From the NCBI GenBank assembly GCA_000405685.1, contig ASPF01000025.1, positions 5,347 through 29,346 on the forward strand: a DNA stretch of 24,000 nucleotides. Direction: 5' to 3'. Source of the stretch: Candidatus Geocrenenecus sp. JGI 0000106-J15. Its GTDB lineage: Archaea > Thermoproteota > Nitrososphaeria_A > Caldarchaeales > Wolframiiraptoraceae. Positions 1 through 24,000 of the stretch are shown piece after piece. The position numbers were made by a program, and so were the translations under genes. How positions within the stretch are numbered: position 1 is the first letter of the stretch; each line of letters starts with the position of its first letter. The notes under the pieces are model-generated. The model did no database searches. It saw only the letters and a program-made list of their open reading frames with translations, and had not been told where the DNA came from.

Positions 1-738
1 ATGCCGACAGGTTTCATGATGGGTGTAATCCTCGTCGGCTTGGCGAGATGCATCGCAATGGTCATTGTATGGAACGAACTTGCAGAGGGTGACAGAGAGC
101 TCGCTGTCGGGCTCGTAGCCTTCAACGCCATCTTCCAGATCCTCTTCTACGCAGTATACATCTATATCTTCATAACGTTGGCCCTAACTAATCTTGGTTT
201 GGCTGAAATTGTAAAAGCTGAAGTTAGCATCGTTGATGCTGCAAAGACAGTCTTCATATACTTGGGCATTCCGTTTATCGGCGGTGTTTTAACGAGATAT
301 GGAAGCTTCAAGCTCAAGGGTAAGGAGTGGTTCGAGAATGTTTTGGAGCCTAAGATAAGCCCGATAACTCCGATCGCATTGCTTTTCACAATTATCGTAA
401 TGTTCTCGCTGAAAGGAGAATACATAGTCGAGCTCCCATACAATGTTTTCCGAGTTGCGATTCCGCTCGCCTTCTACTTCCTCATCATGTGGTTCGTTAC
501 GTTCTTCATAGCCTACAGACTAGGTGTAGATTATCCTAAGACTACGGCAGTCTCCTTTACAGCTGCGAGCAACGACTTCGAGCTGGCAATAGCTGTTGCA
601 ATAGCGATCTGGGGAATTCAGAGCGAACAGGCTTTTGCCACGGTCATTGGTCCGCTCATTGAAGTTCCTGTGCTCATAAGCCTTGTAAACGTCGCTTTGA
701 AGTTGAGAAAGAAGATTTATGGGATAAATTTAGAGTGA
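1..738 (+). CDS. acr3: ACR3-family arsenite efflux permease (5' end cut by window edge)
   Basis: The ORF is open from base 1 and encodes a polytopic hydrophobic protein. The C-terminal [21 protein letters not shown] is typical of ACR3-type arsenite carriers. Stop TGA at 736-738. Local GC is high (bases 1-60 = 32/60). Confidence 0.8.
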
Positions 739-742
739 AAAC

Positions 743-1195
743 GTGGAAATAAGGGGTCTTCTGCCCTGCATTACGGAGCCGAGCAAGTACAGAGTGATCA
801 GCAGAATAGATGTGGAGAGTCTTAAAGAAGTTCTCCCATACCTTGCTAGAATTTTGCCGAATGTAAGCTAAACGCAAAGGATGAATGGATCAGCCTCAAG
901 AAGGGGTAGATGATTAGCGCCATCTACAGCGACCGTCTACAGCGACCGCTTCGTAACGATGACAATGGTCAATAACAAGGAGGAAGCATTGGAACCTCTG
1001 AAGGAGATAGAGAACAAAGCTAAAATTGTATGGGAAAAGAAAAACGAGATAGACATAAGTAAAACGTTACAGAAGAGATTTGTAAGCGTAATGGATGTCT
1101 ATAATTATCTTCCAAAGACAAACGAAAAAGTGTGCGGAGAGCAAACTTGCATGGTATTTGCCTTGAAGCTTAGCGCTTCATACTTCTCATTTTAA
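743..1195 (+). pseudogene. Decayed Fe-S-domain protein gene (N-terminal domain plus a PF04060-like LPKTNCxxCGxxTCxxFA motif)
   Basis: Three frames join into one protein-like sequence. GTG743 gives VEIRGLLPCITEPSKYRVISRIDVESLKEVLPYLARILPNVS, ending at TAA 869-871, which looks like a Tyr codon that lost 1 nt. Frame 1 from 871 gives NAKDEWISLKKG, then TAG at 907-909, then MISAIYSDR. The 13-bp duplication at 923-948 shifts into the track ORF 959..1195 (..FVTMTMVNNKEE..YLPKTNEKVCGEQTCMVFALKL). The cysteine motif is also degenerate. Confidence 0.5.
923..948. repeat. Perfect 13-bp tandem duplication (tctacagcgaccg x2) inside the pseudogene
   Basis: Read directly from the sequence: 923-935 and 936-948 are identical. 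The 13-nt length shifts the reading frame by +1. Confidence 0.9.
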
Positions 1196-1236
1196 AAACT
1201 TAAATTTACTTTATTTAATTCCTATGTTATATCTGG

Positions 1237-2319
1237 TTGAGGTTGACGGAGTATTGGTTTAGGTATGGTGTTACAGAGGTTTTCGTAGATATAAGTGATG
1301 AAGTTAGAGTGGAAAAGCTATCGACAGCATATTCAAATGTAAGATATGATTATAGCGTTATCTCAAAGATATTCGATGAAGTTGCTGAAGAGAAGAATAT
1401 AGCTATAATCTTTGATTATGCTTCTAATAGAGAGGTCGACCTACTGAAGTCTCTGATCGCCGAGTTTGAGGCTAGAGGTGTAAAAAAGGATAAGCTTAAA
1501 CTACTTGCTTCTTCTTGGAGGATTAATTCAAAAATTCTAGAGAAAGAGTTAGGAGAAGTCTTGAAACCTTATAGAGATTGCATAGTTTATCCTTGGAGTG
1601 AAGATAAAATTGAGTATAGTGGAGTAATGGTCTCTAGAAGCATCATAGATTCAGAGATTAGAATCTATGTATCCTCTATTCTTCCTCATGGCATATTAGG
1701 GTACCTATCTATAGGGGATTCTCTCAGACTATCGGGATGGCTTGGTAATGATCTAGTAAAGAATTCTGACTACTGGTTTAAGCTGAGAGATGAATTAAGC
1801 CTCATAGGAGTATGTATTGTGGGTGATAGCATTTATCATGGATACTTGTATGAAGTTGAAGATAAATGTCTCAAGGATGCTGAGAGAAAGCATACTCTAA
1901 AGATCGAAGATGAAGCAGAGATACTTCTCGTAGATGGAGGAGGGTGGCCATGGGATTCAACTCTTGAGAGCAGCCTCCACATAGTTAACCTAGTATCTAG
2001 CGGGGTTAAAGATGGTGGATTGATCGGTTTAATATCTGAATGCAGGGAGGGGCTGGGAAGCAATGTCTTCATAAAATCATTATTTTCGCATAGTTTCGAA
2101 GAAGATAGTTTAGGTGTGAAGGCTTTTAGAAAGGTTGTAGACCTATTAAGTAGGAAGAAGCTTGCTTTTGTAACGACTATTCCGAGAAGCGTCTTGGAGA
2201 AGGCATTTTATTCAAGAGGTTTCGATACAGTTCAAGACTTGTTAACTTATGGCTTTAGAATGTATAGTAAGCAAGCTTTTGTCAGGATAGTTGATGGATT
2301 TACATGGTTGATCAAGTAA
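1237..2319 (+). CDS. Divergent LarA-N/DUF2088-like protein (lactate-racemase-fold paralog with non-canonical motif residues)
   Basis: 360-aa ORF with a TTG start. The order of blocks resembles LarA_N: IAIIFDYASN, LKLLASSWR, LPHGILGYLSIGDSL, LLVDGGGWPWDSTLESSLH. Recognised from memory only. Confidence 0.4.
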   Translation: MRLTEYWFRYGVTEVFVDISDEVRVEKLSTAYSNVRYDYSVISKIFDEVAEEKNIAIIFDYASNREVDLLKSLIAEFEARGVKKDKLKLLASSWRINSKILEKELGEVLKPYRDCIVYPWSEDKIEYSGVMVSRSIIDSEIRIYVSSILPHGILGYLSIGDSLRLSGWLGNDLVKNSDYWFKLRDELSLIGVCIVGDSIYHGYLYEVEDKCLKDAERKHTLKIEDEAEILLVDGGGWPWDSTLESSLHIVNLVSSGVKDGGLIGLISECREGLGSNVFIKSLFSHSFEEDSLGVKAFRKVVDLLSRKKLAFVTTIPRSVLEKAFYSRGFDTVQDLLTYGFRMYSKQAFVRIVDGFTWLIK

Positions 2320-2356
2320 GTAAGAGCATGTTTCAGAATAATTCTTCTATATTTTA

Positions 2357-3451
2357 TTATAAGAATCTAAGTGGAACAAATGTTAATATCAACATTCCTA
2401 TGACTAGCATTATAGCCGTTCTTCTTCCTTTAGAGAGTGGTGAGATCTGGTCTAGTGGAGCTATGTCAGGCGTTCTAGGCATCAGTAGAAGTATGAGGAT
2501 TGCGAAGAAGAAGTATCCTGTAATAGCTAGTATAGCTACAGAGATATATCCAGCGATTCTATGCTGTCTACTACTTAAGAAGCTTCTAAAAATCCTTCCA
2601 CCATCAAGCTGCCAAGCTGGGAAGAGGTTTAAAGCTGTTACAAGCATTCCAAGCCATGCTGCGAATCCTACCGTTGTGAATAATGGAACCATGTCTGGTC
2701 TACCGAACAACGGACGTGCAAGATAGAAGATTAGAGGAGAAGGTAGGAGTAGCCCGCCTTCTCTCGCAACTTGATCAACTATAATTTCATATTCTGTGGC
2801 TGGTATCCATCTAGCCGTCATAAATGATGTAAAAAGTACTCCTATGCTTACTAGGAATCCTGCTATTGGTCCGCTTACACCTATATCGAACATGTCATCT
2901 CTATTGATTATCGGGCTTTTCTGGAAGATTAATGCGCCGAAGGTCGGGATCATTGTGGGTATCCCAGGGATAAAATATGGTGGGCTTGACTCCATGTAGT
3001 CTATCCTTGCAGATATTTTATGTCCAAGCTCATGTATACCTATTATTGCTATCAAAGCTACTGCGAAGAGTAATCCATCTAGAAATCTATCTATAAATCC
3101 TGTCTTACCTGTTATTATCTCGTAAACAGTTGTAGATGATCTCAAGTATCCATCTATAGATATTGTGCCTAATGTTGCTATGAAGAGTATTAAGGGTAGT
3201 GCTCGGGACCTCGGTATAGGTAGCTCAACTCTAGGTTTTGGAAATACTCTGACTAGTACTCTACCATCTTCTTTCGTTGCTGTAGGAATTAGATCGTATT
3301 GTTTAAGTTCTTTGTAGAGGTTCCTAAACTTTTCTTTTATATCTTCATCATATACTCTGAAGGATAGGATTCCAGCGTCTAGATATACATCTGAAACGGT
3401 AAAGTGTCTTGTAACAATAGATTTAACAAGGTCAATATTATCTACATACAT
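2357..3451 (-). CDS. Site-2 protease family (M50) intramembrane zinc metalloprotease
   Basis: HELGH (HExxH) sits in a TM helix and is followed by NLFPAWQLDGGR (the NxxPxxxLDGG motif). The protein has multiple TM segments and a soluble N-terminal domain. Confidence 0.85.
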   Translation of the reverse strand: MYVDNIDLVKSIVTRHFTVSDVYLDAGILSFRVYDEDIKEKFRNLYKELKQYDLIPTATKEDGRVLVRVFPKPRVELPIPRSRALPLILFIATLGTISIDGYLRSSTTVYEIITGKTGFIDRFLDGLLFAVALIAIIGIHELGHKISARIDYMESSPPYFIPGIPTMIPTFGALIFQKSPIINRDDMFDIGVSGPIAGFLVSIGVLFTSFMTARWIPATEYEIIVDQVAREGGLLLPSPLIFYLARPLFGRPDMVPLFTTVGFAAWLGMLVTALNLFPAWQLDGGRIFRSFLSSRQHRIAGYISVAILAITGYFFFAILILLLMPRTPDIAPLDQISPLSKGRRTAIMLVIGMLILTFVPLRFL

Positions 3452-3956
3452 ATTTATTTCTTCCTTCTGTCTTGGTTACATATGTGCAATCTTTTATTTT
3501 AAACTTTTCTCTAAATACTAGTATTAAGTAACCGCTGAAAACAATTTGAAATACATCTTAAATATAAGTTATTAGAGGTTTACTACTGGAGTTTCATCAA
3601 TTATATTTAAGCGTATAATTTCTTTTTCATCTTCTACTCTTTATCTCATACTTGATCTTCATAAACCTTCAAATCTTAACGTATTCTCTACATTGATTAA
3701 AGAAGCTAGCTTCATGTATGAATTTCTCTAAAAGTAGTCTTCATCTATTCTTCTAGAATGTATTGTTAATGATGCTTGGTTAGCTTATTTATATTATCGC
3801 AGTCTACGTTTTTCAACCAATAAACAATATTTTTTCCAGGTAACTTGTCTAAGAAATTGCATGTAATTAACTTTATTATTAAAGTATGGTTTTGTTCTCT
3901 CGTGTTCATAGTTTAAGGAATATTTAAGAACTAATGCTATACATGTTTTTCTAGAA

Positions 3957-4469
3957 TTGGTGACTTTGGAGGTTAGACCTGATAGGCACTTAATGGTTAG
4001 GGAAGCAATGGAAGAAGACTTATTGGCTGTTATGAATATTAACCGTATATGTCTTCCAGAAAATTATACTTATGGATTCTTTGAGACTGTTCTCCGCTCT
4101 TATCCTAAGAGTTTTCTAGTTGCTGAAGTAGACAAAAATATAGCTGGATACATCATGTGTAGAGTTGAGAGAATATTCTCAAAATTTCAAAGATTTAAGA
4201 TATGTAAAGCTGGACACGTAATCTCCATAGCTGTCTTGCCTGAGTATAGAAGGATGGGTATAGCTTCTCTGCTCATGAAGAATGCTATGAAGGTTTTAAG
4301 AGAAGTCTATGATTGTAGTGAAGTATTTCTTGAAGTAAGAATCTCAAATAATCCAGCTATAACCCTATATGAAAAACTTGGATTTGTCAAGGTTGACCGT
4401 ATTAAACAATACTATATAGATGGAGAAGACGCATACCTCATGGCTAAAGAACTAGCATATTCTAAATAA
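3957..4469 (+). CDS. rimI: GNAT N-alpha-acetyltransferase, Ard1/RimI type
   Basis: Closely parallels Sulfolobus Ard1 as I remember it: INRxxLPENY, GHVISIAVLPEYRRMGIA (acetyl-CoA site R-x-x-G-x-A), LEVRxSNxPAIxLYEKLGF, YYxDGEDAYLMA. The start is TTG/GTG at 3957-3960, or a downstream ATG. Confidence 0.85.
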   Translation: MVTLEVRPDRHLMVREAMEEDLLAVMNINRICLPENYTYGFFETVLRSYPKSFLVAEVDKNIAGYIMCRVERIFSKFQRFKICKAGHVISIAVLPEYRRMGIASLLMKNAMKVLREVYDCSEVFLEVRISNNPAITLYEKLGFVKVDRIKQYYIDGEDAYLMAKELAYSK

Positions 4470-4497
4470 TCTATTAAATTAAACTTCTATGTCTCTG

Positions 4498-4503
4498 TTT
4501 TTT
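4498..4503 (+). terminator. Oligo-T tract downstream of the acetyltransferase gene (archaeal-type terminator candidate)
   Basis: A T6 run lies about 30 nt after the stop at 4467-4469. Archaeal RNAP terminates at oligo-T. Confidence 0.25.
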
Positions 4504-4552
4504 CTTGGTACATTAACTATATGGTGGATGAAAAGTAATTAGATATTGTTAT

Positions 4553-4888
4553 ATGAAGGAAACTATAATAGGATCTTCAGACTGTTCTAGATGGGTATCT
4601 AGGTTGCCGTATAAGAGGAAGAATAGGGGTAGGAGGAAGGGAGATAAAGGAAGTGAACCTACTGTTCAATGTGATAATTGTGGAGCATTTGTTCCGAGGA
4701 GTAAGATTCAGAGGGTTACAACTCGTGTCTCACTTGTTAGAGGAGACTTAGCTCGAGAATTGAAGCAGATGGGTGCATATATCGCTGAAAACGTAGTAGT
4801 TAAGAATCTATGTATAAGCTGTGCAGTACATTACGGAGTCTTAAAAGTAAGAGCAAGAGAAGAAAGAAGACCAAGACAGTTTCTATAA
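4553..4888 (+). CDS. rps26e: 30S ribosomal protein S26e
   Basis: PYKRKNRGRRKGDKG...VQCDNCGAFVPRSKI...CISCAVH matches eS26. The conserved protein starts at the LPYKRKN position, so the true start is probably TTG 4604 rather than ATG 4553. Confidence 0.9.
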   Translation: MKETIIGSSDCSRWVSRLPYKRKNRGRRKGDKGSEPTVQCDNCGAFVPRSKIQRVTTRVSLVRGDLARELKQMGAYIAENVVVKNLCISCAVHYGVLKVRAREERRPRQFL

Positions 4889-5011
4889 ACCTCTCCCATA
4901 AAGAATTCTACCTGTAATATTGGTTAAAGTAAACTATTTTATGAAGGAATATCTTATGTGTTAACATCAACATTATAATGAACTGAATATATGGTTAGTT
5001 TAGACTAGTGG

Positions 5012-6433
5012 ATGTTTAGAGTTGATGATATCGGTATCCGTCTTCTAAGTTATGGTCCATGTAGTAGAATTAACGGGGTTGAGATAGATCCAGATATATT
5101 AATTGCTCTTGAAGGCTTGGGTACATTTAAAGGTGTAACGATCGAGGAGAGGCTGAATGAGCTTCAAGCTAAGAGTAAGGATCTTAGAGATGTGGCCTCA
5201 AGCATGCATCGAGAATCTACTAGACGGGGACATGCTTCTATTACAACATCCTTGATACTACAGTTTGAAGTAAATCCATGTAGTAGGGCTTCAACACTTC
5301 TACTTGCAGCACAGACATTCGGTTCATATCTACAAGAATCCCAGAGAAGAAGACAAGTAAACAAAGATGAATTCATCATACCTCCAAAGATAAATGATGA
5401 TGAGAAGCTATCAAGTCTATACTATGAAGCAGTTGACTATGTATGGAGATGCTATAAGTCTCTAATTGATAGAGGGACGCCTCTAGAAGATGCACGCTAC
5501 CTACTTCCGATATCCTCTCAAACATCAATATTCGTAACTGGAAGCCTAGAATCGTTCATCTGGCTAATATATTCTTCAGAGAATAGAGATGAGAGATACT
5601 TCCCGATAGAGCTGAAGAAGCTTGGAGAATCAATTAAGAAATTAGCTATGAGTATTTCTCCCCTAATTACTTCTGCCCGCCTCTCTTTCAAGCCTCTACA
5701 CTATGTCTATCCATATCCAGACCTATACAAGACGGAAGACAAGATAATAGAAGAAATAATCAAACGATACCGTGAACCCGACCATCCAATACTGATAGGC
5801 TTCAAAGTAGCTGGAGGTATTGAAGACTTCGTAGAAGAAGCATTAAAGAATCCTGAATACATGAATTCTCTAAACCCATTAATATATGCTTCAACTCTTG
5901 AACCACTCTCAATAGCTGCATATCATCAATCAATAAGACATAGAACTGTACCAACATCTGTTGAATCAATCTATAACGCTATAGAGAGAGCAGGAGGAAG
6001 CATTGAAAAAAATATAATCACTCCACCAACAATAAGATCTAAGGAAGAATCAAGCAAAATATTCAATGAAGCTATCTTTAAACTATTAGAAACTTATTCA
6101 ACTCTAATAAACGAAGATGTACCTCCGTCAGAGGCCATATACTTGTGCCCTCAAGCAGTAAGAATATACACCGTTAGAACCTATAATGCCTTCAACCTAC
6201 TGTGGCCCCAAGGATACATAGGTACAAGGACATGTAGCTATGCTCAATGGGAAGAAAGGATGATAGCTTACAGTATATGGAGGAGTATAGAGAAAGTTTC
6301 ACCGATTATCGGTAGGTTGATGGGAGAGAAGTGTAAACATCTAGGATACTGCCCAGAGAAGAATTGGTGTCAGATAATAAAGAAGTATATTCCAGAATAT
6401 AATGATGAACAACATAAGAAGATGCTGGAGTAG
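5012..6433 (+). CDS. thyX: ThyX-like (flavin-dependent thymidylate synthase family) protein with two tandem ThyX-fold halves
   Basis: Half 1: RGHASITTSLILQFEVNPCSRAS, YLQESQRR, FIIPP, EDARYLLPISSQTSIFVTG. Half 2: YHQSIRHRTVPTSVESIY (RHRxxS motif), IITPP, EAIYLCPQAVRIYTVRTYN, SYAQWEER. At 473 aa it is about twice the usual ThyX length. Confidence 0.6.
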   Translation: MFRVDDIGIRLLSYGPCSRINGVEIDPDILIALEGLGTFKGVTIEERLNELQAKSKDLRDVASSMHRESTRRGHASITTSLILQFEVNPCSRASTLLLAAQTFGSYLQESQRRRQVNKDEFIIPPKINDDEKLSSLYYEAVDYVWRCYKSLIDRGTPLEDARYLLPISSQTSIFVTGSLESFIWLIYSSENRDERYFPIELKKLGESIKKLAMSISPLITSARLSFKPLHYVYPYPDLYKTEDKIIEEIIKRYREPDHPILIGFKVAGGIEDFVEEALKNPEYMNSLNPLIYASTLEPLSIAAYHQSIRHRTVPTSVESIYNAIERAGGSIEKNIITPPTIRSKEESSKIFNEAIFKLLETYSTLINEDVPPSEAIYLCPQAVRIYTVRTYNAFNLLWPQGYIGTRTCSYAQWEERMIAYSIWRSIEKVSPIIGRLMGEKCKHLGYCPEKNWCQIIKKYIPEYNDEQHKKMLE

Positions 6434-6462
6434 AATTCTTGAACTAACTAAGAAGAATGAAT

Positions 6463-7260
6463 TTATTCAAGGCTTACAGGCTCAACTACTCTTCCATCGA
6501 TGATTTTTAACGCTCGAGGAACTACACCGTAGAATCTACATGAGAAGACGGTCTTAAGCTTTCCATTAAAGAGTTCTCCGAAACCTTCTGGATAGGGTTC
6601 ATGTGCTCTAACAAGCATCTCAAGATTATTCTTCTCCATAAAATTGTTGAATGCTCTCCACCCGAATATCTTAGCTCCTCCACCTCTCCAGCTTGGTGCG
6701 AACCATTCAACATCCTCGGATGGATCATTCCACAGTAACTGGAAACCAATACCAGTACGCGGATTCAATTCCCCCTTAGATATACTATTTACTTCATCTA
6801 TCTTCTCTAATCCTTCAGCAACCCCACCATGTACAGCGAATATCTTCTTATGGATTAAGGCAGAATAGGGTAACTTAGAGAAGAGCCTAGCAAAACATTC
6901 ATAGAGTTCAGCGTCATATCTATGATATACAAGATCCATGAATCCGTACCATCTATTCATCTCAACTGTCTCATGGTTCCCCCTCAATATTATCAAGTTA
7001 TCTCTCCAGCTAAGCTTAGATTCTAGAAGCTTAACGATATTCTCCATCTGTCCAGGACCTCTATCAACGTAATCTCCTAGAAAGAGTAGTTTAAGCCCTT
7101 CCTTCTCTGCAATCTTTAAAGCATTACTAGTACTCTCCTCATCTCCATGTGTATCTCCAACAACTAGAAAGCTTCCAGAACTTTGGATTATTAACTGGGG
7201 CTCACTCTCAAAGATAGGCTCAACAGACTCAATCAAACTCTCAATCTCAATCCTACTCAT
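6463..7260 (-). CDS. PPP-family serine/threonine protein phosphatase (PP1-arch type metallophosphoesterase)
   Basis: GDTHGD, GDYVDRG, LRGNHE and VHGG motifs occur in the canonical order. Confidence 0.85.
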   Translation of the reverse strand: MSRIEIESLIESVEPIFESEPQLIIQSSGSFLVVGDTHGDEESTSNALKIAEKEGLKLLFLGDYVDRGPGQMENIVKLLESKLSWRDNLIILRGNHETVEMNRWYGFMDLVYHRYDAELYECFARLFSKLPYSALIHKKIFAVHGGVAEGLEKIDEVNSISKGELNPRTGIGFQLLWNDPSEDVEWFAPSWRGGGAKIFGWRAFNNFMEKNNLEMLVRAHEPYPEGFGELFNGKLKTVFSCRFYGVVPRALKIIDGRVVEPVSLE

Positions 7261-7355
7261 ACACTCTAGAATAGACAGCTCAATCCTATTTAATCAATAT
7301 ATCATAACGTCAAATTTCCGAAAAAATTAATATAATTATTATAGTTATGGATAAC

Positions 7356-8234
7356 CTATTTTTTAAGCACTCTTACGAGGAGGCTGGGTATCTGGGAGGG
7401 TAGTTCAGCTACTTCTACTCCTACTTCTCTGAGTACTTTAATCTTGCTTGCTGCATCTCCTACACCCATAGATATTATTGCTCCTGCATGACCCATCCTC
7501 TTACCTGGTGGAGCAGTCCTACCAGCAACATAAGCTACTACAGGCTTTTCATATCCCTGCTCAACAATATATCTTGCAGCTCTCTCCTCCATATCTCCAC
7601 CTATCTCACCTATCAAGACAACAGCGTCTGTTCCATCATCTTCTCTAAACATCTCTAAAGCATCTATGAACGATGTCCCTGGAACAGGGTCTCCACCTAT
7701 ACCTATAGATGTACTCTGACCTATTCCTGCTTTAGTCATAGCGTACGCTATCTCATATGTAAGGGTACCACTTCTAGAAACTATGCCAACGTGACCTTTA
7801 GAGAATACATGTCCAGGCATGATGCCAACCTTGGATTCTCCAGGAGAAATTACTCCAGGGCAGTTTGGACCAATAATCGTTACACCATTTATTTTAGCAT
7901 ATCTTACAAACTTCATTGTTTCATGTACTGGGATACCTTCAGTAATCACTACGATAAGGTCTAACCCTGCATCTATAGCTTCATAGACTGCGTCTGCCGT
8001 AAATCTTGATGGAACAAAGATTACAGATGTATTCAGTTCTGGATGTCTTCTAACAGCTTCTATAACATTATCATATACTGGTACACCTTCAATAGTTGAT
8101 CCACCTTTACCTGGTGTTACACCTGCAAGAATCTTCGTCCCATAGCTAAGCATAGCTTTTGTATGAAAGCTTCCTTCTCTACCCGTTATCCCTTGAACTA
8201 CAACTCTTGTCTCAGAATCTACAAGCACAGTCAT
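7356..8234 (-). CDS. sucD: Succinyl-CoA synthetase alpha subunit
   Basis: [28 protein letters not shown] and MGHAGAI (phosphohistidine loop). The ATGA overlap at 8231-8234 couples it to sucC. Confidence 0.95.
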
Positions 8235-9364
8235 CTTCTCCCACCTAGTTCTACAGCCTTCCTAGCTGCTTCATCCATTTCTTCTAGAACATGTATCTTG
8301 TTTTCTTCAAGTATTCTTCTTCCTTCTTCTTCATTTGTACCTTTAAGTCTTACAACTATCTCCTTGCTTACACCAGTCTTCTTCAATGCTCCAACTATTC
8401 CGTTAGCTACCTCATCGCATCTAGTTATTCCTCCAAGTATGTTGATGAATATTACTTCTGTTTTTGGATGTTGGAGTAGGAGCGTTACAGCTCTTTCGAC
8501 AAGATCTGCTCTTGCGCCTCCACCTATATCTAGAAAGTTTGCAGGTCTTCCTCCTAGAACATAGACTGAATCCATTGTGGCCATAGTCAACCCTGCACCA
8601 TTACATAGTATCCCAATATTTCCATCAAGTTCAACATAGCTGAAATTCATCTTTTTAGCTTCAGCTTCATAGTAGCCTAGATCTCTAGTAAACTCACTGG
8701 AAAACTCTGGATACTTGTATAAAGCATTATCATCAAGTATTATCTTTGCATCTACAGCTTCTAAGCTGCCTTCAGGTGTTATGGCGAGAGGATTTATCTC
8801 AGCAAGCTCGCAACTATAATTCTCGAAGACTCTGTAAAGGTTGATGGTTATTTCTTGAGCTTTCCTAAATGCTTGCTCACTTAATTCGAGAAACCTAGCT
8901 GCCTGTCTTGAATGGTAATCTCTAACACCTATTAGCGGGTCTACAACTATCTTAAGTATCTTTTCAGGCTTTGTACGTGCAAGTTCTTCTATATCAACCC
9001 CGCCTTCAGGTGAAGCCAAGATCACTGGAGCACCAATACTTCTATCAATGATAATGCTCAGGTATAGTTCTCTCTCAATATCTACAGCTTTAGAAACCAT
9101 CGCCTTCCTAACTTTCTCACCTTTAATCTCTGATCCAAGCATCTGCTTTGCATAACTATATGCTTCCTGGGGACTGTCTGCAAGCTTAACTCCTCCAGCC
9201 TTGCCTCGACCTGCAACTAAGACTTGTGCTTTAACTACAACTCTACCACCTATCTCTTCAGCGGCAGATCGAGCCTCCTCAGGAGTAGACACAACCTTAA
9301 ACCTTGGCACAGATATACCGAACTGACTAAAGATATTCTTAGCTTCATATTCATATAACTTCAT
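8231..9364 (-). CDS. sucC: Succinyl-CoA synthetase beta subunit
   Basis: MKLYEYEAK..., an ATP-grasp N-terminal half, then NGAGLTMATMD, ANFLDIGGGA, INILGGITRCDEVA. Confidence 0.95.
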   Translation of the reverse strand: MKLYEYEAKNIFSQFGISVPRFKVVSTPEEARSAAEEIGGRVVVKAQVLVAGRGKAGGVKLADSPQEAYSYAKQMLGSEIKGEKVRKAMVSKAVDIERELYLSIIIDRSIGAPVILASPEGGVDIEELARTKPEKILKIVVDPLIGVRDYHSRQAARFLELSEQAFRKAQEITINLYRVFENYSCELAEINPLAITPEGSLEAVDAKIILDDNALYKYPEFSSEFTRDLGYYEAEAKKMNFSYVELDGNIGILCNGAGLTMATMDSVYVLGGRPANFLDIGGGARADLVERAVTLLLQHPKTEVIFINILGGITRCDEVANGIVGALKKTGVSKEIVVRLKGTNEEEGRRILEENKIHVLEEMDEAARKAVELGGRR

Positions 9365-9476
9365 GGTGTCTATATAGTATGAACTACATAATGAATTTTA
9401 TGCAATCTATCCTAGCCAACGTCGGTAGTTGGCGGGATGAATGAAGCTGGCCAGCATTTAACCGTTGAGGGTTTTC

Positions 9477-10118
9477 TTAAATCTTTGGTTTAACATATAT
9501 CTTTCCTCCTAGGATTGTATTGTTTGGTATTAGTACTTTTACACCATCCTGCTTCATAATCACTGTGAATAATGTTGAAACATCTTCCACTATACCTTCT
9601 TCTCCACCTAAGATCACATGGTCTCCAATCCTAACTGGTCTAACTAATAAGAGGAATAGTCCAGCAATCGCCTGCCCTAGTACTTGCTGTGAAGCGAATC
9701 CTATAACCATCCCTATGAAGCCTCCGAGAGCTACTCCAGCTGCACCTCCAGCTACGCCGCCCGCTATAGCGGCAACTAAAGCTCCTATACCTATAATCTT
9801 TATTATGTTTCTAATTGCAGCTGATGTTGCATGCTCGTATTTTGCTCTCATAGTCCAGTAGAAGAAGACTGCGATACCGTTGACGATCATGTATCCGAAT
9901 CCAACTGCGAGTAGTATCTGAATATACCCGATGTAATCTCTGATGTTTACCTCAAAAGTTGGTAGTAGATCATTGAAGAGCCACTGGGTAGCTGCAGCGA
10001 CAGCGACATACAATACAATGTATAGAACAATCTTAAAGGTGGATGATGCTGTCTTCTTAGCGATCTCGGCTTTAGTTAACTCTTGTAGAATTTGATTCAT
10101 AACCATCACCTCATTCAA
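9477..10118 (-). CDS. Small MscS-family mechanosensitive channel protein
   Basis: TM helices and a Gly/Ala-rich pore-like helix are followed by LLLVRPVRIGDHVILGGEEGIVEDVSTLFTVI, the MscS beta-domain signature. TTG start. Confidence 0.7.
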   Translation of the reverse strand: MNEVMVMNQILQELTKAEIAKKTASSTFKIVLYIVLYVAVAAATQWLFNDLLPTFEVNIRDYIGYIQILLAVGFGYMIVNGIAVFFYWTMRAKYEHATSAAIRNIIKIIGIGALVAAIAGGVAGGAAGVALGGFIGMVIGFASQQVLGQAIAGLFLLLVRPVRIGDHVILGGEEGIVEDVSTLFTVIMKQDGVKVLIPNNTILGGKIYVKPKI

Positions 10119-10201
10119 AAGAGTAAATCAAACATTATCTCGAGGATGAAAGCTATAAAGTTTACTAGTTCTACATGAAGACTTCTTACAACTTATCAAC
10201 T

Positions 10202-10228
10202 TAAGATATTTGTAGAATATCTTTATAT
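10202..10228 (+). promoter_or_regulatory. 7-bp inverted repeat (aagatat-N7-atatctt) abutting a TTTATATT TATA-like box upstream of the heme O synthase gene
   Basis: Read directly. The TATA-like box ends about 22 nt before the annotated start, consistent with a leaderless or short-leader archaeal promoter. Confidence 0.25.
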
Positions 10229-10250
10229 TCTAATCTCTCCTCCTTGATGA

Positions 10251-11144
10251 ATGATAGCTTTGAAGTTAGAGAGTGTTCTCGATAGAGTTAAGGTTTACTA
10301 TTCTGTGACTAAGCCGAGGATTTGGTATCTACTAGCATATACGGCTTTCGGTGGATATGTCGCAGGTTCAGGAGCAGCTGTAGATTGGGTTAAAGCATTG
10401 ATAGCTACTTTATCGGTTGTATTAGCATCTGCGGGATCTGAGGCGATAGCGAATTTTATCGAGAAAGATGTTGATGCATTAATGGAGAGAACAAAAAATA
10501 GACCATTGCCGTCTGGAAAGATTAAGCCTGAATGGAAAGCATTAATGTTAGGTTTCATATTAACTGGGCTAGGAGTATATCTAGCATATACTATTAATTT
10601 ACTAGCATTAGTCTTCATCTTGATCGGAGTAATAGATTATCTAGTGATATACATAATGTTATCAAAGAAGAAGACGCCTCTAAACATTATACTTGGAAGT
10701 GTAGCTGGTGGAGCACCAACAATGGTTGGATATGTTTCAGCTTCTAACCAGATAACCTTGGACTCGATAATTCTTGCAGGAGTAGTCGTTTTATGGATTC
10801 CAAGCCATATATGGAGTCTAGCCTTAAGATATAAAGAAGACTACATGAGAGCAGGCATACCTATGCTCCCCGTAGTTATTAGTGAAAATAAAGCAATAAG
10901 ATGCATCTCATCTACAGCAATCATATTGATAATCTTCTCGATCTCAGTGTACTTCATCAATCCATTAAAATATGGATATCTATACCTAGCTACAGCATCA
11001 ATCTCTGGCTTAATCCTACTGTATCTAGCCCTCAAACTAATCTATGCTCCGAGCAAAAAGTTAGCATGGAAAATGTTTAAGTATACATCCCCCCATCTCG
11101 CAGTAATCTTTACAGCGATAATAATCGAGTCAATAATAGCATAG
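10251..11144 (+). CDS. ctaB: Protoheme IX farnesyltransferase (heme O synthase), UbiA superfamily
   Basis: DVDALMERTKNRPLPSGKI (the Asp-rich motif plus RPLxxG), about 8-9 TM helices, and the second conserved block YKEDYMRAGIPMLPV. Confidence 0.85.
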   Translation: MIALKLESVLDRVKVYYSVTKPRIWYLLAYTAFGGYVAGSGAAVDWVKALIATLSVVLASAGSEAIANFIEKDVDALMERTKNRPLPSGKIKPEWKALMLGFILTGLGVYLAYTINLLALVFILIGVIDYLVIYIMLSKKKTPLNIILGSVAGGAPTMVGYVSASNQITLDSIILAGVVVLWIPSHIWSLALRYKEDYMRAGIPMLPVVISENKAIRCISSTAIILIIFSISVYFINPLKYGYLYLATASISGLILLYLALKLIYAPSKKLAWKMFKYTSPHLAVIFTAIIIESIIA

Positions 11145-11232
11145 CGAGATCAAGATCTAAAAATGGTTAAGATGGATAATGTTTTATTTAACCTAATATT
11201 AGTTGATAGTGTAACCAAAGGGTCGTGAAGAA

Positions 11233-11745
11233 ATGATAGAAGATAAATCTAGTAAGAAGATTGGCTTCCATCTAGTAGAGAATACTTGGGATACATTGAA
11301 GAAGGAGATGAGTAGAATAATTGGAGAAGAAGAAGCAGTTCTACTAACTATTTTTAGATTTTCTTCTCCATCCATGAAAGGAGAAGAGGAGGATGAAGAA
11401 AAAGAAGCATATATTGAGACAGCATTTGTGAAGAATTTAAAGAATACTGTAAAGAAGATTAAAGAGAAATTTAAAGCTGAGCCACATATGCATCTTCATT
11501 CAAACCATGGTTCAGTAACCTTCTTAATAGCCTCTCCTGGAGAGCTTCTAGTAGATAATCTTAGAGGTATGGTGATAGAAGCATCTACATGTGAGGAATG
11601 TATTTTAAATTATTTAGAAGGTGAGGTAAGACTAGGAGAAGAAGTAGCTACTTTATTCTATGGATCTTCACAGAATGTTACCTTTATCCTTCCAGCAGCT
11701 GATGGTAGAAAGCTTCAAATCATTGAAGCAGTTATATCAATCTGA
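11233..11745 (+). CDS. Hypothetical protein (acidic central segment; no recognised domain)
   Basis: 170-aa ORF with an ATG start, host-like composition and no competing ORF. Its 3' end overlaps the convergent nitroreductase gene by 14 nt. Confidence 0.45.
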   Translation: MIEDKSSKKIGFHLVENTWDTLKKEMSRIIGEEEAVLLTIFRFSSPSMKGEEEDEEKEAYIETAFVKNLKNTVKKIKEKFKAEPHMHLHSNHGSVTFLIASPGELLVDNLRGMVIEASTCEECILNYLEGEVRLGEEVATLFYGSSQNVTFILPAADGRKLQIIEAVISI

Positions 11746-12244
11746 GCTTTTCACCGAATCTTTCTGAGAAAACGATCTCGATTAACTTCTTTCTATTCTT
11801 CAAGCCTTTTATCTTTCTCGTAGGGTAGCCGAAGCCTATTACTGCAGCTACTGTTAGATTCTCAGGAATTCCATATTCTTTTTTCATTTCTCTTTCTCTT
11901 ACCCCTGTGTATATGCATGACCCTACACCCATACTCCATGCTGTAAGCTGCATGTTCTGGATAGCTCTACCTGCATCTACTAAGTGGAATGGATATTTAG
12001 GATCTGTTAAAACTATGATTGCGAAATCTGCCCCAGCCACCCATTTACCGGTAGTGCTTAATTCTGCAAGTTTCTTTATATTGTTTTTATCTTCTACTAG
12101 TATGAACCTCCAATGTTGTAGATTTAATCCTGTCGGAGACATTCTAGCAGCTTCTAGAATCTTAAGTTTCACATCATCTGGGACACTCTCACTAGAATAT
12201 TCTCTAACCTCTATTCTAGATAATATTGCATCAAAAACCTCCAT
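11732..12244 (-). CDS. Nitroreductase-family (FMN) protein
   Basis: The N-terminal RIEVREYSSESVPDDVKLKILEAARMSPTGLNLQHWRFILV is the classic nitroreductase opening. The size also fits (170 aa). Confidence 0.8.
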   Translation of the reverse strand: MEVFDAILSRIEVREYSSESVPDDVKLKILEAARMSPTGLNLQHWRFILVEDKNNIKKLAELSTTGKWVAGADFAIIVLTDPKYPFHLVDAGRAIQNMQLTAWSMGVGSCIYTGVREREMKKEYGIPENLTVAAVIGFGYPTRKIKGLKNRKKLIEIVFSERFGEKLRLI

Positions 12245-12313
12245 GAAAAATACTAGTACAGGATGCCTTAAAAATATTTTTATAATTCCTAGATGTTAAG
12301 CACCCGTCTGAAT

Positions 12314-13882
12314 TTATGATTTATCTTCAAGTACTCTCCTATAGTACTGTTTTACTGACTTACCTGTTTTCTTCTCCCATTCTTCTATTGGTATTCCGTA
12401 TAATCTCTGGACTCTGTCTCTATACCATTCAGGTATAACGTTAAATGCACAGAAGGGTATTATTCTTCCATCAGGCATCAGGTAATGTATGCCACATCTC
12501 ATAACTCTCTCAACATCATAGTTGTACTTGTCTTGGAAATGCATCATACCTATGAATAGGCTTTTCCTATGCCAGTCTCCGACACTCTTATAATCATGCT
12601 TAATTATCATCTCATATATCATTCTCTTAACGTTTACTCCTTGAGGCTGCTTATCTACATTAATGTATTTTCCGAAGTCCCATAGTATTTTAGCAGCAGT
12701 TATAAGCTTACTCTTACCAGACTCTATTTCTTCAGCTCTATCTTGTAGATATTTTATCAATCCATCAATGTCTATGAATTGAGTTATTGGCACTAGTTTA
12801 TCACCATCTTTGAATACATATGTCCCTGCACCACATGCAAAATGTGTTGAAAGCTCATATTTAGGAGATTTGACTAATGCCTCAATGATGTGTGTAAGCG
12901 GTGTGCATGCTGGAACAGGGAACCATGCATCTCTAGATATCTCACCATTAGTCTGCTCCTCAATCTTAATTATACAATCAGGTATAGTTATTCTATATTT
13001 TTCTCTCTCTTTACTTGTTAATCTACCTGTTAACGATACAGGCTGGAAGTTAACAGACCTTATGACATCAATATTCTTAAAGCCGAATCTAATAATGTCT
13101 CCAAGCTCGTGGTCGTTGACCCCACGGATTATTGTGGGAACTAGAACTATACCTACCTCCAGCTTTCTAGCATTCTCAATAACCTTAGGTGCTTCCCAAT
13201 GATTCTTCGGGTTAGTCCTAGATGTAACGCCATCAAAGCTAAGATATAGATTGCTTACACCTGCCTCCTTAACCTTCTTGAAGAACTCGAAGTCGTATGA
13301 AAGCCTAATACCGTTAGTATTAAGCTGGACATGGTCGACACCCTCCTCTTTTATGACTTTAATAATCTCTGGCAGATCATCTCTTAGCGTGGGCTCACCT
13401 CCAGTAAGCTGTATAGAGTTCCCCGCAACAGGATACTCTCTTCTAAGAACTCTAACCATCTCTCTAATCTGTTCAATAGAAGGCTCATAAACGTATCCAG
13501 CACGTTCGGCGAAGAAGAAACAATACCAGCAATATAGGTCGCATCGATTTGTTACGACGAGGTTCGCCAAAGCTGTATGGCTTAGATGTCCTGGGCAGAG
13601 ACCGCAGTTGGCTGGACATGAATATCCAACTATGTTTATGTTCGTGCTTCCTGTGCCTTTACCATCGTGAGAATATTTACTGAATCTCTTGTAGATCTCT
13701 GCATCACCATAGTATACTTCGACGACTTCACCATGTATAGGACATTCCTTCTCTAAGAAGATTTTACCACTTCTTTCTACGATCTCAGCTGGAATAACCA
13801 TGTTACATTCAGGGCAGATGCTAAAAGTAGTCTTCAAAACATTTCTAACCTCACTTACCCCGCTTACAGTCTGCCTCGACAT
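12314..13882 (-). CDS. Radical SAM enzyme with an N-terminal Cys4 ribbon; probable tetraether lipid synthase (Tes/GDGT-MAS, COG1964-type)
   Basis: CPECN...x20...CPIHG ribbon; NRCDLYCWYCF (CxxxCxxC); QLTGGEPTLR; extra Cys clusters (CPANCGLCPGH; C-terminal Cys residues). The length (522 aa) and architecture resemble archaeal Tes. The Tes assignment rests on memory only. Confidence 0.6.
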   Translation of the reverse strand: MSRQTVSGVSEVRNVLKTTFSICPECNMVIPAEIVERSGKIFLEKECPIHGEVVEVYYGDAEIYKRFSKYSHDGKGTGSTNINIVGYSCPANCGLCPGHLSHTALANLVVTNRCDLYCWYCFFFAERAGYVYEPSIEQIREMVRVLRREYPVAGNSIQLTGGEPTLRDDLPEIIKVIKEEGVDHVQLNTNGIRLSYDFEFFKKVKEAGVSNLYLSFDGVTSRTNPKNHWEAPKVIENARKLEVGIVLVPTIIRGVNDHELGDIIRFGFKNIDVIRSVNFQPVSLTGRLTSKEREKYRITIPDCIIKIEEQTNGEISRDAWFPVPACTPLTHIIEALVKSPKYELSTHFACGAGTYVFKDGDKLVPITQFIDIDGLIKYLQDRAEEIESGKSKLITAAKILWDFGKYINVDKQPQGVNVKRMIYEMIIKHDYKSVGDWHRKSLFIGMMHFQDKYNYDVERVMRCGIHYLMPDGRIIPFCAFNVIPEWYRDRVQRLYGIPIEEWEKKTGKSVKQYYRRVLEDKS

Positions 13883-13903
13883 CGTCCATCGACTGCTTGA
13901 AAC

Positions 13904-13924
13904 ATGCTCAGCATTTAATTAAAA
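13904..13924 (-). promoter_or_regulatory. Palindrome atgctcagcat next to an A/T TATA-like block, 22-42 nt upstream of the radical SAM gene start
   Basis: Read directly. On the gene strand the order is TTTTAATTAAAT, then ATGCTGAGCAT, then about 21 nt, then ATG. An operator placed between TATA and TSS is the usual position for archaeal repressors. Confidence 0.25.
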
Positions 13925-14059
13925 CATTTCCAAACTAACTCTAGTCAGAAAGTTAAGCATAGAAGTGTGTCGGGAAAGACTCAATAAATGAGCTACTTAA
14001 ATTTAAAAATCAAAATCTAAATACAACCATAACATAAACATTAAGTGAGGCTGCTGTAA

Positions 14060-14176
14060 CCCGCGGTAGCTCAGCCTGGTAGAGCGTCCGGCTGTAGCCA
14101 TGCCCATGTTGGTATGGTCACAGTGGCCAGGCTGACAGAAACCGGATGGTCGCAGGTTCAAATCCTGCCCGCGGGA
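14060..14176 (+). tRNA. tRNA-Tyr (anticodon GTA) with a 43-nt intron
   Basis: The cloverleaf was folded by hand. Acceptor cccgcgg/ccgcggg; D arm gctc-agcctggta-gagc; anticodon stem tccgg/ccgga; loop C-T-GTA-G-[intron]-A; variable loop tggtc; T arm gcagg-ttcaaat-cctgc; discriminator A. The mature length is 74 nt and it closely resembles M. jannaschii tRNA-Tyr. No CCA is encoded. Confidence 0.9.
14098..14140 (+). other. tRNA intron at the canonical 37/38 position
   Basis: A 43-nt insertion lies between G37 (14097) and A38 (14141). The exact junction is ambiguous by 1-3 nt because of flanking A residues. Confidence 0.75.
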
Positions 14177-14201
14177 TATTTCTATCCTAGTTTATATTGT
14201 T

Positions 14202-14642
14202 TTACCAAAGTTCTGGGTTCTTACTGTATCTTATCTTTTCTCGTGGGTCGTTGTTGAGCCTCCATAATCCTTTGTATGCATTTAGTATGATTATTTCTAA
14301 TTCTCCTATTACGAAATCGCTTAGTAAGACTTCTCTTTCAATCGGTGATATAACTACATCGACTGGTAGCTCATCTGATTTAGTATCTTCTTCAACTAAC
14401 TGTATAGTTGAGCCATGTTTAACTGTATAGAATCTTATAGGTCCACCTGCAGTATCATATACTGATTCTACTACATCGTTTGGTGGAGGCCATAAGCCTA
14501 GGTTTTCAGCTAGCTTGATTGGTATTATTATTTCAGGTGATGTTCCAATGTATCCCGTGTTTAAGAGAGAGCTTGTCTCTATTATTTCTCCTACTTTGAA
14601 TCCTTTTAGACTCTTAATCCTCACTCTTACCCTTATAGGCAT
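14202..14642 (-). CDS. Retropepsin-like (clan AA, AF_0612/DTGF-type) protein with Asn in place of the catalytic Asp
   Basis: The layout matches archaeal clan AA proteases: N-terminal beta strands (IRVRVRIK..), then SSLLNTGYIG..IIIPIKLAENLGL where the family has vDTGf..l.lp..la..LGL, and later VDVVISP..EVLLSDFVIGEL. Confidence 0.4.
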   Translation of the reverse strand: MPIRVRVRIKSLKGFKVGEIIETSSLLNTGYIGTSPEIIIPIKLAENLGLWPPPNDVVESVYDTAGGPIRFYTVKHGSTIQLVEEDTKSDELPVDVVISPIEREVLLSDFVIGELEIIILNAYKGLWRLNNDPREKIRYSKNPELW

Positions 14643-14856
14643 TCTTTGAATCCTCCACGACCTTTCTTAGAATCTCTATACTATAGACTCTACCAATACG
14701 TCTATAGGAGACAAGTTTTACAAAACCTATCTTCGAATTCTCCAATCCAAGAATCAACCAGTCTAAACACTATATAAGTCTTTTAGAAAATCACTATTAA
14801 CATAATTTTCTAAACCAATATCGATATATGTTAAATAGACGTATGTAGACATATGG

Positions 14857-15756
14857 ATGATAGACGTGTCTTCATGGTTTATTTCTAAGAAAATTAGTTT
14901 GGCTGTCTTAGTAATTATCGTTGCTGGCTTACTTTCTACATATCTTTACTTTGTCATCTTCTATCCTATGCTTACATCGACGTTGCCTACTTCCGCGACA
15001 GTGACAGTTAATCCATCATTAGTCAGCTTAGAATTAGAGATTACGAGTAGTGAAGGCATGAGAGAATTTAAAGATATAGCTATCATAGAGGTGGATGATG
15101 TTGATTCTTTATTGTTTAGAATTGTTGATTCAAGAGTTGAGAAGCTAGAATCTTTAAGCTTATCAGGAAGAGTTAGGCTTGAATCAGGTGAGAAAACATA
15201 TGAGATTAGTATGCCATGTATTCTTTTCCCTGCTTCTTCATGTCCAAGAATAACAATGATTATACCTGGATATGATGCGCCTTTAACCATAGAATCTGGG
15301 AGATACCTCTTAACATTCGAGCTTAGTTGGAGAGAAGCCAGAGATAGTGGAAAGGTAAGCTTAATGTTGTCGCCTAGGGCTTACGATGCATCCATGATAA
15401 GTTTAGGGTCTCGTGAACCAGGAGATACGTCGAACTGGGTTACAGCAGAGGGTTCAACGAGATCTTATACTCTCCTCGTTGATAAGGTAGAAGCTATTAC
15501 GGATGATTTGGGATTCGGTGAATTTAAAGCATATGTATGGGTCTTCCAAACTGTCGGAGATGATGTGAAGATGTTTAGATTAGAGTTAACCTCGATTGAA
15601 TCTGGAATTGTTAAAGCGGTCTTAGACGTACCAGTTGAGAAGAAGGAAATATACTATCATGTGATGCTGGCTGTCAAGGCTAGACCTGGAAGTTATGAAT
15701 TAAGCATTAAACATCCTATCCAACTATCTATAGATCTTAGAGTTAGAGAAGGTTAG
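14857..15756 (+). CDS. Hypothetical membrane-anchored (N-terminal TM) protein, probably extracytoplasmic
   Basis: 299-aa ORF with one N-terminal hydrophobic helix (ISLAVLVIIVAGLLSTYLYFVIF) followed by a beta-rich soluble part. No motif recognised. Confidence 0.45.
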   Translation: MIDVSSWFISKKISLAVLVIIVAGLLSTYLYFVIFYPMLTSTLPTSATVTVNPSLVSLELEITSSEGMREFKDIAIIEVDDVDSLLFRIVDSRVEKLESLSLSGRVRLESGEKTYEISMPCILFPASSCPRITMIIPGYDAPLTIESGRYLLTFELSWREARDSGKVSLMLSPRAYDASMISLGSREPGDTSNWVTAEGSTRSYTLLVDKVEAITDDLGFGEFKAYVWVFQTVGDDVKMFRLELTSIESGIVKAVLDVPVEKKEIYYHVMLAVKARPGSYELSIKHPIQLSIDLRVREG

Positions 15757-15795
15757 AGTTCTCTTAGAACATGCATGGATAGTTGACTCAGTATT

Positions 15796-16959
15796 TTATA
15801 CATGAATCTTCTTCCACATTTCTCTAGCTAATTCTCCATCATACTTAAAGAAATGGAGGAGTTCTTCTGCTTCTATTCTTCTCTGCTGATGTTCTTCTAG
15901 GAATGATGTAACCTTCTCGATTAATATATTCTTCATCTCTCCACTAAGGATTTTTCCTGATCTATAATCTTCCTCGAGCTTCTTAACCTTAGAATCATCA
16001 GGCTCAAAGAAGAAGTGGAGCCACTGGAAGGCAACATCTACTTCAGGATTTCCGCCTAGCTTTCTATGAAGTTCAACTGTTGGCTGACCTCCAGAATATG
16101 CTAGCCAGATCTTTTTCCTGATGGTCTTAGCATCGTCGTGGAGATATATTGCAGACTCAGGCTTACTTGCACTCATCTTTCCAGTAGGCCCAGTTAATGG
16201 GGGGAGAAACTTACTATGTATTGCAGCTGTCTTATAGTATCCGAGAGATTCAGCTATATCTCTCTGTATCCTCCAGTATGGATCTTGGTCGATTGCCGCA
16301 GGAATTAAGCATCTCTTCTTCTCGAATAGTGCTGGAACGATCTGTAATGCTGGATAGAAGATTAAGCCAATATTTGTTTCATGGGTAAATCCGAAGACTG
16401 CTCTAACCCAGCTAAAGTTAATCTTTCTAGCAACTTTAAGAGCTATCGGATACATATTCTTAACATATTCAGTATCTTGGAAGATGAATGTTCTATCAGG
16501 ATCGAATCCAACAGCGATGATGTCTAATGCATTCTCATAAGACCACTTGATGGTATCTTCTAAAGTTAATCCTCTACTCTCTTCTAGATATTTTTCATCA
16601 TCTGTTAACTGGATATAGACATTTACCTTAAACCTATCCTGTAGCCATTTAGTGAAATAGAATGGAATGATATGCCCTATATGCATCGGCCCGCTTGGTC
16701 CTCTCCCAGTATATAGGAAGAATCCTCTATCGCTCTCCCAGTCATCGAGAACTTTATCTAGATCTCTGTGGGAGAAGAATATCCTCCGTCTTAATAGATG
16801 GTGATTTTCCCCGGCTGATTTTATAAATCTCTCCATTAATTTATCATCTATTATGTTTGTCCCGAATCTTTCTACAAGCTTAATATAGTCTACTTCTCCT
16901 TCAACTACCCATGGAGTTACTGTAAAGTCTTCTCTATTACTTGAACCAAAGATATTCAC
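15796..16959 (-). CDS. trpS: Tryptophanyl-tRNA synthetase (archaeal/eukaryal type)
   Basis: TPWVVEGEVDYIKLVERFGT, GRGPSGPMHIGH (HIGH motif), AIDQDPYWR and KMSASKP (KMSKS variant). It is near-colinear with Pyrococcus TrpRS as I remember it. GTG start. Confidence 0.95.
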   Translation of the reverse strand: MNIFGSSNREDFTVTPWVVEGEVDYIKLVERFGTNIIDDKLMERFIKSAGENHHLLRRRIFFSHRDLDKVLDDWESDRGFFLYTGRGPSGPMHIGHIIPFYFTKWLQDRFKVNVYIQLTDDEKYLEESRGLTLEDTIKWSYENALDIIAVGFDPDRTFIFQDTEYVKNMYPIALKVARKINFSWVRAVFGFTHETNIGLIFYPALQIVPALFEKKRCLIPAAIDQDPYWRIQRDIAESLGYYKTAAIHSKFLPPLTGPTGKMSASKPESAIYLHDDAKTIRKKIWLAYSGGQPTVELHRKLGGNPEVDVAFQWLHFFFEPDDSKVKKLEEDYRSGKILSGEMKNILIEKVTSFLEEHQQRRIEAEELLHFFKYDGELAREMWKKIHV

Positions 16960-17069
16960 CCATCTTCTTCCCCTCTAAACTATCTAAAACTTGTTAATAA
17001 GCTTCTTCTAAAACCTTCACTATGAAGTCATCTCAAAACTGTTTAGGCTTCTCTTTCCCGGCTTTCTTT

Positions 17070-17365
17070 ATGGAGTTATTTGAGCTTAGTGATTTTGAGT
17101 AGGAGATCATTAAGCATCTACTACCTCCTAAGTCTAGGGTTGGTAGGACTAGGGCTAATGATAGGATAGTCTTGAACGGTATACTAGACATACCTACTAT
17201 TGGTAGGAAGCAGTAACCTACAATACTGAGCTATATAAGAAGATGAGAAGCGCTGTAGATAGATTCTTCGGATGGCGAAAATCATTTAGAAGAATAATTA
17301 TAAGGTATGAGGGGCCAGCATCAACATACAAAGCTGTATGTAAAATGCTAAACCAAGAATCTTAA
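17070..17365 (+). mobile_element. Internally deleted, inactivated IS5-family (IS427/DUF4096-DDE_Tnp_1 type) transposase relic
   Basis: N-terminal remnant 17070-17217: MELFELSDFE*EIIKHLLPPKSRVGRTRANDRIVLNGIL, matching LSDxEWxxIxxLLPPxxxxGRPRxxDRxxLNGIL, with the conserved Trp codon now TAG at 17100-17102. C-terminal remnant 17243-17365: VDRFFGWRKSFRRIIIRYEGPASTYKAV, matching ERFFgxLKxFRRIATRYEK. The catalytic core is missing and the two pieces are in different frames. Confidence 0.6.
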
Positions 17366-17512
17366 GCTCCAGAGGAGCTTTATTCTTCTTAAAAATGTCT
17401 ATGCCCTCAACGAGAGACGTAGTATCAACATGAGAGAAGTCACAACAGGAAGATGTATAAACCTTACATTGCTACGTCCGATTAGGAGGAATATTAATAT
17501 AGGACCGGGGCC

Positions 17513-19177
17513 ATGGTTCACTGTTTAAGATTGAGAAAAGTAGTCCAAGTTTTCTTGGTACTCTCGATTTTTGCAACTCTGATCTTAAGTGCGATAAGCG
17601 ATGAATATGGTCCTCCTATGCCGAGCGACGATTTTATAGAGAACGCCGCCGAAGAGTACTTCCTCGAATTAAAACAACCAAAATTTTCACCTGAAGACGA
17701 AGAATTATATGCTGGTCTCGTAGGTTATGAGATTAGGAGAGTTCATAATGTAACTCAAGTGTCATCACCTCGACCGAAGGTTTGTATCTACAATGAGGTT
17801 CTTTTTATTGGACACTGGGAAGAAGGCTCGTATGGTGCGGAAGTATATGGAGACAGACCTATCGGATCGCTTGACCGTTTTTACGATTCGAATGAAGGAG
17901 ATTATTATTGGAAATTCTCTATGGTAGGTGTAGTTGCTTCTGGATACTCAAACATGGGTTTTAAGCCAGGATGGTTTATCAACCCAGATTGGGGGGATAA
18001 GGTTTATGCGTGGTGGTGCTATTCCAAGGATTCGGACGGTAGTGAAGACGATGGCTCTTATGATGGTGAAGATGGTAGCTCTTATGACGGTGAAGACAGT
18101 GTATCAGACGACTTCCCCCTCGAGATTATTGTGGGTCTCACTGTACTTGTTACGGTGATCGCTGGAGTAGGTCTTTTCGTGATATCCCTAGTTTCAGGGA
18201 AGAAGACAGGCTCCATGACAAAAACCCAGATTCACCCGCCGCCACCTCCACCACCATTCTCAGCCGAAGCGGCTCCCCAAGTACAACTTGCAGAACAACC
18301 GTATTCAGAGATCGACCCTGACGTCAAGAGATGGATAGAGAATATCCCTGTGTACCCTGGCTACTGGTATGTCACGCCTGACGGCAAATATGTGACTAAC
18401 ACGATAAATCCTGACTACACGATACCTGTTGAGTGGGTAAAAGGTACATCAACTGAACCACTAGCAGAGCTATTCTCCACACCAGTCCCCAATATGCAGC
18501 ATAGAGTGTTTTCAAGCAGAATAACGGCATTGATAAAACGCAATAACCCTGAGCTCCTCGACAAACTTACTCTAGGCTCATGGCGTAAGCTTGACGGAGA
18601 CCAGCAGAGGAGTGTCTTGGAGAAGTTTGCAGACAATCTAGCGGAGCAAGTGGGGATGCCACAGATAAAAGTAGAACTCGATCCCGAGTTAGATTATGGT
18701 GCCGCATATGACTGGAATTCCAAGCCTCCGAGAATTCTTATCAATCCTAAATCTATGAACTGTCCAGCTGAGGCGATCCGAGTCGTCACCCATGAGTTCC
18801 AGCATTATGTCCAACATACCGCCCCTGAGAAGATAGTCGGCGGCACACCAGAATACATAGACGCATTAAAGAAGAATTGTGATAATTATATCCATCACAG
18901 TGATGATCCTGTACGCTATGCGGGTCAGCTTTGGGAAAGGGATGCAGAAAACATGGCCAGAATAATGCGAGAGAAGATCAACAAGGCGGCATATCGGCAG
19001 AAGCTTGAAGAGCTTGTTGAGGTTGTATGGGGTAAGGAAGGGCTTGAAATTCTCAATAAGCTCAACAAAACAGAAGCTGAGAAAAAGCTCGATAAAATTT
19101 TTGACACTGTTTTCGGTAAGGAAGGGGCCGATATTCTTCCCAGACAGCATCCTTCAAAGAAAGGGCGTAGCAGGTGA
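17513..19177 (+). CDS. Single-pass (type I-like) membrane protein: signal/anchor, aromatic-rich ectodomain, acidic repeats, TM helix, poly-Pro linker, and a cytoplasmic domain with an HExxH minimal-zincin motif
   Basis: N-terminal RLRK plus VVQVFLVLSIFATLILSAIS; DGSEDDGSYDGEDGSSYDGEDSVSDD; TM helix LEIIVGLTVLVTVIAGVGLFVISLV followed by GKKTG (positive-inside); HPPPPPPPF; and PPRILINPKSMNCPAEAIRVVTHEFQHYVQH (HExxH after a beta-strand, like SprT/DUF4157). The C-terminal region has a repeated (W/F)GKEG(L/A)(E/D)IL. The DNA is GC-richer than its flanks. Confidence 0.6.
   Translation: MVHCLRLRKVVQVFLVLSIFATLILSAISDEYGPPMPSDDFIENAAEEYFLELKQPKFSPEDEELYAGLVGYEIRRVHNVTQVSSPRPKVCIYNEVLFIGHWEEGSYGAEVYGDRPIGSLDRFYDSNEGDYYWKFSMVGVVASGYSNMGFKPGWFINPDWGDKVYAWWCYSKDSDGSEDDGSYDGEDGSSYDGEDSVSDDFPLEIIVGLTVLVTVIAGVGLFVISLVSGKKTGSMTKTQIHPPPPPPPFSAEAAPQVQLAEQPYSEIDPDVKRWIENIPVYPGYWYVTPDGKYVTNTINPDYTIPVEWVKGTSTEPLAELFSTPVPNMQHRVFSSRITALIKRNNPELLDKLTLGSWRKLDGDQQRSVLEKFADNLAEQVGMPQIKVELDPELDYGAAYDWNSKPPRILINPKSMNCPAEAIRVVTHEFQHYVQHTAPEKIVGGTPEYIDALKKNCDNYIHHSDDPVRYAGQLWERDAENMARIMREKINKAAYRQKLEELVEVVWGKEGLEILNKLNKTEAEKKLDKIFDTVFGKEGADILPRQHPSKKGRSR
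18050..18094 (+). repeat. Imperfect tandem coding repeat (gatggctcttatgatggtgaa / gatggtagctcttatgacggtgaa) encoding DGSYDGE / DGSSYDGE
   Basis: Read directly. It lies just outside the predicted TM helix. Confidence 0.7.
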
Positions 19178-19181
19178 TATC

Positions 19182-19967
19182 ATGCAGGCAAACCAGATCC
19201 CTTCATGGGTTCCTGAAAAGTCGAGGAAACTGATCTGGAAGATAGCATCTGCGCTTAAAGAGCTTGGATACAGCGAGGGACCCATGCTCTGGGACGCTGC
19301 AAGACGTATGGCCATTACGCCAGCCCTGACCGAAGACATGTTTGCATACATCGCAGCTGGAAAGCCGAAAGTTGAAGCGGGACAGCCGAGTCCCCGCATG
19401 CTCTCGAGACAACTTCCAGGAAACTACACAGTAGCATCCCTCATGCTAGATCTTGGACTGAGCCCTGCAGGCGCCTTCCTACTAGGTGCAGAACTAGTAA
19501 ACAATACTCCAGCCGCCTTAAAGATGATAGAGAAAATGATCGAGGAAGGTTACTGCATAATGCTTCCAGACGGAAAGAGAGCTCTAGTCTATCCACCAAT
19601 CTCAGAAAAATATCCGTCATGTCCTAACTGCGGCATGAGATGGATAAGGAAATATGAGAACTGCCCCACATGCGGATACAACGAGAAATACAAGCAGATC
19701 GACCTCGGCCAGCTTCCAGAAAGTGTAAAAGAGATGATCAGAAAAGAGCTATTGGGGGATATAAGTAAAGGCCCAGACCAGACAGAGAAATGCCCCTCTT
19801 GCGGTGCACCCATAAAAGCTGGGGATAAAATCTGTGAGACCTGCGGTGCGACGGTTAAGCAACCTGTCCAGCGAAGATCCGCACCTCGATTCTGCGAAAA
19901 ATGTGGAGCAAAGCTACGGAAGGGTGCAAGATTCTGTGAAATGTGTGGTGCGCCTGTCCGTGCCTAG
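19182..19967 (+). CDS. Helical N-terminal domain protein with three C-terminal zinc ribbons (CPxCG-type / double-zinc-ribbon-like)
   Basis: ATG 19182 lies 4 nt after the upstream stop (19175-19177). The track ORF from 19005 would overlap the upstream gene by 173 nt. Ribbons: CPNCG-x12-CPTCG; CPSCG-x10-CETCG; CEKCG-x10-CEMCG. Confidence 0.6.
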   Translation: MQANQIPSWVPEKSRKLIWKIASALKELGYSEGPMLWDAARRMAITPALTEDMFAYIAAGKPKVEAGQPSPRMLSRQLPGNYTVASLMLDLGLSPAGAFLLGAELVNNTPAALKMIEKMIEEGYCIMLPDGKRALVYPPISEKYPSCPNCGMRWIRKYENCPTCGYNEKYKQIDLGQLPESVKEMIRKELLGDISKGPDQTEKCPSCGAPIKAGDKICETCGATVKQPVQRRSAPRFCEKCGAKLRKGARFCEMCGAPVRA

Positions 19968-20204
19968 AAAGCATTCAGTGTAGACCAGCTACTTCACGTT
20001 AATCTTTACGCTCTGAGTATATTTTTCAACCAGCCAACAGCAGCTGGATATCTAGCATTAATGGCAGGTATAGAAACTGGTCTTAAATGTATCTTAGATG
20101 TGTATATCATTTCATATTTTTATGTTAATCTTCTCTGTGACTACGGGGATATCTATAATACTTAAGGCTGTAATAGATCCTTTGACCGGGATAAGTGGTA
20201 GGTC

Positions 20205-21098
20205 ATGGATGATGCTGGATTAGATGCTTTAAGAAGAGCTGGTAGGATAGCAAGGAAAGTTAGAGAAAAATCTCTAAGTATTGTTAGAGAAGGTGTAAGC
20301 TTGATCGATGTATGTAGTCTTCTTGAAGGGTTGATTCTAGATGAAGGTGCTAAGCCAGCTTTCCCATGTAATATCTGTATAAACGATGTAGCTGCACATT
20401 ATACACCTACAATAGGAGATAGATCAATAATTCCTCCTAGATCTCTTGTTAAAATAGATATAGGTGTATGCGTTGATGGTTATATCGCTGATACTGCTAT
20501 AACTATATCCCTGGATTCATATTTACAGCCAATAGTTGAAGCAGTTAACACTGCATTACTTGAAGCTGTGAAGATCATTAAACCTGGTGTGCAAACCTCT
20601 ACTATAGGAGGGGTTATCCAGCGTGTTATCACTAGTAGAGGATTTAAACCTATAAGGAATCTAACAGGTCATGAGATTACTAGATATAATCTACATGCAG
20701 GTCTCTCTATACCTAATATCCAGATAGCGAGAGGTGAGAAGCTCGAATTAAACCATGTATACGCTATAGAGCCTTTTGCAACAATGAGTGATGGTGGAGG
20801 AGAAGTAGTCTCATCAAATACTACTACGATCTATAGATTAAATGTTGGAAAGTTTAAACTTGAGAAGCTTGAAGAAGAAAGAAAGCTTCTAGAATTCATC
20901 TATGAAAGATTCAACGGTCTACCATATACGCCTAGATGGATACCTGACTTCGAGAAGCTTAGTAAAATACATGATAAGATTGTTAGGCTGGGAAAGATCT
21001 ATTCATATCCTGTATTAGTTGAAAGAAAAGGTAGGCCTGTATCTCAAGCTGAGCATACAGTAATAGTCACAGAAAAAGGATGTGAGGTCATTACCTAG
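20205..21098 (+). CDS. map: Methionine aminopeptidase, type 2 (archaeal)
   Basis: AAHYTP, DIGVCVDGYIADTA, NLTGHEI, YAIEPFAT and AEHTVIVT: the metal-ligand blocks in canonical order. Confidence 0.95.
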   Translation: MDDAGLDALRRAGRIARKVREKSLSIVREGVSLIDVCSLLEGLILDEGAKPAFPCNICINDVAAHYTPTIGDRSIIPPRSLVKIDIGVCVDGYIADTAITISLDSYLQPIVEAVNTALLEAVKIIKPGVQTSTIGGVIQRVITSRGFKPIRNLTGHEITRYNLHAGLSIPNIQIARGEKLELNHVYAIEPFATMSDGGGEVVSSNTTTIYRLNVGKFKLEKLEEERKLLEFIYERFNGLPYTPRWIPDFEKLSKIHDKIVRLGKIYSYPVLVERKGRPVSQAEHTVIVTEKGCEVIT

Positions 21099-21159
21099 AC
21101 AATTGAACCTTTCTCCCCTAAACCTAGAACTTGTCGATCATAGAAATAAGTAGATTTAG

Positions 21160-22503
21160 CTATTCTTGTTTTTCTAGGATAGCCCACTTAACTCCTTTTC
21201 CTAAATGCTTCGTCTTCTCCCAGAAAACTTCTTTAAATATTTCTTGGTAGAATGCTCTTAATGCTGCGAGCGGCATCATAAAATTCATGTAGTATATCAT
21301 GTGAGGGATATACTTAACCAAAGTTTTCGCCGTGCCTATTTTTTCCAATATTGCTCCAGCTATCCATGTGTAATAGTAGATAACATTAAAAGAGAGAGGA
21401 AGTATTACCCACCATGGGAAAAGGTCTACTGTTAGTTTAAAAGGAACTATACCCAGATATTCAAGTGACCAGTATATCGTCATACTGTATGCAACCCAAT
21501 TTAAGACAACGATTAATGGAGCGATAAGCATAAAGATTATAGATAAAGTATTGATGAACCCTATCCTCCTTGTTACCGAAGGTACAGAAAGCATAATTAG
21601 ATATTTTATGAGACTCTGTATCCACCCTCTAAACCATCTAGTTCTCTGTCTTAGCCAAGCCTTGAAATTTGTAGGAGCTTCTTCCCAATGTCTTGCATCT
21701 ATGACTATCGTCCTCCTCTTAGATAGATAGAATCTTATTGCTACCTCGGCGTCTTCAGCTAGATTTAATGGATCCCATCTACCGATTTCTCTTATCAGAG
21801 ATGCTTTAAAGTAGTTTCCAGTCCCACCTAATGGTGTGTATAAACCTAGTTTTGATCTTCCATTAAGCATCACCCTAAACCATCCTGCATACTCCATTGA
21901 AAACATCTTCGTTATCCAGTTATCTTCTTGGTTACTTATACGTAGGATTACCTGTACAGATTCTATGTTGTAGTTCTCAATTGCAGATGCAACCTTCAAG
22001 AATGTATCATGCTCAGGTATATCTTCTACATCTATGATACCTATTATTTCCCCTGTACATAGAGAGAGTGAATCGTTTAATGCACTAGGCTTTGTGGCGA
22101 AGTATGCTCTCCTAACCAATGGTTTAACATTTCTTGGGTAGAGCTGAGAGTACCATGTTGCTATTCTCTCTCCTACAGGATCCTCTGTTACAATTACTAT
22201 TTCCTTGCTATCTCTCGGATATTCTATATGGTTTAAGCAGACATCAATCGTTCTAGAAAGGATCGGCTCATCCCTGGCTGGTAGTATGAGAGAAATCTTA
22301 GAATGTCTCCGTGGATTTACTCCAGGATTAAAAGGTCTCTTTAACCCATATGTTATAATTATGATGTGGTAAACTCCCCATAAAGTGTAGATTAATGTGA
22401 GGCTATAAGCAATAAATAGGAGTGATGGTTTAGGGAGTATAATTAAGGCTAATAGTAGTATCGAGACAGAGGCTAAGAAGACTATGGGTCTAGTTCTCAT
22501 CAT
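21160..22503 (-). CDS. Membrane-embedded processive family-2 glycosyltransferase (cellulose/chitin/PNAG-synthase-like)
   Basis: Two N-terminal TM helices, then a GT-A domain (ILPARDE, IIDVEDIP as the DxD-like motif, LAEDAEV as the ED motif) and QRTRWFRGW (the Q(R/Q)xRW processivity motif), then about 4 C-terminal TM helices. Confidence 0.8.
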   Translation of the reverse strand: MMRTRPIVFLASVSILLLALIILPKPSLLFIAYSLTLIYTLWGVYHIIIITYGLKRPFNPGVNPRRHSKISLILPARDEPILSRTIDVCLNHIEYPRDSKEIVIVTEDPVGERIATWYSQLYPRNVKPLVRRAYFATKPSALNDSLSLCTGEIIGIIDVEDIPEHDTFLKVASAIENYNIESVQVILRISNQEDNWITKMFSMEYAGWFRVMLNGRSKLGLYTPLGGTGNYFKASLIREIGRWDPLNLAEDAEVAIRFYLSKRRTIVIDARHWEEAPTNFKAWLRQRTRWFRGWIQSLIKYLIMLSVPSVTRRIGFINTLSIIFMLIAPLIVVLNWVAYSMTIYWSLEYLGIVPFKLTVDLFPWWVILPLSFNVIYYYTWIAGAILEKIGTAKTLVKYIPHMIYYMNFMMPLAALRAFYQEIFKEVFWEKTKHLGKGVKWAILEKQE

Positions 22504-23467
22504 TCATAACTACACTATGTAGAGAGGTAAGCTCTCGTATAATCTTATCTTTCGAACTCTCTAAATCATCTATTTTTATTATTTTAATCTTCTCTGGATT
22601 CAGTATCTTCTCAAGCTCAGGTTTAAAATCAGAAGGTAAAATTAAGAACATAATTGAGTTTGGTACGTCTACAGCTTCGATCACCATCATGAATGGGTAT
22701 CTCTCATCTATTTCTCCACTTAAGCCAAATTCTACAATTATAGATGGGCTACCATCAATAAATATCGGTATGGTGTATGTTGTTCCACTTATACCTTTAA
22801 CGTGCTTAAATCCTTCAGCTCTTAGACCATGTAATGTAAGTTCTCTAACTAAGTCTTCTACAACATTATAGATTGGCAGTAGCTTCTTAATCTCATTCGA
22901 TAACTTGTAGATTGGATATTTCTTAATCGTTAATTCATCTACTTTATTTTTATGTCCTTTCTCACAGATTAACCAGATTAACGGTATCTGGAAGATCGAT
23001 CTACAATCTCTGCAGATATAGCCGAAGCCTGGTCTACCATAATCGATCCCAACTCTCTTTAATTCTTTCCCACATTTTGGGCATCTATACAGCCTCGACT
23101 GGCTCTGCATAAATTCTTCTTCTGAACCCATATAGTTACAATCATAGTGTACCATTAACTCTTTCTTCTCAATGTTGTTTGAGCTGCAGTCAGGGCAGAC
23201 TATCAATGGTCGGATGCAGACATCCTCACATATATTGCATGCTGGTAGAGAAACATCTTTCACTACTTCTATGTAGCCTCTTTCTAGATAGTATTTCATC
23301 TTCTCCTCGGGTACTTCTATACCGAATAAGTCATAAACTACACCCAGCCCTTGCCTAATCTCTGGTTTAAACTCTACATCCCTATTTTCAGTTGTCGCTC
23401 TATATGCTGATGAAAAGAAATGCTTATCGAGAGACTCCGCCCAATGGTATATCTTTGATACCTCCAA
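22490..23467 (-). CDS. Multi-zinc-ribbon protein, TackOD1-like, with an uncharacterised C-terminal alpha/beta domain
   Basis: CNIC..x10..CPDC, HYDCNYMGSEEEF, CPKCGKELKRVGIDYGRPGFGYICRDC..FQIP..ICEKGH, then GISGTTYTIPIFIDG. TTG start with a TTTATAT box about 24 nt upstream. The 3' end overlaps the GT2 gene start by 14 nt. Confidence 0.5.
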   Translation of the reverse strand: MEVSKIYHWAESLDKHFFSSAYRATTENRDVEFKPEIRQGLGVVYDLFGIEVPEEKMKYYLERGYIEVVKDVSLPACNICEDVCIRPLIVCPDCSSNNIEKKELMVHYDCNYMGSEEEFMQSQSRLYRCPKCGKELKRVGIDYGRPGFGYICRDCRSIFQIPLIWLICEKGHKNKVDELTIKKYPIYKLSNEIKKLLPIYNVVEDLVRELTLHGLRAEGFKHVKGISGTTYTIPIFIDGSPSIIVEFGLSGEIDERYPFMMVIEAVDVPNSIMFLILPSDFKPELEKILNPEKIKIIKIDDLESSKDKIIRELTSLHSVVMNDEN

Positions 23468-23624
23468 ATATAAGATACAATATGCTAAGACATATAAATT
23501 CTTAACGCTACCTTACAATATTGTTTTTACTTTTCTGCACCAGAGTAGCGGATGACTGCAAAAATGTTAATTATAAAATAGTGTTTAGATGCGCCTCTTT
23601 GCAGATCTGTAATTCTTGGAGATA

Positions 23625-23837
23625 CTATTTCTCTCTTTCTTTTAGTTGTCTATCTTCCACGTATATTCCTGTTATAAACATCTTGCTTGAACCGCATTTC
23701 GGGCATTTCTCTTCTACTTCTTTGAAGACATAGTCTCCGTCTCTAAATGGTCTAGAGTTCTCAGTATTACATGAGAAGCACGTTAGATGCGTTAACGGCT
23801 GGATAAATTCTCTAAATTGCGGTCTCTGTGGAAACAT
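23625..23837 (-). CDS. Small zinc-ribbon protein (CxxC...CxxC), function unknown
   Basis: 70-aa ORF containing CFSCN-x22-CPKCG. It is on the same strand as the downstream Zn-ribbon/GT2 genes. Confidence 0.4.
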   Translation of the reverse strand: MFPQRPQFREFIQPLTHLTCFSCNTENSRPFRDGDYVFKEVEEKCPKCGSSKMFITGIYVEDRQLKEREK

Positions 23838-23918
23838 TACCCATACACTCTCTACATAGACAGACTTGGCTACTAATATACTTTGGATTATGCTCTTTTA
23901 TAAAGTGGTTAAAAATGT

Positions 23919-24000
23919 CTATGTTATTCCTATTCCTACTGAGTTTCCTATTCCTGCAACGATAACCGTGCCTCCTTCCTCTATCTTCTCTGTGATTATC
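23919..24000 (-). CDS. 3' end of an unidentified gene running off the window edge
   Basis: The reverse strand reads ..IITEKIEEGGTVIVAGIGNSVGIGIT*, with the stop (TAG) at 23919-21. Only 26 codons are visible. Confidence 0.25.
   Translation of the reverse strand, partial: IITEKIEEGGTVIVAGIGNSVGIGIT

Follow-up and report, generated by a model that had tools for sequence, protein, structure and literature searches.

The window analysed here, a stretch of 24,000 nucleotides, belongs to an uncultivated, low-GC, thermophilic hot-spring archaeon of the Caldarchaeales ('Aigarchaeota') that is close to Ca. Wolframiiraptor. The features found between and including the trpS and map genes are listed in Table 1. 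The inner ends of these two flanking genes, at 16959 and 20205, are those given in the preliminary description, and the two intact genes that lie between them, here termed geneA and geneB, are indeed co-oriented and only 4 nt apart.

Table 1. Features of the trpS|map interval (positions in the window)
Feature	Position	Strand	Evidence or remark
trpS, archaeal-type tryptophanyl-tRNA synthetase	15796..16959	-	Pfam tRNA-synt_1b, E value 3e-26; left flank
Decayed IS5-family transposase	17070..17365	+	Translations and NCBIfam/Pfam matches
Terminator-like hairpin followed by a T-run, just past the stop codon of the IS relic	17364..17380	+	Consensus match only
geneA, 554 aa	17513..19177	+	ORF; stop codon 19175-19177
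HEFQH (H427-E428-x-x-H431), putative zinc-binding/catalytic motif of geneA	18791..18805	+	
E475-R-D477 (ERDAE), candidate third metal ligand (gluzincin-type) of geneA	18935..18943	+	
geneB, 261 aa	19182..19967	+	ATG at 19182; Pfam DZR and Zn_Ribbon_1
geneC stump, last 14 codons (19992-20033) and stop codon	19989..20033	-	Convergent to geneB
map, type-2 methionine aminopeptidase	20205..21098	+	Pfam Peptidase_M24, E value 2e-33; right flank

The left edge of the interval had been described as a dead IS5-type transposase, a reading that is borne out by both its broken frames and its profile homology. An N-terminal piece (17082-17189) and a C-terminal piece (17219-17365) lie in different frames, and no intact ORF is left owing to stops, a frameshift and the internal loss of the DDE core. 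The relic matches the NCBIfam model NF033580 transpos_IS5_3 (E values 1e-12, 48 bits, and 7e-7; cutoff 110 bits) and, below their cutoffs, the Pfam families DUF4096 (E value 1e-4), DDE_Tnp_1 (2e-4) and DDE_Tnp_1_2 (8e-3). Judged from these profiles it is clearly homologous, though fragmentary, to the transposases of IS5-family insertion sequences, with which it shares a DUF4096-like N-terminal and a DDE-transposase C-terminal region. It differs from them in its broken and internally deleted frame, and in that neither terminal inverted repeats nor a target-site duplication were found at the locus. A longer relic of the same IS, which retains part of the DDE region, is present at the same place in a sister lineage (L006/L013).

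The product of geneA has no match among the Pfam, NCBIfam, PHROG or PADLOC families, and only 7 clusters represent it among 5.8 G proteins. Based on hydropathy and alignment, a signal or anchor helix (residues 7–31) is followed by a fast-evolving ectodomain (about 32–170). The middle of the protein comprises an acidic D/G/S linker, a transmembrane helix (199–230) and a PPPPPPP linker (242–248), and the C-terminal part is a zincin-like domain (about 263–520) which the predicted topology places in the cytoplasm. Within the HExxH motif the first His and the Glu are invariant and the second His nearly invariant in 32 divergent relatives (alignment A5), and the motif occurs in nearly all of the 50 remote homologues inspected. 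In the AF2 model HEFQH lies on a helix (418–436) after a three-stranded sheet (pLDDT 70–88), and the core surrounding it is predicted to be zincin-like, while the model of the full protein is poor (pLDDT 51). Both E475 and D477 are invariant in alignment A5; since the AF2 confidence of the helix that carries them is low, their role as metal ligands is one that we only infer. In addition to the invariant H, E, E and D, residues Q, N, Y, Y and Q are nearly invariant throughout the family.

A profile search with the zincin-like domain returned 269 remote relatives, many of them membrane-anchored, and 12 of the 32 relatives of geneA match Pfam DUF6782, a putative metallopeptidase family. The profile matches of geneA in the PDB are sub-significant (best E value 0.09, Spartan and projannalysin) and consist mostly of zincins, which include selecase, Ste24, BepA, IrrE, APN and HtpX as well; no significant fold match was obtained with Foldseek (best E value 0.08). 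As in zincins, the HExxH of geneA is borne by a helix preceded by a small beta-sheet; the Glu some 44 residues further on, which might correspond to the third ligand of gluzincins, is invariant. The nearest zincins by profile are DUF6782, SprT-like/Spartan and the minigluzincins (selecase, projannalysin), and remote relatives of geneA do match DUF6782 and SprT-like. The protein itself, however, stays under every curated threshold; its family signature, HEx(R/K/Q)HxxQ...NxxNY...YxxQxxExDA, sets it apart, and the domain, which a Pro-rich linker connects to its membrane anchor, is always paired with geneB in the close subfamily.

The product of geneB consists of a conserved helical N-terminal domain (residues about 10–140) and three CxxC...CxxC zinc ribbons (C147–C164, C204–C221 and C238–C255), whose 12 Cys are all invariant from archaea to cyanobacteria. 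Its C-terminal half is a bona fide array of the double zinc ribbon type (PF12773/PF13240), with matches above the Pfam cutoffs to both DZR (E value 7e-13, 48.9 bits; cutoff 27.3) and Zn_Ribbon_1 (E value 3e-14, 52.6 bits; cutoff 25). What distinguishes geneB from other double zinc ribbon proteins, and defines its family, is the N-terminal domain of about 140 aa, to which some dozen clusters among 5.8 G proteins are confined. Although this domain is modelled by AF2 with a pLDDT of about 90, its fold has no match in the PDB or BFVD, and the searches revealed neither a detectable relative of known function nor a demonstrable HTH or match to an HTH family.

Downstream of geneB, a tblastn search with the intact geneC of two other loci (L009 and L010) identified a stump sharing 71–79% identity over 14 aa, and the DNA at 19970-20042 is 78–88% identical to the region that follows geneB in L006, L009, L011 and L010/L094. 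In L009, L010/L094-96, L011 and L093 an intact geneC, encoding a membrane protein of 163–224 aa, is located 3' of geneB. Going by this sequence similarity, the insert originally carried geneC as a third gene, of which the stump is what is left.

The base composition of the cargo is atypical for the host in GC, GC3 and tetranucleotides. All five of the 60-nt GC counts made by hand in the preliminary description (24, 18, 26, 30 and 33 of 60) were exact, while its GC-richer block between trpS and map shrinks to geneA and geneB, with edges that are host-like. The span of the two genes (17513-19967; 2455 bp) has a GC content of 0.468 (46.8%), compared with a mean of 0.380 (sd 0.017, maximum 0.415) in non-overlapping segments of the same size, i.e., z = 5.2, the background consisting of about 24–29 kb of host sequence. 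GC in a sliding frame is 0.46–0.49 across 17751-20000 as against about 0.34–0.43 elsewhere in the window, except for the first ~1 kb (an SBF gene), where it reaches 0.45–0.46; besides the cargo, one gene of the window, at 1-738, is as GC-rich. In tetranucleotide usage, 17513-19967 lies at a distance of 0.40 from the remainder of the window, and control chunks at 0.15–0.23. GC3 is 0.43 in geneA and 0.49 in geneB versus a mean of 0.325 in 20 other genes, and the GC excess is thus not an effect of amino acids alone. In contrast, both the stretch with the IS relic (16960-17512; GC 0.385) and the one that precedes map (19968-20204; GC 0.367) are host-like. The two products had been called rich in Pro, Gly and Ala. 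Pro is enriched in both (7.4% and 8.8% versus 4.4% in other genes) and Ala in geneB only (10%), but Gly in neither. At loci of the Caldarchaeales type the GC content of geneA (0.45–0.48) and of geneB (0.49–0.53) is about constant over a flanking GC of 0.38–0.53, the flanking or host values compared being 0.38, 0.43 and 0.53.

The synteny of trpS and map in relatives, a check suggested in the preliminary description, was examined among 80 retrieved relatives of trpS, of which the 8 nearest with usable upstream sequence (L014-L021; trpS 78–88% identical) formed the insert-free comparison. These are Aigarchaeota SKYB24, Ca. Wolframiiraptor spp. and relatives. In 8/8 of them map is adjacent to and head-to-head with trpS across a spacer of 117–331 bp, and neither geneA nor geneB was found at this locus in any of the eight. 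The distance between trpS and map is 3.2 kb in the window and in L006, and the insert occupies this site only in the window, in near-identical copies (L001-L004) and in the sister lineage (L006/L013/L097-L100). The near-identical copies come from four independent assemblies of different samples, with junctions identical to those of the window. L006/L013, whose trpS is 95% identical to that of the window, carry both cargo genes here as well, and their composition is the same. Such relatives had been named beforehand as evidence that would tell against acquisition; they are literally found, but in one sister lineage, which bears on the age of the event and does not refute it, and the next relative out (L014), with an equally low GC of 0.384, is without the insert. 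Between the window and L006, dS is 0.40 for geneA and 0.36 for geneB, as compared with 0.43 for trpS and 0.42 for map. The dS of the cargo equals that of its flanks, and therefore the insertion predates the split of the two lineages. From then on the cargo has been passed on vertically and has been subject to purifying selection, with dN/dS values of 0.36 for geneA and 0.18 for geneB. The breakpoints cannot be placed exactly, since in the closest relative that lacks the insert the intergenic DNA no longer aligns.

Far from being an orphan, the cargo is a conserved module of archaea and bacteria, found in at least five archaeal genomic contexts. It adjoins genes for V-ATPase AC39 and a LAGLIDADG protein in L005/7/8, is near reverse gyrase and DUF2085 in L094, lies beside PIN/HTH genes in the Verstraetearchaeota (L093), and has a separate context, with one weak Terminase_6C neighbour, in L009. 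Pairs of geneA and geneB with the same architecture are also present on five Picosynechococcus plasmids, where identity amounts to 31% in the C-terminal region of A (E value 4e-28) and to 32% over 250 aa of B (E value 3e-51). L108 (B 41%) and L110, a bacterium with 70% GC (B 36.5%), have such pairs as well. Of the places suggested for a search (plasmids, viruses and distant archaea), plasmids yielded distant homologues and another archaeal class the module itself, and no viral copy of geneA or geneB was found in IMG/VR or phage records.

It is very probable that the trpS|map interval holds an insertion of acquired DNA which took place in the ancestor of the window and its sister lineage, and the earlier reading of horizontal acquisition is supported by synteny, composition and distribution alike. 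That geneA and geneB are instead ancestral at this site and were deleted in the relatives, with a GC content owed to amino-acid composition or to codon usage linked to expression, would agree with the sister lineage that has both genes at this locus and at the same composition, with the enrichment of Pro and, in geneB, of Ala, and with the other GC-rich gene of the window. It is nevertheless very improbable: clean, independent deletions would have had to recreate the 117–331 bp spacer in eight relatives, including the equally low-GC L014; GC3, and not GC1 and GC2 alone, is raised; and the module is found at unrelated loci in other hosts, matching their GC of about 50%, as well as in bacteria and another archaeal class. 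A chimera of assembly or binning, which the metagenomic origin of the contig and the abrupt change in composition might suggest, has a negligible probability given the identical junctions in the four independent assemblies, the diverged version with the same junctions in the sister lineage from several further samples (L006, L013, L097-L100), and the agreement of cargo and flank dS.

As to how the acquired DNA moved, an IS5-family element might have mobilised the cargo, in the manner of a composite transposon or by one-ended transposition, so that the IS and its cargo arrived as one unit. The relic does abut the cargo in the window and in the sister lineage, and in the unrelated context of L005 a 56-bp fragment (12376-12431), 84% identical to the same IS, is located just 3' of geneB. 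We regard this as improbable, since the IS is present in a single copy, unaccompanied by a second one on the other flank and lacking both terminal inverted repeats and a target duplication, and since module loci L009, L011, L094 and L093 are without a relic; moreover, IS5 elements may simply be common in these genomes. The relic is host-like in GC and unlike the cargo, and there is no evidence that it was the carrier. The preliminary description reported neither integrase nor flanking direct repeats, and this was confirmed: no integrase was found among the ORFs of the locus or their family matches, no convincing direct or inverted repeats flank the insert, and no tRNA target adjoins it, the nearest tRNA being 3 kb away. 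The mechanism of insertion is therefore not recoverable. The insert resembles small genomic islets in that it breaks a conserved synteny, is atypical in GC, GC3 and tetranucleotides, carries a phyletically patchy cargo and is bordered on one side by a decayed transposase. It differs in that integrase, tRNA target and both direct and terminal inverted repeats are missing, and in being old (common to two lineages), partly ameliorated and short of one cargo gene.

In the proposed course of events, trpS and map would have been head-to-head neighbours in the ancestor of the clade, with a common promoter region of 0.1–0.3 kb. In the common ancestor with the sister lineage, a module from a donor of about 50% GC would have entered this spacer. 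It comprised geneA and geneB and, convergent to them, a third gene, geneC, for a membrane protein. Vertical inheritance would have followed, with purifying selection on geneA and geneB and only partial amelioration of GC, as geneC decayed to its 14-codon stump and the IS5-family element beside geneA decayed too.

Regarding the function of the cargo, we tentatively propose, as the likeliest reading, a membrane sensor-protease and its cognate partner. What is observed is the layout of the two proteins, the conservation of the motif and a pairing of the genes that is kept in archaea as well as bacteria. The product of geneA might be a type-I membrane protein, its variable ectodomain facing outward and coupled, via one transmembrane helix and the proline linker, to a metallopeptidase domain of gluzincin-like type (HExxH...ExD) in the cytoplasm; we presume this domain to be catalytically active. 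The product of geneB, translationally coupled to geneA, would be the cytoplasmic partner, and a cue from outside or from the envelope might, through the ectodomain, control cleavage of geneB, the putative substrate, or cleavage recruited by it. Literature searches retrieved no experiment on any member of the family. In BlaR1-BlaI and MecR1-MecI (M56), and in ImmA-ImmR and IrrE-DdrO (M78), a zinc metalloprotease gene is likewise co-transcribed with that of a small cytoplasmic partner, and BlaR1 links a sensor outside the cell, across the membrane, to an HExxH domain in the cytoplasm, as proposed for geneA. The pair would thus resemble BlaR1/BlaI and ImmA/ImmR in logic and not in ancestry. It has no sequence or significant fold relationship to the M56 and M78 pairs: neither geneA nor geneB matches Pfam Peptidase_M56 or Penicillinase_R, the Foldseek match of geneA to BlaR1 is not significant (E value 0.35), and M78 is matched not by geneA but, weakly (E value 0.004), by one of its 32 relatives. 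Moreover, no wHTH or XRE domain is recognisable in geneB, which is made up instead of three zinc ribbons and a helical domain of a novel kind.

The cargo could instead be a conflict or addiction module, of the toxin-antitoxin or abortive-infection type, in which the zincin, tethered to the membrane, would act as a latent toxic effector that geneB neutralises, and the ectodomain would detect attachment of a virus or damage to the envelope. This would fit the patchy, cross-domain distribution, the plasmid-borne copies in cyanobacteria and the variable regions beside PIN/HTH genes. Distant relatives of the zincin domain are in agreement as well: they form part of giant multi-domain proteins, in one case together with a ParB-like DGRHR segment, and one relative has a weak WXG100-like N-terminus, contexts that are typical of conflict systems. 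The ectodomain does diverge fast between lineages (about 31% identity versus 67% for the cytoplasmic domain), but its dN/dS between the window and L006 is 0.39, with no positive selection. Immunity and antitoxin proteins typically evolve fast, the opposite of geneB, which is more conserved than geneA (76–88% versus 44–74% identity) and has the lower dN/dS. Furthermore, no PADLOC-DB 2.0 model matches A, B or C, the best matches (E value at least 0.004) being to short coiled-coil-like or Zn-ribbon stretches, and the module has no viral or phage copies among those searched. A conflict function thus appears unlikely.

Taken as a whole, the locus is best explained by an acquired three-gene module with a putative sensor-protease pair, a reading to which we assign a probability of roughly 0.75. 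The insertion of such an islet is an ordinary kind of event, while the cargo it brought to this archaeal lineage is a rare and unstudied gene pair.

The DNA between trpS and map holds two co-oriented genes, geneA and geneB, bordered by the remains of an insertion sequence (IS) and of a third gene, geneC (Table). It is a real islet in the divergent promoter region of trpS and map, acquired long ago and since partly eroded. The arrangement of the genes agrees with the preliminary description (trpS, two co-oriented genes 4 nt apart, map), and a recount of its five 60-nt GC values gave identical figures. It had taken all of the DNA between trpS and map to be GC-richer; this holds for the two genes, but 16960–17512 (non-coding DNA and the IS relic; GC 0.385) and the spacer 19968–20204 (0.367) are host-like. 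The span of the two genes (17513–19967) has a GC content of 0.468, compared with 0.380 ± 0.017 (maximum 0.415) for non-overlapping windows of equal size (z = 5.2). In 500-nt windows, GC is 0.46–0.49 over 17751–20000 and approximately 0.34–0.43 elsewhere, except for the first ~1 kb (0.45–0.46). The tetranucleotide distance to the rest of the window is 0.40 for the two-gene span and 0.15–0.23 for control chunks. Proline is enriched about 2-fold in the products of both genes and alanine only in that of geneB, with no enrichment of glycine; GC3, however, is 0.43 in geneA and 0.49 in geneB, against a mean of 0.325 for the 20 other genes of the window, and amino-acid composition is therefore not the sole explanation. 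A second compositional outlier, the partial gene for an SBF-family (sodium/bile-acid/ACR3-type) transporter at the left end of the window, has a GC content of 0.458 and a GC3 of 0.553, above that of the islet, and may be another acquired gene.

Features of the islet and of neighbouring DNA in the window
Feature	Position	Strand	Remarks
SBF-family transporter gene	1–738	+	partial
Lineage-specific segment	13883–15795		tRNA and two family-less ORFs (146 aa, -; 299 aa, +)
tRNA	14060–14176	+	117 nt; Rfam 58.8 bits; missed by ARAGORN
trpS	15796–16959	-	
IS5-family transposase relic	17070–17365		pieces in different frames
geneA	17513–19177	+	554 aa
Tandem repeat in geneA	18042–18089		24-nt unit
geneB	19182–19967	+	261 aa
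geneC stump	19989–20033	-	last 14 codons and stop codon
map	20205–21098	+	
GT2 glycosyltransferase gene	21160–22503		intact
TackOD1 protein gene	22490–23467	-	adjoins GT2 gene

That the two genes are horizontally acquired cargo, as first proposed from their composition, is supported by the empty trpS–map site in relatives, by the atypical composition, and by the presence of the cargo at unrelated loci. The relatives of trpS, together with a TackOD1 protein encoded in the window, assign the host to the Caldarchaeales ("Aigarchaeota") within the Nitrososphaeria. Among named organisms, Aigarchaeota SKYB24 is closest in trpS (88%), followed by Ca. Wolframiiraptor allenii, gerlachensis and sinensis (78–80%); these are anaerobic thermophiles (PMC9246946). 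In all eight of the nearest relatives with upstream sequence (L014–L021), trpS and map lie head-to-head, 117–331 bp apart, with no cargo gene between them; one of these (L014) has a GC content of 0.384, as low as that of the window host. The insert is present in four independent assemblies of one population (L001–L004), and a chimera is therefore excluded. It is also found in one sister lineage (L006, L013 and L097–L100), which shares 95%, 88%, 74% and 88% identity with the window in trpS, map, geneA and geneB, respectively. Between the window and L006, dS is 0.40 for geneA and 0.36 for geneB, and 0.43, 0.42 and 0.49 for trpS, map and a radical-SAM gene. The dS of the cargo thus equals that of its flanks, which indicates a single insertion, later than the divergence from the SKYB24-like lineage and earlier than that of the window and L006. 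The corresponding dN/dS values, 0.36 for geneA and 0.18 for geneB, show that both genes have been maintained by purifying selection since the insertion.

The neighbourhood differs among these genomes in other respects. On the other side of trpS, between it and the radical-SAM gene, a second lineage-specific segment of host-like GC is shared with L006 and L013 and is missing in L014, where the two genes are ~270 bp apart with no tRNA between them. The tRNA in this segment is presumably an intron-containing archaeal tRNA. The GT2 glycosyltransferase gene is broken across several frames in L006 (13878–15217), where it is probably a pseudogene. It is paired with the gene for a TackOD1 protein (thaumarchaeal output domain 1), one segment of which resembles a zinc ribbon; the pair is kept in L006 and does not lie near map in L014.

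The dead IS5-type transposase reported at the left edge of the islet is real. An N-terminal DUF4096-like piece and a C-terminal DDE piece are found in different frames, stops are present, and the catalytic core is deleted. At this position the sister lineage keeps more of the same element, also as a relic; the IS was therefore in place before the two lineages split. Delivery of the cargo by this element is improbable. A similar IS has left a 56-bp fragment downstream of geneB at another module locus (L005), which is suggestive, but terminal repeats, a target duplication or a second copy were not found and the GC content of the relic is host-like. Consistent with the earlier failure to find flanking direct repeats, a search for direct or inverted repeats around the insert returned only chance-level matches of 10–16 nt, and no tRNA that could serve as integration target adjoins it, the only tRNA of the window lying on the far side of trpS. 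The intergenic DNA between trpS and map in three insert-free relatives (L014, L015 and L016) is too diverged to align with the window, and because of this the exact breakpoints cannot be mapped. At the right edge, the 70 bp that follow geneB recur at other module loci in conserved form and encode, on the minus strand, the stump of geneC. Intact geneC, which encodes a protein of 163–224 aa with multiple transmembrane (TM) segments and a C-terminal domain, without a Pfam match, is convergent to geneB in L009, L010/L094, L011 and L093, and a relic longer than the stump of the window is present in L006. The original insert therefore comprised A-B-C and measured 3.1 kb or more; the window lineage lost geneC afterwards.

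The cargo is rare. In a set of 5.8 billion proteins, geneA accounts for no more than seven 90%-clusters; full-length relatives of geneB number about a dozen, and a metagenome scan for further module contexts returned only lineages already seen. The MAGs that carry the module include GCA_053494255.1 and GCA_030055575.1. The two genes are always neighbours and their surroundings vary: a V-ATPase subunit AC39 gene and a LAGLIDADG gene (L005, L007 and L008), genes for reverse gyrase, DZR and DUF2085 proteins in Great Boiling Spring-type samples (L010 and L094–L096), a weakly terminase-like gene on one contig (L009), and PIN and HTH genes in a Verstraetearchaeota MAG (L093). In the L005/L007 lineage, the match to geneB is limited to residues 1–190, both C-terminal zinc ribbons being missing or replaced (L005 11532–13445; L007 11534–12127), and the IS5 fragment (L005 12376–12431) and a LAGLIDADG_3 homing-endonuclease-like gene directly follow geneB. 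Module GC is nearly constant (0.45–0.48 for A and 0.49–0.53 for B) with flanks at 0.38, 0.43 or 0.53; the module therefore carries its own composition along, and this composition fits hosts of ~50% GC, e.g., Wolframiiraptor-like genomes (0.49–0.55). GC3 of A and B is 0.43 and 0.49 in the low-GC window lineage and ~0.46–0.50 and 0.56 elsewhere, which is consistent with partial amelioration. As to a viral origin, no relatives of A or B were found in IMG/VR or in phage genomes, and fold matches in BFVD were to the zinc ribbons only.

From its N-terminus, the geneA product comprises a signal/anchor helix, an ectodomain of ~140 aa modelled with moderate confidence as a helix and an antiparallel sheet, an acidic D/G/S linker, one TM helix, a PPPPPPP linker, and a C-terminal domain of ~260 aa, which the positive-inside distribution of charges would place in the cytoplasm. 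The acidic GEDGSSYD-type linker is encoded by the tandem repeat GTGAAGA(C/T)G...TCTTATGA(T/C)G, and its length differs between homologues. Between lineages, the ectodomain is ~31% and the C-terminal domain 67% identical. No family was reached in Pfam, NCBIfam, PHROGs or PADLOC. A profile search of 1.84 billion representatives recovered 269 relatives, all of the C-terminal domain only; the closest have 1–6 TM segments upstream of it, and the remoter ones are either small and soluble or form part of giant multidomain proteins. Among 32 divergent members, H427, E428, E475 and D477 are invariant and H431, Q434, N455, Y459, Y469 and Q472 nearly so. This conserved site is a gluzincin-like HExxH...E, a candidate metal site. 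At sub-threshold scores, 12 of the 32 relatives match Pfam DUF6782 ("putative metallopeptidase") and others match SprT-like, M48, M76, M78 or YgjP. PDB profile matches of the family, at E values of 0.09–1, are mostly to zincins (Spartan, projannalysin, selecase, Ste24, BepA, IrrE, aminopeptidase N and HtpX); none of the sequence profiles compared with the PDB (alignments A1, A2 and A5) gave a significant match. The AF2 model is poor overall (pLDDT 51) and confident only at residues 340–440 (pLDDT 70–88), where helices lead into a three-strand sheet and the HExxH helix; Foldseek found no significant fold match in the PDB. The geneB product consists of a helical N-domain (pLDDT about 90), with no fold match in the PDB or BFVD, and three zinc ribbons (Pfam DZR, Zn_Ribbon_1), the only part matched in Pfam, NCBIfam, PHROGs or PADLOC. 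A helix-turn-helix considered at helices 84–122 and the next hairpin was dropped, its pattern being unlike the classical motif.

The pair has bacterial counterparts. A tblastn search of plasmids revealed an 829-aa multi-TM protein encoded on pAQ7 of Picosynechococcus sp. PCC 7002 and on four plasmids related to it; its C-terminal domain is 31% identical to residues 267–504 of geneA, HExxH included (E value 4e-28). The next gene, overlapping by 7 nt, encodes a 262-aa "zinc ribbon domain-containing protein" with 32% identity to geneB over 250 residues (E value 3e-51) and all 12 cysteines conserved. The products of the pair on pAQ7 are WP_012305594 and WP_012305595. In the cyanobacterial plasmids the pair (pAQ7, L105 3389–4441) is preceded, on its own strand, by a Reg_prop beta-propeller protein gene and an operon for an ABC transporter, a neighbourhood that may reflect a functional association with transport or sensing. 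In metagenomic loci L108 and L110 (the latter of 70% GC), geneB is 41% and 36.5% identical, and the A proteins have the exact architecture of geneA: signal, ectodomain, acidic or Ser linker, TM helix, Pro linker and zincin domain. A third co-oriented gene follows there (L108 2854–3813; L110 3538–4290), encoding one or more N-terminal zinc ribbons, a Pro/Ala-rich linker, a TM helix and an ectodomain; stand-alone DZR genes occur near the archaeal module (L010 329–739; L093 3661–4317). The zincin domain and geneB are conserved across archaea and bacteria and thus form the unit under selection, and the N-terminal sensor-like part is freely exchanged between module versions.

The pairing of geneA and geneB across archaea and bacteria is tight, and the two are probably translationally coupled. 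We propose, with a probability of roughly one in three, that geneA crosses the membrane once and serves as a sensor, its ectodomain controlling a cytoplasmic metallopeptidase, and that geneB would be its dedicated substrate, adaptor or regulator. The resemblance to BlaR1/BlaI and ImmA/ImmR is in logic only; when tested for membership in M56 or M78, geneA did not fall within either family. The main rival, a conflict or addiction module, is somewhat less probable: patchy distribution, plasmid carriage, PIN neighbours and the conflict-type contexts of distant relatives speak for it, and against it stand the lack of a PADLOC match and of viral copies and the stronger conservation of geneB than of geneA. 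Tentatively, A and B, ancestrally with C, may constitute an undescribed archaeal-bacterial signalling or conflict module that would move horizontally among thermophilic archaea, cyanobacterial plasmids and high-GC bacteria. In its type-I membrane protein, a hypervariable ectodomain would be coupled to a cytoplasmic gluzincin representing a new family, with the signature HEx(R/K/Q)HxxQ...NxxNY...YxxQxxExDA; this protease would have either its target or its regulator in a dedicated partner that combines three zinc ribbons with a novel helical domain.

The literature contained nothing on DUF6782 or, by accession number, on the cyanobacterial homologues; general searches returned nothing specific, and no experimental data on any family member were found. 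The acquisition is an ordinary event, a textbook and well-dated horizontal gene transfer (HGT) in the poorly sampled order Caldarchaeales: the site is empty in sister genomes, amelioration is partial, and the parts not under selection (geneC and the IS) are still decaying. The islet is useful to calibrate HGT detection in MAGs. The cargo is of moderate interest. Two "hypothetical" genes prove to be a conserved archaeal-bacterial pair despite being extremely rare, with about a dozen clusters in a set of 5.8 billion proteins, and a larger uncharacterised zincin-like family is defined, with 269 representatives and an invariant signature of a putative metal site. If the proposed function is true, the pair would represent a new class of sensor-protease systems with a single transmembrane pass, and its homologues on pAQ7 of the cultivable Picosynechococcus PCC 7002 make that function testable by genetics.

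Follow-up and report, generated by a model that had tools for sequence, protein, structure and literature searches.

A predicted membrane-tethered minimal zincin and its adjacent zinc-ribbon partner form a conserved gene pair in archaea and bacteria

Zincins which cleave a dedicated regulator are known from BlaR1-BlaI, ImmA-ImmR and IrrE-DdrO, and in the first two cases the gene of the regulator is adjacent to that of the protease. BlaR1 and MecR1 (M56) combine an extracytoplasmic domain with a cytoplasm-facing HExxH gluzincin, and their gene lies beside that of a dedicated cytoplasmic partner; the BlaR1/BlaI logic thus consists of one receptor-protease and one cognate target gene, on which the protease acts. 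The ImmA/IrrE proteins (M78, COG2856) have a minimal zincin fold and are typically found beside their cognate target, often on mobile DNA. In SprT/Wss1-like proteases, the third zinc ligand is a His a few residues past the motif (HExxHx5H). Small HExxH zincins, distantly Wss1/SprT-like, also occur as Tox-MPTase toxin domains, located C-terminal to variable N-terminal regions (PMC3482391).

Here, we compare these systems with a gene pair found in a 24,000-nucleotide stretch of contig ASPF01000025.1 from Candidatus Geocrenenecus sp. JGI 0000106-J15 (hereafter, the window). Like BlaR1/MecR1, the protein encoded by the first gene is predicted to join an ectodomain to a cytoplasm-facing HExxH domain, and its gene is followed by that of a dedicated, presumably cytoplasmic partner. 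However, the zincin of BlaR1 forms part of an N-terminal domain with 4 TM helices, its PBP-like sensor being C-terminal, whereas the window protein has the reverse order, with a single TM helix and a free-standing, soluble zincin on a disordered tether. Unlike the BlaR1 sensor, its ectodomain is N-terminal, about 145 aa long and not conserved together with the output module, and its partner matches zinc-ribbon families only, in contrast to the winged-helix repressors BlaI/MecI. With ImmA/IrrE, the window zincin shares the minimal fold (IrrE-N-like proteins are among its best structural matches) and the typical place beside a cognate target, often on mobile DNA. The window protein is membrane-anchored, however, and the partner is without the Xre-type HTH of ImmR/DdrO-type repressors, having a novel N-domain and zinc ribbons instead. 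Furthermore, the predicted Glu ligand lies 44 residues past the second His, which is further than in IrrE. As in the description of Tox-MPTase, a small C-terminal zincin is preceded by variable N-terminal regions and a cognate gene comes next, but a TM anchor is predicted to keep the window zincin in the cytoplasm, and its partner is notable for high conservation and for its richness in zinc ribbons; Pfam recognised no secretion or trafficking domain in the window protein. Finally, the HExxH helix is shared with DUF6782, an equally uncharacterised, putative metallopeptidase family with DUF3920, SprT-like and M76 as its neighbours, to which the clade of the cassette (i.e., the gene pair) adds a beta module, a membrane anchor and the partner.

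The open reading frame at 17513-19177 (+ strand, ATG to TGA) encodes 554 aa. All motifs quoted in the initial annotation of this gene (YYWKF, GWFINPDWG, YAWWCY, acidic DGS(S)YDGE repeats, RILINPKSM and AIRVVTHEFQHYVQH) are present in the translation. The N-terminus MVHCLRLRK is followed by a 20-residue hydrophobic stretch, and residues 1-28 (17513..17596, +; hydropathy 2.57; conserved in family alignment A1) are predicted to form a signal peptide or signal anchor, composed of a basic n-region (RLRK), this hydrophobic core and a polar end (SAIS/DE). Residues 29-172 (17597..18028, +) constitute an aromatic-rich ectodomain with two cysteines, C91 and C169, in which W102, S106, P116, W133, F135, G153 and W154 are invariant within the near family (alignment A1). 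The full-length AF2 model is poor (pLDDT 51). At this low confidence, it suggests an alpha+beta fold of the ectodomain with helices at 39-66 and strands at 69-137, and the weak NTF2/cystatin-like Foldseek matches obtained with it as query (E > 0.07) are not trustworthy. An acidic DGS/YDGE stalk (residues 173-201; 18029..18115, +), predicted to be extracellular, with six D/E but without K/R over the 15 residues that precede the membrane, leads to a single Gly/Ala-rich TM helix (residues 202-228, core 205-225, VIAGVGLFV; 18116..18196, +; hydropathy 2.66-2.74), whose residues A217, G218 and G220 are invariant in alignment A1. In 8/8 near-family members, K+R and D+E number 0-1 and 2-6, respectively, over the 15 residues before the helix, and 3-6 and 0-1 over the 15 residues beyond it. 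Based on this charge asymmetry and the positive-inside rule, the C-terminal domain of about 320 residues is assigned to the cytoplasm, which agrees with the outside-to-inside arrangement proposed initially. The product is, as predicted from hydropathy and charge only, a type I membrane protein.

Behind the helix, residues 229-262 (18197..18298, +) comprise a basic juxtamembrane segment and a low-complexity linker, including a run of exactly seven prolines (P7). The linker between TM helix and downstream domain, low in complexity throughout, has a length of 28-34 aa in the near family and of up to 267 aa in cassette-bearing relatives. P7 is absent from three sequences of alignment A1 (P0003, P0004, P0007) and is, therefore, not conserved. 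The N-terminal modules vary as well, against a constant background of TM helix, linker, beta module, zincin and partner: relatives have a signal peptide with an ectodomain, multi-pass membrane domains, or a zinc ribbon with RDD, and distant cassette-bearing relatives are without an ectodomain of the window type. Since both the N-terminal module and the linker vary, they would act as a tether or input module and not as an allosteric wire, and the suggestion that a rigid P7 linker wires the two sides together is not sustained by this variation. The linker is followed by a conserved beta-rich module (residues 263-329; 18299..18499, +; PYSEIDP..W..YPGYWYVTPDGKYV...IPVEW.KGTS...FSTPVP), which sequence comparison finds only in cassette-bearing relatives, with G311, T323 and P326 invariant across 15 sequences. 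Next to it lies the minimal gluzincin-type domain (residues 330-505; 18500..19027, +), recognised from an AF2 model, fold matches and homologues. The protein ends with a helical tail (19028..19177, +), in which sequence, alignment A1 and model indicate two (V/F)(W/F)GKEG(L/A)(E/D)IL repeats before the stop codon.

Conservation of the predicted catalytic residues was assessed in an alignment of 148 homologous domains. Within the HEFQH active-site motif (18791..18805, +), H427 and E428 are found in 148/148 and H431 in 147/148 domains, and the subsequent Q434 in 143/148. In the AF2 model of residues 330-505, which is of high confidence (pLDDT 96.5, pTM 0.91), the motif is located on helix 418-436, after three strands (386-389, 397-400 and 407-410). 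Because the motif is near-invariant and occupies this position in the model, HExxH is not a chance occurrence. The third zinc ligand had been guessed to be a His or Glu shortly downstream, but H435 occurs in only 62/148 domains, E439 in 50/148, and E447 falls into a mostly gapped column. E475 (18935..18937, +), in contrast, is present in 148/148 and is, judged by conservation, most likely the third ligand. It is part of the segment Y469..Q472..E475-R-D477-A478 (Y469 144/148, Q472 133/148, D477 131/148, A478 134/148), 48 residues past H427, where a long helix (473-504) starts in the model. HExxH and E475 are also invariant in alignment A4, comprising 42 sequences.

The best fold matches in BFVD were SprT-like and IrrE-N-like phage proteins with a probability of 1.0 and a target-normalised TM of 0.58-0.68. 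Among the top fold matches in PDB, those of highest probability were zincins, albeit weak ones (E ≥ 0.19). The single protein matched no PDB sequence, and a PDB profile search with the domain gave weak matches (E ≥ 0.05) to selecase, projannalysin, BepA, Ste24, Spartan and IrrE; a match to DNA ligase III in this profile search was spurious. Going by the model, residues 330-505 are a minimal zincin of SprT/IrrE-like fold, for which catalysis is predicted, and the cytoplasmic minimal zincin of the initial annotation is supported. The more specific comparison with SprT/Wss1 stands for the fold, but neither a profile match to the protein nor a conserved His past HExxH was found.

Databases of protein families were searched with the zincin protein, and Pfam, NCBIfam, PADLOC and PHROGs yielded nothing at threshold. 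The sole Pfam match, M78 (PF06114), was sub-threshold (11.8 bits compared with a cut-off of 22, E 0.21, residues 389-441), and the same profile matches 1/15 members of the cassette clade. Of 65 distant relatives, 3 match SprT-like (PF10263), and no member of the cassette clade does, so that the SprT likeness exists at the level of the fold only. DUF4157, which had also been proposed, is absent from all Pfam matches of the protein and its 65 relatives, with only the HExxHxxQ spelling in common. DUF6782 (PF20573) matches 17/65 distant relatives (best E 1.6e-13) and 3/15 members of the cassette clade, the latter all below threshold (best E 0.0046), and does not match the window zincin at all. By these profile comparisons, the zincin domain is a distant relative of DUF6782, outside the family according to the curated cut-off. 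Literature searches for DUF6782 and DUF3920 gave empty or irrelevant results, and the zincin belongs to an unstudied family of small zinc proteases. A representative search retrieved 269 homologues of the domain. The architecture, which the initial annotation had not recognised in archaea, is rare there, amounting to 7 clusters (at 90% identity) and to the genomes of 2 GTDB species. The pair was found in Bathyarchaeia/Nitrososphaeria MAGs, in a Synechococcus MAG and in high-GC contigs to which no taxon is assigned; the zincin, as the gene looked at there, also occurs in one Verrucomicrobiota relative.

The partner gene (19182..19967, +; 261 aa) starts 4 nt past the stop codon of the zincin, its start codon being fixed by orthologue alignment and sequence. 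It encodes a novel N-domain of about 135 aa (residues 1-140; 19182-19601, +), followed by one zinc ribbon at C147-C164 (19620-19676, +) and, at residues 204-258 (19791-19955, +), by a double one, and the family is generally composed of the N-domain and 1-3 zinc ribbons. Pfam finds only zinc-ribbon families in the partner, and neither Pfam (E ≤ 5) nor a profile search of PDB gives a match to the N-domain. HTH families were not matched by any of six partner orthologues at E ≤ 5. The segment TVASLMLDLGLSPAGAFLL of the N-domain was considered as a DNA-reading HTH, which, judged by eye, looks unlikely, since the would-be recognition helix is hydrophobic and is without basic or polar residues in any orthologue. 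Comparing partner and zincin with hhalign revealed only a 14-residue GYW..PDG motif with a probability of 3%.

A partner homologue is located directly downstream of the zincin homologue at 22/22 loci with enough flanking sequence, with a spacing of -7 to +32 nt. Forward pairing was tested at L001-L007, L009-L015 and L025-L029, and in the reverse test, starting from partner homologues, the upstream gene was a zincin homologue in L021-L023. The question raised initially, i.e., whether the zinc-ribbon neighbour is conserved, is thereby answered in favour of a functional link. The pair is kept at about 24% zincin and 33-37% partner identity and, based on the strict adjacency in archaea as well as bacteria, the two proteins probably work as a pair. 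Identities of the partner exceed those of the C-terminal half of the zincin (88 vs. 72, 77 vs. 66 and 76 vs. 61%); the better conservation of the partner fits a protein with its own downstream function. The genomic context varies (TrpRS/MetAP in the window, V-ATPase/LAGLIDADG in L001, an ABC transporter in L011), and retention of the pair while the upstream or both-side context changes speaks for a two-gene module. The cassette has a GC of 0.47 and a GC3 of 0.43-0.49, compared with 0.38 and 0.23-0.37 in neighbouring genes, and is compositionally foreign. Directly upstream, at 17040..17330 (+), the frame translations FELSDFEWEIIKHLLPPKSRVGRTRANDRIVLNGIL and RFFGWRKSFRRIIIRYE, interrupted by stops, identify a degraded transposase remnant, which we take to be IS5-like from its resemblance to IS5/DUF4096 motifs. 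No tRNA genes were found within the window.

As a tentative interpretation, which we rate at somewhat under an even chance, we propose that the type I tethered gluzincin and its obligate partner act as a membrane-localised proteolytic switch. The N-terminal ectodomain would be outside, and the beta module, the minimal gluzincin of about 150 residues and the helical tail would reside in the cytoplasm on a flexible, proline-rich tether. HExxH (H427/E428/H431) and E475 would form the catalytic centre. Together, the zincin and the downstream cytoplasmic zinc-ribbon protein would make up an obligate module of two translationally coupled genes, in which the tethered zincin may bind and cleave the partner as its substrate or may be gated by it as its regulator. 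The variable N-terminal or membrane module would provide input or localisation, and any signal would probably enter via clustering, proximity or release rather than by a rigid conformational relay. Several observations count against a switch. There is no obvious transmembrane signal path, as the tether is disordered and widely variable in length; the partner N-domain is without detectable DNA-binding or other known domain; and conservation of the output module does not extend to the ectodomain.

A toxin-like array in Firmicutes, the payload of a scaffold relative (P0043) and the foreign composition of the cassette fit a conflict module at least as well as a switch. Such a module, resembling polymorphic toxins, toxin/antitoxin or abortive infection systems, is a serious, if somewhat less likely, alternative; the zincin would be a toxic effector on a membrane scaffold that may hold alternative payloads, and the zinc-ribbon protein its immunity protein or inhibitor. 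P0043 carries PT-TG (44.2 bits, cut-off 23.5) and a nucleotidyltransferase on the same type of scaffold (signal peptide, ectodomain, TM helix and Pro-linker), which is 50% identical to that of P0007. PT-TG domains characterise antagonistic toxins (PMC13483458; PMC3482391). No partner-like gene lies directly downstream of P0043, however, and a DUF2299 plus zinc-ribbon protein at this locus, considered as a partner relative, is not homologous to the partner N-domain. In the Firmicutes array, the distant zincin relative P0200 neighbours an Endonuclea_NS_2/YezG-like pair as well as a HerA/FtsK-like ATPase; its 40-aa N-terminal leader is also found in the nuclease of the array (40% identity at E 3e-6), and the next reading frame after P0200 is a 98-aa ORF. 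A WXG100 domain in one relative, the anomalous GC/GC3 together with the upstream IS remnant, the sporadic distribution across archaea and bacteria, and the tight coupling of the two genes, with the cognate gene (of putative immunity role) downstream at every locus of sufficient flank, are consistent with a conflict module as well. On the other hand, the payload is predicted to stay in the cytoplasm of its producer behind a stop-transfer TM helix, and we know of no export route for a cytoplasm-facing zincin payload. The partner, with its zinc ribbons and its conservation above that of the "toxin", is unlike typical, fast-evolving immunity proteins. Payload swapping was not seen among the six metagenome loci fetched with a P0001-type ectodomain (L025-L030), where the zincin is found in 6/6 and the partner in 5/5 with enough flank, i.e., there is no polymorphism at these loci; with the P0007-type ectodomain as query, a metagenome scan gave no hits. 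Also, the archaeal loci have no orphan cassette arrays beside them, PADLOC gives no match, and other relatives, e.g., P0185, occur in housekeeping contexts. Improbable, in our view, is the further-reaching idea that the scaffold is the payload carrier of an unrecognised conflict system of TACK archaea with bacterial cousins, whose membrane-held, swappable cytoplasmic effectors (the zincin in the window, PT-TG with the nucleotidyltransferase in P0043) would be neutralised by dedicated zinc-ribbon proteins and would either respond to an external trigger, in the manner of abortive infection, or be delivered inside membrane vesicles. Vesicle-associated toxins (sulfolobicins) exist in Sulfolobus.

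Less probable still is a membrane-proximal housekeeping peptidase, e.g., one acting on nascent or membrane-associated proteins in quality control or processing, with the zinc-ribbon protein as adaptor or chaperone and not as substrate or inhibitor. Near-family loci do have housekeeping genes around them (in the window, TrpRS and MetAP; in L001, V-ATPase and EF-1beta), synteny between the window and L002 (74% identity) is stable, and the standalone relative P0185 adjoins EF-Tu and ribosomal protein genes. However, the composition is foreign, the cassette has different contexts in different lineages, and a family so rare and patchy (7 clusters, 2 GTDB species) is incompatible with a core function. 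Least probable of all is a strict receptor of BlaR1/MecR1 or anti-sigma type, in which a ligand signal would be relayed through the helix and a rigid P7 and the zincin would then cleave a repressor: of the BlaR1-like logic put forward initially, the out/in topology with a folded, Cys-containing ectodomain, the zincin inside and the conserved adjacent gene hold, and BlaR1 is among the weak Foldseek matches (E 1.8), but M56 (Peptidase_M56, at E ≤ 1), transpeptidase and Penicillinase_R match neither the protein nor the partner, the domain order is reversed, the partner matches zinc-ribbon families only, P7 is not conserved, and the linker spans 28-267 residues with the ectodomain exchanged for unrelated modules where zincin and partner are kept.

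Partner-cleaving zincins such as BlaR1, ImmA and IrrE control antibiotic resistance, mobile-element induction and the radiation response. If the gene pair is a proteolytic switch, it would be an unrecognised, structurally different version of this zincin-partner theme, common to TACK archaea and bacteria and including a partner N-domain without known relatives. If it is toxin/immunity-like, it would enlarge the very small set of conflict systems known so far from Bathyarchaeia/Nitrososphaeria, and one would have to ask what use is made of a payload that faces the cytoplasm; membrane-held or vesicle-delivered effectors, if true, would represent a new mode of delivery or activation for archaeal toxins. 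Either way, the pair is open to experiment, as it comprises two genes, has three predicted catalytic residues and comes with a model of high confidence, and it suggests a function for part of the uncharacterised DUF6782-related family.

The intact ORF 17513-19177(+) encodes 554 aa, and all motifs quoted in the initial annotation were found in its product. In the protein, the N-terminal MVHCLRLRK leads into a hydrophobic core of 20 residues and then an ectodomain with two Cys (residues 29-172); hydropathy analysis detected only one other hydrophobic segment (core at residues 205-225). In all eight members of the near family, i.e., the close homologues of the window protein, the 15 residues preceding this TM helix contain 0-1 K+R and 2-6 D+E, and the 15 residues past it 3-6 K+R and 0-1 D+E. 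According to the positive-inside rule, the ectodomain and an acidic stalk are probably located outside and the C-terminal 320 residues inside, and this charge asymmetry matches the topology claimed initially. The inside placement agrees with an obligate, zinc-ribbon-rich partner in whose sequence neither a signal peptide nor a long hydrophobic segment is evident.

By its conserved residues and modelled fold, the cytoplasmic domain is a zincin. The AF2 model of residues 330-505, based on 42 diverse sequences, is of very high confidence (pLDDT 96.5, pTM 0.91); in it, three short strands come after helices and before the HExxH helix, which three further helices follow. The best Foldseek matches in BFVD are SprT-like and IrrE-N-terminal-like phage proteins (probability 1.0, target-normalised TM 0.58-0.68, E 2e-3 to 5e-3). 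In PDB, the Foldseek matches of top probability are zincins, all weak (E of at least 0.19, query-normalised TM of at most 0.37), namely the anthrax lethal factor N-domain, IrrE, MATCAP, Spartan, selecase and BlaR1. A profile search against PDB sequences gave marginal zincin matches only (selecase/MJ1213, projannalysin, BepA, Ste24, Spartan, IrrE).

H427, E428 and E475 are present in 148 of 148 aligned domains and H431 in 147, so that the HExxH motif is conserved among homologues. Together with W357 (145 of 148), Y469 (144), Q434 (143), Y459 (136), A478 (134), Q472 (133) and D477 (131), this yields the signature W...G.Y...I.IN...P....T..HExRHxxQ...N..NY...D...Y..Q..ExDA. The third zinc ligands proposed in the initial annotation are not conserved: H435 occurs in 62 and E439 in 50 of the 148 domains, and E447 lies in a mostly gapped column. 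The obvious candidate is E475, 44 residues past the second His of HExxH, which would make the domain a gluzincin; the spacing E475-x-x-A478-x-x-F/Y-A/G appears to resemble the Glu-helix motifs of M48 and M78 enzymes.

The sole Pfam match of the window protein is M78, below threshold (11.8 bits vs 22), and an NCBIfam scan gave no match. Among 65 relatives, Pfam matches were DUF6782 (17), DUF3920 (4), SprT-like (3) and M76 (3). DUF6782 touches only three of the 15 members of the cassette clade (near family plus relatives sharing a beta-rich module), all sub-threshold, and the window protein appears to be only a distant relative of it. Membership in M56, M78, SprT and DUF4157 was tried and rejected. 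By fold, profile and Pfam results, the domain thus represents a divergent lineage within an uncharacterised family of zincins; a SprT/IrrE-like label holds at fold level, and neither DUF4157 nor M56 is supported. No literature on DUF6782 or on a cassette of zincin and partner was found.

The window protein is rare: among 5.8 billion proteins covered by a word-indexed search, seven clusters have 44-100% identity to it, none with a name or Pfam domain, and a scan of GTDB species genomes gave two positives, one an uncultured Nitrososphaeria archaeon and the other a Candidatus Bathyarchaeia archaeon. H427, E428, Q430, H431, Q434, E439 and K440 are invariant in a seven-sequence near-family alignment. 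An exhaustive HMMER search with the near-family profile against 1.84 billion representatives retrieved 269 proteins at E<=1e-3; two of these match by the ectodomain only, and all others except the near family and a small number of closer relatives cover just profile positions roughly 330-475.

Outside the archaea, the closest relatives (P0024-P0032, E 1e-35 to 1e-21) have three parts in common with the window protein, namely its zincin domain, its beta-rich module (residues 263-329) and a last TM helix rich in Gly/Ala. The region N-terminal of this helix differs among them: P0025 and P0027 have other signal-peptide ectodomains, in P0024, P0026 and P0032 the region is a multi-pass membrane domain carrying a short '...ADDGGW' loop, and P0031, a Verrucomicrobiota MAG protein sharing beta module and zincin, has a zinc ribbon and an RDD domain. 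The linker from the TM helix to the conserved module is of low complexity and ranges from 28 to 267 residues, and the P7 run, initially regarded as rigid wiring, is missing in P0003, P0004 and P0007. A rigid conformational wire is hard to reconcile with the variable linker and swapped N-terminal modules, which fit a flexible tether that carries a changing module for input or localisation. Among the bacterial relatives, the long linkers of P0026, P0027, P0031 and P0032 repeat a short motif in tandem, IYG(T/S)GTxEDPFRDYPDxNNPPW, with four copies in P0026 (residues ~320-440).

The partner gene (19182-19967(+), 261 aa) was reported by the ORF finder as a 320-aa ORF beginning at 19005; by orthologue alignment, its true start is the ATG at 19182, four bases past the zincin stop codon. 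Its product comprises, in this order, an N-domain of 135-140 residues, without a match in Pfam or PDB, a ribbon of the CPxC...CPxC type and a double zinc ribbon. A partner homologue lies immediately 3' of the zincin gene in loci L001-L007, L009-L015 and L025-L029, i.e., in every locus with sufficient flanking DNA, and starting in reverse from three partner homologues, the gene upstream is a zincin homologue in 3/3 (L021-L023). The conservation of the zinc-ribbon neighbour, raised in the initial annotation, was thus found in 22/22 loci, some of them near-duplicates, with a spacing of -7 to +32 nt. The pair is kept while one or both sides of its context change (TrpRS/MetAP in the window, V-ATPase/LAGLIDADG in L001, an ABC transporter and a sigma-54 activator in L011). 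It is also kept with P0025 (70%-GC contig), P0026 (annotated from a Synechococcus MAG) and P0027 (58-61%-GC contig), the partner at 33-37% and the zincin domain at ~24% identity. Identity of the partner is consistently higher than that of the zincin protein, even when only the C-terminal half of the latter is considered (88 vs 72, 77 vs 66, 76 vs 61%). Since the ribbon count ranges from one to three, the N-domain is the constant core of the partner. In an archaeal lineage of roughly 52% GC (L001:9532-10314, L003:9588-10127), N-domain and first ribbon are retained; of the distal double zinc ribbon, L001 has a version shifted out of frame and L003 (179 aa) a truncated one.

Both proteins contain a similar 14-residue motif, GYW-x-x-(T/L)PDG(K/R)-x-x-(V/L), at 18356-18397 (zincin residues 282-295) and 19545-19586 (partner residues 122-135), conserved among the orthologues of either protein; hhalign gives the similarity a probability of only 3%. 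It could be due to chance or represent a shared beta-hairpin used for pairing.

The window comes from a TACK archaeon and has a housekeeping gene content (ThyX, succinyl-CoA synthetase, UbiA, a TrpRS/TyrRS-class synthetase, MetAP, a TackOD1 protein). The ThyX (Thy1) protein at 5012-6433(+) has 473 aa, about twice the usual length, and two matched stretches, which suggests a tandem or fused ThyX. The TackOD1 (Thaumarchaeal output domain 1) zinc-ribbon protein is encoded at 22490-23467(-), 2.5 kb 3' of the cassette, and an M50 site-2-protease homologue at the opposite end of the window (2357-3451(-)); in L021, an M50+CBS gene directly follows the partner. The ORF at 14857-15756(+) encodes 299 aa with a hydrophobic segment at the N-terminus, has no match in Pfam or NCBIfam, and is conserved in position in L002, L005, L006 and L007.

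The reading with the best support, put forward tentatively, is that of a proteolytic switch at the membrane: the zincin would be catalytically competent and anchored on the cytoplasmic side, where it may act on, or be gated by, its dedicated cytoplasmic partner. In BlaR1-BlaI, ImmA-ImmR and IrrE-DdrO, the zincin cleaves a regulator dedicated to it, whose gene lies adjacent in the first two, and the switch would follow this logic. The window protein may resemble a BlaR1/ImmA-type zincin with dedicated partner in its working, yet it does not belong to M56 or M78. Strict pairing, a variable-input/constant-output architecture, the more conserved partner and the IrrE/SprT-like fold argue for a switch; on the other hand, a DNA-binding domain is not recognisable in the partner, and nothing shows a signal route across the membrane.

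The main rival reading, somewhat less likely, is that the cassette is a conflict module, and it has evidence of its own. The paralogue P0043 (L024:716-2344) shares the signal peptide and, at 50% identity, the ectodomain, TM and Pro linker of the P0007/P0023 subgroup; its beta module and zincin are replaced by a C-terminal PT-TG pre-toxin domain (44 bits, cut-off 23.5) and an NTP_transf_2 nucleotidyltransferase. PT-TG is a marker of antagonistic toxins (PMC13483458; framework in PMC3482391). In L024, 1-3 kb past P0043, two unrelated small proteins have C-terminal double zinc ribbons (one DUF2299, one DUF7577). A distant relative, P0200, stands in a Firmicutes array behind a HerA/FtsK-like ATPase and an Endonuclea_NS_2/YezG-like pair, and shares a 40-residue N-terminal leader (..NIKP...MS..E......EF..A.N.AE, E 3e-6) with the standalone Endonuclea_NS_2 protein; each gene is followed by a small ORF (YezG-like behind the nuclease, 98 aa behind P0200), and L016:3961-5980 looks like a toxin/immunity cassette array. 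A WXG100 domain on one relative and the sporadic phyletic spread of the family point the same way, as does the composition of the cassette (17513-19967), with a GC of 0.468 (GC3 0.43 and 0.49) vs 0.382 in the rest of the window, an outlier against all 13 other window genes measured (GC3 0.23-0.37). Acquisition by lateral transfer, from a donor with higher GC, is suggested by this composition; the GC of related archaeal loci is 44-52%. Further, the region between the cassette and the TrpRS/TyrRS-class gene contains a degraded transposase remnant, which we presume to be IS5-like from IS5/DUF4096 motifs (about 17040-17330(+); frames FELSDFEWEIIKHLLPPKSRVGRTRANDRIVLNGIL and RFFGWRKSFRRIIIRYE, interrupted by stops). 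However, the payload is predicted to be cytoplasmic without an export route, and the partner is unusually conserved for an immunity protein. In metagenome loci with a P0001-type ectodomain, the zincin is present in 6/6 and the partner in 5/5 with enough flank, PADLOC gave no match, and some relatives have housekeeping contexts. The present data fit either a switch or a conflict module and cannot decide between them.

The catalytic fold and the theme of a protease with its partner are already known; the architecture and the partner domain are new, and the archaeal-bacterial distribution is unusual. With roles that are so far predicted, the zincin/partner pair is well defined and directly testable.

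Follow-up and report, generated by a model that had tools for sequence, protein, structure and literature searches.

In a window of 24,000 nucleotides (the whole stretch of DNA analysed) from the archaeon Candidatus Geocrenenecus sp. JGI 0000106-J15, a TackOD1-family gene overlaps the gene of a membrane GT2 glycosyltransferase of the cellulose-synthase/hyaluronan-synthase structural class, and this pair is conserved across Nitrososphaeria. The orphan TackOD1 domain thereby gains its first specific functional context, a synthase-type GT2 tied to one of its subfamilies throughout the class. Our preferred reading, to which we assign a probability of roughly 50%, is that the TackOD1 protein (hereafter the partner) serves a beta-glycan synthase as its dedicated accessory or regulatory subunit in the cytoplasm. 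The genes and the signals at their borders are as follows.

21160..22503, minus strand: gene of the 447-aa membrane-integrated GT2 (ATG start; ORF, Pfam, AF2 and Foldseek)
22490..23467, minus strand: gene of the 325-aa TackOD1-family partner (TTG start; ORF and Pfam TackOD1 match)
22490..22503, minus strand: 14-nt overlap between the partner stop and the GT2 ATG, a putative translational-coupling junction (ORF coordinates)
23492..23500, minus strand: TATA-like box AATTTATAT, its centre about 28 nt upstream of the TTG (read from the sequence)

The two genes form a conserved, overlapping pair

The original prediction had noted a 14-nt overlap between the stop of the first gene and the start of the second, and the two ORFs do share 22490-22503. 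If the second GT2 ATG were the start, as it is for P0027 (446 aa) in the database, the overlap would shrink to 11 nt. Among 36 loci, nearly all have an overlap of 0-23 nt when the best-supported GT2 start is taken, mostly 11-23 nt and most commonly 14 nt; start choice is ambiguous in two of them, where a gap of 10-13 nt is possible.

Linkage between the two families, the absence of which in other genomes would have counted against the prediction, extends well beyond this genome. We collected 37 loci from reference genomes, belonging to Caldarchaeales, Wolframiiraptoraceae, Nitrosocaldales and Nitrososphaerales; in two of the four that have no downstream GT2, the contig ends too early to show one. 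Of the 35 loci with downstream DNA, 33 have a GT2 orthologue (50-87% identity) as the very next gene, in the same orientation, and a reverse check from GT2s at 48% and 55% identity found a TackOD1 gene directly upstream. GT2 identity across Nitrososphaeria is 48-87%. The pair is kept in 6/6 neighbourhoods with otherwise unrelated flanking genes: pair, order, strand and overlap persist down to approximately 30% partner identity, while flanking genes differ completely between lineages. One genome, L037, harbours the entire pair twice in diverged form, with partners 44% and GT2s 72% identical, so that each synthase has kept its own partner.

The geometry of the AATTTATAT box is typical of an archaeal promoter, and the box may drive a leaderless bicistronic mRNA. 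Similar TATA-like boxes lie 25-45 nt upstream in most orthologous loci. Promoter palindromes are clade-specific (GTTACAnnTGTAAC in Nitrosocaldus, ACCCC-N5-GGGGT in Wolframiiraptor), and a search upstream of the operon for a family-wide operator found none conserved across clades, only these palindromes and the TATA-like boxes.

As third components of the module, two candidates were set aside. A 70-aa zinc-ribbon ORF upstream (23625-23837) is conserved in close relatives only. A CE4 polysaccharide-deacetylase gene, which overlaps the end of the GT2 gene in L052, occurs as such only there, with a distant homologue in L049; by analogy with PgaB/IcaB, it may be a hint of a polymer product. Dedicated export or polymer-modifying genes were not found beside the pair in most neighbourhoods examined.

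The GT2 resembles BcsA and hyaluronan synthases in motifs and fold

The following features were located in the GT2.

21619..22326, minus strand: GT-A catalytic domain, residues 60-295 (alignment of orthologues; register with BcsA)
21634..21648, minus strand: QRTRW motif, residues 286-290 (orthologue and BcsA alignments)
21193..21222, minus strand: C-terminal cytoplasmic motif W428-E-K-T-x-H-x-G-x-G437 (invariant in 26 orthologues)

The protein matches PF13632 (5e-20) and PF13641 (2e-19). Its predicted topology comprises two N-terminal transmembrane helices, the GT-A domain, an interface helix and approximately four C-terminal transmembrane helices (AF2 model: pLDDT 89, pTM 0.88). Invariant GT-A residues in 26 orthologues are D108, D158/E160/D161, E204-Y205, P224-LGGTGNY-231, E250-D251 and Q286-R-T-R-W290. 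The last of these is the QRxRW motif that had been predicted and, together with E250-D251, it falls in register with QQRGRW and TED of BcsA in a profile alignment (E 1.5e-12) that runs through TED, QxxRW and the transmembrane region. The dolichyl-phosphate-type enzyme DPMS (5mlz) aligned with the same profile over residues 66-177 only, with an E of 2.6e-3. Fold comparison gave the same picture: the top 23 Foldseek matches to the GT2 model are BcsA, CvHAS, XlHAS1 and PcManGT (E about 2.7e-16 to 7e-13), soluble GT-A enzymes score 5e-10 or worse, and dolichol/polyprenol-phosphate sugar transferases (DPMS, GtrB, ArnC type) do not appear in the top 50. Profile and fold place the enzyme with BcsA and HAS, outside the dolichyl-phosphate sugar transferase clade, in agreement with the prediction.

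The assignment to a processive class needs qualifying. Motifs and fold are indeed of the BcsA/HAS type, but neither is diagnostic of processivity, because the non-polymerising mannosyltransferase PcManGT has the same fold and a (Q/R)xxRW motif is also present in glucosylceramide synthases. The NCBIfam near-misses were EpsU, PgaC/IcaA and NodC, PcManGT was the only phmmer match in the PDB, and among the orthologues several also hit Glyco_transf_21 (PF13506), the family of ceramide glucosyltransferases. In all, the GT2 family comprises about 185 clusters; among the matches listed, few of which carry source names, no name is Nitrosopumilus. A search of the indexed literature for thaumarchaeal exopolysaccharide GT2s returned nothing relevant. 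W428-E-K-T-x-H433 resembles the FxVTxK gating loop of cellulose synthases and may correspond to it; a search for a counterpart of that loop with the last 63 GT2 residues against PDB sequences gave irrelevant matches only.

The partner carries a zinc-ribbon core between a winged-helix-like module and an inactivated Mrr-like domain

Three regions can be delimited in the partner.

23273..23467, minus strand: N-terminal shortened winged-helix-like module, residues 1-65 (alignment, weak profile matches, secondary structure)
22901..23272, minus strand: TackOD1 zinc-ribbon core, residues 66-189 (HMM and alignment)
22493..22900, minus strand: C-terminal inactivated Mrr-like PD-(D/E)xK domain, residues 190-325 (Foldseek, hhalign, Pfam in relatives)

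Membership of the TackOD1 family, proposed from the cysteine pattern, is borne out by the Pfam model PF18551, which matches with 89.5 bits (E 2.7e-25; gathering cut-off 32) and pairs residues 56-188 with profile positions 55-187 of 188. The partner is predicted to be cytoplasmic, without a transmembrane segment, and is acidic (net charge -9, pI 5.5). There are 26 full-length homologues (32-99% identity). Because its AF2 model reaches a pTM of only 0.66 (pLDDT 83), the arrangement of the domains is uncertain.

The partner is a true member of the TackOD1 output domain family (PF18551, arCOG06883), with the same Cys/His ligand pattern: C77xxC80, C91PxC94, H107xxC110, C129PKC132, C152xxC155 and C168xxxH172, along with G140-I-D-Y143, F159xxP162 and then G225xS227G228. 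All motifs of the predicted pattern are present, one of them with a correction, since it reads H-x-x-C-x-Y-x-G-x-E-x-x-F, with one residue more before F119. The 12 metal ligands are all invariant in 23 aligned orthologues, and eight of them stay unchanged when 44 sequences from the wider family are aligned. The GIDYGRPG loop (residues 140-147) is invariant as well. These twelve ligands suggest three metal sites, provisionally paired, from ligand order, as C77/C80/C91/C94, H107/C110/C129/C132 and C152/C155/C168/H172. Whereas the original description of the domain has five CxxC and one HxxC (PMC5847659), the partner has four CxxC, HxxC and CxxxH; the C-x3-H that replaces the last CxxC would be a minor variation.

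The domain that follows was described in the original prediction as a GxSG-containing alpha/beta domain. The GxSG is there (residues 225-228), but the domain proved to be a degenerate Mrr-like PD-(D/E)xK fold. Nearly all Foldseek matches of the partner model are PD-(D/E)xK nuclease-fold proteins (best E only 1e-3), Pfam finds Mrr_cat (PF04471) in the partner's relatives, and hhalign of the C-terminal domain against these relatives' Mrr_cat-positive domains gives 93.3% probability (E 2.6e-7). The partner shares homology and fold with Mrr_cat and NA-iREase1 (PF22722), and the Mrr-like fold is part of the whole TackOD1 family, lying in the approximately 130 residues past the Pfam model. Unlike in Mrr_cat nucleases, the catalytic Asp is replaced (Pro234 stands at the motif-Asp position of relatives) and the (D/E)xK lysine is absent, strand beta-3 reading IIVEFGL. 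At the motif-Asp position, Pro is found in 20 of the 26 GT2-linked orthologues and Asp in none, compared with Asp in 40/107 other TackOD1 members. With its catalytic residues missing, the domain was discarded as an active nuclease, and nuclease activity of the partner appears unlikely. A serine-hydrolase or nucleotide-binding motif was also dismissed, as the GxSG belongs to a 'G-x-S-G ... D' loop of the Mrr type; this loop is absent in both L037 partners and hence cannot be required for ligand binding or catalysis among GT2-linked members.

At the other end of the protein, a profile of the wider family weakly matches the HTH of PH0061, an Lrp/AsnC regulator (E 0.011), and, at E 0.1-2, winged helices of RPA and SelB; no HTH Pfam family was detected in the partner or in a Pfam scan of TackOD1 representatives. 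Compared to other TackOD1 subfamilies, GT2-linked partners have a deletion of about 7 residues in putative helix 2, and the N-terminal domain of the partner is not basic by charge calculation. The alignments and profiles suggest that the TackOD1 family probably begins with a winged-helix remnant which, together with the Mrr-like extension past the Pfam model, revises the domain picture.

The GT2-linked group within the TackOD1 family

TackOD1 has been listed among the few archaeal response-regulator output domains found in several phyla, with an "obscure" function, and both REC-TackOD1 response regulators and stand-alone forms have been reported (Galperin et al., 2018; PMC5847659). Published descriptions give about 200 aa and, as the only genomic context, a link to type IV pilus loci (PMC4858521); neither a GT2-linked group nor the C-terminal Mrr-like domain or the wHTH-like N-terminus is described in the indexed literature. 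In our data, a wHTH-like N-terminus, three putative zinc sites and an inactive nuclease fold make up an architecture of approximately 2,000 protein clusters. A word-indexed search with the 44-sequence profile gave 29 proteins, few of them new to the collection. We surveyed architectures by a Pfam scan of 122 representatives, viewing the 25 most frequent of 40 families. REC fusions occur in relatives, while the partner here is stand-alone, and other subfamilies adjoin type IV pilus genes (T2SSE/T2SSF). The nearest paralogues of the partner, L043 and L044, adjoin a ribonucleotide-reductase-small-chain-like gene instead of a GT2. One family member, P0245, is fused to a UDP-glucose/GDP-mannose dehydrogenase; its gene neighbourhood was uninformative. 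TackOD1-GT2 fusions were found neither in 10 long members nor among the families viewed in the survey.

A candidate subunit of a glycan synthase

Under our preferred reading, the two genes would be a self-contained module, co-transcribed, translationally coupled and conserved across Nitrososphaeria. The GT2 would act as an inverting membrane enzyme of the cellulose-synthase/hyaluronan-synthase class, turning a nucleotide sugar into a beta-linked glycan (polymer or oligomer) and passing it across the membrane. The soluble, acidic, three-domain partner, made in step with the synthase, would bind its cytoplasmic face and control its activity or assembly in the manner of PilZ, PgaD or the zinc-finger domain of plant CesA, via unrelated domains. 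Conserved adjacency, overlap, duplication as a unit and the BcsA/HAS-type profile and fold support this subunit role, as do the dehydrogenase fusion of P0245 and, as a hint of a polymer product, the CE4 gene of L052. The partial loss of the HTH, the loss of the motif Asp and the acidity of the protein fit protein binding better than DNA binding, and the subfamilies beside type IV pili or fused to REC are consistent with a signal-output module acting on membrane machines. On the other side, the role is weakened by the lack of natural fusions among the members surveyed, by a wider-family architecture that parallels that of Mrr, a DNA-binding enzyme combining a winged helix with Mrr_cat, by REC fusions, which suit a transcription factor, and by the existence of autoregulated, regulator-first operons with overlapping genes.

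These last points belong to an alternative that we find possible though doubtful, in which the partner, as a domesticated Mrr-like protein, binds DNA as a transcription factor and autoregulates the bicistronic operon and thereby GT2 expression, adjacency being a regulator-target pairing. REC-TackOD1 response regulators, the Mrr_cat homology, the matches to PH0061, RPA and SelB and the clade-specific palindromes argue for it. Yet the wHTH signal is marginal, helix 2 is truncated in the very subfamily linked to GT2, the protein is acidic with an N-terminal domain that is not basic, no operator shared across clades was found, each GT2 retained its own diverged partner after duplication, and few archaeal response regulators are reported to bind DNA (PMC5847659). 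Highly improbable, in our view, is mere inherited synteny without shared function, with the partner acting elsewhere, for instance in nucleic-acid metabolism: the nuclease fold and the different neighbours of L043 and L044 could be read that way, but the catalytic residues are missing, and the pair has outlasted complete turnover of its flanks and has been duplicated and retained as a unit.

The nature of the product leads to another, unlikely reading, in which the GT2 is directed to lipids or carriers (archaeol/GDGT lipids, or a dolichol-linked N-glycan precursor, as PcManGT) and TackOD1 is its accessory or regulator. PcManGT is among the best fold matches and the one with the largest share of its own length covered, besides being the sole phmmer match; PF13506 matches in orthologues point the same way. 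The unusual conservation of the GT2 suits housekeeping over a variable exopolysaccharide, and most loci are without dedicated export or polymer-modifying genes. However, the sequence alignment with PcManGT is confined to the generic N-terminal GT-A half, whereas the one with BcsA continues through TED, QxxRW and the transmembrane region; there are about six transmembrane helices, as in HAS and more than in the 'minimal' PcManGT; the NCBIfam near-misses are EpsU, PgaC/IcaA and NodC; and L052 co-encodes a CE4 deacetylase. The GT2 is probably not the general glyco-GDGT synthase, given only approximately 185 clusters and no Nitrosopumilus among the few source names listed.

Comparison with known synthases

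The GT2 shares D, DxD, TED and QxxRW motifs and fold with the c-di-GMP-gated BcsA-PilZ and with PgaC-PgaD; in both, as here, the synthase shares its transcription unit with a dedicated partner element that is cytoplasmic or small. In contrast to PilZ and PgaD, the partner is a separate soluble 325-aa protein with a wHTH-like module, three putative zinc sites and a dead Mrr-like fold; Pfam and NCBIfam scans found no PilZ, PgaD or GIL homology in it, and its likeness to these regulators would be a functional analogy only. Signalling by c-di-GMP is not known to be established in these archaea. In size and topology, the GT2 is similar to class I hyaluronan synthases (Chlorella virus HAS, Xenopus HAS1), NodC and chitin synthases, and the hyaluronan synthases are strong fold matches (E 5e-15) at an identity of only 13-16% or so. 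All of these enzymes are likewise stand-alone synthases that do without an outer-membrane export apparatus, but they act without an obligatory co-encoded cytoplasmic partner, whereas a TackOD1 gene precedes the GT2.

By single-sequence search, the closest solved structure is PcManGT of Pyrobaculum calidifontis (PDB 6YV7; target-normalised TM-score 0.72), like the GT2 an archaeal (TACK) membrane enzyme with a cellulose-synthase-like fold; it is shorter (356 aa) and its sequence alignment is limited to profile residues 54-186. We know of no TackOD1 partner for it. PcManGT is reported to act in N-glycan assembly (Gandini et al., 2020, cited in PMC8993221). Plant CesA also combines a cytoplasmic zinc domain with a processive-type GT2, although by analogy only: its N-terminal CxxC-rich domain is RING-like and fused to the synthase, while the partner is a separate polypeptide of unrelated zinc-ribbon topology. 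The CesA domain mediates CesA oligomerisation.

Implications for surface-building machines in archaea

The neighbourhoods of the family suggest a theme, with different TackOD1 subfamilies adjoining different surface-building membrane machines, pili in some cases and glycan synthases here. A generalisation that we offer tentatively, and think rather unlikely, is that TackOD1-iREase proteins are general archaeal cytoplasmic signal adaptors that dock on such machines and switch them by phosphorylation (in REC-fused forms) or by a metal, redox or small-molecule signal. Some subfamilies would target type IV pilus ATPase/platform complexes and the present one BcsA/HAS-like glycan synthases, with either the Cys-rich zinc core or the pocket of the dead nuclease fold sensing the signal. 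Bacterial PilZ-domain receptors serve both pili and cellulose synthase; if the generalisation is true, the adaptors would be their functional counterpart, yet evolved from an Mrr-like restriction enzyme.

Should the partner indeed regulate its synthase, the pair would offer the first described case of control over an archaeal BcsA/HAS-like enzyme, as well as a route into the study of glycans or biofilms in Nitrososphaeria, including relatives of ammonia oxidisers. The pair is small and self-contained, which makes it suited to heterologous expression.

Conservation of the TackOD1-GT2 pair

The two genes lie on the same strand of the window:

22490..23467, minus strand: partner gene, an open reading frame of 325 aa with a TTG start, encoding the TackOD1 protein
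21160..22503, minus strand: GT2 gene, an open reading frame of 447 aa, directly downstream of the partner gene

The 14-nt overlap described in the original prediction is present, and Pfam bore out the proposed identity of both proteins. The partner matches PF18551 (TackOD1) over residues 56-188 with 89.5 bits (E 2.7e-25; cut-off 32), while the GT2 matches Glyco_trans_2_3 (PF13632, 5e-20) and Glyco_tranf_2_3 (PF13641, 2e-19) and carries the expected QRxRW motif as QRTRW at residues 286-290. The Cys/His pattern read in the partner is there too, apart from a spacing slip of one residue before F119. Among NCBIfam models, EpsU, PgaC/IcaA, NodC and CelA all matched the GT2 below threshold. Both proteins have their nearest relatives in Candidatus Geocrenenecus (Wolframiiraptoraceae, Caldarchaeales/'Aigarchaeota').

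Linkage to GT2 genes in other genomes, on which the original prediction had staked itself, was found in every set that we compared. In 6/6 independent homologue neighbourhoods (65% down to 32% identity) the TackOD1 gene is followed by a same-strand gene for a GT2 of 447-510 aa with PF13641 and PF13632, and the genes around the pair are unrelated between lineages. A reference scan with one genome per species yielded 37 loci spanning Caldarchaeales, Wolframiiraptoraceae, Nitrosocaldales, Nitrososphaerales and 'Nitrosopumilales'; tblastn placed a GT2 orthologue (50-87% identity) directly downstream in 33 of them. Two of the four exceptions fall at a contig edge; the remaining pair, L043 and L044, are the paralogues furthest removed in sequence (29-32% identity). 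Reciprocally, two GT2 orthologues (48% and 55% identity) both have a TackOD1 gene directly upstream. In nearly all loci the partner gene runs past the start codon of the GT2, usually by 11-23 nt, 14 nt being the commonest overlap in the window's own clade. A Centralia MAG labelled Crenarchaeota even holds two tandem copies of the whole pair (L037:1433-3717 and L037:4908-7217) with a TenA/THI-4 gene between them. Between the two copies the partners share 44% and the GT2s 72% identity, so the pair was duplicated as a unit with retention of both partners. Order, strand and overlap persist while all surroundings have changed, showing that this is a two-gene module. We consider a functional linkage of some kind between the two proteins highly probable, and neutral synteny a very improbable reason for their adjacency.

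The closest paralogues without GT2 linkage (L043:2879-4728 and L044:4959-6811) have the same architecture in a different conserved context, with a gene for a membrane-anchored sedolisin/pro-kumamolisin-like protease upstream and a ribonucleotide-reductase-small-chain-like (ferritin-like) gene downstream. One Nitrososphaerota lineage has an NAD-dependent sugar epimerase/dehydratase gene upstream of the pair (L004:4581-5531, L005:4674-5639) and a gene for a DUF998 membrane protein downstream of it (L004:8601-9152, L005:8513-9064); the GT2 of this lineage has a C-terminal extension of ~60 residues with an extra hydrophobic segment at its end (507-513 aa forms). We also considered as a module member a 70-aa ORF with a CxxC...CPKC zinc ribbon, which lies just upstream on the same strand in the window (23625-23837, minus strand), and rejected it, as it is kept in close relatives only (93% identity in L009, 72% in L010, 52% in L003) and lies 2.4 kb from the pair in L010.

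The GT2 resembles cellulose and hyaluronan synthases

All 26 GT2 orthologues share D108, D158/E160/D161, E204-Y205, PLGGTGNY (224-231), E250-D251, Q286-R-x-R-W290 and a C-terminal W428-E-K-T-x-H-x-G-x-G437. In a profile search of PDB sequences the bacterial cellulose synthase BcsA came first (E 1.5e-12), in an alignment spanning the catalytic ED (opposite the TED of BcsA) and QxxRW and reaching into the membrane region. The archaeal mannosyltransferase PcManGT (6YV7) came next and matches the N-terminal GT-A half only. In the confident AF2 model (pLDDT 89, pTM 0.88), two N-terminal transmembrane helices lead into a GT-A domain, which is followed by a long interface helix starting at QRTRW and by about four more transmembrane helices. 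The top 23 Foldseek matches were BcsA, Chlorella-virus and Xenopus hyaluronan synthases (HAS) and PcManGT (E 2.7e-16 to 7e-13), with soluble GT-A enzymes from 5e-10 on. Profile search and fold matches thus place the GT2 in the cellulose-synthase-like membrane class, a fold common to PcManGT that would not by itself imply processivity. As predicted, the enzyme stands outside the dolichol-phosphate sugar transferase clade: its best matches by profile and fold are BcsA and HAS, dolichol-phosphate mannose synthase reaching only 2.6e-3 against the profile. Judged by its residues, the GT2 shows the intact catalytic set of the synthase class.

The partner ends in a degraded nuclease-like module

The AF2 model of the partner (pLDDT 83, pTM 0.66) has three parts. 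Its TackOD1 core, residues 66-189, holds twelve invariant ligands, which suggest three zinc sites, and an invariant GIDYGRPG loop. The original prediction took the following GxSG region for a generic alpha/beta domain; Foldseek, Pfam in relatives and profile-profile comparison instead identify residues 190-325 as a PD-(D/E)xK nuclease-type, Mrr-like domain. Foldseek returned almost only proteins of this nuclease fold (AF1548, NucS, XisH, the nuclease domains of Can2/Card1/Cdn1, R2 endonuclease, McrC, MspJI and Hjc), with weak E-values of 1e-3 or worse. In longer relatives Pfam detects Mrr_cat (and NA-iREase1) domains; in one of them, P0202, the Mrr_cat match coincides exactly with the aligned position of the partner's C-terminal domain. 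Profile-profile comparison of this domain with Mrr_cat-positive copies gave 93.3% probability (E 2.6e-7).

The C-terminal signature of the family is G-[RK]-S-G-x2-H-x2-D. Its Asp is kept in 40/107 members of other subfamilies and in 0/26 GT2-linked orthologues, 20 of which have Pro there, and a residue census and profile alignment found no (D/E)xK lysine in the partner's domain. An inactivated Mrr-like module is the best reading of the domain. Both L037 partners also lack the GxSG loop. Residues 1-65 align with the N-terminal region of the wider family, which weakly resembles (winged) helix-turn-helix proteins (Lrp/AsnC PH0061, E 0.011; RPA and SelB winged helices, E 0.1-2). About seven residues of the putative second helix are lost in the GT2-linked group, and residues 1-65 are possibly a winged-helix remnant. 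The partner is an acidic protein (net -9, pI 5.5) lacking transmembrane segments. Taken together, these features show a predicted soluble protein that, in the GT2-linked subfamily specifically, has degenerated both in a possible DNA-binding helix and at the nuclease residues.

Other TackOD1 subfamilies

An exhaustive profile search put 1,997 representative clusters within E <= 1e-3, 1,482 of them at <= 1e-10. Since most match via their C-terminal domain, the family as a rule has the three-part architecture, of which the Pfam model spans just the front half. We scanned 122 representatives outside the GT2-linked orthologue group with Pfam and found TackOD1 in 120, Mrr_cat in 14, REC (Response_reg) in six, NA-iREase1 in four and UDP-glucose/GDP-mannose dehydrogenase in one; no GT2 domain of any family was among the 25 most frequent of the 40 Pfam families. 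The dehydrogenase is N-terminal in P0245 (L045:83-2314), a 743-aa protein, and fused to a full TackOD1 and Mrr-like module. By its predicted domains this fusion is an independent family link to nucleotide-sugar metabolism, in a single cluster with an uninformative neighbourhood.

Two sampled neighbourhoods of other subfamilies were informative. One has the type IV pilus genes T2SSF/T2SSE/T2SSF on its flanks, in agreement with the published location of arCOG06883 near such genes (PMC4858521). The other contains REC, histidine-kinase, CE4-deacetylase, chitin-synthase-like GT2 and pilin genes.

The GT2 adds a new member to a class that is well known. TackOD1 had been described before but is an uncharacterised domain, its function being 'obscure' according to the paper that named it (PMC5847659). 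Three points appear to be new: one TackOD1 subfamily is strictly paired with a BcsA/HAS-like synthase across an archaeal class, the family carries a dead Mrr-like nuclease fold, and different subfamilies are placed beside different surface-structure machines.

Possible roles of the two proteins

A TATA-like box is centred ~28 nt upstream of the partner's TTG start in the window, and similar boxes recur upstream in most orthologous loci, which suggests an independent, leaderless bicistronic transcript. We favour a reading, at roughly even odds (about 0.5), in which the two proteins would be synthesised together and the partner would be an accessory or regulatory subunit docked on the cytoplasmic side of the synthase. 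The logic would be analogous to that of PilZ in BcsA, PgaD with PgaC or the CxxC zinc domain of plant CesA, although the partner is not homologous to any of them. An orphan domain thereby becomes a directly testable two-protein system, a proposed synthase with a dedicated cytoplasmic partner.

The partner might instead be a DNA-binding autoregulator, as its Mrr-like architecture and the REC fusions in the family would suggest. Palindromes near the promoter point the same way: GTTACAnnTGTAAC in Nitrosocaldus (L032, L034), ~60-75 nt upstream of the partner start and just upstream of the TATA-like box, and ACCCC-N5-GGGGT in Wolframiiraptor (L012, L014), ~10-30 nt upstream, between TATA box and start codon. 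These clade-specific elements could be operators or 5' RNA hairpins. However, comparison of orthologous loci showed no conservation of the palindromes between clades and no conserved operator, and both the deletion in the putative second helix and the acidity of the partner argue against this role, which we think unlikely.

On a separate axis from the role of the partner, the GT2 could glycosylate a lipid or carrier rather than make a polymer. PF13506, the ceramide-glucosyltransferase family, also matches several orthologues. Orthologues of the GT2 were found in ~185 clusters with no Nitrosopumilus among the named members, which speaks against a housekeeping function common to all, for instance general glyco-GDGT synthesis. 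In a Nitrososphaerales MAG a gene for an 896-aa surface protein (L052:5298-7988) overlaps the end of the GT2 gene; the protein has a signal/anchor at its N-terminus, a CE4 polysaccharide-deacetylase domain at residues ~524-764 and a C-terminal anchor. This arrangement, which resembles PgaC-PgaB or IcaA-IcaB, hints by analogy at a polymer as the product; the overlapping gene is confined to the L052 lineage, with a distant homologue only in L049 among the fetched loci. We rate a lipid or carrier substrate as improbable.

Other features of the window

The remaining genes are ordinary housekeeping ones, e.g. ribosomal protein S26e, succinyl-CoA ligase, ThyX, a TyrRS/TrpRS-type synthetase and methionine aminopeptidase. 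The ThyX (Thy1) protein (5012-6433, plus strand) has 473 aa, about twice the usual length, and two separate Thy1-model matches, suggesting an internally duplicated or fused flavin-dependent thymidylate synthase. Region 17513-19967 (plus strand) has a G+C content of 0.48 against ~0.37 around it, may have been acquired horizontally, and contains two ORFs. The first, of 554 aa, has an acidic Gly/Ser/Asp-rich repeat, a transmembrane segment, a poly-proline run and a THEFQH metalloprotease-like motif, with only a faint match to Peptidase_M78. The second ends in several C-terminal double zinc ribbons (DZR, Zn_Ribbon_1), and its true start is probably a later ATG (MQANQ...), since the listed TTG at 19005 overlaps the 554-aa ORF.
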